DNA of 64,000 bases from Blepharisma stoltei ATCC 30299. Lineage: Eukaryota; Protista; Ciliophora. The position numbers were made by a program, and so were the translations under genes. Positions 1 through 64,000 of the stretch are shown in pieces; position 1 is the stretch's first letter; each line of letters starts with the position of its first letter. The notes below the pieces were generated by a model, which was given only the letters and a program-made list of their open reading frames with translations, was not told the DNA's origin and did no database searches. The stretch lies in NCBI GenBank assembly GCA_965603825.1, contig CBFDEM010000021.1, forward strand, positions 62,001-126,000, written 5' to 3'.

Positions 1-6
1 GGCAAA

Positions 7-606
7 ATGGTAAATTTTATATAGGGAAAAGCAAGGAAAACCAGAAAATTTGCCCAAGTAAAAAGAATTATTTCTATGAATGACAAGAGAAAACAAGCAA
101 AAAAAGAAAAAGATGAAGAAGAAAAGCCAAAAGAGGAGCAGGAAAAGACTCATGTAAGCAGAGAGCCTTCTCACCTTTTCTTTTTGGCAAATACAGCTTT
201 AGGGCCACCATACCACATTTTATTAGACACAAACTTCATCAATTTTTCTATCCAAAACAAGCTTGATGTGTTTAAATCGTCAATGGACTGCTTGCTGGGC
301 AAGGTAATTCCTTGCATTTCTGAATGTGTTATTGCTGAATTAGAAAAACTTGGGAAAAAATATCGTTTGGCACTCAGAATTGCCAAGGATCCACGGTTCA
401 GAGTTTTAAGATGCACACATAAAGGAACATATGCAGATGACTGCCTTGTAGATAGAGTTACGCAGCATAGGTGCTTTATCGTAGCGACCTGTGATAAAGA
501 CTTAAAAAGAAGAATCAGAAAAATCCCTGGAGTCCCTATTATGTATATTTCCTCTCACAAATATACAATAGAAAGAATGCCTGACGCCCTTGGAGGAATT
601 AAATAA
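7..606 (+). CDS. FCF1: rRNA-processing PIN-domain protein FCF1/UTP24 (~194 aa; exons 7-9 and 25-606)
   Basis: Removing the 15-nt intron 10-24 gives [18 protein letters not shown], the typical FCF1 N-terminus. Motifs [34 protein letters not shown] and [19 protein letters not shown] are present. Confidence 0.96.
10..24 (+). other. 15-nt spliceosomal intron (gtaaattttatatag)
   Basis: GT..AG with A at -6. Removal joins the ATG to the conserved FCF1 N-terminus. Confidence 0.93.
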
Positions 607-627
607 TTATTTTTCAGATTAAACTAA

Positions 628-3288
628 TTATTTGTAGTGATGGATTTTTTCAGTGACTCTCATGAAAACTTCTTCGAGGCTTGAGTTGCTTAACCCCCAA
701 TTTTCAATAAGATTTGCGACATGTGAATCTTCAGACTCAATAAGCTTATAAAGTCTTAGCGCATCCATCGCTTCTGTCCTAGGAATTGACACAACTAAGC
801 TTCCTCCGCTCATATCAACCAGGTGAGCAGTCGGAAAATTAGCTTCAATATAATTCCAAAGCTTTTGAGTGTCTTTCGAAATCAATTCAATTTTATACCC
901 TTCTCCGAAATGATTTTTTAAATATAAAGGAGTTCCTAAACATTTTATTTTGCCGTCAACCATCACAGCGATTTTATCAGCTAGAACCTCTGCTTCTTCC
1001 ATAGAATGAGTCGTTAATATAAAAACTCTGTCTTTTTTCATTTTCTGTATCAATTTTCATACAAAGCGTTTTGATATAGGATCCATCCCTGTCGTGGGCT
1101 CATCCATAAAAATAATTGAAGGGTTTCCGATTCCTGAAATTGCAACAGAAAGCCTTCTTTTCATGCCACCGCTGTATTTTCCTACTAATAAATCCCCAGC
1201 ATCTTCAATATCTACTTCCTTTAGTTTTTCTAATACTGTATTGACCCTTCTTTCCTTTGAAATATTTTTTATAATACAAAACAGCATTAAATGTTCATAG
1301 CCTGTCAGTTCGTCCCACAAAATATTAAATTGAGGGCAATACCCCATTATATTGCAGATTTTGTCCATGTCGTGGGAAATATCATAGTCTGCAATGAAGG
1401 CTGTGCCATTAGATGGGGATAATAGTCCAGTCAGCATACTCAACAATGTCGTCTTTCCAGCACCATTATGTCCTATAAGGCCTAAGAGCTCTTCTTTTTG
1501 TACTGATAAATGCATTGGCTTTACAGCTTGAATATCTTCGCTTGAGGACCATCAGTGCTTTTTATAGGTTTTGCAGAGGCCTTCAATTCTTAGACCGTCG
1601 CTGCTTTCAGATTTATCGTCATATGAAATTTCTGAGTCACTCAGACTGACATTTACCATTTCTATTTCATGGAGGAGGCGTTTTTTGCGTCTTTTGCAGC
1701 CCCAAAAGTCTTTGGTAAACATAAAATAGATAGGACTATATAAATTTTACTCTGATTTTCCTCTATTAGATGGTAAAATGTGGTCAAAAAGCCATGCCAT
1801 AGTAACAAAAATAAAAAAATTAAAAATTTGGTCTTGCATAACCTCAATACTTGGAGGAATATAAAACTTAAAACCTTTTATATACCCCGATTTCGGCATC
1901 CAAAAATTCTCATAAGCATACTCACTCCCAGACTCCCAGCGCCTTTCAGCATAATTTGGATGACTTGACGCCTTAGTCGCAATATCATAATAAATCAGCG
2001 AAAAATTATACCCAGGATAAAACGTAAACCCTCACCTTACCCAATGTGCCCAGCTCGGTAATTCATTTATGTGGACCAAAAGTGTGAGAAGGTGGCTTTG
2101 TAGGAAGCTCTGTAAAACAATCCCGAATAGTAAAAATGTATAGGAGATTGTATATGCAAGTTTAGCTGAGTTTAAAACGGTTGTAAGCCAAAATCCTAGC
2201 ATAAGCATTGTGATTGCAAACATCTCGAAATTGGCGAGTTGAATTCTAAGTAAAAATTACATGTAAGGCGAATTTAAAAAAAAATCGAATTTAAAAAAAT
2301 ACCCAGAGATAATCAAGCAATTTGTAGAGATGAAAGAAATAATTAGGCCAGTGATAAACCAGGACAGCCAAAATGAAGTGCTAGATACTCCCATTACAGA
2401 TAGACCATGTCGCAATTTTAGCTCTTTTTCTTTGACAATTTCAGAAGCAATCATGCCAAATATCAATAATGGTGGGATAAAAAAGAACATTGGCCCTGTC
2501 ATAGAGACTGAATCATAGCCAGCCATAAGCCGATTTTTTGTTTTTGGGTACCCTTGGAGTAGCATTTCTAGCTTCGGGACTTGTTTTTTAGCTATTTTTC
2601 CTTGAAATTCTAAAGTAGCTTTATCTATTGCAAGCTTGACTGCTGCAACATTTTCATCTAGAGGATCTGGGGCGCCTCTATCAAAAACATTAATTGGACT
2701 TTCAGTAAAGTTGTAAATTAATGAATATAAATAATTTGAATATTCCCCCACAGGCCCACAAGGGATTTCTTTTAAATAGTCATTATCAGGCAGCGGAAAA
2801 TTTTTCGTGCACATAACAACCCCAAACCGCGTCTGATTCATGTGTTTTTGTATATAATCAGTAAACTCCTTATAGCCATTTTCAGAGTAAATTCTGATAT
2901 CTTTTCCGATAGCAAGATTATGCTCTTTTGCAACCTGATTAATCACGTATTCGCTTCATTCATTTTTCCCTCCTGTCAAGCCAAATCCTATAGTAACACA
3001 ATCTTTTTCTCAGCATTTCTTGATTTTATTAATATCTCTGAGTTTTGGGTTATAATCAAGATCGCCTTCAATATAAGAACTGACCATCCTTTGGATTACT
3101 CATAATAAAAAACATACAAAAATAGGTGAGAGAATCAGAACTAAGGTAGAAAAATATTGCCTGGTAAATAATAAATAATTTTTTCATAATAAAACCCTTA
3201 CTTGTGAGATCAGCTGCTTGATTTCTCATTTAAAAACAGAAAAAGGTGAGCAAGGCTTTGGCTTTTCTTGCACATTTGTATTCTCCAT
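628..3288 (-). CDS. ABCA-subfamily half-size ABC transporter (~876 aa, 2 introns, several TGA=Trp)
   Basis: N-terminal QVRVLLW(TGA)KN motif, EIVKEKELKLRHGLSVMGVS, Walker A GHNGAGKTT, signature YSGGMKRRL, DEPTTGMDPISKRFVW(TGA 1057-1059) and LTTHSMEEAE. The frame is continuous after removing introns 2246-2260 and 1736-1750. Confidence 0.93.
1736..1750 (-). other. 15-nt intron (gtaaaatttatatag)
   Basis: GT..AG, A at -6. Removal deletes an in-frame TAA and restores DPIYFMFTKDFWG of the ABCA gene. Confidence 0.88.
2246..2260 (-). other. 15-nt intron (gtaatttttacttag)
   Basis: GT..AG, A at -6. Removal deletes the TAA at 2257 and joins two in-frame ABCA transmembrane segments. Confidence 0.9.
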
Positions 3289-3324
3289 TTATTACTTTAA
3301 TTGAGTAATTAAGTTAAAGAACTC

Positions 3325-4515
3325 TTAAGAATGGGCTTCTTCTTTTGCACCTTCATGAAGATGCTCAGCTGCCTTTGCTGCTTTAGCTTTTTTCTTTTCT
3401 TCATCACTTGAAGAAGAGCTTGATGAAGAAGACGAAGAACTGGACGATTTTTTATCTTTATGGTCCTTGTGCTCATGGTCCTTATGCTCATGGTCTTTAT
3501 GCTCATGGTCTTTATCATGGCCTTCATGATGATCATGCACTTCGTGGATCTCGTGGGTCTCGTGGGTCTCGTGAGTCTCTCCTTCATGATGGTGATGGCG
3601 GTGGCGATGATGATGCTCTCCAGACACTTCTACAGTGACTTCTACTTTCTTTTCACTTTTTCCTGATTTTCCTTTTAGTACGTCAGCAGCTACTACTTTG
3701 GCTGGTGGAGGCCTATGACTAAGCACCAAAAGTCTGATTCCATGAGGGGTCAATAAAGTTCCATTGTCTTCGTCATCAAAGACTTTTAGAAAATCTTGCA
3801 AGGAAATCTGCTCTTTTGGCTTGACTTCTTTGACTTCTTCTACTTTGGCTTCTACTTTTTTAACCTCTTCATGCTTCTCCTCCTTTTTTCCATCCTCCTT
3901 TTTCTCTTCTTTTTTCTCTTCCTTTTTCTCTTCTTTTTTATCTTCAGTTTTTTTCTCAGCTTTTTTCTTTTCTCCTAGGAAAGTTTGAACGATATGGATA
4001 GTCGCTTTTTCCTTATATTCATTAAGGAGCTTAACATAGTTATTCCACTTTTCTTCAGTTATTTCCGTTCCTGCACCTCTAAGTATAGTAAGTTTATTGA
4101 CAGAAATTTCGACCATATCAGCTACTAAAGCATGGATTTCAGCCCTGTGGAGTTCTTTGGTATCCATAGGGTCTCTTGTTTCGAACAAGAGTTTTGCCTT
4201 GTCTTTAGCACTGCCTTGGCTTATCATTGCTCCAAGAACTAGCAGATGGCGAAGTGGGAGTTTTCCATCGTGGCCTTTAAATGATGCAAAGAAATCAGCT
4301 GCTTTAGGGCTATAAGCAGTGTTTTCTACGTTAAGGCTGAGATAAGAAACTATATCACGCCATTGCTCAGCGTTGACTTCAAAGCCTGCTGAGTATTTAT
4401 GATGGCAAAAATCTACTATTTTGCAGTTGTGGCTTCCGTAGTTTAGCTGTGCTTCTTGGCGGAGCAAAATTCGCTCCTCTTCGGATAATTCTGTTCTGCT
4501 TCCTTGGCAACCCAT
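3325..4515 (-). CDS. Putative dually acylated, degenerate EF-hand protein with Lys/Glu repeats and a His-rich C-terminus (396 aa)
   Basis: Intact ORF. MGCQGS myristoylation/palmitoylation-type start, KAKLLFETRDPMDTKELHRAE EF-hand-like loop, KKEE repeats, HHHRHRHHHH, HEHKD repeats and poly-Ser. Confidence 0.8.
   Translation of the reverse strand: MGCQGSRTELSEEERILLRQEAQLNYGSHNCKIVDFCHHKYSAGFEVNAEQWRDIVSYLSLNVENTAYSPKAADFFASFKGHDGKLPLRHLLVLGAMISQGSAKDKAKLLFETRDPMDTKELHRAEIHALVADMVEISVNKLTILRGAGTEITEEKWNNYVKLLNEYKEKATIHIVQTFLGEKKKAEKKTEDKKEEKKEEKKEEKKEDGKKEEKHEEVKKVEAKVEEVKEVKPKEQISLQDFLKVFDDEDNGTLLTPHGIRLLVLSHRPPPAKVVAADVLKGKSGKSEKKVEVTVEVSGEHHHRHRHHHHEGETHETHETHEIHEVHDHHEGHDKDHEHKDHEHKDHEHKDHKDKKSSSSSSSSSSSSSSDEEKKKAKAAKAAEHLHEGAKEEAHS
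3455..3612. repeat. Coding low-complexity tandem repeats (15-bp HEHKD units, 9-bp HET units, His codon run)
   Basis: Repeated ttatgctcatggtc-like and tcgtgggtc-like units are directly visible. Confidence 0.8.
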
Positions 4516-5409
4516 ATTTTTATTAAAACCAATGGTTTTTTTAAGCTTAACTGATGATAAAAAGGTTTTATAAATTTATTAAAGGAAATAGCTAATTATT
4601 AACTGTAAATAGATTTTCAAGAATTATTTTATACAAAATAGTCTGCAATTGGTTAATGCTATTTGCTAATAATTAAATATAATTTTTAGACGACAGAAAA
4701 CTTAATTTTGTCTATATAACTATAATGATAGGTATTTTGAGATAAATTATATTCTTTAATTTTTTCCCCAGTTCTTCTGCGTAAATCCCTTTTTCTAGAA
4801 TTGCAAAATTTATATAAAATTACCAATTATATTGATGACGTTAGTAAAAATGGGTTGGACATCAAATAAATAAAAGTCTTAATAGGATAAAAATTAGAAA
4901 ATAGAACTTAATTAATTATAATACCTAACGTTATAGCGAACCTATGTTATAAATTAGCGTATTTTGCTAATAAAAATTATCGCAATTTTTGCTAAAGAAT
5001 TATTATATTGGCTTTATTTAAGTCATGACAGCTTTCTACTATCTTTAAAGTTTGATTTCTAAAAAATAATTGTATTATAATCAAAAATGAAATGAAGCAG
5101 AAAATAAAAATAAAAAATCATAAAAATCATTCATATTGGCTTATAAACGCTATTTAAATAATAAAAATGACATATAGAAGATTTTTTGTCTAAAAATCCA
5201 ACAAGATTTTTATGAACTAGCTATAAAAAGCCATTTGTAAATTCCCATATATGCACCTTCAATTAATGATTTATATTGCTTATTATTAATTTTCATCCTA
5301 TATTTAAATTATAATAATTTCTACTCAGTATCAAAATAAAATCCCCACCTGTATTATATAAGAAATTATTTTTATCTTTTGTCTCAATAAATGTCTTCTT
5401 TTTTTATCC

Positions 5410-6033
5410 CTATCCTTTCTTCATATCATTCCTCAGCTGCCGTCTCAGCCTTTTCAGCCCTTCTATCGTCACAAATTCACTAGGTTCTACCTTAATATAC
5501 ATGCTCCTCATATATCTTCTCCTTTTTTTCATCATCATTTCTTCATATACCAAATTCGCTGATTCTTTTAATTCATTTTCTAATTTTTTGAAAATTTGTT
5601 TACTTTTATCATAACAAGGCCTCAAATTGTTCAATTTTTCTTTTTCGATTTCGTCAATAATGTGGTCAATAGATAGAAGTCTGTTTCTTTGAGTTTTGGA
5701 CCCATGCAGATTAGGATGTGATTGAATTTTACAGAGCTCAGAAAAACGTGATTTAGAAGGGATTGAAGTGCTTGGAGACCTTGTGTGACAGCCTGTACTG
5801 TCTTGTGAGATTGCTCTATAAGTTAATGTGGAATGCTTTGTAGGGCTAGGGGGAGATCTGGTAGGACTTTGAGATAGGATTTTTGGGTATAGAAGGTAGT
5901 TAGGCAGCCTAGTGGAAATTGCAGAGAACCTTCGAGTTGTGCTTTTAAAGGCTTCAGCAGCCCCTTTTGGGCTTGCAGGGGTAGAAATCAGCGTGATTTT
6001 TGGTATTGTGCGTTTTCTTATCCCAGTTTCCAT
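5410..6033 (-). CDS. Hypothetical basic Ser/Pro-rich protein (207 aa)
   Basis: Intact ATG..TAG ORF with AT-rich flanks; no recognised domain. Confidence 0.7.
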   Translation of the reverse strand: METGIRKRTIPKITLISTPASPKGAAEAFKSTTRRFSAISTRLPNYLLYPKILSQSPTRSPPSPTKHSTLTYRAISQDSTGCHTRSPSTSIPSKSRFSELCKIQSHPNLHGSKTQRNRLLSIDHIIDEIEKEKLNNLRPCYDKSKQIFKKLENELKESANLVYEEMMMKKRRRYMRSMYIKVEPSEFVTIEGLKRLRRQLRNDMKKG

Positions 6034-6095
6034 ATAATTTTAAATATTCGTCAATTTAAATTCTAGCTTTAATTTTTTAAAAAAGCTTAAATTAG

Positions 6096-6773
6096 CTAAC
6101 GACGACGCATTGCGAGTCCGTGCACTGGTTTCTTCCCTTGCTCATCATACTTGCTGCTCCAGCCTGCTATGAATTCTTCTAGCTGTTGTACGTCAGATCC
6201 ATAGTCGTAAACCAAATCAGCGAAATCACTAAAGCACTTCTCAAAGGCTTGTTCGTCTTTATCCCCACCATTATTAGCATGGCTTGCCATGCAACTTGCA
6301 GCAGTTGCTCTTGCCTTTGCTAATTTCTGCTCAATTTCTATTTTCACGGACTTTTGAGGCAACATGCATAACTTAGGGCAATCTTCAGATTCATCTTTAC
6401 TTGCATAACAAAGATCAAGGCAACCTTGCTTTTTGGTCTCAAGGACTTTGTAAGCTTGGCTTCTTTCTACGTTCTTCTCAATGAGATCAAAGCCATAATG
6501 AAGCTTTTTAACTGATTCGAACTCGTGAGACTCCGAGTTGTAAGATGCTGGCAGAGGCTTCGTTTGAGGTGCTGTGATCTGGCTTTCTTCTGGGGCAAGG
6601 CCTGTTTGGGCTGCAAGGTCACGGTACCAGCGAAGATTCCAAGAATATCCTCCAGGGGAATAAAGCCAGCTTGGCATATACTGAAGTCCAAGCTTGTGGC
6701 GTTCTTCAGGGTCTGACTGATTGAGATAATAGTAATAGATCTTCCAACATATAGCTGAGAATGGGTAATCCAT
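6096..6773 (-). CDS. Hypothetical protein with paired CX3C motifs, possibly FAM136A/DUF842-like (225 aa)
   Basis: Intact, relatively GC-rich ORF. CLDLC...CPKLC motifs plus two further Cys in predicted helices. Family assignment is tentative. Confidence 0.65.
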   Translation of the reverse strand: MDYPFSAICWKIYYYYLNQSDPEERHKLGLQYMPSWLYSPGGYSWNLRWYRDLAAQTGLAPEESQITAPQTKPLPASYNSESHEFESVKKLHYGFDLIEKNVERSQAYKVLETKKQGCLDLCYASKDESEDCPKLCMLPQKSVKIEIEQKLAKARATAASCMASHANNGGDKDEQAFEKCFSDFADLVYDYGSDVQQLEEFIAGWSSKYDEQGKKPVHGLAMRRR

Positions 6774-6883
6774 GTTTAAGATTATAATTAAATATATCCA
6801 CCAAGTAAATGCTATGATAAAGATTTAGCGAAATTAAATTCATCTGATTTTTCAATCCATTTAAATATGATTTTCTCGACTCC

Positions 6884-9409
6884 TTATTCGAACCCTGGAG
6901 GAGGTCTCAAGTCCCAACTTTCAAATCCTGAATAATGAAGCCTCGAATGCTTGGAGTCAGAGTCGTGACTTAAGCCTTCACTTAAGGTGCGGTTGTGGAC
7001 ATTCCAAATAGTCGCACTCGGGTTGAACTTTACACTGTCACTGCTAAGATGAGGAGACGCTGGACCTTGTAGAGAACTCGACAAATCATTAGAAGCGTTG
7101 AAATAGTCCTCGTAAATGCTTCAGGATTTGTCTTCTTCTACGGGTTTTACAATCTGCATTGGCAGACTTGATATATTTACTATCCTTTGCATATGATTAT
7201 GTGAAAAGAGATCATTGGAAATTCCTACACCGTCATCGTAGCCTGATGAGACATGCCGTGGATGAGGAGAAGGCGAAGAATTTTGTGTCTGTTCTAAAAC
7301 AGCTGAGCCAAATGAGTCTCTGAAAGGAGAATAAAAATAGTCAAAATGCGGATTTTCTGATCTAAAGATCATATAGGTTTCTTTGGTTTTTATAATTTCA
7401 AGCTGGTTTTTGCCAAAAGTTTGGATAAATTCGCAGAGATTAGCGACTTGATAGCTTGCTCATGAAATAGGCTGCCCAAGTCTATCAAGAAGTTGCTGCT
7501 CGAGTTTTGATTCAGAAAGGCCAAATTTGTTTTCGTTGAGGGATTGGAAAATAAGATCTAAAATTTGGTCAACAGAAGGAGGAGAATTAGAAATTTGCCT
7601 AAGCTTTATGTCATTTAATACCACAAATGGATGGTTTGTGCCTCTCAGCTCTACAGACACAGACGGAATTGCTAGAAGTAAATCTTTTAGCTTGGCGAAG
7701 CCAAGCTCTGTTATATTCAGCTGAAACTTTAGCGACCTTTTCAACAGTAATGGAAGCTGTGCTAGCGAAATCTCATGAGGCGGTTTTTCTAAATACTCTA
7801 ATATAGCTTTTTCAATCGCCTGCATTTTTCTCTGAATTTCTATTTTCGAGGTTGACCTCTGATGGCTTGGTGTCCACACTAACAAAGTCCTTTGGTACCT
7901 CAACAAGTCTTCATTTATTGCTATCTGTATCATATAGCTAATTTTTCCAAGAGAGCAGCTTCTCATAGCACTTGGTCCACAAAGTTTCACAAACTGCGCA
8001 CATCCGTACCTTCCACCTGGAATTACCCTGATTTCTTCATCCTGCAAGCTTTTTTTGTGCTTTTTTGAGGTAAAATAGTCCTCAAGAAATTGCATGAGTT
8101 CTCGTCAGTCTTCAGTATCTTTAAGATTTAAATAGTCACCAAATTTAGAATGCTGGTCTAAGGCCACCCACTCTTCGCCGCTTGGGTAAATTAAAAAAGT
8201 TTTGGCACCGATTGAAGGCTCATCTATTTCTCTGATACTGAATTTCGGGACATTTGAAATCGGCTGCGAAAACAGACTAAAAGCTACTGGAGCTGACGAA
8301 GAATGGGAATGACCTCTGGCTTGTTGAATTAAATGGTCCCACTGAGCTACAGTCGGCTTTAAATCAAAAGCTTCCCTCATGCGGCATTGGATCGCTTTTT
8401 CAGTCGGCAACATTTCGTCAGCTTTTAGCGACCTAAGCGTCCACAGCAATAAGTCAAGCGAAAGCTGCTCGATTTTTAAGCTGGCAAATTCTATGCTGGA
8501 GTCTCCCAGTTCTCGTGAGGTCAAGCGGATTACATTTTTCTTTTCAGCTGTTTTTACTAATTTTATGATAGAGTCACTATTAGTTTTCAGCCGAGACCTC
8601 AAGTTTTCAATAAGCTCCGGGACTTCGTGAAGCAGATTTCCCTTGCTGGCTTCTTCTTTTAAATAAGCCCAAATCTGGTTTATCGCTAAAGTTTTTTTTT
8701 CATCAATTTGGTTGATTTCTTTGACTTCGGAAAATCTGGTATTGTCTTCTCTATTCCTGGATTTAATAGGAGCTGATTCGTTACTGGTGATGGTTTCTAG
8801 CTGCAAAGGAAGGATTCGGCTTGATATTATAAACTCGATGCCAGGGACATTACTTTTGAGCTGAATTAAATGAGGCTTTATCTGCAAACTGTGTGCAGTA
8901 ATCACTAATACATGTGTCAGTCCATTGTTTGATAGCACAGACACATCAAGCAAAATAGCTTCATTATCCTTAATCCCTTGAAAATAAATTGGAGTTATTC
9001 CTTCTTTAATAGCAGCTTCTTTTCATCTGCCTCACGGATCTCCATAAGTTCTAACAAACTTAGGCACCCCAACCCTCTGCGAAATCTCATTGAGCGCTTG
9101 TCTTATATCTTCAGCACGTGATGGTTTGCATGACCCAAAATCCCAAAACACCCCAAGCTGCTTTGGGGACTCAAAAGTCTCTTTGGAATGGTTTACATGG
9201 GACACTTCGCAGTTTTCACAAGCCGAAATGTCGCAGGTTTCGCATCTCATCACAGCAATGTTTCGGCATGAATTGCAGATCTTTGGCCTTATATGGGATT
9301 TTCTTTTTCCGCCCTTGTGGAGAGCTTCATCACAGGTGGGGCAAAGACCTTGGTCACACTCAGCACAGAAATAAATTGCGTTGTCTGAATCGCACTCTTC
9401 GCACTTCAT
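6884..9409 (-). CDS. B-box + NYN-like + OST-HTH-associated (OHA) + LOTUS/OST-HTH protein (~841 aa)
   Basis: Five track ORFs lie in one frame, joined only by TGA. B-box CEECDSDNAIYFCAECDQGLCPTCDEALH, NYN-like GVFWDFGSCKP, OHA-like IPGGRYGCAQFVK, LOTUS-like ISLAQLPLLLKRSLKFQLNITELGFAKLKDLLLAIP. Confidence 0.82.
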
Positions 9410-9465
9410 ATTGCAATTTTAATGGAGTTATAAGTTTGAAGCAGTCTCTGCATTTTTTCTTATAA

Positions 9466-12400
9466 ATGGAATTTGTACTTGGGGACTTGATCTGGATATA
9501 TCCTCATGATGAATTATCATGGGCTCCTGGCGAAATCACCAGCATTGAAGAAAACGCCTACGTCGTCAGTGTAAAAGATTTTCCAGACAGCGATCTCTAT
9601 AGAGTTGAAAAGCAGCATGCCCTTCCTGTACATCCCAGCTGTTTAGAAGGAATCCCAGACTTATTATCTCTCGGAGAATTTAACCTAGGCGCTTTATTGC
9701 ACAACGTAAGGACGAGATATTTCCAAAACAATATATATACATCAGTCGGAAGCCCAATTTTGATATCTATCAACCCATATACGAAATTACCTATTTATAC
9801 ACAAAAACATGCAGAAATGTATAGAGGCAAAGGAAAAGAAAATTTAGCACCTCATTTGTATTTGATGGCTGAGCAAGCACATTCGGCATTGCTGGAATCT
9901 AATCAGTCTATAATTATTTCTGGAGAAAGTGGGTCAGGGAAGACAGAAGCTGCAAAAATAATTTTAAGCTATTTGGCTGGGTTTTCTGGGGAGGCTAGCA
10001 AAGGAGGGAATTCTATAGAAAACCAGGTTTTGGACTCAAATCCTATTTTAGAAGCTTTTGGGAATGCAAAAACTCTCAGAAATGACAATTCGTCAAGATT
10101 TGGGAAATTCATTGAAATTCATTTTGATAGTGTTACAAGGAAGCTGCATTCAGCCAGAATCGAAAATTATTTATTGGAAAAATCTAGGATTGTTACACAA
10201 ATTGAAGGAGAAAGGAATTATCATTTCTTTTATCAGCTGTGCGCTGGGGCTAATGATACAGAAAGAGAACTATTTAAAATTTTATCAGCTGAGAGCTATA
10301 ATTATCTATGCAAAGGTGGCTGTTTAGAAATTCCGGATGTTGATGATGCTGAAAATTATCAGCAAACCAGGGAATGTATGAAAATTTTGGGGTTCACAGA
10401 GCAAGAACAAATGGATATTTTGAGAATTGTGACAGGAGTTTTATATATGGGAAATCTTGAATTTGTAGGAGAAGAAAATGCAGAAATTGAAAATTATGAA
10501 ATTTTGGAAATTATTGCAAATTTATTAAAAATCCCTGTAAAAGCTGTAGAAAAAATATTGACTACAAGGATCATGATAGACCCTATGACTAAAAAAGAAA
10601 TAGAAATGCTTCAAAACCCTGGCCAAGCTATGTATATAAGAGATGCCACATCAAAAGCAATATATAGTAAGCTATTTGTGTGGCTTGTCAATAGAATTAA
10701 CGAATCAATTGCAGTAAAACAGAAAAAAACTACCAAAATAATAGGTCTGCTCGATATATACGGTTTTGAAGTCTTTGAAGACAACTCTTATGAGCAGCTT
10801 TGTATTAACTACGCAAATGAAAAGCTTCAGCAGCATTTTAACCACCATATGTTTAAGCTCGAACAGTCAGAATATTCCAAAGAAAAAATCAAATGAGACC
10901 ATATCTCCTATGAAGATAATCAGCTTTGTATAGACTTAATTGAAAAAAAACCTATAGGTGTAATCGCTTTATTAGACGAACAATGCAAGCTGCAAAGAGG
11001 GAGCGACAAAACTTTTCTATCAAATTTGCACTCAATGAAAGAAAAAAGCAATTATTTGTGTGACCCTGGGCAGTTTGCCAATGACTATTTCGGAATTTCA
11101 CATTATGCAGGAAATGTTTTTTATAATGTGAATGGGTTTTGTGAAAAAAATAAAGATACATTAAACCCAGAAATAATAAAAGCAGTCGACTTATCTGAAT
11201 GTGAGCTATTAAGGTTAATTTTTACTGAGCCAAAAGTAAAAAAATCAAGAGGCAAAAAAGATGGAAGCACCCCAGGGACTCTTAACGCCCCCACAATAGC
11301 AACCCAATTCAAAGGGCAGCTTCATGACCTTATGAAAGCTTTATCAGCAGCCACACCTTCCTATATCCGCTGTATCAAGCCAAATTCTCACAAATCCCCT
11401 AAAGAATTCGATTCAGTCGACGTAGAAAGGCAGCTCCGATGTGCTGGGATGCTTGAATCTATACGTATCAGAAAAGCTGGATACTCAGTCAGAAGGTCTA
11501 TTCAAGAATTTGTAGGAAAATACTGGATTTTGGCTCCTTCTATAAAAAAACAAAGCATGAGCAATATGGCACAATGCAAAGAGTTATTTGGGGTGTTAAT
11601 GAAAAATCCGTCATTAAGGAATATGCTGGATCCTGATAAAAAATTATGCCAAATTGGCATAACAAAGGTATTTATGAAGGACGAGCTCAGGCAAGCTATT
11701 GATGTAGAGTACGCAAAAGCTGCCCATGGCCATGCAGTAAGGATTCAAGCGTTATTTAGAGGGCATAAGCAGAAAAAAAAGTATCAGTTTTTGTACGTTT
11801 GTGTATTGTGTCTGCAGAAAAATATTAGAAATTTCTTGTGGAGGAGGAAATTAGGCAGGAAAATTGAAGCGAAAAAGAAGCTGAAGAGGTGGATAGCGAG
11901 TTTGACGTGTAAAGAGAGGAAAAATAGAATGATAAGGGCGGTGGAAATTATTGAGAGAGGGGTTAGGAGAGCTTTGTGCAGAGAAATAATTAAAAAAATT
12001 GCATGTGAAAATAAGGAAAAAGAGATGAAGAAGGCTGAAGAAATAAAAGATGAAGTGAGACTCGAAGAGGTCAAAAGGGTGGAGATTCAAAAAGAAGAGA
12101 CTAAAATTGAGGTAACTAGCAGTGATAACTCAGAAAAAAGTCAAGAAATTTATATGAAGGACCAAATAAAATATAAAAATTTATACGAAAAAACTGAATC
12201 TTCCACAACTGAAGAAACCGAAGATTTCGAAGTCAGTATCAGACAGATCAACGAAAGGCCCAGAAATTTATCCCATAGAGAACTTATATCAGGGAATGCT
12301 CCTGTTATAGAAACTCTCAAACAAGAAATTTCTTCATTAACGTCAAAATTAACTTATGAGCGAGAAAAAACCTCAGAACTTGAAGGACAAGTCGAGCATT

Positions 12401-13578
12401 ATAGAAAACTATACGAGTCTGCCTTAGAGCAGCTTCACAATGCGCAGTCTGACAAGCGGAATTTTACTATTACTCTGGATAGGGAGTCTAAAAAATTATC
12501 AGGAGACCCAGATCTTAAGCTAGCTAGAGATTTAGCTGCAAAGGATAATGAAATTTCTATGCTTCAATTAAAACTAGATGCTGCAAACCATCAATGTGAA
12601 GAGCTTGAAGAATATAACCGAGAGCTAAAAGGAAAAGAATCGAGCTGGAGACAAAAACTTGAACAAGAGGTCATAAAGCATACTCAAGAAATGCAAGCTT
12701 TGAGAATACAATTAAGCCAAAAACCAGCTGAAATAGAAAGATCTGATAATGATAAAGAAATAAAAATTTTGAAGCAAAATTTGAGGTCTTTGGAGTCAGA
12801 AAACTCAAGCTTAAAATCTCAAATGAAATCGCTTGATGAAGAATTATCTGAAACTCGGAATAATGAAACAAGGATTAGAGATCAGCTTAAGAAAGCTCAA
12901 GATGAGTATACAAGTAAAGCAAATAAACTCAGCAAGGCAGAATCTGAAAATTATGAAAATATCCAAAAACAGCTCCAGCAAAATCTAGAAGAACTCCAAA
13001 AGGTCGTAGACTCTCAAAGAGACGAAAACGAAGAGCTTCATGAAGAAATGGAAACTCTTAAAGGCGACGTCAACCGCATGGCTTCTCTTGAGCGCTTTTA
13101 TAAAGACGAAATCTCCAAACTCCAAAAGCAAAACAAAGACAAGCACCAACAGCTTAAAGATCTAGAATCCCAGCTTGAGCAGCTTCATACCGAAAAACTT
13201 GAACTTTCCAAGCAGAAAATAGAACAAGACGCCTTAATCGCCCATCTCCAAAACTCAGAAGAAGAAAAACGCAACGCAAAAAAATTAAAATCCACAATTG
13301 AAGCTCAAGAAGAAGAAATTGAAGAGCTCGCCAAAGAGCTGGAAGCAAGCAAACAGGTTTATGCCACATTGGTGACTTTATTAAAGTTTAAAAATACAGA
13401 AATCGAGCATTATAAGAACTGGCAAGCAGGAAGGACCGATAAGGACTATCAAAAAGAAATAGGAGATTTGAAATATCAGGAACAAAATCTGCTTGAAAAG
13501 TAATTTTTATGTAGACTTGATGAACAAATGACTGCGTTAAATGCAGAAGAGGAAGATACAAGTGAGGAGGATGATTAA
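9466..13578 (+). CDS. Myosin heavy chain: SH3-like N-terminus, motor, IQ motifs, coiled-coil tail (~1365 aa)
   Basis: [36 protein letters not shown] and IQALFRG. KIKW(TGA 10894)DHISYEDNQLCIDLIE places TGA at a conserved Trp. One intron at 13500-13514. Confidence 0.96.
13500..13514 (+). other. 15-nt intron (gtaatttttatgtag)
   Basis: GT..AG, A at -6. Removal extends myosin in frame to an acidic C-terminus ending in TAA at 13578. Confidence 0.8.
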
Positions 13579-13587
13579 TGAAATAAT

Positions 13588-14466
13588 TTACATTATTGAT
13601 GAAGATAAACTACGGCGGGACGATAAAGTGTCGTCTGGCCTAAATCTGTGAGTGTCTTCGAGAAGCTTGTTAATCTTGTTTATTTCTCTTTTATATTGGT
13701 CATAGCCAGATTTTAAAGTAGAAATTTCTTTATCTATTTGAGAAATTTCTTGGTTTTTTTCTGATAAAATTTTGCTTATTTTTAGAGAGTTTATTTTTGA
13801 GGGATTTTTTGAAAATTTTGATTTGTCTTTATAAGCAATTTCTAGCTGTACTCGTTTTGCCCTGTCTTGAATTAAAAGATTTTTTAGCTGATCTATTTCT
13901 TCTTCTAAATACAAAATTTCTTCATTTATATCTTCTTGATTTCCTCTGCCTTCAAACTCCTCTATCTGTAATTTCAGTTCTTTTTGTAAAATTGCATAAT
14001 TTTCACAGGCTTCTTTTATTTCTTCTAACCTCTGTGCAGATTTTTCACTCATTTGTCCAACTTGGCTAATTTGTTGTTTGAGGTCCATGCATTCATTTTG
14101 GCAAGCTTGCAAAGCTTGCTCTAGCTCTTTTCCTTCATCTTCTAGCATAGAAATTTCTATATTATTGGTTCCTTGTTTTTGAAAACCTTCTAAAAATTGG
14201 TTTCTTATTTTAAGCTCTAAATTTTCTTTTTCTAGTCTTTCTATTCTTTCCATTAGATTTTCGTTGTCTAGTTTGCCGCTATAGCCTTCGATTGTGTCTG
14301 AGATTTCTTGGTTTTCTTTTTGGGTTTTTTTGATTTTAAGCTCAAGTTCGCCGATTTCACTTTTGCATTGCTGATAGAGGCTATCTTTGATAATTTTTTC
14401 AGGAGTTTGAAGATCGTTAATGTGGAGCTCGCCAAAATCGATAAAAGAGTCAACGTCTTTGTCCAT
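13588..14466 (-). CDS. Hypothetical coiled-coil protein (292 aa)
   Basis: Intact ORF with E/K/Q/L-rich heptad character. Confidence 0.75.
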   Translation of the reverse strand: MDKDVDSFIDFGELHINDLQTPEKIIKDSLYQQCKSEIGELELKIKKTQKENQEISDTIEGYSGKLDNENLMERIERLEKENLELKIRNQFLEGFQKQGTNNIEISMLEDEGKELEQALQACQNECMDLKQQISQVGQMSEKSAQRLEEIKEACENYAILQKELKLQIEEFEGRGNQEDINEEILYLEEEIDQLKNLLIQDRAKRVQLEIAYKDKSKFSKNPSKINSLKISKILSEKNQEISQIDKEISTLKSGYDQYKREINKINKLLEDTHRFRPDDTLSSRRSLSSSIM

Positions 14467-14935
14467 AATGAAAAATAAAATATGATTTAATTCAAAATAA
14501 TTAAATAGTAATTTTGTATAATTATAAAAGTTAAGGTTTATCTCACTATAATAAATAAAAATCGATATAGCTTAAACACAATTATTTAATTCATAATCTG
14601 TGAATATAAGGGATAAGCTATAATAACAAGTTAAATGTTTCAATTTTTTTTGACTCCTATTAGATTTTCTTAAGGGTATTATTATAGAACATAATGAAAT
14701 TAACCTAATGCAACCTAAATAAATTTGCAAATAGCTTATATAATCATTTAAAATTGCTACTACAAACAGCAATGTGCACAATTTCTAATATATTGCCTTA
14801 ACAAGTCTATTGAAAATCCGCATACCGCATAATATTTTAAATAATAGCTTTATAGCCCAATCTAAGCAAAAATAAATTTAATATTAAATCCACAGCTAAA
14901 TGATTATTTAAAATTAGCAAAACATTTATTCAACG

Positions 14936-17206
14936 ATGAGGATAATAGTTCGCTACCTAGAGCAAAATATTGAACTAATCGTCGACGCTAATGCTAAGGT
15001 CAAAGATCTTCAATTAGAAATCAGCAGAATCACCTCAATACCTCCAAATTTGCAAAAATTAAGTTTTCTTAATTCAGGGAATAAAGTAAAAATAATATAG
15101 GCATTCCTCCCTTCTTCCTCCAAGCTGTCCTATTACAACATCAAAGACCGCAGTGTCTTATTTCTCGAGCAAGTAATTTCTACATAGAAAACCATTGATA
15201 ACCCTCAATCCCCTGACGAGGACGTCCGCATTGTCAGAAGATACTCCCACCAAGCTTCCCAAGACGAAATTGGGACTATTTATCAAGAACAAAATGCCCA
15301 TAGAGCTATGAGCTATTGTTATGAAAGCGAAAATTCAAATAACCTCGCTGAATGGGTCACCAAAGCTGTTATTGCTTGTAGAGAAGGCAATGCAGAAGGC
15401 CTAATAGAGACTTTACAAGACTACCAGGTCTGAAGAGGCAGCAAGTTACAAGAAGAAGATGTAGGAGAGCTTTTAAATAGTCCTTATAATGGCCAATGAA
15501 GCTGCATTCACTATGCCTGCTATATGAATCATGTAAATATTCTGAAAGAGCTATTAGAACTTGGAGTAAACTGTAATAATATTACTGACGACCAATGGAC
15601 ACCTTTGCAAATTTCAGCTTACCAAGGGAATATCCATTGTGTAGAGCTTTTATTGGCACATCCACTTATACAGATTAACTTAATGACTGCAGTTAGAGGG
15701 TCAGCCCTACATATGGCAGCTGTAAGAGGGCATTTTGAGATAGTCAAACTCCTATTAGAAAATAAAGCTGATATAGGATTAGAAGACCCTGATCATAAAA
15801 CTGCCCTGGAACTGTCTTCTGATAGAAAAATTGCAGAATTGATCCCTAAATATAACGGAGTAAAAATGCTAGAAAGGTTTGGCCAGAAAAATTATGAAAA
15901 ACCGCTAGGGTTTTGTGGAGAAGTTTGGAGCACTGGGACATGGCATATAAACGATAAAATTGTGTTTTTGATACTGGACTCAGAAAAAGGCAAATTTATG
16001 CATTATGATCAGAGAGATTCATATATAGAAGAAAAGCAGCCTGAAATAACAGTGCCTTTTGAAGATATCACGAAGGTGATTGCTGATGAAGTTTTAAATG
16101 ATAAATACTTTTTTTCAGTTATAACAAAAGATATTACCTTGAAATATTATACACAGTATCAAGATATGACTGAAGAATGGACCAGAAGGGTTGACTGATG
16201 CATAGTCTATTTTCACCATGAAGCCAGACTAAAAAATGCCAAAGCATTTACAGTCCCAAAAAAAATTCCAGTAAAATCACAGAAAAAAATTGTATATGAA
16301 GAAGAGCCATATGAAAATATAGGAGAATCTGCAATTAAAAAAAGCAGCTTTGAAATATTAGGGGAGATTGGATCTGGAAGCTTCGGAAATGTATATCAAG
16401 TAAGGAAAAAAGATTCAGGCGAAATTTTTGCAATGAAAGCGCTGAGTAAGCCTATGCTGATTTCGAAAAATCAGCTGAAATATGCGGTGGCTGAGTGTAA
16501 AATATTGAAAGCCATTAAATTCCCATTTATTGTTAGGCTTTATTGAGCCTTTCAATCACAAAGCTACCTTTATATGATATTGGAATTCTGCCCAAATGGC
16601 GACTTTTCCAGTCTGCTACAACTAGCTGGCCATTTATCAACAGAAGTCGCGAAATTTTATATCGCAGAAATGATTCTTGCTATTGAATATCTCCATTCTT
16701 TTGATATCATTTATAGAGACCTCAAGCCTCAAAACTTGCTGCTGGACAGTGAAGGGCATATAAAACTGACTGATTTCGGCCTTTCTAAAGAAAATGTTTC
16801 AGACAATGAGCCAGCAATGTCTTTTTGTGGGTCTCCTGCTTATCTACCTCCTGAAGTTTTAGCACAAACTGGTTGTGGGAAATCAGCTGATATATATAGC
16901 ATTGGGACTAATTTATATGAAATGCTGGTAGGAAAGCCTCCGTTTTATACAGAAAATGTAGCTAAGCTTTACAAAAGAATTAGTAAGTCAAGCATTAAGT
17001 TTCCTGAGGATATTAATGAAGATGCGATGGATTTAATACAAAAAGTTATGGTAAAAAATCCTGAGGAGAGGCCTTTTATTCATGAAGTCAAAGCACATAG
17101 ATTTTTTGAAGGGGTGGATTGGGATAATATGCTGCAAAAAAAGATGACACCTCCTATCAATATAAAAAATCTAAGAAATCTACGATCTTCACATGTGATT
17201 TCTTAG
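14936..17206 (+). CDS. AGC-family Ser/Thr kinase with ubiquitin-like, ankyrin and PH-like domains (~746 aa, 2 introns)
   Basis: Ubl-like MRIIVRY..KVKDLQLEISRITSIPPNLQKL..KLSYYNIKDRSVLFL, ankyrin repeats (WTPLQISAYQG, SALHMAAVRGH), PH-like end EEWTRRV, and kinase motifs GSGSFG, FAMK, YRDLKPQN, DFG, SFCGSPAYLPPE, FFEGVDW. Confidence 0.9.
15086..15100 (+). other. 15-nt intron (gtaaaaataatatag)
   Basis: GT..AG, A at -6, phase 0 with in-frame TAG. Confidence 0.85.
15173..15187 (+). other. 15-nt intron (gtaatttctacatag)
   Basis: GT..AG, A at -6, phase 0 with in-frame TAG. Confidence 0.85.
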
Positions 17207-17512
17207 GCTTGTAGGAGATTGTCGTAATTAATTACTAATCATTGTTGATATCAGAAAAATAATTAAATACATAATCTTTTAACAAGCATTAGGATGGCTT
17301 GACATTATATTATAGTCAGATTACTCTATAATTCGAGATCTATATTTTTAATATCAAATAGCAACAGAACTCGTATTCTAACTCTATTTTTCTATTTAAT
17401 TGCAAATTTCTCATTGTTCATTGCCTTGCTTTTTAGCCAGCTTGCTTTTCTAAATAAAACTCCCATTTATTCGCAATTCTATTAAAAATATGTGTTGTAA
17501 TCATAAAAGATA

Positions 17513-18547
17513 ATGTCATCTCTTCAAAGGCTACTTGGCGACGGAAGGGACACAAGTTCCGAAGATAACACCAGTTCCTCAAGTGAAGTTTACACCTATC
17601 TAGCCCCATGAGCAGTGTATTCTTTTAATTTTTCAAGTAATCCTCACTATCCTTTTCAGCTTGCTTTAGGGTCCTTTATAGAAGACACCAACAACAGCAT
17701 ACAAATAATCCAGCTGCTTCCAGAACAAGCCCGATTTGAGGTAAAAACGACCATTCCACATACATACGCCCCTACCAAAATAATGTGAATCCCTGATCTT
17801 GAAGGCTCACATCCCCACTTAATGGCCACTTCAAGTGATCACTTGCGTATCTGGCGACAAGACGAGTCTGGACTAAGCTCAGTGTCAAGCCTTGTGAATA
17901 ACCGTCACAGTGACTACTGTGGCCCAATTACCAGTTTTGACTGGAATGCTAATGATTTGACGATGATTGGGACTGCAAGCATTGATTCGACATGTACTAT
18001 ATGGGATATTGAGAGGCAAGCTATGAAAAAACAGATATTGACACATACAAAGGAAGTTAATGATATTGCGTTTGGGCATGATCCCAATATTTTTGCTAGT
18101 GTAGGCGCTGATGGGTCAGTCCGAAGGTTCGACTTAAGGAGCTTAGAACAGTGCACAATTCTCTATGAAAGCCAAGGGTATATCCCTTTACTTAGACTAG
18201 CCTGAAATAAAATCGACCCAAATTATATAGCAATTATTATGATGGACTCTCCTACTGTGACTATTTTAGATGTCAGGTCTCCTGGGATGCCTTTAGCAGT
18301 GCTGCAAAGTCACCAGAACTTTGTAAATGCGATATCATGGGCTCCTAACTCAAGTTGTTATATATGTACAGCTGGAGATGACAGACAAGCCTTGATATGG
18401 GATTTGAGAAGAAGTTTAGGAGAAATAAGGGAGCCTATGATGGTCTATAATGCAGAAGCAGAAATCATAAACCTCAGCTGGTCAGTGCTGCAGCCTAACT
18501 GGGTAGCTATAGCTTATAATAAAAGTCTCCAATTACTAAAGCTTTAA
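17513..18547 (+). CDS. DCAF7: WD40 protein DCAF7/WDR68/AN11/TTG1 homolog (~344 aa)
   Basis: EVYTYLAPW(TGA 17609)AVYS, YAPTKIMW(TGA 17786)IPD, CGPITSFDWN, FASVGADGSVRRFDLRSLE and PLLRLAW(TGA 18203)NKIDPNY. All three TGAs fall on conserved Trp residues. Confidence 0.95.
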
Positions 18548-18602
18548 TTTGTGTTATAATAAATGGAAAATTTATATAAAAATCGTTAAATTTCCACATA
18601 TT

Positions 18603-19349
18603 ATGAGCGGAAATAACGTTTACCCATATGAAAGGATTGCCCATCTAGAAAATAACTCATATATTTATGGTGAGCCTATACCTTTTCCATCAGCTAATAT
18701 TTCTCCTGTAGAAGACTATGACCAATCTCTACATGAAAATAATTCAAATGAAGAAAAAAGTGAGAATTTTGTTGAACAAGAAACAGAAGACAATAGAGTT
18801 ATCTTGCAAGAAAGCCCATACCAGGAAAGCCCAAATAGGTTTAAGGACATTGAAAGCAGCATTGAAAGACAGATTGTTGAAAAAGAAGCATATTGGTCAA
18901 GAAAATCAGCTGAAATAAGAGAAACCTGGAAGCAGCTGCAGCTGAATAATATAGAAAGATCACAGTCTCCGCCTGCAAGAAGGCCATTATCCAATAGAAA
19001 CACATCTCCTGGAAGCTCTAAGCATATAAGGCCAGCCTCAACTCGAAATAAATCAAAATCAACTGTAAAAAAATCAAAATATGAGCACATAAATAACAAA
19101 TATTCCAAAATTAACACAAAAAGTCCTTATTGCCGGTCAACTTTTTCCCAAGAGGTGAGAGTCATGGAAAATCAGCCATATACTTATAGTAAAAAAAAGG
19201 TAAAAAAGAGCAATACAAAGAAAAATTTAGAAGAAGAGATGCTTGATAGGATTATAAAAGTGGTCGAAAAGCATTCAAAATTGTGCCCTCATTTAAAGAG
19301 CGAGGTGGATCAGATAAGAAAAGAGACTCTGAAAGCTAAATGGCGGTAA
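18603..19349 (+). CDS. Hypothetical protein (~248 aa)
   Basis: ATG 18603 to TAA 19349; low-complexity, no recognised domain. Confidence 0.7.
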   Translation: MSGNNVYPYERIAHLENNSYIYGEPIPFPSANISPVEDYDQSLHENNSNEEKSENFVEQETEDNRVILQESPYQESPNRFKDIESSIERQIVEKEAYWSRKSAEIRETWKQLQLNNIERSQSPPARRPLSNRNTSPGSSKHIRPASTRNKSKSTVKKSKYEHINNKYSKINTKSPYCRSTFSQEVRVMENQPYTYSKKKVKKSNTKKNLEEEMLDRIIKVVEKHSKLCPHLKSEVDQIRKETLKAKWR

Positions 19350-19472
19350 TAATAAAAAATAATGTAAAAATGCTTATATGTGAAAAGTTTGATGGCGTTA
19401 TTTTATAATTATCGTATAAGTCTATGCACAGAAAAAAATAGAAGAAAAATCTGGCCATCAGCTTTGGTTTTC

Positions 19473-20795
19473 TTAATGCCTGAACCTGACTTGATTCCAG
19501 ATATTTTTGTGCATTTTTTTCTTGTTTTTATTTTTTTTCTTTTTCCTCTTCCCAATATCAAGTTTTCGATCATACTCGTCCTTAACATACCCAAGCGGGG
19601 CATCGTCTCTTTTCCAAATACTCTTAAACTCTCCATTTTCATAATTTATTGGCCTTACTTTCATCATTTTTGGCTCATTTTTGTAATTATTATTTTCTCT
19701 TTTAAAAGGCAAAAAATTCTCACTTTTTTGTTTTTGTGGGACATCTTTTACTTCTAATTTCTCATGAATGTGAAATATTGACGTATCTTCAGGGACGCTG
19801 GTTTCTGCAGTAGATGTTGGAGACTCAATTTGTTTTGTTATACAATTTCTCTTATAAAATAAAATATAAGCAGAGCTGTGATTTATGACCCTTGAAAAAG
19901 ACGCTTGAGAAATACTAGAATCGTTAGCTTCATACCACATATCATTTGGTGCCTTCAAAAAGGCATAATAATGCCCTGACCTACATGTATATCCAACATG
20001 TATTAGGACTGCATAAAGTTGGTAATCAGACTCTCCTTTTAATAGTAAAAATGGATCTATTGACAGCTTTTCTGGGAATTTTACCTGCCTCATGTCTTTT
20101 TTGCCTGTATTTGTGAACCTTTTTAGATGTAGTGTTAATATCATCGGGGCTGTTTTTATGGTATATTGTTTTGTGGCTGGCATTTTAGCTTTGCATCGCT
20201 CACAAAAATATTTGTTTGGGCCGTCTAATTTTTCTTTGCGGCAAAAATGAGCCAAGCATTTTTCTAAATCACTTGAAATGACCTCCAAAGAAAGGTCAAG
20301 ATAAGGTTCATAAGTTAAAGACTCATATTGACAGGTTTGGCATTGGACTTTGCTCCTTAGAGTTCCACCAAATGTGCTTTGAATGAAGTCATTAGGTCCA
20401 AGCCTATTTACCAGGAATCTCAAAAGCTCATGTGCATCTTCTTGTCGGCCGAGGCTGAACTGCCGTCCAAAACGAGGAATATTCCTTAGAAATTCTTCAG
20501 GAATATTAGATCGGCTTGTGAAAAGTTTTTTCAAGGCACAAAGGACGCAAAAAACCTTATTGCACTGATGCTTTACATTTTGTATGGGTGGGGTATACAA
20601 TAAACACTGCAAGGTCGAGTTCAAAAAGCAAGTGTTTCCGAGGTTTTTGAAGCCAGTAGAAACTCCTTGCTTTGATTTTCACTTAAGAAGCTGAGAATTT
20701 TCATTTGTAGGAGAAGAGCTGACCTGGTTGGCGGCTTCAAACTTAATTCGTCTTGGTAGAAGCTGCTCTTCTTGCCATAGTGAATTTTCTGTCAT
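19473..20795 (-). CDS. USP36: Ubiquitin-specific protease, USP36/USP42-like (~440 aa)
   Basis: Cys box GFKNLGNTCFLNSTLQCL preceded by LKW(TGA), RQEDAHE, His box GHYYAF..WYEAND, and C-terminal DEYDRKLDIGKRKKKK resembling the USP36 nucleolar tail. Confidence 0.85.
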
Positions 20796-20897
20796 TGTTT
20801 ACAAGCCATTTATGGCTCAATCTATAGGATTTAGCTAAAAATTTATTTAAACCAATATGAAAATTCATCATAATTTTTCAACAAAATTATTCCTCTT

Positions 20898-21515
20898 ATG
20901 ACTGAAAATATTATCTGCCTAGCTATTGGGAATTTTGACAATAAATCAATCACAGCTGAGCTTATCCCAAATACCACTCTAAAGCCATATATAAGAAAAG
21001 AAATATTCGCCCTTCTCTCAGAAAAACCAGCTGCAGAATGGCTTATATCAACAGATTCACAATTCGGACTATGAAGTATGATCGCAAATAATAACGTCTG
21101 CTATATGTTTTTAGGCCCAAAAAACTATCCTTCATGTATAGTAAATTCTTTACTTTTTGATATAAAAACAGCATTAAAAGATACCCAACAATCAGAACAA
21201 GAAATTTTGGAAAGTATGTCAAAAAAGTACCAAAATGGACAAGGGAAAATTAAAAATTTATCAGAGAACATAAAAAAAGTGCAAGAATTAGCATATGTGG
21301 GAATCAAAAAAGTTATGGAAAATACAGAAATTGCAGAAGATCTTTCAGAAAAAACTGATGAATTGGCAAGCACAAGCTTTTTGATGAACCAAGAAGCAAA
21401 AAGACTTGAGCGGCAGATGTATTGGAGAAAAATTAAACTGAAATTCATCATTGGGATTGCTATTTTATCAGTTCTGCTATATGTAGTAATTCCTTTATTT
21501 TCCAATGATAATTAA
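20898..21515 (+). CDS. Longin-type (VAMP7-like) synaptobrevin-family SNARE (~205 aa)
   Basis: Longin-sized N-terminus read through one TGA, SNARE coiled coil, AKRLERQMYWRKIKLK and a C-terminal TM helix. Confidence 0.8.
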
Positions 21516-21632
21516 TATGTTGAAATTTGACTTAATCAAAATTTTATAAAAATTATGCTGTAGATTGCTAATTTTAGGATTAAAATTTATGGAATAAAAT
21601 GCAAAAGCATCAAAACTCCACTTTATAAATAT

Positions 21633-22625
21633 ATGGATCTCTTATATATTGATCTCACCTGTAAAATTCCAGTCAACTGCATATCAAACGCCAGTTTACC
21701 ATATATTGCATTAACTTCAGTCCTAATGGCTCCTTTACGAGTTATTGGCTTGAATTACCAATTATCCTCAAGCATTTCCTATACCTCCACAAACGAAAGT
21801 ATAAAATATTTAAGAGCTTGGAATTCCAAGAGCTACAATTTTAAAGGAGTAAAAGGTTCTTATAACGTAATCAAATTCCCTGTATATAAGAATTATAAAG
21901 AACTTTTTGCAAAATCAGCAAACAGAAAAATGAAGGCTTATTACTCAGCAACTATTTTGGAAAGTCTTTATTGATGGATTAGTTTTCAATATAAAGTTGG
22001 GGCTGTATCTTTAATGGGCAATTTTTTGTCGGAAAATCCATATGCGAATATATCAATTTTAGCTGGCTTTTTTTCAGTATTAGATGCATGGGCCCGCCCA
22101 ATAGAAATAGCAATTACTCGTTTGACATATTTTCGATTCAATATGGGGGAATTCGTAGAACGTATGTCATTTTGATATATAGCTCAAGTCTATAAACAAC
22201 ATAAATATATGATTGAAAACAGATTTGTAGATTCTGGGTTATTAGGTCCTCCATCTGTTGGCGGCGTACTTGTTTGTTCAAAGTTTGTCTGCTGATTCTA
22301 TGCATTAAAAGCATATGAAAAAGGATGGAATATTGAAAAATCCATAGACATGATGCTAATTCACACCTTGCTGTACCCAGCAATAACTGCACAGATAAGG
22401 GTTGACGTTCAAGATACTATGTCTCCTTATAGATATAGAAATGTTATTCACGCTTTGATAAAAATCTATTATACAGAAGGGGTGATAGATGGACTCTACA
22501 GAGGATTTATATGTAACACTTTGTATGCCCTGCCAAAGTACTATTTGATCCCAACTCTATTATATACGTTTTCAAATGCGAAATATACCAAATATTTAGA
22601 CAAACAAAAAGACTCTGGCTTTTAA
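21633..22625 (+). CDS. Divergent mitochondrial carrier (SLC25/MTCH-like) protein (~330 aa)
   Basis: Single frame with three TGAs. Three carrier-like Pro-kink segments (LMAPLRVI, ARPIEIAITRL, LYPAITAQIRV) and YRNVIHALIKIYYTEGVIDGLYRGF. Confidence 0.72.
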
Positions 22626-22746
22626 ATGCTGAGAGAGACTAATACACAATAATAATAATAAGTATTTCTATCTTTAGTAACTAAAAATTGCCAAAAAAAT
22701 TAAAAAATCTTCCATTTATGAAGCTTCAATAATAAATAATAATTTC

Positions 22747-24126
22747 ATGACCTCTTCATATAGCCACCTAGACGACTATATCATAATCAGGACCTTAGGA
22801 CGTGGGATCACAGCCAAAGTCAAGCTTGTCCAAAACTCAAAAACTCAGCTGCTATATGCAGCCAAAATTATCAAAACTCACACTGAAGCTTCATCAAGCC
22901 GCCTCCGAGAAGCTCTTCTCAATGAAGTAAACAGTCTTTCACGAATCCAGCACCCAAATGTCGTGACCATTGTAAGTGCTTCCACATCTGGGGTATATGT
23001 AAAAAAGAATGAAGGAGGAATTTATGAGTGCATGTATATAGTGGAAGAATTGTGCATAAATGGAGAGCTATTTGATATAATTAATAGAACTGGAGCCTTC
23101 AATGAAAATGTGGCGAGGTTTTATTTTCATCAGCTTATAGCAGGCTTAGAATGTTGCCATAATTCAGGGATAACGCATAGAGATTTAAAAGCAGAAAATA
23201 TATTATTTGACCCGAATTTTAATTTAAAAATTTCAGATTTCGGCTTTTCAGCGTCAATACTTGGCCGAGATGGGTTTTTAAAAACAAAAGGAAAAAATGA
23301 GCTGTATATGGCTCCCGAAATGCTTACGTCGCAGCCTTATCAAGGCCCTGGCGTTGACATTTTCGCTGCTGGTGTAATATTATTTATAATGACATCCAAA
23401 GATCCTCCTTTTCAAAGAGCTGTCGCAAGTGATCCGCACTACAAGCACTTAATAAGAAAAGAGCAAAGATTTTGGCAGCTCCACAAAAAGCATCAATATT
23501 CAGACGAGCTTAAATCATTATTAGAAGGGATGCTTGCTTATAATCCTATAGAAAGATTTACTTTACTAGAAATAAAATGCCACCCATGGTTTTTAGGAGC
23601 CTGTGCAGACACTCAAGATATTTCACAAGAACTAAGCGAAAGGCGAAGGCACAGTCTTGAAGTAGCTGAAAGAGCCCGAGACCTCAGGATGAAATCTGGA
23701 AGTGGCTCAGGAATTGTGTTTAATGGCAGCCGGTTTTATAGAGGCGATTTAAGCGAAAGTGAAGGCCTTTCTTTGTCCTTTACAATCCCTCCAGATGCTT
23801 TAGACGTCATAAAAATCCCAGAAAATTTCAACGCAGTAGAAAAATATTCACAAATTTTGACAGGGCTGCTGCCAAATGAAGTAATGCTGATAATTTCTCA
23901 TACATTGGCAAGTTATGAGCCAGAATGTGAGACGTCACAGGATTCTTATGATGTAAAGGTCAGCATTATTACAGAAACGGACTCTTTGCTGTTCAAAATA
24001 ACATTACATGAATGTCCGAACGACTTGTATTTGGTTAATTTTAAGCAGGAAGAAGGAAATCAGTTTGATTTTATGTCGATTATTAGCACAATAGTTGAAA
24101 ATGTGGAGGCTGCAAATGAAAACTAA
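22747..24126 (+). CDS. CAMK-group (SNF1/MARK-like) Ser/Thr kinase (459 aa)
   Basis: LGRGITAKVK, AAKIIK, HRDLKAEN, DFG, YMAPE and DIFAAGVILF; C-terminal KA1-like region. Confidence 0.9.
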   Translation: MTSSYSHLDDYIIIRTLGRGITAKVKLVQNSKTQLLYAAKIIKTHTEASSSRLREALLNEVNSLSRIQHPNVVTIVSASTSGVYVKKNEGGIYECMYIVEELCINGELFDIINRTGAFNENVARFYFHQLIAGLECCHNSGITHRDLKAENILFDPNFNLKISDFGFSASILGRDGFLKTKGKNELYMAPEMLTSQPYQGPGVDIFAAGVILFIMTSKDPPFQRAVASDPHYKHLIRKEQRFWQLHKKHQYSDELKSLLEGMLAYNPIERFTLLEIKCHPWFLGACADTQDISQELSERRRHSLEVAERARDLRMKSGSGSGIVFNGSRFYRGDLSESEGLSLSFTIPPDALDVIKIPENFNAVEKYSQILTGLLPNEVMLIISHTLASYEPECETSQDSYDVKVSIITETDSLLFKITLHECPNDLYLVNFKQEEGNQFDFMSIISTIVENVEAANEN

Positions 24127-24253
24127 TTATTTATAATGATTTGCAATTGATAAAAATAATTTTTAATAAAAATCAGCTTAAAATTATCCTCCATTTTAAT
24201 TCCTATTAAAGCAAAAAATTATCAAAACTTGCATAACCCCCCTTATTAAATTA

Positions 24254-25814
<1,561 letters not shown>

Positions 25815-25999
25815 TTAAAATTGATCAAAAATAATCGTTTTTTATAAAAATTAATTATTATGTATATGAATTTTAGTTGTCAATTTATTATTTAAATTAT
25901 GATAATAGATATATAAAGGCCTAATTATTAAAATAACTAATATTTTAGATCTTAAATCAGCGATTTTCAATTACCACTCGATTACACTAATTAAATAGC

Positions 26000-27844
26000 T
26001 TAAATGCTAAGACTTCCTTTAATCTCTGCAACAAGCTTACAAAGTTCATGATACTTTTCCCTGTTACTTTCACATGCAGGTGACAACGACGATAAGCTTT
26101 CTTCAACACATTTAACAAGCATGTCGTCTTTTTCTTTTCCTAATAAATCCAATGAGCTTAATAAAACTACCCCGTTTTTAAGCGACTCCTGCATTTTTTG
26201 AAATTCCGGCTCAGAAAAATTCTTTTGCCTCAATTCATCAGTATGCTCCCCCACAAGTGCATAAGCTGCCACTTTTAGCTGTTCTGCCTTACAATCAGCA
26301 TCAGGCCTATGCGGCAGCGTCACAGGCTGAAATGGCATTGTATGTATCGCTACTGGTGGTGTTGACCTGAGTCTAAAAATTTCCAATACTTTTGATATAC
26401 TTGTATTGATTGCCTGTATGCTTACACACTACATAATTCTTACAATCCATGCATATTGCTGCTGAAAATCAGAATCTGGCTTCCAATCTGGGGTTTCCCT
26501 CTTTCTATTCACACATTCATAATTATACTGCTTCAATAGCTCAATAAGTGCTTCTTTTCTTTCTAATAATTTCAATAAAAACGCCATTGCATAGATATTG
26601 ACCCCTGCTTTAAATCTTTCAGTGAATAAATGAGGCGACAAGACTTCGCGCTCTTGTAAAGGTCTGCATATAAATGAAGCTTGAGGGGCGTCATGAGAAA
26701 AAAGCCTGTCTCGGTTTTCTTCACCTGTAAAAAGAGGGACTAGCTGGATGTCAGAGACTAAGCTGACACCAAGTTCAGGCTTATCAAATTGTATATGATA
26801 TCTGCTAGAGTCTAAAGTTAAAATGCTGCCACTTCGTAAATCCCCGGTACCTGGGTGGATTGCGAGGACTTTTTGGCCGACCATAAGCCTTGAACTTACA
26901 TTTCCGGGGTTGAGCTTTATATAGACTAACATATCATGATAGCTTGTAGGGAGGACTTTGCCTTGCTGGAGGACTTTTATTGCTTCTCTGTATTTTTGTA
27001 ATTTTTGCCGCTCTTGGGAGATGAAATTTGGAGAAAATCTTCTTGGTTTACCTAAGGCTGACTTGATTATTCTGCTTTCGTACATACTCATAGTTTCCCC
27101 TAAATTCAGGGTTTTTGAAGCTTCGTCAAATTCATTATGAGAAAAAAATCCTCTATCAACATATGAATAAAACCACTCAAATTTGCACCAGTTCAAAAAC
27201 TTAGGTGAAATATCATAGAAATTTCCTGTTTGCTGCGCGTAATCATTTAAATATATACTTGGAGAGTAAACAAACTCTGGGAAGCTCCTTCGTGAGTAGT
27301 TGGTATCCTTGAATCTTACATTGTGAGAAAAACTTGAGTCAACTGGCATAGAAAGGATTTCACCTCCTTCAGGTTTTTTATTAGGAGTTTTCCTTGCACT
27401 TGAAGGTGTTTTCTCGTATGCTTTAAGCTTTTTACGTCTTATATCTTCTTCATCATATCTAGGAGACACTGGAGACTCTTTGGCGGGGGTATAACATATA
27501 AGCCTAAAATCTTCGTCAAATGCATTTTGCTGTTTGGAGTCTTCAATTTGTTTGCGCTCCTCGTAGCAATTGTAAGTGTCCTCTATGATTGCTGCGAAAT
27601 CATTAGGATTTGCAGACGATAAATTGAGGTATGTTTTATTTTTCATATACAAAGCTTCAATCATATCAGAAGTTCTGTGGATGCTGACTGATGGAAGATT
27701 GTCTGTTGACTGAGCCTGAACTTGTTCGGCGAAGTGTTTGGAAAGGCTTTTAAAGTCGGTTCCGTATTTCGATAGACCAGAGAAGAAGATTTGAAGTTCC
27801 TTTTTTGACCACCGGGGTCCCATTCGTTCTTCAATAGACACCAT
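26000..27844 (-). CDS. LIN9: LIN-9/ALWAYS EARLY-like DREAM complex subunit (SANT/Myb + DIRP + Tudor-like; ~609 aa)
   Basis: MGPRWSKKELQIFFSGLSKYG..RTSDMIEALY (ALY-type SANT), WCKFEWFYSYVDRGFFSHNEF, LGKPRRFSPNFISQERQKL, VGQKVLAIHP and FDKPELGV. One intron at 26429-26443. Confidence 0.92.
26429..26443 (-). other. 15-nt intron (gtaagaattatgtag)
   Basis: GT..AG, A at -6. Joins two in-frame ORFs of the LIN9 gene. Confidence 0.88.
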
Positions 27845-28119
27845 ATGTAATTTTAGCAAATATGTGTCTTTAGCCTAACCAATGACATTTTGACATTTTT
27901 TAAGATTTTTGGGGTTAGGAAAAATTAGGAAATTCTCTTTGAGTTCTTTAGGAATTTTTAACTTAAATCTTAAAAATAAATAAAAATTAGAATTATTTGC
28001 AATTTTCCTATAATTGTGGTTTAAATTTATGTTTTATATATATTTAATCATAAATGACATCTAAATCTTAAATTTTGCCTATATCCTACAATTACTGATA
28101 TTTTAAATATATATCCTAC

Positions 28120-28800
28120 ATGGAAAGTAAGTAATAGAAAGCCAGAAAATTTTTGACAGCTGAAGATGAGCTTAAAGCCTGCCAAATGATAAGCCTTCTT
28201 GAACTTCACGACGAATCAGAAGATTTCCTTGAGCCAGTAGATTGAAAGTTTCTTAATCTTCCTGACTACCCGTTTGTCATCAAGAACCCAATAGATCTCG
28301 GCACAATTAAAAATAAACTAAATAGAAAAGTTTACCGCAATTTATCTGAATTTATTACAGATATACAACTAATCTGGGACAATTGTAAATTTTATAACGA
28401 ACGAAGCACAGTAAAAAATAAATAGGATTTTCGTCAACGGGCTGAATTTTTGGAAAAACAAATGAAAAGATATTGCGTAAAATTAAGGATTCCAATGCCA
28501 AAAGGTAGGCTGAAAAGGCTAAAAGATAAAGAAACAGCTGGAATTGAGAATTCTGACACTGTAACATTTGAAGAAAAATGAGAAATGTTAGGAAAAATTA
28601 AAAAATTAGGCCAGTTTTCTTTAGAAGAAGTGGTGCGTCTAATAAGAATGAATGCACCAGAAGCAGTAGAAAATGAAGAAAAAGAGAAAATAAGGGTAAA
28701 GCTCGACGATCTTGACAGAGCTACATTTACAAGAATGCAAGAAATTATTAACGAAAGCACCTCACTTGAAAGCTTGCCAAGAAAGGCCTATAATGCTTAA
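28120..28800 (+). CDS. Single-bromodomain + ET-domain (BET/GTE-like) protein (~216 aa, 2 introns)
   Basis: FLEPVDW(TGA 28243)KFLNLPDYPFVIKNPIDLGTIK..DIQLIWDNCKFYN with the conserved Asn; ET-like VTFEEKW(TGA)EMLGKIKKL..VVRLI..LDDLD. The bromodomain is absent from the ORF track. Confidence 0.88.
28127..28141 (+). other. Probable 15-nt intron (gtaagtaatagaaag)
   Basis: GT..AG, A at -6. Removal deletes TAA TAG and links ATG 28120 in frame. Confidence 0.65.
28411..28425 (+). other. 15-nt intron (gtaaaaaataaatag)
   Basis: GT..AG, A at -6, phase 0 with in-frame TAG inside the bromodomain. Confidence 0.88.
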
Positions 28801-28847
28801 TTAAAAAATTTTGAAAATTAATTTTTTATGCTATTTTTAAAAACAAT

Positions 28848-31121
28848 TTAAAATACTTCTTGCAGCTCCACATCATGCTTTTTAACGTCCCTATTCAGCA
28901 GCTTTAGTATTGCTTTTGTCCCTATAAGTAGCATTTGTTTTTTCATTTTTTGAGTAGTTAGCATTGGAACAGAATTTTTCCCAAGATTTCTTTCCCCAAA
29001 AACAGCTCCTTCTCTAAAATTGTTTGTACTTTTTTCTACTATTGTTGGATCTTTTATTGATTCTTTATTTTGAATATGTTCTACCCCTTGAATTAATTTT
29101 GATTCTTTTGAGGCAATACTATCATCAATTCTTCCTGAAATCTTATAAATTTTTTTTTCTTCTTCCTCTTCAATGTTTTTTACCTCAGATTCAGAGGCTT
29201 TATTTGCTTCTTGGACATTTAAATTTAGGCTTTTAGATGACAATTGATGAAGAACTTCAGGATTCATCGCAATAAATTTTTTTTCTGGCTTGATTATTTT
29301 TGAGTCAGAATTTTGAGACTTCAGCTTAGGGGATTTAAGTGGATCTTGCTTTGAACTAACAGCTTCAGGCTCTTTTACATTATCATCTGATAAAGATTTT
29401 TTCCTTTTGGGAACTGGGACATTATCAACTGGTTTGGCAAATTTCAATTTGGAGCTTGGAGACCTTTGTTTGATTTCTATGTACATTTGGTTTACTTTAT
29501 CAAAAATTTCTACTCTGGCCGATAAATAAGTAGGATCACTTCTCATTCTATTGTTTAGCTCCTCTTCAGAGAATTTCGGAAATTCCTTATCTAGTAAGAC
29601 TTCAATTTTTGCTCTTGTTTCAGTTAAATACTGGTAATCATAGTAAAAAAAAGTTGTAATAGGAGATGAATATTTTTCATGAAAAGCTAAATGAGTTTGC
29701 CTTTGCATTAATGGCCTTATACCCTCTGCAATAGAAATACACTTTTTTCGTCTTGCTGGGTCTATTTCTTTTTTTATTAATTTTTCTTGTGGAAAATCAA
29801 TTTGAGTTTCTATGTTTTCTTTTTCGGTTTCGATTTCTTTTGATATTTGTTCTCTGCGTTGTGGCTTCTGAATAGCAATTTCTTCAATTGACTTTTCCAC
29901 CTTAAGTGATGGCTGTTCAATTTTTTCTTCTTCAGACGCAGAATCATCTTCAAGTTCTTCTGCATTAGATTTTATTTTAATCGAAACCTCCTGAATCTCT
30001 TCTTTTTCAGATCCTGAATCATCTTCAAGCTCCCTTGCATTCGACGTAGTAATTTTGACTTCTTCAACCAATTTTTTTTCTGGCATTTTTATAGTAACCG
30101 GCTGCATTTCTGCAGGAATTTCTACTTTTTGTTCCTCAACCTCTTCCTGCGTGATTTTTTCTAATTCCTCTTTTTTCTTGCTAATCACTTCTTTATTTTG
30201 CTTCATTTCATTGATTTTTCGTTCATTTTCTTCAATTTTCTTTTTCTGCTCTTCAATAAGCAACTGTTTTTCAATGTATTCTCTACTTATCTGTTCTTCT
30301 TGTAGCGCAAAAGAATATCTCTGCTGAGTTTCCCTCATCTGAATTGACCTCTGGGCTTCCTGAATACTGTTAATTTCAGTAATTTTTGACTCATATAGCT
30401 CCTTCATAACCTGTATCCCTTTAAGATTCGTCTCTGACAAAATTTGCAGCTGCTGGGTCATAAAATTGCTTAAAGTGTCCATTATCGGTACAATATCAAT
30501 CTGTGTTGGCGGAGTCTGAGGCAAAATTTCGACGCTTTGAGATTTCCCTGGAATATGCCTCCTCGCTTTATGTTTTTCTAAAAATTCTTGAGAAACGAAG
30601 CATTTTGAGCAGTGTTCACATTTTACTGCATTTGCCCGGGTCATGACTTTATTCATAATAGCTGCAGATGAGGGCTGCCTTAATAGGTACTCATAAGTGG
30701 TCACGGCGCGTTTTTTCTGCTTGAGCTCATTTTTCAAAGCGTTTATTTCTTTTTCATTAGAAGTTAATGATAATTGTAAACTTTGGTTTTGCTCGAAATA
30801 AGACTTGTATTGGGACTCTGAGGAGCTGCCTTGCTGGTATAGCTTGTTTTGGACAAATAAAAGATATTCAATAGCTAGCTGGGAAAGCTTAAAAATTTTG
30901 AGGACGTTTGAGTCACCGATTCTTTCTAAATCTTCACGGTCGATAGTGGAATATGTAAGATTTTCTATAATTGGCTGCAAGTTATCAATGTCTCCAGCTT
31001 GAAATGCAGTGTCTAGGTCGAGGTATTTTATTTGTTCTCAGTTGATTTTTCCAAATCGCTGCTTAAAAGCGAAGCTAGAAGCGTCTTCAGTTTGAAGTTT
31101 TGGAGTCAATGGGATAGACAT
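28848..31121 (-). CDS. DZIP1: DZIP1/Iguana-like basal body protein (Dzip-like N domain, C2H2 finger, coiled coil; ~757 aa)
   Basis: FAFKQRFGKINW(TGA)EQIKYLDLD..LQPIIENLTYS..KIFKLSQLAIEYLLFVQ and CEHCSKCFVSQEFLEKHKARRH. Confidence 0.85.
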
Positions 31122-31248
31122 TTTTACTTTTAAAATTGGTAGTTTATGATAATTTAAATTGAGAAAATAATGATTTTTTAATTATTTGCTGATTTTTCAT
31201 TGAGAATTTAAATTAATTCAGATATAGAAAAATTTTATTTTTTAAAAT

Positions 31249-32607
31249 ATGAGAAATTTGTGTTCTATAAATTATATGGCATCACCTATCACGAGCCAAG
31301 AAGAACATATAATTGATAATATTTTCATGAATAATGAAGAATTAGCAGTTGATTGTACTGAATGCAAAAAAAGACCATCTATTCAGAAATGCAGCTGTGA
31401 CAAATATTTATGCTCTTTCTGTGCAAGAAATCACTGAAAAATTATGAATGAAATAATTCAAGTAGATCACTATTTTTCCAAGGGACAGAGTCAATTCCCG
31501 CATCCAATTCCTATTAATCGTGAAATCGAAAGCCTCAATATTATCCTAGGAAATACTCTAAGTCTCTGCTCAGATGTAAAATCGTTGTATGAGAGCATGA
31601 AAAACCAAAAGGGTAACTTGCTTTATCAATTAGGAAAGGCAGCGGCATCAAATCAAATAAAAGAATTGAGTGAGAAAATGAAAAAAATAGAAAACTATGA
31701 AACAATTATAGCAGATTTTTATCACAGTAGCTTCAAACAAAACTTATATATACTAAGGAATTATTGTATTACAATTATAAAAATTTCTCGGATTCAGTTT
31801 TCTATTATAAAAGAGAAATTTGCAATTAATAATGCCTACTACAAAGCTGAAGATATAAAGTATGCAATAGATATTAGGCTAGGTGATTTTAACAAGATTG
31901 AAAATTTAACAAACTGGTTTGAAAATTTAGATTTAGAAGTCATGATGACAACTCTGAGAACTTTTGTGATTATGAAAAATAAATTTAATGAGCAATTCAA
32001 GCAAGAGAAAGTAAATAAGATAATCGAATTATTTAATAGAAGTGAAGTGGAAATTGATCAATACCAACAAATGATAATTGATGGAATGTATAGAAAAATT
32101 AATAACTAGGATCTTGCTTATAAGGATGATTTTTTTAAAAAATTAGTCAGGCATTATGAAGCAAATCCTAATATCAGCAAAAGAATGCTCATTATTTCAT
32201 TTTTATGAATTAATTTTGAGTGTATTCCTTTAGAAGAAGAAACTTATACAAGAATCAGATTTTTTGAAAATTGGGAAACAGATGATCACATCAATGATGT
32301 CCATGTTCAGATGCTTCAAGCTAGACATTATATGAAGCAGGGTAGTTGAACAGATGCTGAAGGATTGCTGAATAACTGTTTGCACCATCTCTACGAGTCT
32401 GCTGATAAAAATCATCCTCTGTTTAATGAATGCATGCAATGGTTAGCTGAATGCTATTCATCTTTAAATAATAATCTGTGCTCATTGAAATTGTTGGAAA
32501 AAGTTTTGGCAATTCAAATAGAAAATCTGAGGTGGTATGATAGAGGATCGATAAGGAATATTTTGGATAACATTAATGCTATTAGATCTGTCCAAGAAAG
32601 AACTTAA
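31249..32607 (+). CDS. Hypothetical B-box-like + TPR-like protein interrupted by an in-frame TAG at 32107-32109 (pseudogene, read-through or two genes)
   Basis: CTEC..CSCDKYLCSFCARNH at the N-terminus. The same frame stays open on both sides of the TAG. TPR-like CMQWLAECYSSLNNNLCSLKLLEKVLAIQ near the end. Confidence 0.55.
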
Positions 32608-32718
32608 ATTTAAACAAATTTAATCACTTCTTTTAATTTCTTAGTCCCTACTGAGACTGGGATATAATTATTACTTAGCTATTAAATTTTCCATATTTAT
32701 TTAGAATAAAAAGAGTGG

Positions 32719-33366
32719 ATGTCAAAGCTTAATCAAGACCAGCTTAAAAAAGCAATCCACGAAATTAACGTCGACAAAAAGCAACGTAAGTTCACAGAAA
32801 CCATTGATTTACAGATTGGACTTAAAGACTACGATCCTCAAAAGGATAAACGTTTTGCAGGCTCAATCAGACTTCCTCACATCCCAAGACCAAAGCTCCA
32901 AGCCATTGTCCTCGGTGATCAAGTCCACTGCGATCAAGCACAAGAACTTGGCCTCCCTTGGATTGATGCTGAAGGGCTTAAAAAGTTCAACAAGCAGCGC
33001 AAGCCAATGAAAAAGTTCTTTAAGCCATACGACATCCTCTTAGCCTCAGAATCCATCATTAAGCAGATTCCAAAGCTCGTCGGGCCAAATCTTACAAAAA
33101 TCAACAAATTCCCAATCGCTGTCAGTCCAGCTGATAACTTGCAAGAAAAGATTAATGAGGCCAAAGGAACCATTAAATTCCAGCTTAAGAAAGTTTTGTG
33201 TTTGGGTGTCGCTGTAGCTCATGTTGGATTATCAGAAGAAGAACAAAGACAAAATATCACATTATCAATCAACTTCTTAGCAAGTCTTCTAAAGAAGAAC
33301 TGGAACAACATCAGGACTCTCAACATCAAGACTACTATGGGCAAGCCACAAAGAATCTATGGTTAA
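32719..33366 (+). CDS. RPL10A: 60S ribosomal protein L10a (uL1)
   Basis: RKFTETIDLQIGLKDYDPQKDKRFAG, IKFQLKKVLCLGVAV and SLLKKNWNN..TTMGKPQRIY. Confidence 0.98.
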   Translation: MSKLNQDQLKKAIHEINVDKKQRKFTETIDLQIGLKDYDPQKDKRFAGSIRLPHIPRPKLQAIVLGDQVHCDQAQELGLPWIDAEGLKKFNKQRKPMKKFFKPYDILLASESIIKQIPKLVGPNLTKINKFPIAVSPADNLQEKINEAKGTIKFQLKKVLCLGVAVAHVGLSEEEQRQNITLSINFLASLLKKNWNNIRTLNIKTTMGKPQRIYG

Positions 33367-33602
33367 GCTAAGCGCAGCAGCGCCCTTAATTTATACCAAT
33401 CTTGTATTGGAAGCTGTTTTGCGTTTTCCTCTATATTAATAAAGGCTTCCAAGCCAATAGTCTTCTTTTCTTATTTTTAATATTTTTCTATGTTTATATA
33501 GAAATAGTCAATTATGTATGCAGACTATTAAAGGAGATCTCTTTAAATTTAAACTTATGGTTTGGTTAAACTTCATATAAAGATTTCCATTACCAAGAAG
33601 AA

Positions 33603-36158
33603 CTAAAGATTGTCTAAAAATCCTTGTGTTTCTGAAGGAGCTGCGAATATTCCGAGGGATGCTAAATTGTCCATGTAAGGAGCTTCTGTTTCAAAAGTAA
33701 GCTTCTGGGGTGGGGAAAGTCTTAGCAGGCACTGTTTTAAGTTGTTTAGTGGGCCTTCTACAAGCATCCCATTATCATTGTAATGGTTAAGCAAGTTATT
33801 TCATAGTTCTTGCTTTGCTAAAATTTTCGCATTACCACAGATAACAAGCCCATATCTTGCTCTAGTCAGCGCAACGTTAAGTCTTCTTGAGTCGTTCAAA
33901 AACCCTATTCCTAAATTTTCATTAGACCTTACACAGGACAAAATAATAATATCTTTTTCTCTCCCTTGAAAACTATCAACAGACGAAATCTCAATATCTC
34001 TATAATGAGAAGGCCCTAAAGACCCAAAACTCTGCATATAAGCTGTAATAAAAGCTCGTTGGCCTTCATAAGGTGTAATAATCCCTAGCTGATGTGCTTG
34101 AATCCCAGATCTCATAAATTGTGTCACAATTTTTTCGACATTTGAAGTTTCCGTTCTGTTTAAATAAGAAGTCCCTGATGCCGAAACTTCTTCAGGGCCT
34201 ATTGTATTATAGAAAAAAACTGGTTTAGATGGGACAGGCCATGGAAAATCAAGCCCAGAAATCTGTCTATCAGATATAGAAACTCCATTCTGCAATGACC
34301 CTTCATAAAACGTATTACTTGGAAACTCCGAAATCGCTGGATGCATCCTATACTGTATATGCAGCCTAAACGGCCTATTCCCCAAATGTACAAGTCTTTC
34401 AAACAGCGACCTATTATATCCTGCACTGGCTGCTTTTTTACACATCACAACTGGCCCAAGCTGACAATGGTCTCCTACCATAATCACCTGTGTCGCCCCT
34501 GTCAAAATCGGCAACAAGCATTCAGGCTCAGTCGCCTGAGTCGCCTCATCAATCAAAACTTGGGTAAACAAAAACGTCTTCAGTCTAGGGTCAAATGACC
34601 CTGAACAGGTACAACAAATTACCTCAGCCTTGGACAGTAAAAATTGTTCTGCTTTATTTCTCAGCCGCCTGTACTCATTTTCTTCTTCTGAGGAAATATT
34701 TAATTGTTTATCTTTTTTGTCCTGAAGGACTTTTAAAGGCAAAAATTCTCCGACGTCAAGCTCCCTTACTTGTTGATGGAGGGTCAAGAAGTCAATGCTA
34801 GAAGAAATGGCCTCACGGGACTTGGCGCAGAGCCTGACTACTTTTAGGCCACATTTGTGGAGTTTTTCGGTCAGTTGGTCGACTGCGATGTTGGAAGGGG
34901 CGGTTACAAGGACTTGCCCGGTTTTCTGCATGGCCATGTGGTAGACGATGGTGGCGGAGGTGACAGTTTTGCCGGTACCTGGAGGGCCTTGGATCATCAT
35001 AAAAGGGGCTGATAAAGCTTTTTTTACAGCTTCTACTTGGTAGTGATTTAATGGAGGGAGGTTTGGGGCTGATAGATCTCGAGGCAGTTTTACCCTAATC
35101 ATAGGTGCTTGGGCAGGTTTCCCAAGGATTATTTGCATTATATATTGAGTTATTTGTCGTTTTGAAAATAATTCAAGCCCTGTTATCATCCTTTTAAAAG
35201 TGGTGGCCTTCCAGACGAATTCTACGGTATAGCCTGAGGTTTGTGAGGGCGGCGGGGCAGAGCAGGACGTTATTTGGACGACGATTTCTTCAAAATCAGA
35301 TATTCTGGTAATAGTGCCGATCCCTTCCCAATTAGCGGAGTCCAGGGTAAGCTTCATTTCGTCACCAGGGACAAGCCTTATATCGGAGTCCTCTTTAGTG
35401 AAAATAAAAATAGCTGAAGGCCGCCTATCTGATCTGTCCCATCTTAAAGAAATATCAGTTTTTCTTTGACTTCTTTTGATATCCCTATCATACTCCGCTT
35501 CAAGCTTGACCAGCTTATCATATATTTCTAGATACTCCTTAGGAGAATTGTAGTGTAATTTTATTTTTTTTATGTTTTCTTGGACAGCTGGAGCTTCTGC
35601 AGGCTGCAGTCCTCTTTTGATATCTTCTTCAATTTTTGTGATTTCTTTTATTGATAATTTCCTAGCCTTTTTGTCTTCTTCTTCACTAGGAACACTTACA
35701 ATCCAAGGTAAAAATCTTTTTTCTTCAATCAGAGGATGCCAGGCACTTATATCCCATTCTTTTTCACTGATAACATTTCTCATAGCACAAGGCTCTCTAC
35801 ACAGAAAAATCAACGTATTTTCAGAGCGAGATGGCACAAAGCCTAGCAAAAACACATTCCGTGATGCACAAACATAGCATTCTATTGAAGTGTCGCCTAA
35901 AGTCGTCTCAGGATGCATAGAAACTGCTTTATGTCGAGCTTTGACCAGATGGGCGATTATATGTGAACCCGCTTTGTTGCCTCCGTATGAATTGCAGAAC
36001 CACTTATTGCAATTGTCAGATATGCATTTTACTACAGTTCGTTCGTCGTTATTTCCACAGTACCAACAAGCGTGATCTGGAAGATTTGATCAGTCGTATT
36101 CGTCGATCACAAGCTCTTCTTCTTCCTCTTCTTCTATATCAGCCCAATGCTCTTCCAT
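33603..36158 (-). CDS. UPF1: Regulator of nonsense transcripts 1 (UPF1 SF1 helicase; ~851 aa)
   Basis: CH domain LPDHACWYCG..KWFCN..SHIIAHLVKARH..ECYVCASRNVFLLGF, QGPPGTGKT, DEATQ, GDHCQLGP, VDSFQGREKD, RRLNVALTRA and LW(TGA 33801)NNLL..LVEGPLNNL. Confidence 0.97.
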
Positions 36159-36397
36159 TTATTTATAGTGATTTCATTGAAGAATTAAAAATAACTCGTT
36201 GGTAGAATGATAGATTGAAATAAAAATTTAGAGGAATTTAGCGATTTCGAAAGATTTGGTGACTATTAGATTGGCGTGTGTAGTTACCATTAATGTCATA
36301 TGATTATATTTTGGTTACTATGAAAGAAATTTAAACAAAGAAATTATGAGTTTAATAAATAATTGATAACTAATAAGATGCTAGTCCTCATAGCAAT

Positions 36398-37147
36398 CTA
36401 TGGGTCATCTTTTTTGATATTAGGCTTAAATAATGCCATAAACGCTTGCCCAAACTCAAGCCTCTTCTGCTTACAGTATCTTGCCACATGGAATTCTTTA
36501 ATTTCTCTATCTTTATCCACAATCTGCCAAAGATAAAACCCGGAAATTGATACCCCGCAGTGCCATAGCCCATGATATATCCTCAAGTAATCATTGTCTT
36601 CGTCTAGTGCTTTAATAAAGCAAATTACAGAAAAAGTCAGTATTACACTTCCCTTGATGACGTATTTTCTGTTAAATCTTGAAGACCTAAAGAATAAATT
36701 TTTAATTATGCATATGCTGCCAAATATCAAAATTGGGCCAATCGTATTTTTTATCTCCCAAGGATGATTTGCCTGCATAAGCATAGTCAAAAAGAGTCCT
36801 CCAAAATTTAGCATTATATCGATATCACACAAGTGCCGAGACACATAAATATTTTTCCCCTTAACTTGCAAATTGTCCATCCAGTAAATTATCAACGAGA
36901 TAAAGCACATGATAGAGCCTATGTTATCAAGTTTGTGTCAGTTCTGAGAGGTAATATAAAATGAGCCTCATTTGATACTGTCTAAAGCATGATACATAAA
37001 CGAGGTAAAGCAGGTGAATAAGCCAATGCACATCGGGAAGTAATGCTTGTTGACATGGGCCAGGTAAAGTGTTGGGATAAATGCAAAGTTTGTAATACCA
37101 GTGATGAGCAGCATTGCAAATTTCTCTCCTTCAGACCGAAAAGCCAT
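36398..37147 (-). CDS. TMEM8/myomaker-like (CREST superfamily) multi-pass membrane protein (~249 aa)
   Basis: TNFAFIP, FTCFTSFMYHALDS, W(TGA)HKLDNIGS and NDYLRIYHGLWH match the CREST SxxxH / D / HxxWH pattern. Confidence 0.8.
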
Positions 37148-37169
37148 TAATTTTTTATTAAGTTTTAAT

Positions 37170-37814
37170 TTATAGCCGAATTATCTGGACATCCGTGGGT
37201 TTATTGAAGTACTGTGATTTTAAGTGGTTGTACCAGGGCAAGGTATTTTTAAGCTGAACTCCATTTAAAATTTCAACATGAGAAGGGGCTAATTGAGTAA
37301 ATAAATAGTCAACTATTTGGAATAGCATAACGTCAGCAACAGAAACTTCGTTCCTATACAAGAATTTATGCAAAAGGCTCTCTTCACCATCTAAATAATT
37401 CTTCTCAATTTCTGAGACTATTGATTTTACGATTTTTTTAGGTTTTTCATTAGAAAAATCACGTGAAACTGCATTTAGGTTTTTTATTAAAGCCTCGATT
37501 TTAGTTTTTATGTGGCAGTCAATTATCGCTTTTTCTAAAGGATTAATTTGGCCTGTAATCAGTCTAGGGTATAAATTTGGCCCTGGAAGGGTGTCTAAAT
37601 ATTGAATTATTGTTACAATTTCATTAATGCCAATCGTATCATCGAAAGTTTTAATTAAAAGTGTTGGTGTTGCTCCATTCGGGCTGTAATTTAAAAGCCA
37701 TTCTGGAGTCTCTTCAATTGTAACTATTTCAATGTCAAGCCTTTTAAAAGCTTTCACACCAAGCACGATTTTCGAGCTCAAGCAGCCATTTCGCACAATA
37801 AGTGTGAGATCCAT
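37170..37814 (-). CDS. Divergent glutathione S-transferase-like protein (214 aa)
   Basis: PEWLLNYSPNGATPTL (cis-Pro motif), IIQYLD..GPNLYP and the N-capping box VSVADVMLF. Confidence 0.72.
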   Translation of the reverse strand: MDLTLIVRNGCLSSKIVLGVKAFKRLDIEIVTIEETPEWLLNYSPNGATPTLLIKTFDDTIGINEIVTIIQYLDTLPGPNLYPRLITGQINPLEKAIIDCHIKTKIEALIKNLNAVSRDFSNEKPKKIVKSIVSEIEKNYLDGEESLLHKFLYRNEVSVADVMLFQIVDYLFTQLAPSHVEILNGVQLKNTLPWYNHLKSQYFNKPTDVQIIRL

Positions 37815-37880
37815 ATTATGGTAATTTACTAATTATTCCTCTTTTGTTAATTTTATAAAATTTGTGACTAAATTAATTTA

Positions 37881-38213
37881 TTATCCTTGCTGCTCTCTAT
37901 AATCAGTCATCCTTATAACATTGCTATTTTTTAGTCCTTGCAGAGAGTTCCTGTAGTAAAGCCAAAGTAAGAAGGTAAAGACAATTAGCCAGATGTAGCT
38001 TCGTGTGTAGTAATAGATAAATGCAAGAAAGAGAATCCAAATAATTTCACACTCGAATCCGAAAAGAGAAACTTTCTTTGCTAAAATCCCTAATTTGTCT
38101 GTAGTGGTAGGGAATAGTTGATAGTTTGGCTTTTTAGGTGTTTGTGCTAGCCTTGGTCCTTTATTTTTTAATGATTCATCCCGAACTACTACTCCGTTGA
38201 CAATTCTTACCAT
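37881..38213 (-). CDS. Small membrane protein, FAM241/DUF4605-like (110 aa)
   Basis: MVRIVNGVVVRDE N-terminus and a two-helix hydrophobic segment. Confidence 0.6.
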   Translation of the reverse strand: MVRIVNGVVVRDESLKNKGPRLAQTPKKPNYQLFPTTTDKLGILAKKVSLFGFECEIIWILFLAFIYYYTRSYIWLIVFTFLLWLYYRNSLQGLKNSNVIRMTDYREQQG

Positions 38214-38565
38214 TTTAACACGTAATTATATTAGCAATTTAAATACAAAAGATACTATGGCTGACTGATATCTATTTTCTAATACAAACTGTATATCATA
38301 GCAATTTATTAATTAAATCGATTCAATATCAGGAAATTATCTATTTTAATTATCACAAAAATAAATTTTAAAATCCAGCTTATAAAGAGTAATTTGAAAT
38401 GCTTTCACTACTCAATATTAATTGAAAATATTCAATTATTTGTTATTACATTTTAATTAAAAATAATTCTTAATGTTACAGTGATTTTGCTTAAAAATAG
38501 TTAAATTACAGAGCACATCTATACTAAAATATATTCATTTTCTTTTAAATGCTCATCTTAATTAA

Positions 38566-41500
38566 ATGATTCATTTACCTCTTATGGCCGATACCCAAAC
38601 AAAATATCACCGCAACAACCGTCGCAACAACACTTCAATGTCCAACGCTTCCAGCATGCTCCTTAAAACTTCAAAATCCACCACTGACAAAACAGGCTAC
38701 CTAATGGTGGGAGATCTAATTTTACTTATGATCCAGACCCCCAACAAAATTTACAGTGGCTGTTTATCAGCTGACGGTGTCGTTTCCCACAACCTCGAAA
38801 TCATCCCAAAAACCTCCATGTCAGAGCTTGGCGCAAACGTACTTACCAGAAGCTGTTTATTTAGAATAGAAAACGCCCGAAAAGTTACCAAAGAAAACTC
38901 AAGCAAGTCTGAGTCAGAATTGCGCATTGCCGTAGGCAAGGCAATTACCTATGGAGAGCGTGTTCAGCTGCATCATTTTCATAGTCAAGGATATGTATCA
39001 GTAAATTCTAAAGTCATTGCAAATGAATCAGGGTGCTTAAGTGTAGAAATTGATAAGGAAGGAATTGAGGCAAGCTGGTTTGAAATAAAACCGGTGAATA
39101 AGCTGAGAAAACATGGAGAGACGATAAAATATACTGATGAAGTTTTGTTTCAGTGTATATCAGAAAAATCAAAATATTTTTTGCATGCGAATTATGATTC
39201 AAATACCAAACAAACAAGTAAAATTGAAGTAAATTCAAGCGGAACCCCAACACAATGAAAACCAAGGCGCTATTTAAGCTATGATTATTTTACTGATACC
39301 CCAAGCTACGTTATGACTGGAGATTCCTTCAGAATTTATCATCGAATCACAGAAGGATATTTAAGTGTAACTGAAGCTTCATTAGTAAATAAAAATGACC
39401 CTGAAATTTTTTTCGAAAAAGGTAATAAAAGCAGCAATTCCTTGTGGGAATTTCAAAGGCAAATCACTTTTATGGGAGGTGCTGCCAAATGGTCAGAAAA
39501 ATTAAGAATAAAGCATTTGCCGACTGGTCTGTTTTTAAGAGAAGGAGAAAATGCTATTGAGTTGACGTCAAATGATAAAGATCCTGCTACTTTATTTACC
39601 TTATCGTCTGAATCGGCTGATTACCATGAAGATGAAATTAAATTTGGCTCAATTTTATCCTTTTGCACCGAAAGTGGACAATTTATTTGTGTCAGTAATG
39701 AGAATCCACATTTTTCTAACAAAAAAGAAAATAAAGGCGAAAAGCATAAAATCGGCTTGAGAAAAGACACAAAAGACTACTCCGGGGTAGCCTTTTTAAT
39801 AGAAGATGTCCCAGAAGCCCAAACTGCCCACGTGTATCAGCTTGCTTTAATGATCCCATATCTAAAATCATTTTATGAATATTTTTCTACTTTTAATATT
39901 TCTGATGAAGATTACAAAGAAATGCCTGAAAAATACCAAGTTTTGAAAAATGAGTGCTCAAAGCTTGTAACAAGCTTAACTAGCTTATCAGCCCACATTA
40001 TGAATTCAAAATCCTCAAAAATTGATATAGCAAAACAACAAAATTCATTAAAAGAAATGGGAGTCACTGAGTTTTTAGTAATTTTAAATGAACTAATCCA
40101 ACACAAAATGGAGACTGGAAACTTAATGGCTTCAATTAATACAAGAAATTCTGGGCTACAAGTAATTGATAAGCATTTAGCAGACTATTTAAAAGAAGCC
40201 CAAAAAAAAATTTGTGAATTAGTTTATTTTTCAGTTAAAGGTAACAGTAAATGCTGCCAAAGTTTAGTAAAATATGAAGACCATTTAATCCAGTTAATGA
40301 AAACAGCTGGAAATAAATATATAAGGCAAACTTTGAGAGAAATTTTTAAATACAGCAACGAGTTCTCTGCAAATAATGAAGAAAAAATGAAAAATTTATT
40401 TGCAGGTCTTGTCCCAATTGTGTTTGGGCCTGGCATAATAAAAGAGCAGACCATTTATATAAATATTTTGAAGTCTATTTGTGAATGTAGAGGCCAAGGC
40501 GTGCTTAAATATCAAGCTTTGGCAAGAAAAATGCTATTTGATAATGAAGAAAATTTTAGTTTATTAAAATTTGGGGTAATTAATGGAAATCCTACAATAG
40601 AATTTGACTACCCAAAAGGAAATTATTCAATAGAAGAAGTTCTAAATGCAAATCCTGGGCTGAAAGAAATATGGATCAAAGATGATGGTGATTTAATTGG
40701 AAATAACGATAAAGCCATTTTCTATGTGGATGATATAGGGAACCCAAATTGTATATATAGCAAATATATTTCTTCAGTAATCGAATTTTTTTCAAGCATA
40801 TGCTTAGACAGATACACACAGGCAATAGAAGAAGTAATTAACACCCTCAAACTTACTCCAGAGCATATCCGGCTGACTCTAAGAAGCACAAGCATTTCTT
40901 TCAGCTTAAAAGCTGCCTATCTCAATATCTGCAGAACTGTTTTTATTGACGTCGACCCATACATCTCCATTTCCAAGCACAAAATGAGATGTTTCTATTG
41001 GAACCCTATAAAATCCCCTATAGAAAATCCTCCCCACCAAATGATTGACGATTTTTTTATTTCTTTTATTATGAATTTTTGGACTACCCACGAAGAGCTT
41101 GAAAGGTTCCCCAAAACTCTTCATTTAGGCTGCAAATGCTATTTGGTTACCTGTTTTTTAAGATTTACCAGGCAGCTTACAGACCTAGAGCTTCTTGAAT
41201 ATGAATTTATCAGTGTTTTAATGGAGCCACTCTGCTTGTTACTTATGAATAAAGAAAAAAGATCAAATCATTGGAGCTATAAATTAGCTGCAGGGATTAA
41301 AGGGCTTTTATTAACTGATTATAACCATGGGCTAGATAAAAGATTTACCTTCCTTAAAGAAGAAGTTTTATATACTTTGCAAGTTTTTATGCTAAAAAAA
41401 CATAATATTCTGATTAAAAGGACGCTGGAAATTGCAAATAATTATTTTTCAAAGCAAGATTTGTCGCTTGCTGATATTGAAAATTTTATTAAAAATGAGT

Positions 41501-44500
41501 TTGAAGGGCTATTTAAAGATCTTGACTGGGATTCTTACCAAAGAACATTAAGCAATACTTTATTTACAGGAATCCCGAATACTTATAGCCCTGATAAAAG
41601 CCAAGTTTTAGCTCGGACCGAAAATATATACCAGCTTGATATTTATTTATTAGAAATGCTATTTGACTCTAGCAAAGCCAGCAATAAAAAACTAAAAAAA
41701 TTATCCCTAGAATTAATCCTATCAGACTTAAAACTTCGAAAAATCCTCAAAAAAGAATGCTTAAATCTTGAACTTCTAATGGACAACACCACAAAAAACA
41801 TATACAAATTCCTAACCCAAAGAAATAAAGCTATTTATGACTGCACCCGGACTTTATCCTTACTTCAGCAAGAAAAGCTTGCAAAAAAGCTCGACAACCA
41901 TTATTTTGAAACTCTCAAAAGGATCACCTCTATCATTATTGACTGCTCTATGCTTTTTAAAAGAGAACAGCTAGATGACTACCAAAGGACGAAATACCAA
42001 AATATGGTCAGAAATTGTGGCCTTTTTGAAACCTTAATAAGCGTTCTCGACCTTGATTTTACCGACACCCACAAGCTTCTCTTTAAGTCCACAATTGATG
42101 TGCTTGCTCTTGCATGCTGAAATAATAAAAAAAACCAAAAATTGTTACTGCCTTATGTAGATAAATTTATGACACTTGTAATGCAGCTTGTTGGAGCCAT
42201 AAAATTGCTAGCACAAGTTTTGTCTTGCTATAGAGAACAAGAGCTAGGCCAAGATGTGATTAGAATAATTTTTGATTTATTAGAAAAAAATGAAAACCAG
42301 TACCATTTATTGCAGTTTTTGAGGACTTTTGTGGTGAATGAAAAAAGGGAGTTGATTGAAAAATTACAAATTGATATATTGAAAGGGATTTTTCATAATA
42401 AGTCGATAATCAAAATGCATTGGCATGCAGGCAACCATTTTGAGTTTTTAAACCCCAAAACTGCAGGTGCTAATGAAAAAGAAACAATGGACAAGACTAG
42501 ATTTCATATTGAAGCCATGAAATGTATTACAGTCTGCACAATGAATAACAGGTTCGGAATTCTCCAAGGTCGAAAACTCCTCACTTTAAACAGCTTAAAA
42601 AAATATTTCAGGTCTCAGCAGTCTAATTTGTATTGTAAAAAAGCTTATCTCCGATTTTTATTCCAAGTTTATATGGTGAAAATAGAAAATGTTGTAGAAT
42701 CTTCAGTAAATTTGAATACTTTAGAAGAAATTCTTAAAGAAGTTATATTGGAAGATTTGAAAGGATATGAGGAAAAATTAAATCAGCTTATCCCACTAGC
42801 TTATACAGGTGTCTATGAAAATGTATTGTGTATGAGGTCTAAGGAAAGTAAGTGGAAGGCGGTGAAAAAAATGATACTGGAAAATCAGCTGCAGGACGCA
42901 GGAAAAATTTTTATTCATATGAAAAAGAAAAGATATGCTCCAGATGGGGCTGTACTTCCGATTTCTAAAGAAGATCAAAATATAATTGACTATTGAAATT
43001 ATTTGTCTGGAAATAAAGCGTGGCATTCGGAAAAAGATGGGATTTTGCATATTTTGAGAGATATTTACCATTATAATTCTTTAAGAGAGCTATCTCCTTC
43101 TATTATTTATGTATCTCATACTATCTTAACTGTCCTTAGCGAAATGAGCACCAAGTTGGAGCTAGCCCAGCAAGAGCACTGCCAGCTCGATTTTTCTAAC
43201 CTTATTTTAATAGTCAACCTCTGCAGAGAATCCATTTCTTCTACTATAAACTTCCACATAGAAGAACCTCCAGACGCACCACAGCTGAACAGCCTCGTAG
43301 TAAAGCTCAGAGAATACATTTTAGAAGAAAAATTGACCCTTGAAGAAGCTTTTTATATGTTCGATTCCGACAAAAATAAAACAATAGACTTCAACGAATT
43401 CAAAAGAGGAATTCTCTGCTTAATCCCATCCATTAGTAACCGAGACATTGAAAGTGCCTTTATTTATATTGACCAAGATGGAGATGGCAACGTCACCTAT
43501 CAAGAATTTTCCAATAAACTTAAAGGCTACTTTTACAAGCCAAATAATATTACTCATATACCCACAAAAAAGTATATTATAGGGGAACCAAATAATCGAG
43601 CAAACGCTGAAAATGAAGAATTAAAAGAAGACCGTAATGTTAAGCTGAATTTAGAAGACTTTATTAATTTATTTTCTGAGTATTGCAAAGACGAAGATTT
43701 AAGCTTAGTTGTTGGGAAAATAAAAAAAATATATGTGGACCCTGCGATTAAGGCAGGGGAAATTGGACCGCTAAAAAAATTTGTGGCAAAACTTGGGACT
43801 GCTTTTAAGAAAAATGACCATAAAATTTATTTATTGAGTATTTTAAGAAAATTAATACCGGAGAGAACTGATACTTTATCTATTTTTGATGAAGAAAATC
43901 GTGCATATGAAGCTGAAATGCAAAGTCTGAAGAAAACCCAAGACATTCTAAGTCAAGCTGGGGTCTTAGAGCTTGCTTTAACTATCATAGGAAATGAGCA
44001 CAATTTCAAGCTGACATCTGAAGCTATAAATTTAATAAATGCAATGCTAGATCAAGGCAACTCTACAGTCCAGCTAAAACTCCTAAGCTTATTAAAAGAG
44101 TCCTGAAATTCTCATTTATTTTCTTATATTAGAGCCCAGCTCCGTCTCAGCCGTGACAGAATTGTAGAAACCGTCCACAAAACATATAAAGACAATCCTG
44201 GAGCTACATTAGCTGCGAATCTCTCAGAAGAGCAGCTCCAAGAAGAACAAATTTTGCTATATTGTCCATCTCCATCAGAATATATAGAAGCCCAAACTGC
44301 TCATGTAAAATCTTTAATTCGCTTTATTCAGCTTTGTTGTGAAAATTGTTGCACAGAATTCCAGAACTTCTTCAGGTCCCAAGAAGACACTTCCAACTCA
44401 AAAAGGCAGCTTTCTATTAATATGGTAAACGAGCTAGCCCAATTTTTAATCAACATTAAAGAAGTTGGCCCTCAGCTTTATAATGATTACGAGTCCAGAG

Positions 44501-46659
44501 AGCTGATCCCTGTATGTTTTGAAGCTATGATTGACTTGTGTAAAGGCCCATGTGTCGATAACCAAATTTTACTAGGCACAAAGCAAAAATTATATAAATT
44601 TGTGAATTTAATTTTTGGGTATAAAAAACAAAATAATCTGCATAAAGACTATTTTGAAAGCGCTGTAAAATACATTAAAGCATTGCTGGAAGGAGAAATA
44701 TGCAAAGAAATCGGAGAAATGATGTTAAGTGAAATTAATTTTAAAGGACTCTCGGAGATTGCATTAGAAATTTATGTGAATTGTATACACCCGAATATGA
44801 AATATATTTTTCAAGAAAGAATTGAGGATGAAGCGTATTCACATGATTTTATTACAAAAATTTGGCTGAAATTCAGATGGATTTTTAAGTCAGAAAGCTC
44901 AAAAGGGATATCTAGAAAAGATTGAAATACGGCAATGATTGGATTTGATATAGTTATCATTAATTTGAAATTAAGGGACGTTTTTCCAAATGAAGATGAA
45001 TTAAAATGGCTTGGATTTTCTGATAAACGACCTGACCATAAAACAAAGTTTAATATTGACAGCATTATAAGAAGAATAAATTTCTTAGGAGGCAGAAATG
45101 AAAGCATAAGAAATACTAATTTCATGTTTGTGCAGAAGAAATTCTTTAGGGACTATTCCAAAGACCTTTCTATGAATATGGCTTATGAGTTTTATCTTTC
45201 ATTTATTTCTTCTGTAGAAATCGAAAAAGACGGCAAATTAGAGCAATGCTACTTCAAAATCCCTGCAATGATCACTTTTCTATCAGAAAAGCTTAGAGAT
45301 CAAATGGCTTTTTCTGTTAGCCGAGACTCCCACGAAGAAAAAATGAAATCTTATTTCCAGCTTGTCGACAAATATAAAAGACATATGCAGCATCTACAAT
45401 ATTTAAGTAGATTTAGAAACCTCTCATGGTTCTGTAGCAAGACAAAAACAATAGAAAACTTCAGCTACGCTATGGTCGTTTTCATAAATTGCTTACTAGT
45501 CGGAGGTATGAAGTCTGTAAATGATACCAATTTAAATGTCGGCTATTTCCCAGGTACGTATTTTTTTAATATTTTTGCCGCAATATTGATAACACTTAGA
45601 GTCGTTATATTTTTTTTCAATTTAGCTGAAAATTACCCTTTAATTCTTTACGAACATCTCGAAAAGCCAAAAGATTCAGACATTTATAACATGCCTGCTT
45701 TATACAAATTCAGAGGGACAATATTAATGAGATATTTTGTCCAAGACTCTACGTCTAGACGTAAAAAAAGAACGGTTGGGTCTACAATAAAATGTTTTTA
45801 TTTAATTACCTCATTCCAGAACTTATACAATATCTTGTTTTTCATTATTGTCTGTATAGCTTGAAATAACCCTCTGTGGTATTCTGTTTTACTTTTGGAC
45901 ATTCTTTATAGAAGTGAGGAGCTCAGGAATATTGCTAAAGCTGTAACTTTAAATTGGAGACAGCTAGGACTAGCCTTAATTTTAGGGATCTTTTTTGTAT
46001 ATATTTTCAGCATTGGTGCGTTTTTGTGGCTTGGAGAATACTATATAACCCAATCAGAAGGCGCCCAGTTAACTACTTATTGTGACACTTTACTTATCTG
46101 TTCAGCTAGTACCTTAAATATTGGCATTAGATCAGGTGGAGGTATAGGTGATGGCATAAAAACTCCTACAATATCAGACCATCTCTACGGCTTCAGAATG
46201 TTTTTTGACATCATGTTCTTTATAATAGTCATTGTAATTATGCTGAACATTATTTTTGGTATCATTATTGACACTTTTGGAGAGCTCCGTGACGAAAGAA
46301 ACGCAATAGAAAAAGACAATAAATCAATCTGCTTCATCTGTGGACGCATGAAGTCAGAATTTGAACTGAGAGGCTCAGGATGGACTGCCCACATTCAATC
46401 AGAACACAGCGTTTGGGCTTATTTAGCCTACTTAATATCAATCCAAAGAAAATGGCTAACTGACTGTGATGGGATTGAAAAATACGTAAAATTGAAAATG
46501 AGGCAAAAAGATGTGAGTTTTATGCCACAGAGCTCAGCGTGCTTAAAAGAAAATAAAAGGAAAACTGGGACTGTTGAAGAAAGAATGAGCGAATTAAGCA
46601 CAGGAATTGAAGGTATAGGACTTGCTTTAGCAAAATATAAAAAAACATTAAAAAAATAA
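38566..46659 (+). CDS. Inositol-trisphosphate/ryanodine receptor-like Ca2+ release channel (~2697 aa; no intron needed)
   Basis: Seven track ORFs in one frame joined by six TGAs. N-terminal beta-trefoil/MIR (LMVGDLILL, CLFRIE, ITYGERVQLHH, RIKHLPTG), RIH-associated RFIQLCCEN..FQNFFRSQ, pore GIRSGGGIGD, LNIIFGIIIDTFGELR, Zn finger CFICG..HIQSEH. Confidence 0.95.
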
Positions 46660-46706
46660 AATTTTAATAAAAGATTGCTCTGGCGGTCTCCATATTTAAA
46701 TTTATA

Positions 46707-47195
46707 ATGCTGGATAGCCGAATACCGCATAGTGAGCTATTAACGCATTCTTTTCTAACCCCGACGCACAATAAATCCTACCGGAAGAAAAACTCGAGAA
46801 AAAGAAAAAGAAAAACAAATGACCAGCTTTTACTACTGCAAAGGGAATTTGAAAATAACCCAGAATGAAGCAAAGAGTCATTAGCCCGCCTAACAAAATT
46901 AACTGGCCTAAGTGAAGCTCAAGTGTACAAATGGGGCTGGGACCAGAAAAAGAAGATTGAGTTTTCTTCTTATTCTAAGTCATCATCGACAGTCAGCTTA
47001 GCTCAGCTTTTTGAGGACACTTGTGTACAAATTTGTTGGAAACCTCAAGAAAATAGCATAGTCGAGCTGCCTGTGGATAATAATATGAAGTGCAGAGAAA
47101 TTATGCCGCCACTTGGGGTTGATATGGATTTATTAACGATTCAAAAATCGTATCGAAGTAATATGGAAGCCTTTGGGCTTCGTAGGAATATATAG
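46707..47195 (+). CDS. Divergent homeodomain protein (~162 aa)
   Basis: With TGA 46866 read as Trp: RKRKRKTNDQLLLLQREFENNPEWSKESLARLTKLTGLSEAQVYKWGWDQKKK, which has homeodomain helix spacing. Confidence 0.85.
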
Positions 47196-47438
47196 GAATT
47201 ATTTAATGCTAATTTTTATGAGAAATTTTGTTTTACTATTTGTGTTAATTTATAATTATTCTTAAATATACAATTGTGCAAATAAGCTGAAATTGATAAC
47301 TGCAGCTGATTAAATTGTCTATAAAGAGATAATTATACTATTTTTATTATAGCTAAATTATTTTGCTTCTTATAAAAATATTAATTGATTTGGCTGCAAT
47401 TTACATTATTATATTTAAAGATAATGCTATTTATAAAG

Positions 47439-48074
47439 CTATCAAGGGGTGAAGTCATTAAAATTCTCAAACCCTTCATCTTCATTTTTGTTTTTATATA
47501 TTATGGTTATATAAGGTTCATGCCTCTTACAGCTTTGATATCTCTTAAGTGAAGCATTTTCTTGCGTCCTAACTCTCAATGTTTTGCATTCAAACGACAA
47601 AGAATTATTTGGATTTTCTATGTCAGAGCTTCTATTTCTTTTCATATTCAGGCTTGCAATTTTATGAACTTTTCTTCTTGTAATAAAGCTGTTTATTAGG
47701 TTTGAATTTGGCTTTTTTGTAATCTTAAAATTTGGTTTAAATTCTTTGTTAACTACTGGCATGAATTTCTGTAAATGAAAGCTATTAGAGCTAAATTTTT
47801 CGATGAAATTAGCTTGAAATGAGGTAAATCGTTTATGGTAAGGATGATTTAATTTAAATAGTAATTTTGAGTCTTTTTGATCTAGTTTATTTGAATAGAG
47901 ACGGCCAGGAGATTTGGGGCTTGAGTCTTTTTGGGCTATAGTCTGAAAACTTAGAGACTGGATATCATATGAGGTATTTAATCTTTTTTTTGGAGAAGAA
48001 TCAATAGAGTGGTTTCTTCTGAGCTTTTCTGGGAATGGCTCGAAGTTTATTTGATGAATAGGAACTCGCTTCAT
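47439..48074 (-). CDS. Hypothetical basic protein (~211 aa) ending DFTPW
   Basis: ORF ends TGA-TAG, so the terminal Trp is followed by a true stop. Confidence 0.68.
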
Positions 48075-48368
48075 TTGATCTAAAAATTACATTTTTGTTT
48101 TTAAATAATTGCTGAATTTTAATAAATCTATATGAAATATGCTGAACCTTTTATTCATAAATTAATTATTTGCGAAGCTTAATATAATAATGATAAATAA
48201 TAATGTAAAAATATTATATGGAGTATGATTTAATTCTTATAATTTAATTAAATTGCTTTGTGTGTAATTTTTTTAATTATATAAAAAAATAGATCACCTT
48301 AAAATCGTTAATTCAAAAATTTTGCTAATAAAATACTGAGAAACTTCTATTAAATTTGTTGATTAAAT

Positions 48369-48968
48369 ATGAACCCTAATTTTGAGACGCAAAAATTCAA
48401 GCATCTCAGAAGGACACATTCTACTATTCTAACTAAAAAAATCGAATACGAAAAGCAAAATAAAGCAAATATCGAAGCCTCAGAAAATGTTAAAAGACCG
48501 GTAGACAGACACCAACGAACTAAAACTGAATTTGAAACACTATATGGTACAAGTCCAAGCCTTAAAAAAGAAAAGCTATTCATTGCAAGAAGTTTGAGGT
48601 CTTTTGATGATATAATGCGAATTCGAAGAAGCAAAAAAATTACAGCTGACGAGTCTATGAAAAAGCTACATGAAAGTACAAATAACTTAACAACAAGAGT
48701 GAGTGATTGCTTTAAAAAAGAAAAAATGATCAGCGAAGAGCTTAAAAAGGACTCCCAGCTCTTTAAACACCAAGTTTCCCGAAGCATCCACGAGCTCACC
48801 GTACAGCCTGAAATGATGGTATCGAAGAACGAAAAAGAATTTTTATCGAAAATTTATAAAAATTTCAGACCGAAATTATACACTATTTCAAAAAGCGGCG
48901 TTTCCTACCGACATTCAACGCAAAGAAAAACATTTTCGCTTAAAAATAAATTTAACCTAGTTTTGTAA
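48369..48968 (+). CDS. Hypothetical basic protein (199 aa)
   Basis: Intact ATG..TAA ORF. Confidence 0.7.
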   Translation: MNPNFETQKFKHLRRTHSTILTKKIEYEKQNKANIEASENVKRPVDRHQRTKTEFETLYGTSPSLKKEKLFIARSLRSFDDIMRIRRSKKITADESMKKLHESTNNLTTRVSDCFKKEKMISEELKKDSQLFKHQVSRSIHELTVQPEMMVSKNEKEFLSKIYKNFRPKLYTISKSGVSYRHSTQRKTFSLKNKFNLVL

Positions 48969-48983
48969 TAAATAGTCTAATCA

Positions 48984-49817
48984 TTATTTAGTTCCTGAAC
49001 ATGGGTCGCATATGTACTGTTCACAGATAGGGAATTCCATATTAAATACCATCAGTGCGAGGACTGTGAAATAGATAATAACACCTATAAAACTCCCATA
49101 AATAATATAGCACCATCGTCTTTCTGATTCTTCTCTAGGTATTAATGCAAAACCTAATAGGCTGCCTGAAATAAAGCCACCTATATGTCCAGCTATGTCT
49201 ATGTTAGGTGTATCATAAGCAGATCCAAAGCTAATTGCTACAATTATCGCATAGACCAGTAGGTTAAAATCCCTTCCTGGGCCAAATTTGTGCCAATTAT
49301 AGGCATAATAGCAGCCAAAGTTAGCAAAAACTCCAAATAAAGATGTAGAAGCTCCTACAGAGACGTTTTGAGAATCCCAATATGCACTGAAAATGTTTCC
49401 GCCAATCCCAGAAATTATGTAAATAAGTATAAATTTATAAGTCTGATAATATTTTTCTACTGCGAAGCCAATTCTTAGCTGAAAAAATGCATTGAACTAT
49501 TTTACACTTACCAAAATATGAAGAGTATTTGCGTGAAGTAATATAGGAAGCACTAATCTTCATACCTGACCTTTTAGCACAATCGATGGCGTGTACTAAA
49601 TATAAGTCACCTTTGCCCCAAATGCATATAAAGTGCATATAGTTGGTTCAGCGCTTAAAGAAAAACCAAGCGTAACTAAATAAATAGCAATCTGAGATAC
49701 AGTTATAATAAAAGTAAAACTTTTAATAGAGAAGTCAGGAAATATCTTTTCTATATTAAAAGCAGGCTGTTGGTTCTGTATAGGTCTATCAAATTCAAAG
49801 TGTCTAATATTTGACAT
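48984..49817 (-). CDS. Rhomboid intramembrane serine protease (~267 aa, 2 introns)
   Basis: LYAFGAK|YTPSIVLKGQVW(TGA)RLVLPILLHANTLHIL|FNAFFQLRIG, SGIGGN, catalytic SVGASTSLFG and NIDIAGHIGG. Mostly missed by the ORF track. Confidence 0.92.
49497..49511 (-). other. 15-nt intron (gtaagtgtaaaatag)
   Basis: GT..AG, A at -6. Removal restores the rhomboid HILFN motif. Confidence 0.9.
49596..49610 (-). other. 15-nt intron (gtgacttatatttag)
   Basis: GT..AG, A at -6, phase 0 with in-frame TAG. Confidence 0.88.
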
Positions 49818-49872
49818 TTTATAACTCAAAAATCTTAATAAAATACTTAGTCTAGCAAATTTATCTATATAA

Positions 49873-51171
49873 TTAATGGGTGTGTGTCTTTTCACAGTAA
49901 AAATATATTTCATTATAAGAGAATTGGCAAGGGTTTGAATCTGAAGAAAGATCAAGCATAACTTTTCGGGAATTTTTCCTCTTCCCCAAGGTCTCCGAAG
50001 TGTGGAGAAATTTCCATGTTTTATTTCTTGAGCCCCTATCTTGAAGAATTCATTTATCATTCTTAAATGATATAGAAGCATGGACTTTTGACATTTTTTG
50101 GTCATAATGAAAACATAATCGATTTTTATGGCTCCTCCCAATTAGTTGTGCAGCTTCAGTCGGCTCAATTGACAGTTCAGAATTCGGAAAATTCGGGGTC
50201 GTGACCTTAATTATAAGCTCGTCATCTGTTCCTATTTGAAACTCAAAAATTGACACTCCCATCAAAATTTTTTCAAAATTCGTAATTATAGTCTCATGAA
50301 TTTGGACTTTACAAGTTCCATATTTAGAAGCGCTTTCGTATAAGACAAGATTGTTGTTTTCTAACTCAAACCCTAAAATGCTGTCTAGCCCAGGTATTGG
50401 CAGCTCAGGCCTCGGGTATCCTTCTAGTTCTCGACCAATACACTTGGGTCATTCCCCTTTCAAGAAAAATAAAAATTGATTATGAGCTTCCACGTATTGT
50501 CTTAAATCTTCAGGACACCCATTTACTGTGATTTTTCAGCACTGCACAGTTCCTGTAGGCTCATCTACCAACTGAGGCCTATTCGATTTATATGGCCCTA
50601 TAACATCACTTTGTGTCACATCTAATTTCGGGATATCATAATTATATTCCTTCATATCACCTTTGGGTGAGTAATTTTGTCACGATTCCGCCTGCTGTCT
50701 CTGAGGCGGCTGAACATATTTTTGTGGTTTGAGCGATTTTGGGAATTCTTGAATAATTGACTCATCAGATTCAGATTTAAAATTTCTTTCGAAATCTATA
50801 TTTGCTGCACCAGCTTTTTTTCTAGGTTCCACAAATCCTCTTTCGAAGTCTCCAAAAGACTGACCATGGCCTTTTTCAAAATCTTCGAATTCATCAATTC
50901 TTGAAATTAATTCGTTTCTAGTAACAAAAGCTGCCAGCAGTGAGAAAACCCTGATGAGCTGAGTGTCGTTGCTTCCTCCGCTATTGGCGAGGTCGATGAC
51001 TATTGTAAAAAGATTTTGGAGAATTGGATTTGCATTTCTCGATAAACTTTCTGATGAAGCTTTAATAAACTCTCGGGTTTTTCTTTTTCGAGCGTTGCTT
51101 TTGTCGCCAAGATCTTTAGAAGAAAGTTCATTGAGAATACATGAAATGATTCCGCAGAGCTCTTCTGCCAT
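49873..51171 (-). CDS. FHA-domain protein with an N-terminal helical domain (~432 aa)
   Basis: One frame through four TGAs. C-terminal FHA LIGRSHKN..MSKVHASI..W(TGA)ILQDRGSRNKTW, preceded by a degenerate FHA-like CIGRE..YESASKYGT. Confidence 0.82.
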
Positions 51172-52346
51172 TTTTATAGATGGTATTGCATTTTATGGCA
51201 CTCAAATCATAATTTTTTGAGATCATGATTGTCAGAAATAGTGAAAGACTGCTTAGATGGAGGATCTTCTAATAATGTTTTACTAAAAATAATTTTCCTT
51301 TATGTGGTCTTCTGCTGCATAATAACTTAAATATATTTAATCTTATTAGAATTGCGATGGCTGCGTTGTAAGTGAGATATTTTGTAAAATCTCTTGTCTT
51401 TTTTGACGTATTCTTGAGGATTGCAAAATTCTAGTAATTTCTCTGAGAATTCCAAAGTAGCGGACTTCTAAGATAAAATTCAAATATTTTATATTTAAAA
51501 ATCACATACGGTAAATCTTTCGTTCCAACTGTCTCCTCATCATTAAATCACCAATGAGCTGGTTTCATTTCTTCTATATTATAGCATTAATTGATAATTC
51601 AAAAAGTTATCATATTAGAAACATGATATTAATAAGTTTAGTAGTGAGTGCTTAAAAAATTTTATTCCCTCTCTTTTCCTGCGACATATTAATTATTATA
51701 AAAATCAAATCATTTATACCATAATTTTATTCTTCGCTTTTTTTGAGGGGAGGAGTGCACATCCATAGATGATTTTGAAGGAAAATCAGTTTAGATTATG
51801 ATTTGGGTTAGAACAGTAAATACCACAATTTTTCTAGTATTGTTTTAATAAATTTACTCAAATCTTAAATATTTAAAGACAGACACGTAAAAATTTCCAA
51901 AATTGGTCTAGACTCTGATAATTATAGACCATTTTTATAATAAAAATGGGCTAAGATATTGTTTTTATAACTATTCTTTCTTAAAAACAAAAGAGAGTAT
52001 AAATATTTTAACAGTTTTTGATATTTTTGAGACAATCTTGCTCGCTCAATCAAAATTTATTTTACATCTACAAATATTTAATTTAAAAAATTATATGTTA
52101 TAATCAAGAATTCAAAAATTTAATCTAATAACTCACCCCTTTTTCGAGCGGGCAAGGCTTCTTGGCTTGCTCTTAAAGGCCAATAAAATTATATATAACA
52201 AATTTTGTATTTTTAGCAAATATCGATTTTAAACGAAAAGAAAAATCTATAATATCTATTATGCTTTAGAATTCTAGCTGTTTATATTTACTATAATCAG
52301 CAAAAGATAACGCAATAGCAATTATTGACTATTTAAAACTTATATA

Positions 52347-53225
52347 ATGAAAATGAATTTATTGCGTCGAATGATTTTACCTCCATATCCTTATCACCTA
52401 CATCCTAAAGCAATCATCCAAGATCTAGTTGACTTCCCTTTACAATTCTACTCAAGAGACCTCGCTTTAAAGAATATGGATAGATCTTTAAACATTTTTC
52501 ATGCTAAAATGCTAAAAGAAGCAGGGCATCGCTGCAGATTATTCTTATCTTTACTTGCAAATAATAAAATTCAAGACTTAGAAGATCTATGTGAGCTAAA
52601 CTTGTATAAAAAAATCAAAAATTCAATAGCATCCTTCAAAGGCCAAGGATACACAATTAAATCAATTGGAGACATAGAAAAATCCAAAACAATATATTTA
52701 GGGAGCACCAAATATATAGGCAATTTGCTTCCTTATCGAAACTTAAATTTGCCAAAATTCAACTATAAATCTCGTCGATCTAATATACCTATTTTTCGCA
52801 GAGCTGTTGAATATTATTATTTTGGGGTTTATTATAAGCTTTTAAAATGATATAAAAATCCTGGCTATGACGGTAAAATTTACTCGCTTGACTTGAAGCA
52901 TCTTAATACACTAGATGATATATCACCATTTGAAGATGATTTAGAAAATCTAAGAAACGCCTTGGACTTTAAATCAATTACGATGTATGTTTTGGACGTA
53001 GGCTTTACTAGTTCCTTTAAACTGCTAGTAGTAGACAAAGATGGGAATATTGTGGAAGGAGAAGAAAATCCAGAAAAATTAGAGTTTCACTCTTTCAGAT
53101 TAGAAAAGGTCATAAATAATAAATCAAGAGCTGAGTGAATGAAATCGAATTTTAAAGGAATTTTAAATGAATTTATTATTAGTGATGTAGATGGATTGAT
53201 GGATGGAAATCCATTTACTAAATAA
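52347..53225 (+). CDS. Hypothetical protein, possibly Tim44-like domain (~292 aa)
   Basis: Two track ORFs plus a tail joined by TGA. IQDLEDLCELNLY, LLVVDKDGNIVEG and FIISDVD resemble Tim44-like domains; tentative. Confidence 0.62.
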
Positions 53226-53460
53226 GATGCGTCTCTAAGAGGATAAATTTTCTTTTAAAGTTAGGAATTTCACTATATATTGATCTATGGGAGCTAGAAA
53301 AAAAAATTTTAAAAAGAAGAAATTTTTGAAATCATTTAATTAATAATTTATGGCTGATTTTGAAATAATAAAATAAGAAGAAAACGAAGCTTTAAGTCTC
53401 TGTAAAGGAGATAATAATAAAGCATATGATTTTTTTCGAAATAAGCTTATAGCTTTTAGT

Positions 53461-53790
53461 AAACCAGAGCACCAGATTGTCTTTTTACCCATTGGGGAGA
53501 TGATTGTCCTAGTTAGAAAGGGGTCATGTGTGGCCGCTTGGTCTTAAATTCCCCAATGCGATACCAAATGTTATGTCCTATGTAGTTTTCATTTTGTCGA
53601 CAACCAAGTTAAAAATTTCATATTTTGAATTTTCTGATTGACGGCTTGGTGACCAAGCGTCCCTGACTCACAAATGGTGAGTGCTAATCCGTAAGGAGCA
53701 ACATAGCGGAAGGATGTATCCAGGCTGACAAGTAAGTTGCAGAGCGTTATGTAGAGGAGAGTAGTATCCTAAAGGGTATTTCCCTATAAC
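53461..53790 (+). ncRNA. Candidate structured non-coding RNA of unknown family (pseudoknot plus multiple helices)
   Basis: About 42% GC by hand count versus about 20% in the adjacent spacer. No convincing ORF. Two crossing perfect 9-bp helices plus further stems (see findings). Boundaries and strand are approximate. Confidence 0.5.
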
Positions 53791-53793
53791 TAA

Positions 53794-54114
53794 TTAAGTA
53801 AGGTCAAGTCTTAGGGCTTTTTTTCTGAATCTTTCAAACTCAAATATTCTTGAAGATAATTCGTTTTTCATAATTATAGCAGCAAGTTGTGAAAAAATTC
53901 CAAGAAGCTCTTTATCATTGTTTTCTTCTCCGCCTGCCATATCAGCTACTACTCTAAACACTTCTTTAATAGTCTCAAAACTTGACGATCTCAATATCTC
54001 TGCAGCAGTTTCCTGGATAAATTCTCTTATTTTTTGCTTGGGGGCGTTATTTTCTGATTTCATCGAAAGTTCTTTAAGAATGCACGAAATAATTCCGTAT
54101 AGTTCATCTTCCAT
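53794..54114 (-). CDS. Stand-alone paralog of the N-terminal domain of the FHA protein (106 aa)
   Basis: MEDELYGIISCILKELS..KIREFI..LLGIFSQLAAIIMKNELSSRIFEFERF aligns with MAEELCGIISCILNELS..KTREFI..LIRVFSLLAAFVTRNELISRIDEFEDF (gene at 51171). Confidence 0.75.
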   Translation of the reverse strand: MEDELYGIISCILKELSMKSENNAPKQKIREFIQETAAEILRSSSFETIKEVFRVVADMAGGEENNDKELLGIFSQLAAIIMKNELSSRIFEFERFRKKALRLDLT

Positions 54115-54581
54115 TTTTTATTATCTATAATTATAACTACAAGATATAATAAGACCTTAGGTAAATTAAATAATCATTATAAGGAGATTTATTTATGAAA
54201 AAAATCGGACTATTTGTGTCGGCATGCTGTGTAGGGAATGCTAATTATCTTGAAAAGGCTTGATTTAAGGTGTATTATGAGTATTAAGGTGTAGTAATAA
54301 AGATCTCAACAAAAAGAATTCAGTGTGATTTGAGGCTTTTTGTTAGATTTTATAGATGTAAATCAATTTTAATATTTCGGTAAACTTGAAAATCTTCACT
54401 AAACTTAAATAAGTTATAATAAAGTTGGGCTTATTTATTTAGATTTTACCTAAAGTTGCTATTAAGCTCATCTCTTCTTATTAGTAATTCAAATTTTTGA
54501 TTCTCTCACAATATCACAATTAGATCTCTTCAAAAGTCTCAGAAATCTAATTTCATTTATTATAGCTTATTTATAACTATT

Positions 54582-54977
54582 ATGCATAATAAAAATATGA
54601 CTGAAAAAGAGCTTTATTGCTCTGAGTCACGAGAATTATCCAGAGACAAGCGATATGAATATTTTTTAGAGTTCATAAACAAATCAAGGACTATTTCTAT
54701 GGAATTCAGAAATGACAAAAAGCAAATCCGAAGCAAATTGAAGCCAACTTTGGAATGGTCTCAAAGGATATTTGGGGATATTTTATTTGGGCTTGGGTAT
54801 GGGTATATGCTCAACAATTGAATAAAATCAAGAAATATATATTTTTTCACAGTAGGAGCTTCGCTGGCGGTTTTTAGTTATTATGATTATGAAAGTGACA
54901 AAATAACCAAATACAAATTAGCTGAAAAATATGAAAAACTTGCGCTGGATTATCATTGCAAGAAATTCAATAAGTAA
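54582..54977 (+). CDS. Hypothetical small membrane protein (~131 aa)
   Basis: ORF reads through TGA 54819 to TAA 54977; two hydrophobic segments. Confidence 0.62.
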
Positions 54978-55268
54978 ATAATTATAGAAGTAAAAAATTC
55001 ATAATTTCGAAATTTTTGGTATTTTAAGATAGATTTTTGATGCTTTTAGTTTTGACTAATAATTAATATAAATTAAAGGTAGACAAGATGATAGTTTGTT
55101 ACATTTGGGACAATTTAAAGCTGATTATTTTAAAGTGACTTATAGAAACCTTGGTTATATAAAAGAAAATTTTTTAGTAATCAGCGAAATAATTTACATA
55201 GACATGCTTTATTTTAGTTTTAGACATTTTATATTTTATTTCATAGCTTCCGATTTATAGAAATATAA

Positions 55269-55652
55269 ATGGGCCCAAAAGAATCTACGCTTTCACCTGA
55301 CCAAGTAATAGAAAGCCTAAAAGAAAAGATAGACCAATTAGAATTGCAAAAAGATATAGAAACGCTGAAATACTCGAATCTACAAATAAAGATTGGGTTA
55401 GGCGAGATCAATGAGACTATCAATAAAACTAAAAACAATCATGAAGTTAACGTAGCAATAAGGGCCAAAGGTAAGCTAATTGGCATTGTAGAGCAGCCAG
55501 AGAATAGAAATAAATGACAAGATGCAATTAATACGGCTAAAAAAAGAGTTGATTATTGTGATAGTGAATGCCAACAATTTATATGGCATAATTCTAATGA
55601 AGATGAGGTAAACGCAGCACGAAGAATTAAAAGAGCTTTGGGAAGAGAGTAA
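55269..55652 (+). CDS. Hypothetical helical protein, paralog A (~127 aa)
   Basis: Reads through TGA 55515. Homologous to the downstream copy (EVNVAIRAKGKLI..DAINTAKKRV..CDSEC..DEVNAARRIKRAL). Confidence 0.75.
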
Positions 55653-55891
55653 TTTAAGAAATTCTTATTATGATCCTTTTTTAATTTGTTTTATGCAATG
55701 GCTTAATTGATATATAACTTATTTTATAAGTTAAACTGTTTTAGGAGATCAAATATATTTAGCGCCTCAATATGATCGAGTCTAAACTCTGCCCTAAAGC
55801 AAATTTAGCCAGTTATTACCTATAAGTCACTATTTAAATGAAAATGCTAAGATAGATATGTTTACCTATTCCTTCAATTCTACAATTATAA

Positions 55892-56334
55892 ATGGAAGAA
55901 ATAAAGGACCTTAAAAAGCAAAATATTGATAGGCCCATCAGCTGCAATTGTTCAAATTCTTTAATAACTCAACTATTAATGAGAACAAGGGATCTAGAGG
56001 AAAAGCTAAAAAGAGAAAACGAAGCAAAAATAATTGCTGAAAAATTGGCTCTTAAATATTATAATAAGCTGATTAAGGCTGGACTATGGAGATAAATGAT
56101 ACAATAAGAAGGCGTTATAGTAGTGATGACGTGAACACTGCAACTAGAGCAAAGGGTAGATTAATTGATACTGTAGCAGAACCACGGGATAGTAATGATA
56201 TTCAGCAAGCAATAAATATTGCTCAAGCGCGAATTCAAAGCTGCCTTTCCGAGTGCTATGATACTATATCAAGAAATTACTCTGGAGATGACTTCAATAC
56301 TGCAACTAGAATAAAAAACGCCCTGAGTGATTAA
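55892..56334 (+). pseudogene. Paralog B, split by a 1-nt frameshift near 56086-56095
   Basis: LKYYNKLIKAGL (frame 1) plus EINDTI..DVNTATRAKGRLI (frame 2) align collinearly with LKYSNLQIKIGLGEINETI..EVNVAIRAKGKLI of paralog A. Confidence 0.65.
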
Positions 56335-56396
56335 ATTAACTCAATTCATAAATAATTTATGCCTAAAGCATTTCTATTATTTTATAGCTGACTCTA

Positions 56397-58010
56397 TTAA
56401 TTTATTTTAAAATCTCTTTTTCTAAGAAATTCTTCTCGTTTCCTCTGCAGCAGTTTAGCTGTACCGAATAGCCCACCCCGAAGCCCAAGCTGTGTGCCTC
56501 TTTCTATAACTTTATCTAGCGTAGAATTTAGTTCAGGAATATTGTCAGCATTATATAAATCAGGATTTAATATGTTTTCTATAGTTACAATGATACCTTC
56601 GACCTCGTTTTTTAGTTCTTCATATACTTCTTTAGCTCTTCTATTCGAATTTCCTAGCGATTCTTGAGCTTGGATCAGCAGCTCCAGACAATAAAAATTT
56701 TGGCTTTCTATCGCTTGGTTTATATAGCTGTCCAGGATTTCTTCAAGAGCTTTCAGTTTAGTTTTGGGGAATTGGAAATCAAGCCCTGACAGCTGCTTTG
56801 CTAAGTCAGCAAGGTCTTCTACACAGATTTCGCCTGATTTTGTAAGATTTTCCATTTTCACTACCATCGTGTCAATAGTGACTCTATGTTTAGTCAGTCT
56901 TGGCATTGGTCGAATTTCTGTGTTTTCTGACGGAATGACGATCCTTAATAGTGAAATATCTTTAAACCCATCCAAAAGTCCAAGCGCTCCTTCCTCAATC
57001 ATTAATGGGTTTACCCAAACATTGATATTATACCCTCTTCTTCGCTTATATCTGATGCTTTTTAAAATCCCTTTCGCTGACGCAAGAGAAAACTCATTAT
57101 CATTTAAATACAATTTTTCTATAGACAAGCCTTTTATCCTTATCACTCTTCTAATTATTGGTACAGAAACGTCAGTTAGCCCACAGCCTGTTAAATTTAT
57201 CTCTTTTAGCCTTATATGTGTAAGACAAGCTGGGAATAATTCTGATAGTCCTTCATCTTTTATAAAATTTCTTGCAAGATTTAACGATTTTAATGAAGGT
57301 GTAAGCGGAATAATTTTAAAAAAAGTGTGCATAAATCCAGCTGTTAAAGAATTGTTGGATAAATCAAGATGCTCGAGATATAAATTAGAGGATAACACTT
57401 TTCGGCACATTGAGAAACTTTTATCGGTAAGTCTTGCATTAGAAATTGAGAGAGAACGTAGCTGTTCTGGAGGGAAACATGCAAGAATTCTAGTAAAAAC
57501 AGTGACCTGGTTATTCATTTCTTGTATTTCCAGCTCAGTAATATATTCATTTCCTCTAATATACTCTAATAACGCAAAACTATTAACCCCATTCAGATTA
57601 AGTACTAAATTGCCTCCTCCTTTGGAGCTTCACCTTAATAGATACTGCCACGGCTTTACCTTCTGAAAACTGCAAAAATTTTCATAATTGCTCCAACTAG
57701 CAGCCATAGCTAACATTTTGCATCAATTTTCTGCGTCTTCTTGCCCAGCGACTTTAAATGCTTTTCGGGAATTGTCAAATAAAAGGTCAATTCTCCAAAA
57801 TTCGCCATCAAAATCTCCAAAATGAGATTTTAAGCCTACCATGCTGATCCTGCCTTCGTCTTGATTAATAATGAAATTTTCATCAGATTCATTGTAAAAT
57901 AGTAAAGCATTTTGTATTAAAACCGCGTTTCTGGGAACTCACCTGGGCTTGTTTTTGTCTTCATATAGCATTATTTGTCCGTGATAGAGAATTAGGTCTG
58001 CTGCTAGCAT
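56397..58010 (-). CDS. PH-domain + RI-like leucine-rich repeat protein (~537 aa)
   Basis: PH-like PRW(TGA)VPRNAVL..DAENW(TGA)CKML; LRRs LEHLDLSNNSL, LKSLNLARNFI, LKEINLTGCGL and IEKLYLNDNEF. Confidence 0.82.
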
Positions 58011-58043
58011 TTTTTATATAATTAATTTTTCAATTAAAATTAC

Positions 58044-61000
58044 CTAATTGATAGAGTCTGCATCTTGATTTTCAGCTCTTGATATAAAAAAAGCATCTAA
58101 AATTCTATTAATTGGCTTGTGGGTGACTTTCTTATTGAACTCAAAATTATACTTCCCAGGGAACCCGTCTTCTAAAATCCTTTTAGTTTCTTCACTTATG
58201 TCCACTTTTCCAGGCACCCCATTGCTTTCCATTTTATTCGCAATATCTACATCAGGTCCATAAATATCATACCTAACAATATTAGTCCCAGTGATCCCTG
58301 CCAATAAGTCTCCAGTATGTATTCCAATCCTCATATTTAGCTCTAAGCCTTTTTCTTCATCTACTCTTTTTATTGCTTTTACCATATCAAATGCCATATT
58401 TACCATATTTTCGCATTCTTCACTAAGATTTCTTATAGTTTTTCTCTTATCTGCATCCCTGAAACTTATAACTACGTAACAATCTCCAATGGTATGGACT
58501 TTATATACATTGTGCTCTAAGCATAATTTATCAAAAATTTCAAAAAATCCTGAGAGCATGGACACAACTTGTTCAGGAGATCTTGTTGAAGAAAATGCGG
58601 TAAAACCACAAATATCAGCAAAAATGATAGTTACGTTGCTGAATCTGTCAGTTGTGGCTTGGTCTTCCATCATATTTCTAACAGCGTGTGGAGGAATTAG
58701 TTGTTTTAATAGTGTGTCTGTTTTTGAAATTTCACGTTTCATGAGCTTCCTAAGGTTAAAAGTGGTTCTGGATTGTTTTTCTTTGTAAAATGAGACCCAT
58801 ATATTAATGATGCTAAAAATAATGTATGGGACTATAGTTCTTGCAATTTGGTCATCTGGTAAGCCGACACCGAAAAGAATGACAGATGGGACTATTAAGA
58901 TTATCGTCGAAACCAATAGATTCCCAAATGGCAGATAACAAGTATGCCCTATAAGCTGCAGCTCAAACAATATTTCTAATGCAATTGTATTATAAAGCGC
59001 CGCAGGCGCTTGATATATGCTAATCACATTCAGCCCTCCTAGTACAATAAACCCCATCATCACTGTCCACGAAAACAGTACCTTTCTATATATTTTTTTA
59101 AACCTCAAAATTGCAACAATAAGCAGCAAAATCACAAATAATTTAATTGCGATTACCTCAATTGACATATAAATTTCAGTCAAAATAAAAGCTAATAAAT
59201 GGACAATTGTGGCTAAAAAAATCAAAATAATTCCTCCCCAGATCTCAAATTTAATTACAGCTTTAAATTTGTTCATTTCTTTAATTCGAAATTCAGCTTC
59301 CTCTTCTTCAGTGTTGTAATGGCAAACCCATAGCATGAGGTCATCCACAAGGCCTAGTTCTTCTTTAGTTTGGCCAGTTCTATTTATTAGGTCATTTAGG
59401 ACATTTTCACCTTTTTTAATGACTGCACCTTTTTCTCGGCCTTGGTAAACGGTGTAAAAACGGTTAAGACGGGTATTGATAAAATCGTCAGTTTTGTTAG
59501 AAGTAAAGCGGGATGGGCCAGTTTCTTGAGGAGCTTCTGGGATCCCAGGAGACTCTTCTTCAGAAAATGGGTCTTGGTATTCACGAATAAGCTTAGGCTC
59601 TTCCATTGTTTTTACGATAAAAGTATCAAGAAGACCTTTGCCTTTAGCCTCCACTTGGTTTGGCTCAAATAAATAAGGCTCTTCAGAGACAAGGTTGTAG
59701 GTTGACATTGAAATTTGTATGGAATCAGGCTCTTTGAGGGTGCTGCACATCCTGCTAGATGTATTTACAGTATCGCCGACTAAGGAAAATTGAGGTTTAT
59801 AAAGCCCGACAACCCCTGCAATTACTGGTCCTGAATTAATGCCGATTTTTACTCGCAATTTTTCTCCAGTTTTAAGATAAACATGTTCAAGCCTCTTCAA
59901 AATATCGAGGGCGAGCTCTAAAGTTCTTTTTCCATGATTTTTAGCCAACTTAGACTTAGGAAGCAGCTTTTCATCTTCAGCCATCCCTGCACATGCCATA
60001 TAAGTCTTATTGACTGTTTCAATTTTGGCGACACCGTGGTCTTCACATAAGTTATCTAACAAAGCAAAATATGTGTCTAATAATTCTATCAGTTCTGATG
60101 GTGCATGGGTGGCACAAATATTATCAAACCCATAAATATCACAAAACATGACCGTCACTTCTGGCTGCTGCAGCGCGATTGCCCTTTCCCCATTTTTTAC
60201 CTTGCTTTTGATAAAATGTGGGAATAAGTTAGAAAGAATTTCTAGGCCTTTATTAAATTGGAATTCGACGAGTTCTAGGTATAAATATTGAAGCTTTTTG
60301 CCTTTTTCAAGGATATAGCCTATGCTTCCGCTTATCATGACAATTCCTAGTGTTAAAATCAAATAGAGAAATCCGATTAAAACCCCTTCAGTTTCGTTAT
60401 AGTCTGTGGTATATCTTATAAAAATTCATATAGAATAGCCTATTTGGTCAGCAAGATTAAGGAGAAGCACAAGATAGGTGTTAGTACGAAGGACTAAAAA
60501 ACTTGCAAAAGAGATGAGAGGGCTAGTTAAAGAAAATTCATAAGAAAATCGGAAATTTATGACAATTTGGAGCACGAGGCTGGCAGCAATTCAATAAATC
60601 ATTGCTTTTTTATAAATCCTAAAAACCGTTTTTGTCATCAGCACAAAGAAAACTGTTATATGGATTAAAAATAAAATTGCTAGCTCAATTCCTGTACTTA
60701 TATGCTCTTTTTCTGAATCCAGAGACTCGGCCACAATAAATGCAACTATTGCTATCAAAGAAGTCGCAAGTGACAGTTTTCTCCACAATTTTTTCTTATC
60801 ATTAGTGATATCTGCTTCAAATTCATTTTCTAAATAAGGGTTATCAAATTTCAATGTAAGATGATTCATTTGATAATTAAAAACCATAGGCTTTAGGTCT
60901 GGGGAATATTGGAAATTTTTGAAGCTAAATGTCTTAGAAAAATCATTTGAAAGTTCTGTAGATAAATTGGATTTTGTATGTCTAAGGGTTCGAAGAGAGC

Positions 61001-64000
61001 CTGTTAAAGTCGCTAAAAATAGCTTATTAGCATAATAAAAAGGAAGCCGAAACGCTAAACATACATATGGAGTTACAAATAATAAAAATAAATAGATAGG
61101 TGTTGAGTACACTTTGGTTGAAGTCCCATGCATATAATAAGTCGCAGTACGACCATAGTCATAAATAAACACAAAAGATAAAGCAAAAAGGCTCATAAGA
61201 ATATTCGCTATAAGAAAAACTAAATTCCATGTGTGGGCTACTATAAAAATCTCATGCATTGTGACTTGAAAAACTATCAAATACACCACAACTCCTGTGC
61301 TAAAAAAATCCTCTGTGTAGCCATCTGAGCTTAAAGCGCCATTTCTTGCAAAAACATTTACAAATAAAAAGATAAGTAACGCTTGATAAGCGGCCATCAA
61401 AATGTGGGCTAAAATATCTCTGAATTTAAATTGATTTTTATTATAAAGTTCTGGAGTTCTCAGAAGGACTTCTGCCTTTTTGTCTCGATCAAAAATTCCC
61501 ATCAGTATGACTGGAACAGCTGTAAAAAAGACATGAAAAATAGTGACGAGCCAAGAGTCGTAGAGAAGAGAGGCTGAGTACATGTTTTGGAATGTGAATA
61601 GAAATAGCACGAATTCCAGTAAAAAATTGTTGTAGAAAATGCATTGGATGACTTTAGCGATTCTAATATAGTTCCAATGGCCATGAATCAATAGTAAAGG
61701 AACTAAATCTTTAAAATTTGCTATAGCAAAATCACTGCTATTAGCTGCTTGAAATCCTTCATTTCCTAAAATCCCGATCCCTACATTAGCTTCATGGATC
61801 ATAGAAACATCATTTGAACCATCTCCGATTGCAAGAGTAATTGTAGGCTTATTTATGTGTTTTTTAAAAATTTTTAGGATTTCTGCTTTTTGTAAGGGTG
61901 CGGCTCTACAGATAACGACACTTTTAGCTAGATATGCAAGAGTTATGAAAAATTCTAAGTATTTTACATTCTCAAAAATCGCTTCAAGAGATTGCCCATC
62001 AATAACAAATCCATAGTCATGAATTCTTGAAGTATTAAAGGATCCTGAATTTTTTGTGTCAACTCTTCCATTTTTCCCAGGTGATTCTCAAATATTGTCA
62101 TGAATACCTTTGGCAAGAGGACTGTTTTCATGGTCAGAATCCTCTGGGAATGCATGCCTATAATATTCAGTTTTAAGAGTTTTGTACACTTGCCGCTTAT
62201 AGGTGTAGTTTATTTTCACAATTTCTAAGTCAGAATTAAATAAGCTACAAGCATAAGCTGCGTTTACTGCAGTTTCACGCTTATCCCCTGTCAGCATTCA
62301 TATCTTAATTCCAGCCCGTTTTAAAGTATCAATCGCCTCAGGTGCGCCTTCTTGAATTTTATCCTCAATAGCTACAGATCCAAGTATCGTCAAATTATTT
62401 TCCCAATTTTCCGCAACATCCCTCAGTCTTGCTTGTCTATTACTCATAGCATTTTTCGCAGAAAGCCACTGTTCTTCATACTGATCAGCTTCTTCTAGTG
62501 TCAAAACTTTTTTTGCAATTATAAGTGTCCTCAAGCCATTTTTCGCATGATTTTCTACCATCCCTGTCAGCTTTGTAATATATTTCGATGAATTATTAGA
62601 TCTTTGGAATAAAACGCTATCTGAGCCTTTACATAACAAAACAGGAGGCTGATAATCATTAAGCGGCCTTACTACAATTGACATTCTTTTTCTGTCAGGG
62701 TCGAATTCATTGACTCCACAAATTTTATATAAGCATTTGGACCCATTAATTTTTATTTCAAATAAATTTCGCCTGACGTTTCTATATTCAACTCCAGCGT
62801 GGCATGCAGCTTTAACAAGGGCTTCTTCATCTCTTGATACACCTTTATATTCCATCCCAGTTTGGGTTTTTTCAGGGATAACTGTATGGCATAAGGCTAA
62901 AACTTCTAAAAATTCCAAGACGTGATGACTGGATTCGTCCTTAACTTTTTCTTTTAGCTGGTCTTGGTTGTAGGTTTTTCCATGAATTATGCAGTATTTG
63001 AAAGACATTTTATTTTCTGTTAAAGTGCCGGTTTTGTCAGCAAAAATGTATTGGACTTTTCCGAGGTCTTCATTTAAATGTAAATTTTTGGTTTCGATGT
63101 TTTTCTTTTTGTCGTTGTCGTAGAATCGCAAATCTCAGGCGATAAATACAGATTGGACTGTGCTGACGATGTCAATAACAACATAAAGAGTTATTGGGAC
63201 CATATAGCTAAATAAAATTGCAAAACTTAGAATGTCATATGCTGAGTAGGACCAACTATGTCCTGTAAAAACTTTATATGCATCTCTATTTATTGAAGAG
63301 TTAATCAGAGAAAGAATATAGCACAAAAGCACCATAACCCCTACGATAGAAAGCATAAGTGCTAAATATTTATTCATTTGTTTTTCCAATTGACTTCTCT
63401 TGCTTGGTATTTTTTGAGTATTCATTATAATTTTGGTATCAGTTCCTGTATATACAACAACTCCCATAATTCAATTAGTATTTTTCAACTGAGTCCCTCT
63501 GTATACAATATTTTCATGCGTAAGAGGGAGTGCTCTTGGATAGCTGACTAGTTTAAAGCTACCTTCAACGCTATACAAGCTATAATTCGGATGGTCAATT
63601 TTTATTACTGCACTATCAAGTCTATATAACTGCTCTATAGCTTTTTCATAGCTTTTGCTATCAAAAATAGCAGCAGTGTCAGGCATGGCTTTCTTTCTAC
63701 TAAGTCTGGTTTCTCCGTCCAAATTGGAAGTTTCTAAAAAGCATATATTTTCAGGATCACTTGTAGCTAATAATAGCAAGTCAGCTGGGATTTCTTCTTC
63801 ATTTTTAACAATTATAATGTGTCCAACCCTTACCTGCATCCATTTCTCTCTGAAAAATTCCCCTCTTTCTTCACTCCATACAAGAATATCTTTAGTATTT
63901 ACATGGGAGTCGCTTCTCCTTTTCAAAAAGTCTGCTAAGGCGTCATGCACTAAGGTCAGGATCAAAACAATTACAAAAATAGCTGTAGTTGATAAACTGA
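58044..64000 (-). CDS. P4-type ATPase (flippase)-guanylyl cyclase fusion, alveolate type; 5' end outside the window
   Basis: Single frame joined by TGAs. LETSNLDGET, FADKTGTLTENKM, KIW(TGA)MLTGDKRETA and IGDGSNDVSMI, followed by two TM blocks and two cyclase domains (FCDIYGF..KIETVNKTYM..GDTVNTSSRM; FADICGFT..KVHTIGDCY..RYDIYGPDVDIANKMESNG). Confidence 0.95.

Follow-up and report, generated by a model that had tools for sequence, protein, structure and literature searches.

Why should some 330 unusually GC-rich nucleotides lie between two convergent protein genes of an AT-rich ciliate genome, and do they encode RNA? The island in question (positions 53461-53790 of the 64-kb stretch of DNA that was analysed, hereafter the window) was described in an earlier note, made from the letters of the DNA, as one RNA with several domains and a pseudoknot, perhaps a ribozyme, and of no recognised family. 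The RNA annotation of Blepharisma stoltei comprises only tRNAs, rRNAs, SRP RNA, and spliceosomal RNAs (bioRxiv 10.1101/2021.12.14.471607). The snoRNAs and lineage-specific RNAs of this organism are largely uncharted. In AT-rich genomes, RNA genes classically show up as GC-rich islands, a signature reportedly put forward by Klein, Misulovin and Eddy in 2002 and also used in work on Plasmodium and Dictyostelium.

Genomic Setting

The window is MAC DNA of B. stoltei, the assembly of which comprises 41.46 Mb in 64 contigs and in which UGA is read as Trp; translation with the bacterial code gives only short ORFs in the window, and reading UGA as sense gives ORFs of up to 2697 codons. The earlier note's suggestion of Blepharisma is thus correct, and it is with eukaryotic RNA classes that the island should be compared. 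The genome is 66% AT, with an intergenic GC content of 0.17-0.30. The flanking genes converge, as the earlier note had them (Table 1), and the island sits between their 3' ends, 4 nt past the stop codon of gene B. Both encode orphan proteins, each of which matched itself alone among 5.8 billion proteins, and the product of gene A belongs to no Pfam family above the cut-off.

The exact gene B protein is also found on contig CAJZBQ010000021.1 of GCA_914767885.1, a public contig that is near-identical to the window and is the sole other contig with both flanking proteins. The island sequence is identical in the two; insertions nearby differ, and none falls inside the island. The public contig (1.23 Mb) contains two stretches that the window lacks: 206 nt inserted at window positions 54929-54932, MITE-like in their long terminal inverted repeats, and 89 nt inserted at 55174-55176. 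It also diverges from the window left of 51444. From its sequence the contig appears to represent this locus in a germline-inclusive (MAC+IES) form.

Table 1. Features of the island and its flanks (window positions) and structural RNA genes located elsewhere in the genome (contig:positions)
Feature	Position	Strand	Details
Gene A (upstream flank)	52311-53225	+	Code-4 ORF with UGA=Trp codons; 284 aa in the public record
AT-rich spacer, gene A to island	53226-53460		GC 0.234; no USE-type promoter element inside
GC-rich block 1	53461-53560	+	GC 0.47; 9-bp helix 53490-98/53550-58 around an inner hairpin
CGCTTGGTC, 5' strand of the proposed crossing helix	53535-53543	+	Pairs locally in the MFE fold
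AT-rich internal spacer	53561-53639	+	GC 0.253; T4 runs at 53586, 53592, 53623, and 53630
GC-rich block 2	53640-53790	+	GC 0.477; no T4 run inside
Gene B (downstream flank)	53794-54117	-	Orphan protein, 106 aa; coding-like codon usage
T7 run	53818-53824	+	28 nt after block 2; within the last gene B codons, on the opposite strand
SRP (7SL) RNA	C18:120757-121049		122.6 bits
RNase P RNA	C18:415074-415307		83 bits
RNase MRP RNA	C31:54778-54979		106 bits
U3 RNA	C32 and C18		
U1 RNA	C29 and C18		

Composition and Anatomy of the Island

The compositional step reported in the earlier note is real, the GC content being 0.421 over 53461-53790 versus 0.234 over the 235 nt immediately upstream (53226-53460). 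Measured per 200 nt, the island reaches 0.42, more than any other non-ORF gap of the window: maxima elsewhere range from 0.17 to 0.39, and a called 67-aa gene adjoins the region with 0.39. The island is bipartite, with two blocks of 47-48% GC placed around a 79-nt spacer of 25% GC, and the GC content of the blocks (0.47-0.48) lies within the range of 0.44-0.52 observed for verified RNA genes in the same genome. G and U are more abundant on the + strand than on the - strand, and it is the + strand that carries the GUAA loop.

Block 1 contains a box-C-like GAGAUGA at 53497-53503, without a box D. Block 2 contains a palindrome, GCTTGGTGACCAAGC (53644-58), the hairpin ACTCAC/GTGAGT (53666-82), a UCC-GUAA-GGA hairpin (53688-97), and a branched element closed by ACATAGCG/CGTTATGT (53701-52). 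The spacer between the blocks has a TAAAAA stretch at 53608-53615, and a T5 run lies at 53482 on the + strand. The T7 run downstream of block 2 is a possible Pol III-type terminator. The SRP and RNase P RNAs of B. stoltei have no internal T4, and the MRP RNA has T runs only at both ends of the match; T5 and T4 runs do occur inside U3. The T5 run and the four T4 runs on the + strand make one Pol III transcript over the whole span unlikely.

A span of 125 nt holds three occurrences of the heptamer GCTTGGT or its complement, the perfect 7-1-7 palindrome of block 2 included. This palindrome has four other sites in the genome, each with one mismatch and two of them within long ORFs (>570 codons), and no comparable island was seen at any of the four; the palindrome was thus rejected as a recurrent genomic motif.

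Helices and Folding

All of the helices listed in the earlier note occur in the sequence where it placed them. CATTGGGGA and TCCCCAATG (53490-98/53550-58) form a perfect 9-bp complement, as do CGCTTGGTC and GACCAAGCG (53535-43/53651-59), and the latter helix crosses the former. The ACCAAGTT/GGCTTGGT and ACATAGCG/CGTTATGT stems were both recovered by a stem scan, ACTCAC/GTGAGT and TCC-GTAA-GGA both appear in predicted folds, and ATGATT..CCT/AGG..GGTCAT is found in the sequence. The alternative partners on which the earlier note based a switch are likewise there: CTTGG/CCAAG occurs four times in the island and allows alternative pairings, a pattern that the GCTTGGT repeats and the palindrome produce.

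At least two Watson-Crick stems of 9 bp were found in one of 300 dinucleotide shuffles of the island. Among natural sequences, two 9-bp stems are present in 3% of the 330-nt segments of the 64-kb stretch with a GC content of at least 0.38, and in 12% of all such segments. Stems of 7-8 bp and stems that include G-U pairs are not enriched in the island over its shuffles. Above genomic background the helices are therefore only marginally supported, and they are unremarkable for a pick from 64 kb.

The folding energy gives no further signal. The MFE z score over 370 nt is -0.44 for the + strand and -0.37 for the - strand, and over 330 nt it is 0.0; sub-blocks score between -1.1 and -2.1, with -1.5 for block 1 and -1.25 for block 2. 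Control RNAs of the same genome, treated by the same method, gave -3.4 (SRP), -2.5 (RNase P), -2.8 (MRP), -1.5 (U3), -3.0 (one U1), and -0.2 (the other U1), i.e. values between -1.5 and -3.4 in five of the six. The earlier note itself had named a folding energy no better than that of shuffles as evidence against its proposal, and this is what is observed for the island (z about 0). The single pseudoknotted, multi-domain RNA or ribozyme accordingly lacks support from the fold, and the bipartite GC profile and the T4 runs in the spacer also speak against it. The broader idea of a novel non-coding RNA fares differently: the island is non-coding, compositionally anomalous, and outside any known family, and it is the proposed pseudoknotted architecture that is unsupported.

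Coding Potential

Coding-like codon usage is absent from every frame of the island. In codon usage, no 240-nt segment that avoids gene B reaches the 5th percentile of genuine coding sequence, and a frame-free local best-frame score of 0.07 is below that of 103 of 103 coding chunks and within the range of both ncRNA and intergenic DNA. This low score argues against a decayed CDS, a reading that was rejected on codon usage and best-frame score together. With the bacterial code the island holds no ORF of >50 aa; if UGA is taken as Trp, open frames extend to at most 83 codons on the + strand and 70 codons on the - strand.

Searches for Promoter Elements

An upstream element (USE) of the form [AG]TCCC[AT]TA at -56 to -65, combined with a TATA-like element at -26 to -32, precedes all six canonical small-RNA genes tested (RNase P, SRP, U3a, U3b, U1a, and U1b). 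In the RNase P and SRP genes the USE (GTCCCATA/ATCCCTTA) is at -64/-65 and the TATA element at -32; in the U1 and U3 genes the same USE forms are at -56/-58 and the TATA element at -26/-29, and the RNase MRP gene has only a variant, TTTCCATTTA. This difference in USE-TATA spacing may distinguish genes transcribed by Pol III from those transcribed by Pol II.

Near the island, neither exact matching nor a position-weight matrix detected a USE above chance on either strand. The best USE-like sites of the island score at chance level (top 0.3-1% of all positions), and no matching TATA element accompanies them. No B box (GGTTCGANNCC) occurs in the island with up to two mismatches allowed, and an MRP-type AATTTCCAT signal is represented by a poor match at the 3' edge of the island, with no TATA after it. 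Elsewhere in the window, an exact USE (ATCCCTTA) is present at 14607 on the - strand, in a 616-nt non-ORF gap (14572-15187); the DNA downstream of it is AT-rich and runs into an ORF, and the match is probably due to chance.

Copies and Homologues

The island has no paralogue in the 41 Mb of the genome, either by blastn or with two covariance models built on predicted folds. One model covers 53660-53756 and the other block 1, and each matches nothing in the genome but its own segment of the island. The island is thus not a recent duplicate awaiting decay. A scan of metagenomes with a 20-mer gave one match, in unrelated coding DNA and attributable to chance, and blastn against a plasmid collection gave no match to the island. 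These searches found no copy or homologue that could show covariation.

Known RNA Families

Rfam was searched with the whole window at the gathering score and, at E <= 10, with three pieces of 801, 201, and 201 nt. The earlier note's statement that the island belongs to no recognised family holds: no family matches it, and at E <= 10 there are only snoRNA-like matches at chance level. The hallmarks of group I introns, RNase P/MRP, and telomerase RNA are absent, as that note had also observed. Group I introns, for which the covariance model represents the P3/P7 core, gave no Rfam match; RNase P RNA (RF00009, with CR-I/CR-V and P4 in the model) gave none at the gathering score or at E <= 10; and the RNase MRP model (RF00030; CR-I of the form GAAAGUCCCC, and CR-V) is without a match in the island. 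The bacterial RNase P and tmRNA models are not applicable. ARAGORN detected no tRNA-like gene in the whole window.

The U1 and U3 RNAs are both located elsewhere in the genome (Table 1) and show no similarity to the island; a U1-like reading of block 1, in which UUUUUACC is followed by a GGGGAGAU helix, was discarded because block 1 has no similarity to the U1 genes of this genome. The second U1 gene (C18:451628-451788) scores 55.9 bits, below the Rfam cut-off, and has a canonical USE/TATA promoter. Its 5' end is altered (TCAATTACAATGG, compared with TCACTTACCTGG in the main U1), and judged from this sequence it is possibly a variant U1 with different 5' splice-site pairing.

The telomerase RNA model RF00025 has no match anywhere in the genome. 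Heterotrich telomerase RNAs have been found through the USE RTCCCWTA and a CCCTAACA-type template, both of which are defining (Fajkus et al., 2021, PMC8287931). A search of both strands of 53001-54200 for a template (a CCCTAACA permutation plus 1 nt, as 9-mers and as 8-mers) found none, and hence the island is not a telomerase RNA.

For the snoRNA families, the snoZ101 C/D match to block 1 is weak (14.7 bits, E 5.8, against a gathering score of 44), and box C/D snoRNA was rejected on this sub-threshold score and on the missing box D. For the H/ACA pattern (hairpin, ANANNA, hairpin, and ACA 3 nt from the 3' end), inspection by eye shows AUACCA after the block 1 hairpin and ACA at 53599 as possible elements; the second hairpin consists of five A-U-rich pairs with a 19-nt loop, and there is no Rfam H/ACA match.

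SRP RNA (RF00017 clan), which is characterised by Alu and S domains and a helix 8 GNAR loop with an AGCA motif, likewise gave no covariance-model match to the island at E <= 10. The island and the SRP RNA of the genome have 22 7-mers in common; for 580 GC-matched control segments the number averages 7 and does not exceed 20. The common words, of 7-10 nt, include AGGGGTCATGTG, GGCTTGGTGA, GGAAGGAT, and CAAGTAA. Island positions 53505-53535 have GTCCTA..AGGGGTCATGTG.GG in common with the SRP RNA, where AGGGGTCATGTG is at the helix 5/6 junction; a local alignment of the two sequences covers this junction of helix 5 and helix 6 and is reached by one of 300 shuffles. The common words are not collinear, and the excess, taken at the level of sequence words, may be chance or may reflect an old, scrambled relationship. 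Tetrahymena G8 RNA, a 7SL-like Pol III stress RNA, is a precedent for an SRP-derived paralogue.

Interpretation and Alternative Explanations

The island is a genuine orphan non-coding sequence, present in single copy and outside known RNA families. With no source copy in the genome and no coding relic, its compositional anomaly is hard to explain without constraint. On these grounds we tentatively favour a selectively maintained non-coding locus that encodes one or two lineage-specific stable RNAs; its transcription, strand, transcript boundaries, and function are what we infer from the features described above. There would be two + strand transcription units, not one 330-nt ribozyme-like RNA. 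The first unit, of about 100 nt, would comprise block 1, beginning near 53488 and ending at the T4 runs at 53586/53592; the second, of about 180 nt, would comprise block 2, beginning near 53640 and ending at the T7 run at 53818. The AT-rich spacer would then act as terminator of the first and as TATA-like promoter region of the second. This arrangement is consistent with the absence of T4 runs from both GC blocks, each of which is then followed by T runs, and with TAAAAA about 32 nt before block 2, which may be compared with the TATA element at -26 to -32 of U1, U3, SRP, and RNase P, although T runs and TATA-like features such as these are at the level expected by chance in AT-rich DNA. What speaks against RNA genes is a folding energy like that of shuffles, compared with z scores of -1.5 to -3.4 in five of the six control RNAs, and the failure to find a USE on either strand, a B box, a tRNA-like gene, or a homologue.

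The compositional anomaly leads us to favour orphan RNA genes over a non-transcribed or functionless sequence, a somewhat unlikely but serious possibility in which the island would be a compositional relic (an old RNA-gene fragment or foreign DNA) or an element acting at the DNA level, and its helices chance inverted repeats. An MFE z of about 0, the lack of enrichment in 7-8 bp and G-U stems, the presence of two 9-bp stems in 3% of GC-matched segments, and the failure to find a promoter of the known small-RNA type all fit such a sequence; the GCTTGGT repeats and the 7-1-7 palindrome would equally suit a protein-binding DNA site, and the excess of SRP words could mark a scrambled fragment of an old SRP gene. 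However, GC-rich blocks (47-48%) of 100-150 nt should be lost to decay unless youth or constraint preserves them, the genome holds no source copy and no coding relic is visible, the palindrome is not recurrent, and the SRP words are not collinear. A doubtful reading, to which we give little weight, is the one closest to the earlier note: a single + strand RNA of about 330-365 nt with the pseudoknot, a three-way junction, and a CTTGG/CCAAG switch, representing a new ribozyme-like or RNP family. Both 9-bp helices are indeed perfect and sterically compatible, with connecting loops of 36, 6, and 92 nt, two such helices occur in only one of 300 shuffles, CTTGG/CCAAG is present four times, and no known family matches. 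Against this stand a bipartite GC profile with an intergenic-like spacer, the + strand T runs (one T5, four T4) in the path of a whole-span Pol III transcript, the want of a thermodynamic signal, local pairing of the 5' pseudoknot strand in the MFE fold, the failure to find a promoter or a homologue, and helices that are not significant when 64 kb has been scanned for them. The more specific form, in which such a + strand pseudoknot/switch RNA of about 330-365 nt would found a new heterotrich-specific family, possibly SRP-derived like G8, is slightly less probable again.

Two further explanations involve protein genes. The island begins 4 nt past the gene B stop and lies between two 3' ends, and an independent promoter was not found, as would suit a gene B 3' UTR (- strand) that is long, constrained, and equipped with regulatory or localisation elements; gene A is the less likely owner of such a UTR. 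The UTR reading is improbable in view of the description of UTRs in the B. stoltei genome as tiny (bioRxiv 10.1101/2021.12.14.471607), the loss of the G-U pairs and the GNRA loop on the - strand, and a - strand MFE z of -0.37. A small protein gene missed by annotation, or an exon interrupted by introns of the 15-16 nt usual in this genome, could make use of the 83-codon (+) and 70-codon (-) frames that are open with UGA as Trp, but is very unlikely: codon usage is non-coding in all frames, no ATG-initiated ORF exceeds 50 aa, no GT..AG mini-intron that bridges stops was seen, and the public record has no called gene at the island.

If the island is transcribed, one or two orphan RNAs would be added to those of an early-branching ciliate, and GC-rich non-coding islands would become usable as an RNA-gene finder in the B. 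stoltei genome. If the island is not transcribed, it would be a rare case of GC-rich DNA retained between convergent genes for a reason at the DNA level.

Comparison with Known Systems

The proposed fold resembles RNase P/MRP in its size (about 300 nt) and in its pair of crossing helices; unlike in those RNAs, the first helix of the island closes 6 nt after the crossing 5' strand, leaving no specificity domain between. Block 2 with the T7 run, at about 180 nt, is near the size of ciliate telomerase RNA, in which the proposed pseudoknot would also have a counterpart, whereas the island is without a template and without the RTCCCWTA USE on either strand. The terminal stem of block 1, directly followed by GAGAUGA (6 of 7 positions of RUGAUGA), recalls a box C/D snoRNA; in contrast to such RNAs, the island has CUUA, not CUGA, beside the 3' stem, so that no k-turn is possible. 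Contrary to what is expected of an SRP RNA, no Alu-domain UGUAA motif was seen in the island and there is no USE promoter.

The closest parallels are the unclassified, lineage-specific small RNAs of AT-rich genomes, such as the Plasmodium RUFs and the Dictyostelium class I RNAs. In contrast to these, the island has a folding energy that is not below that of shuffles, and no promoter was found for it; the likeness lies in a non-coding, single-copy block with an RNA-gene-like GC content far above that of intergenic DNA.
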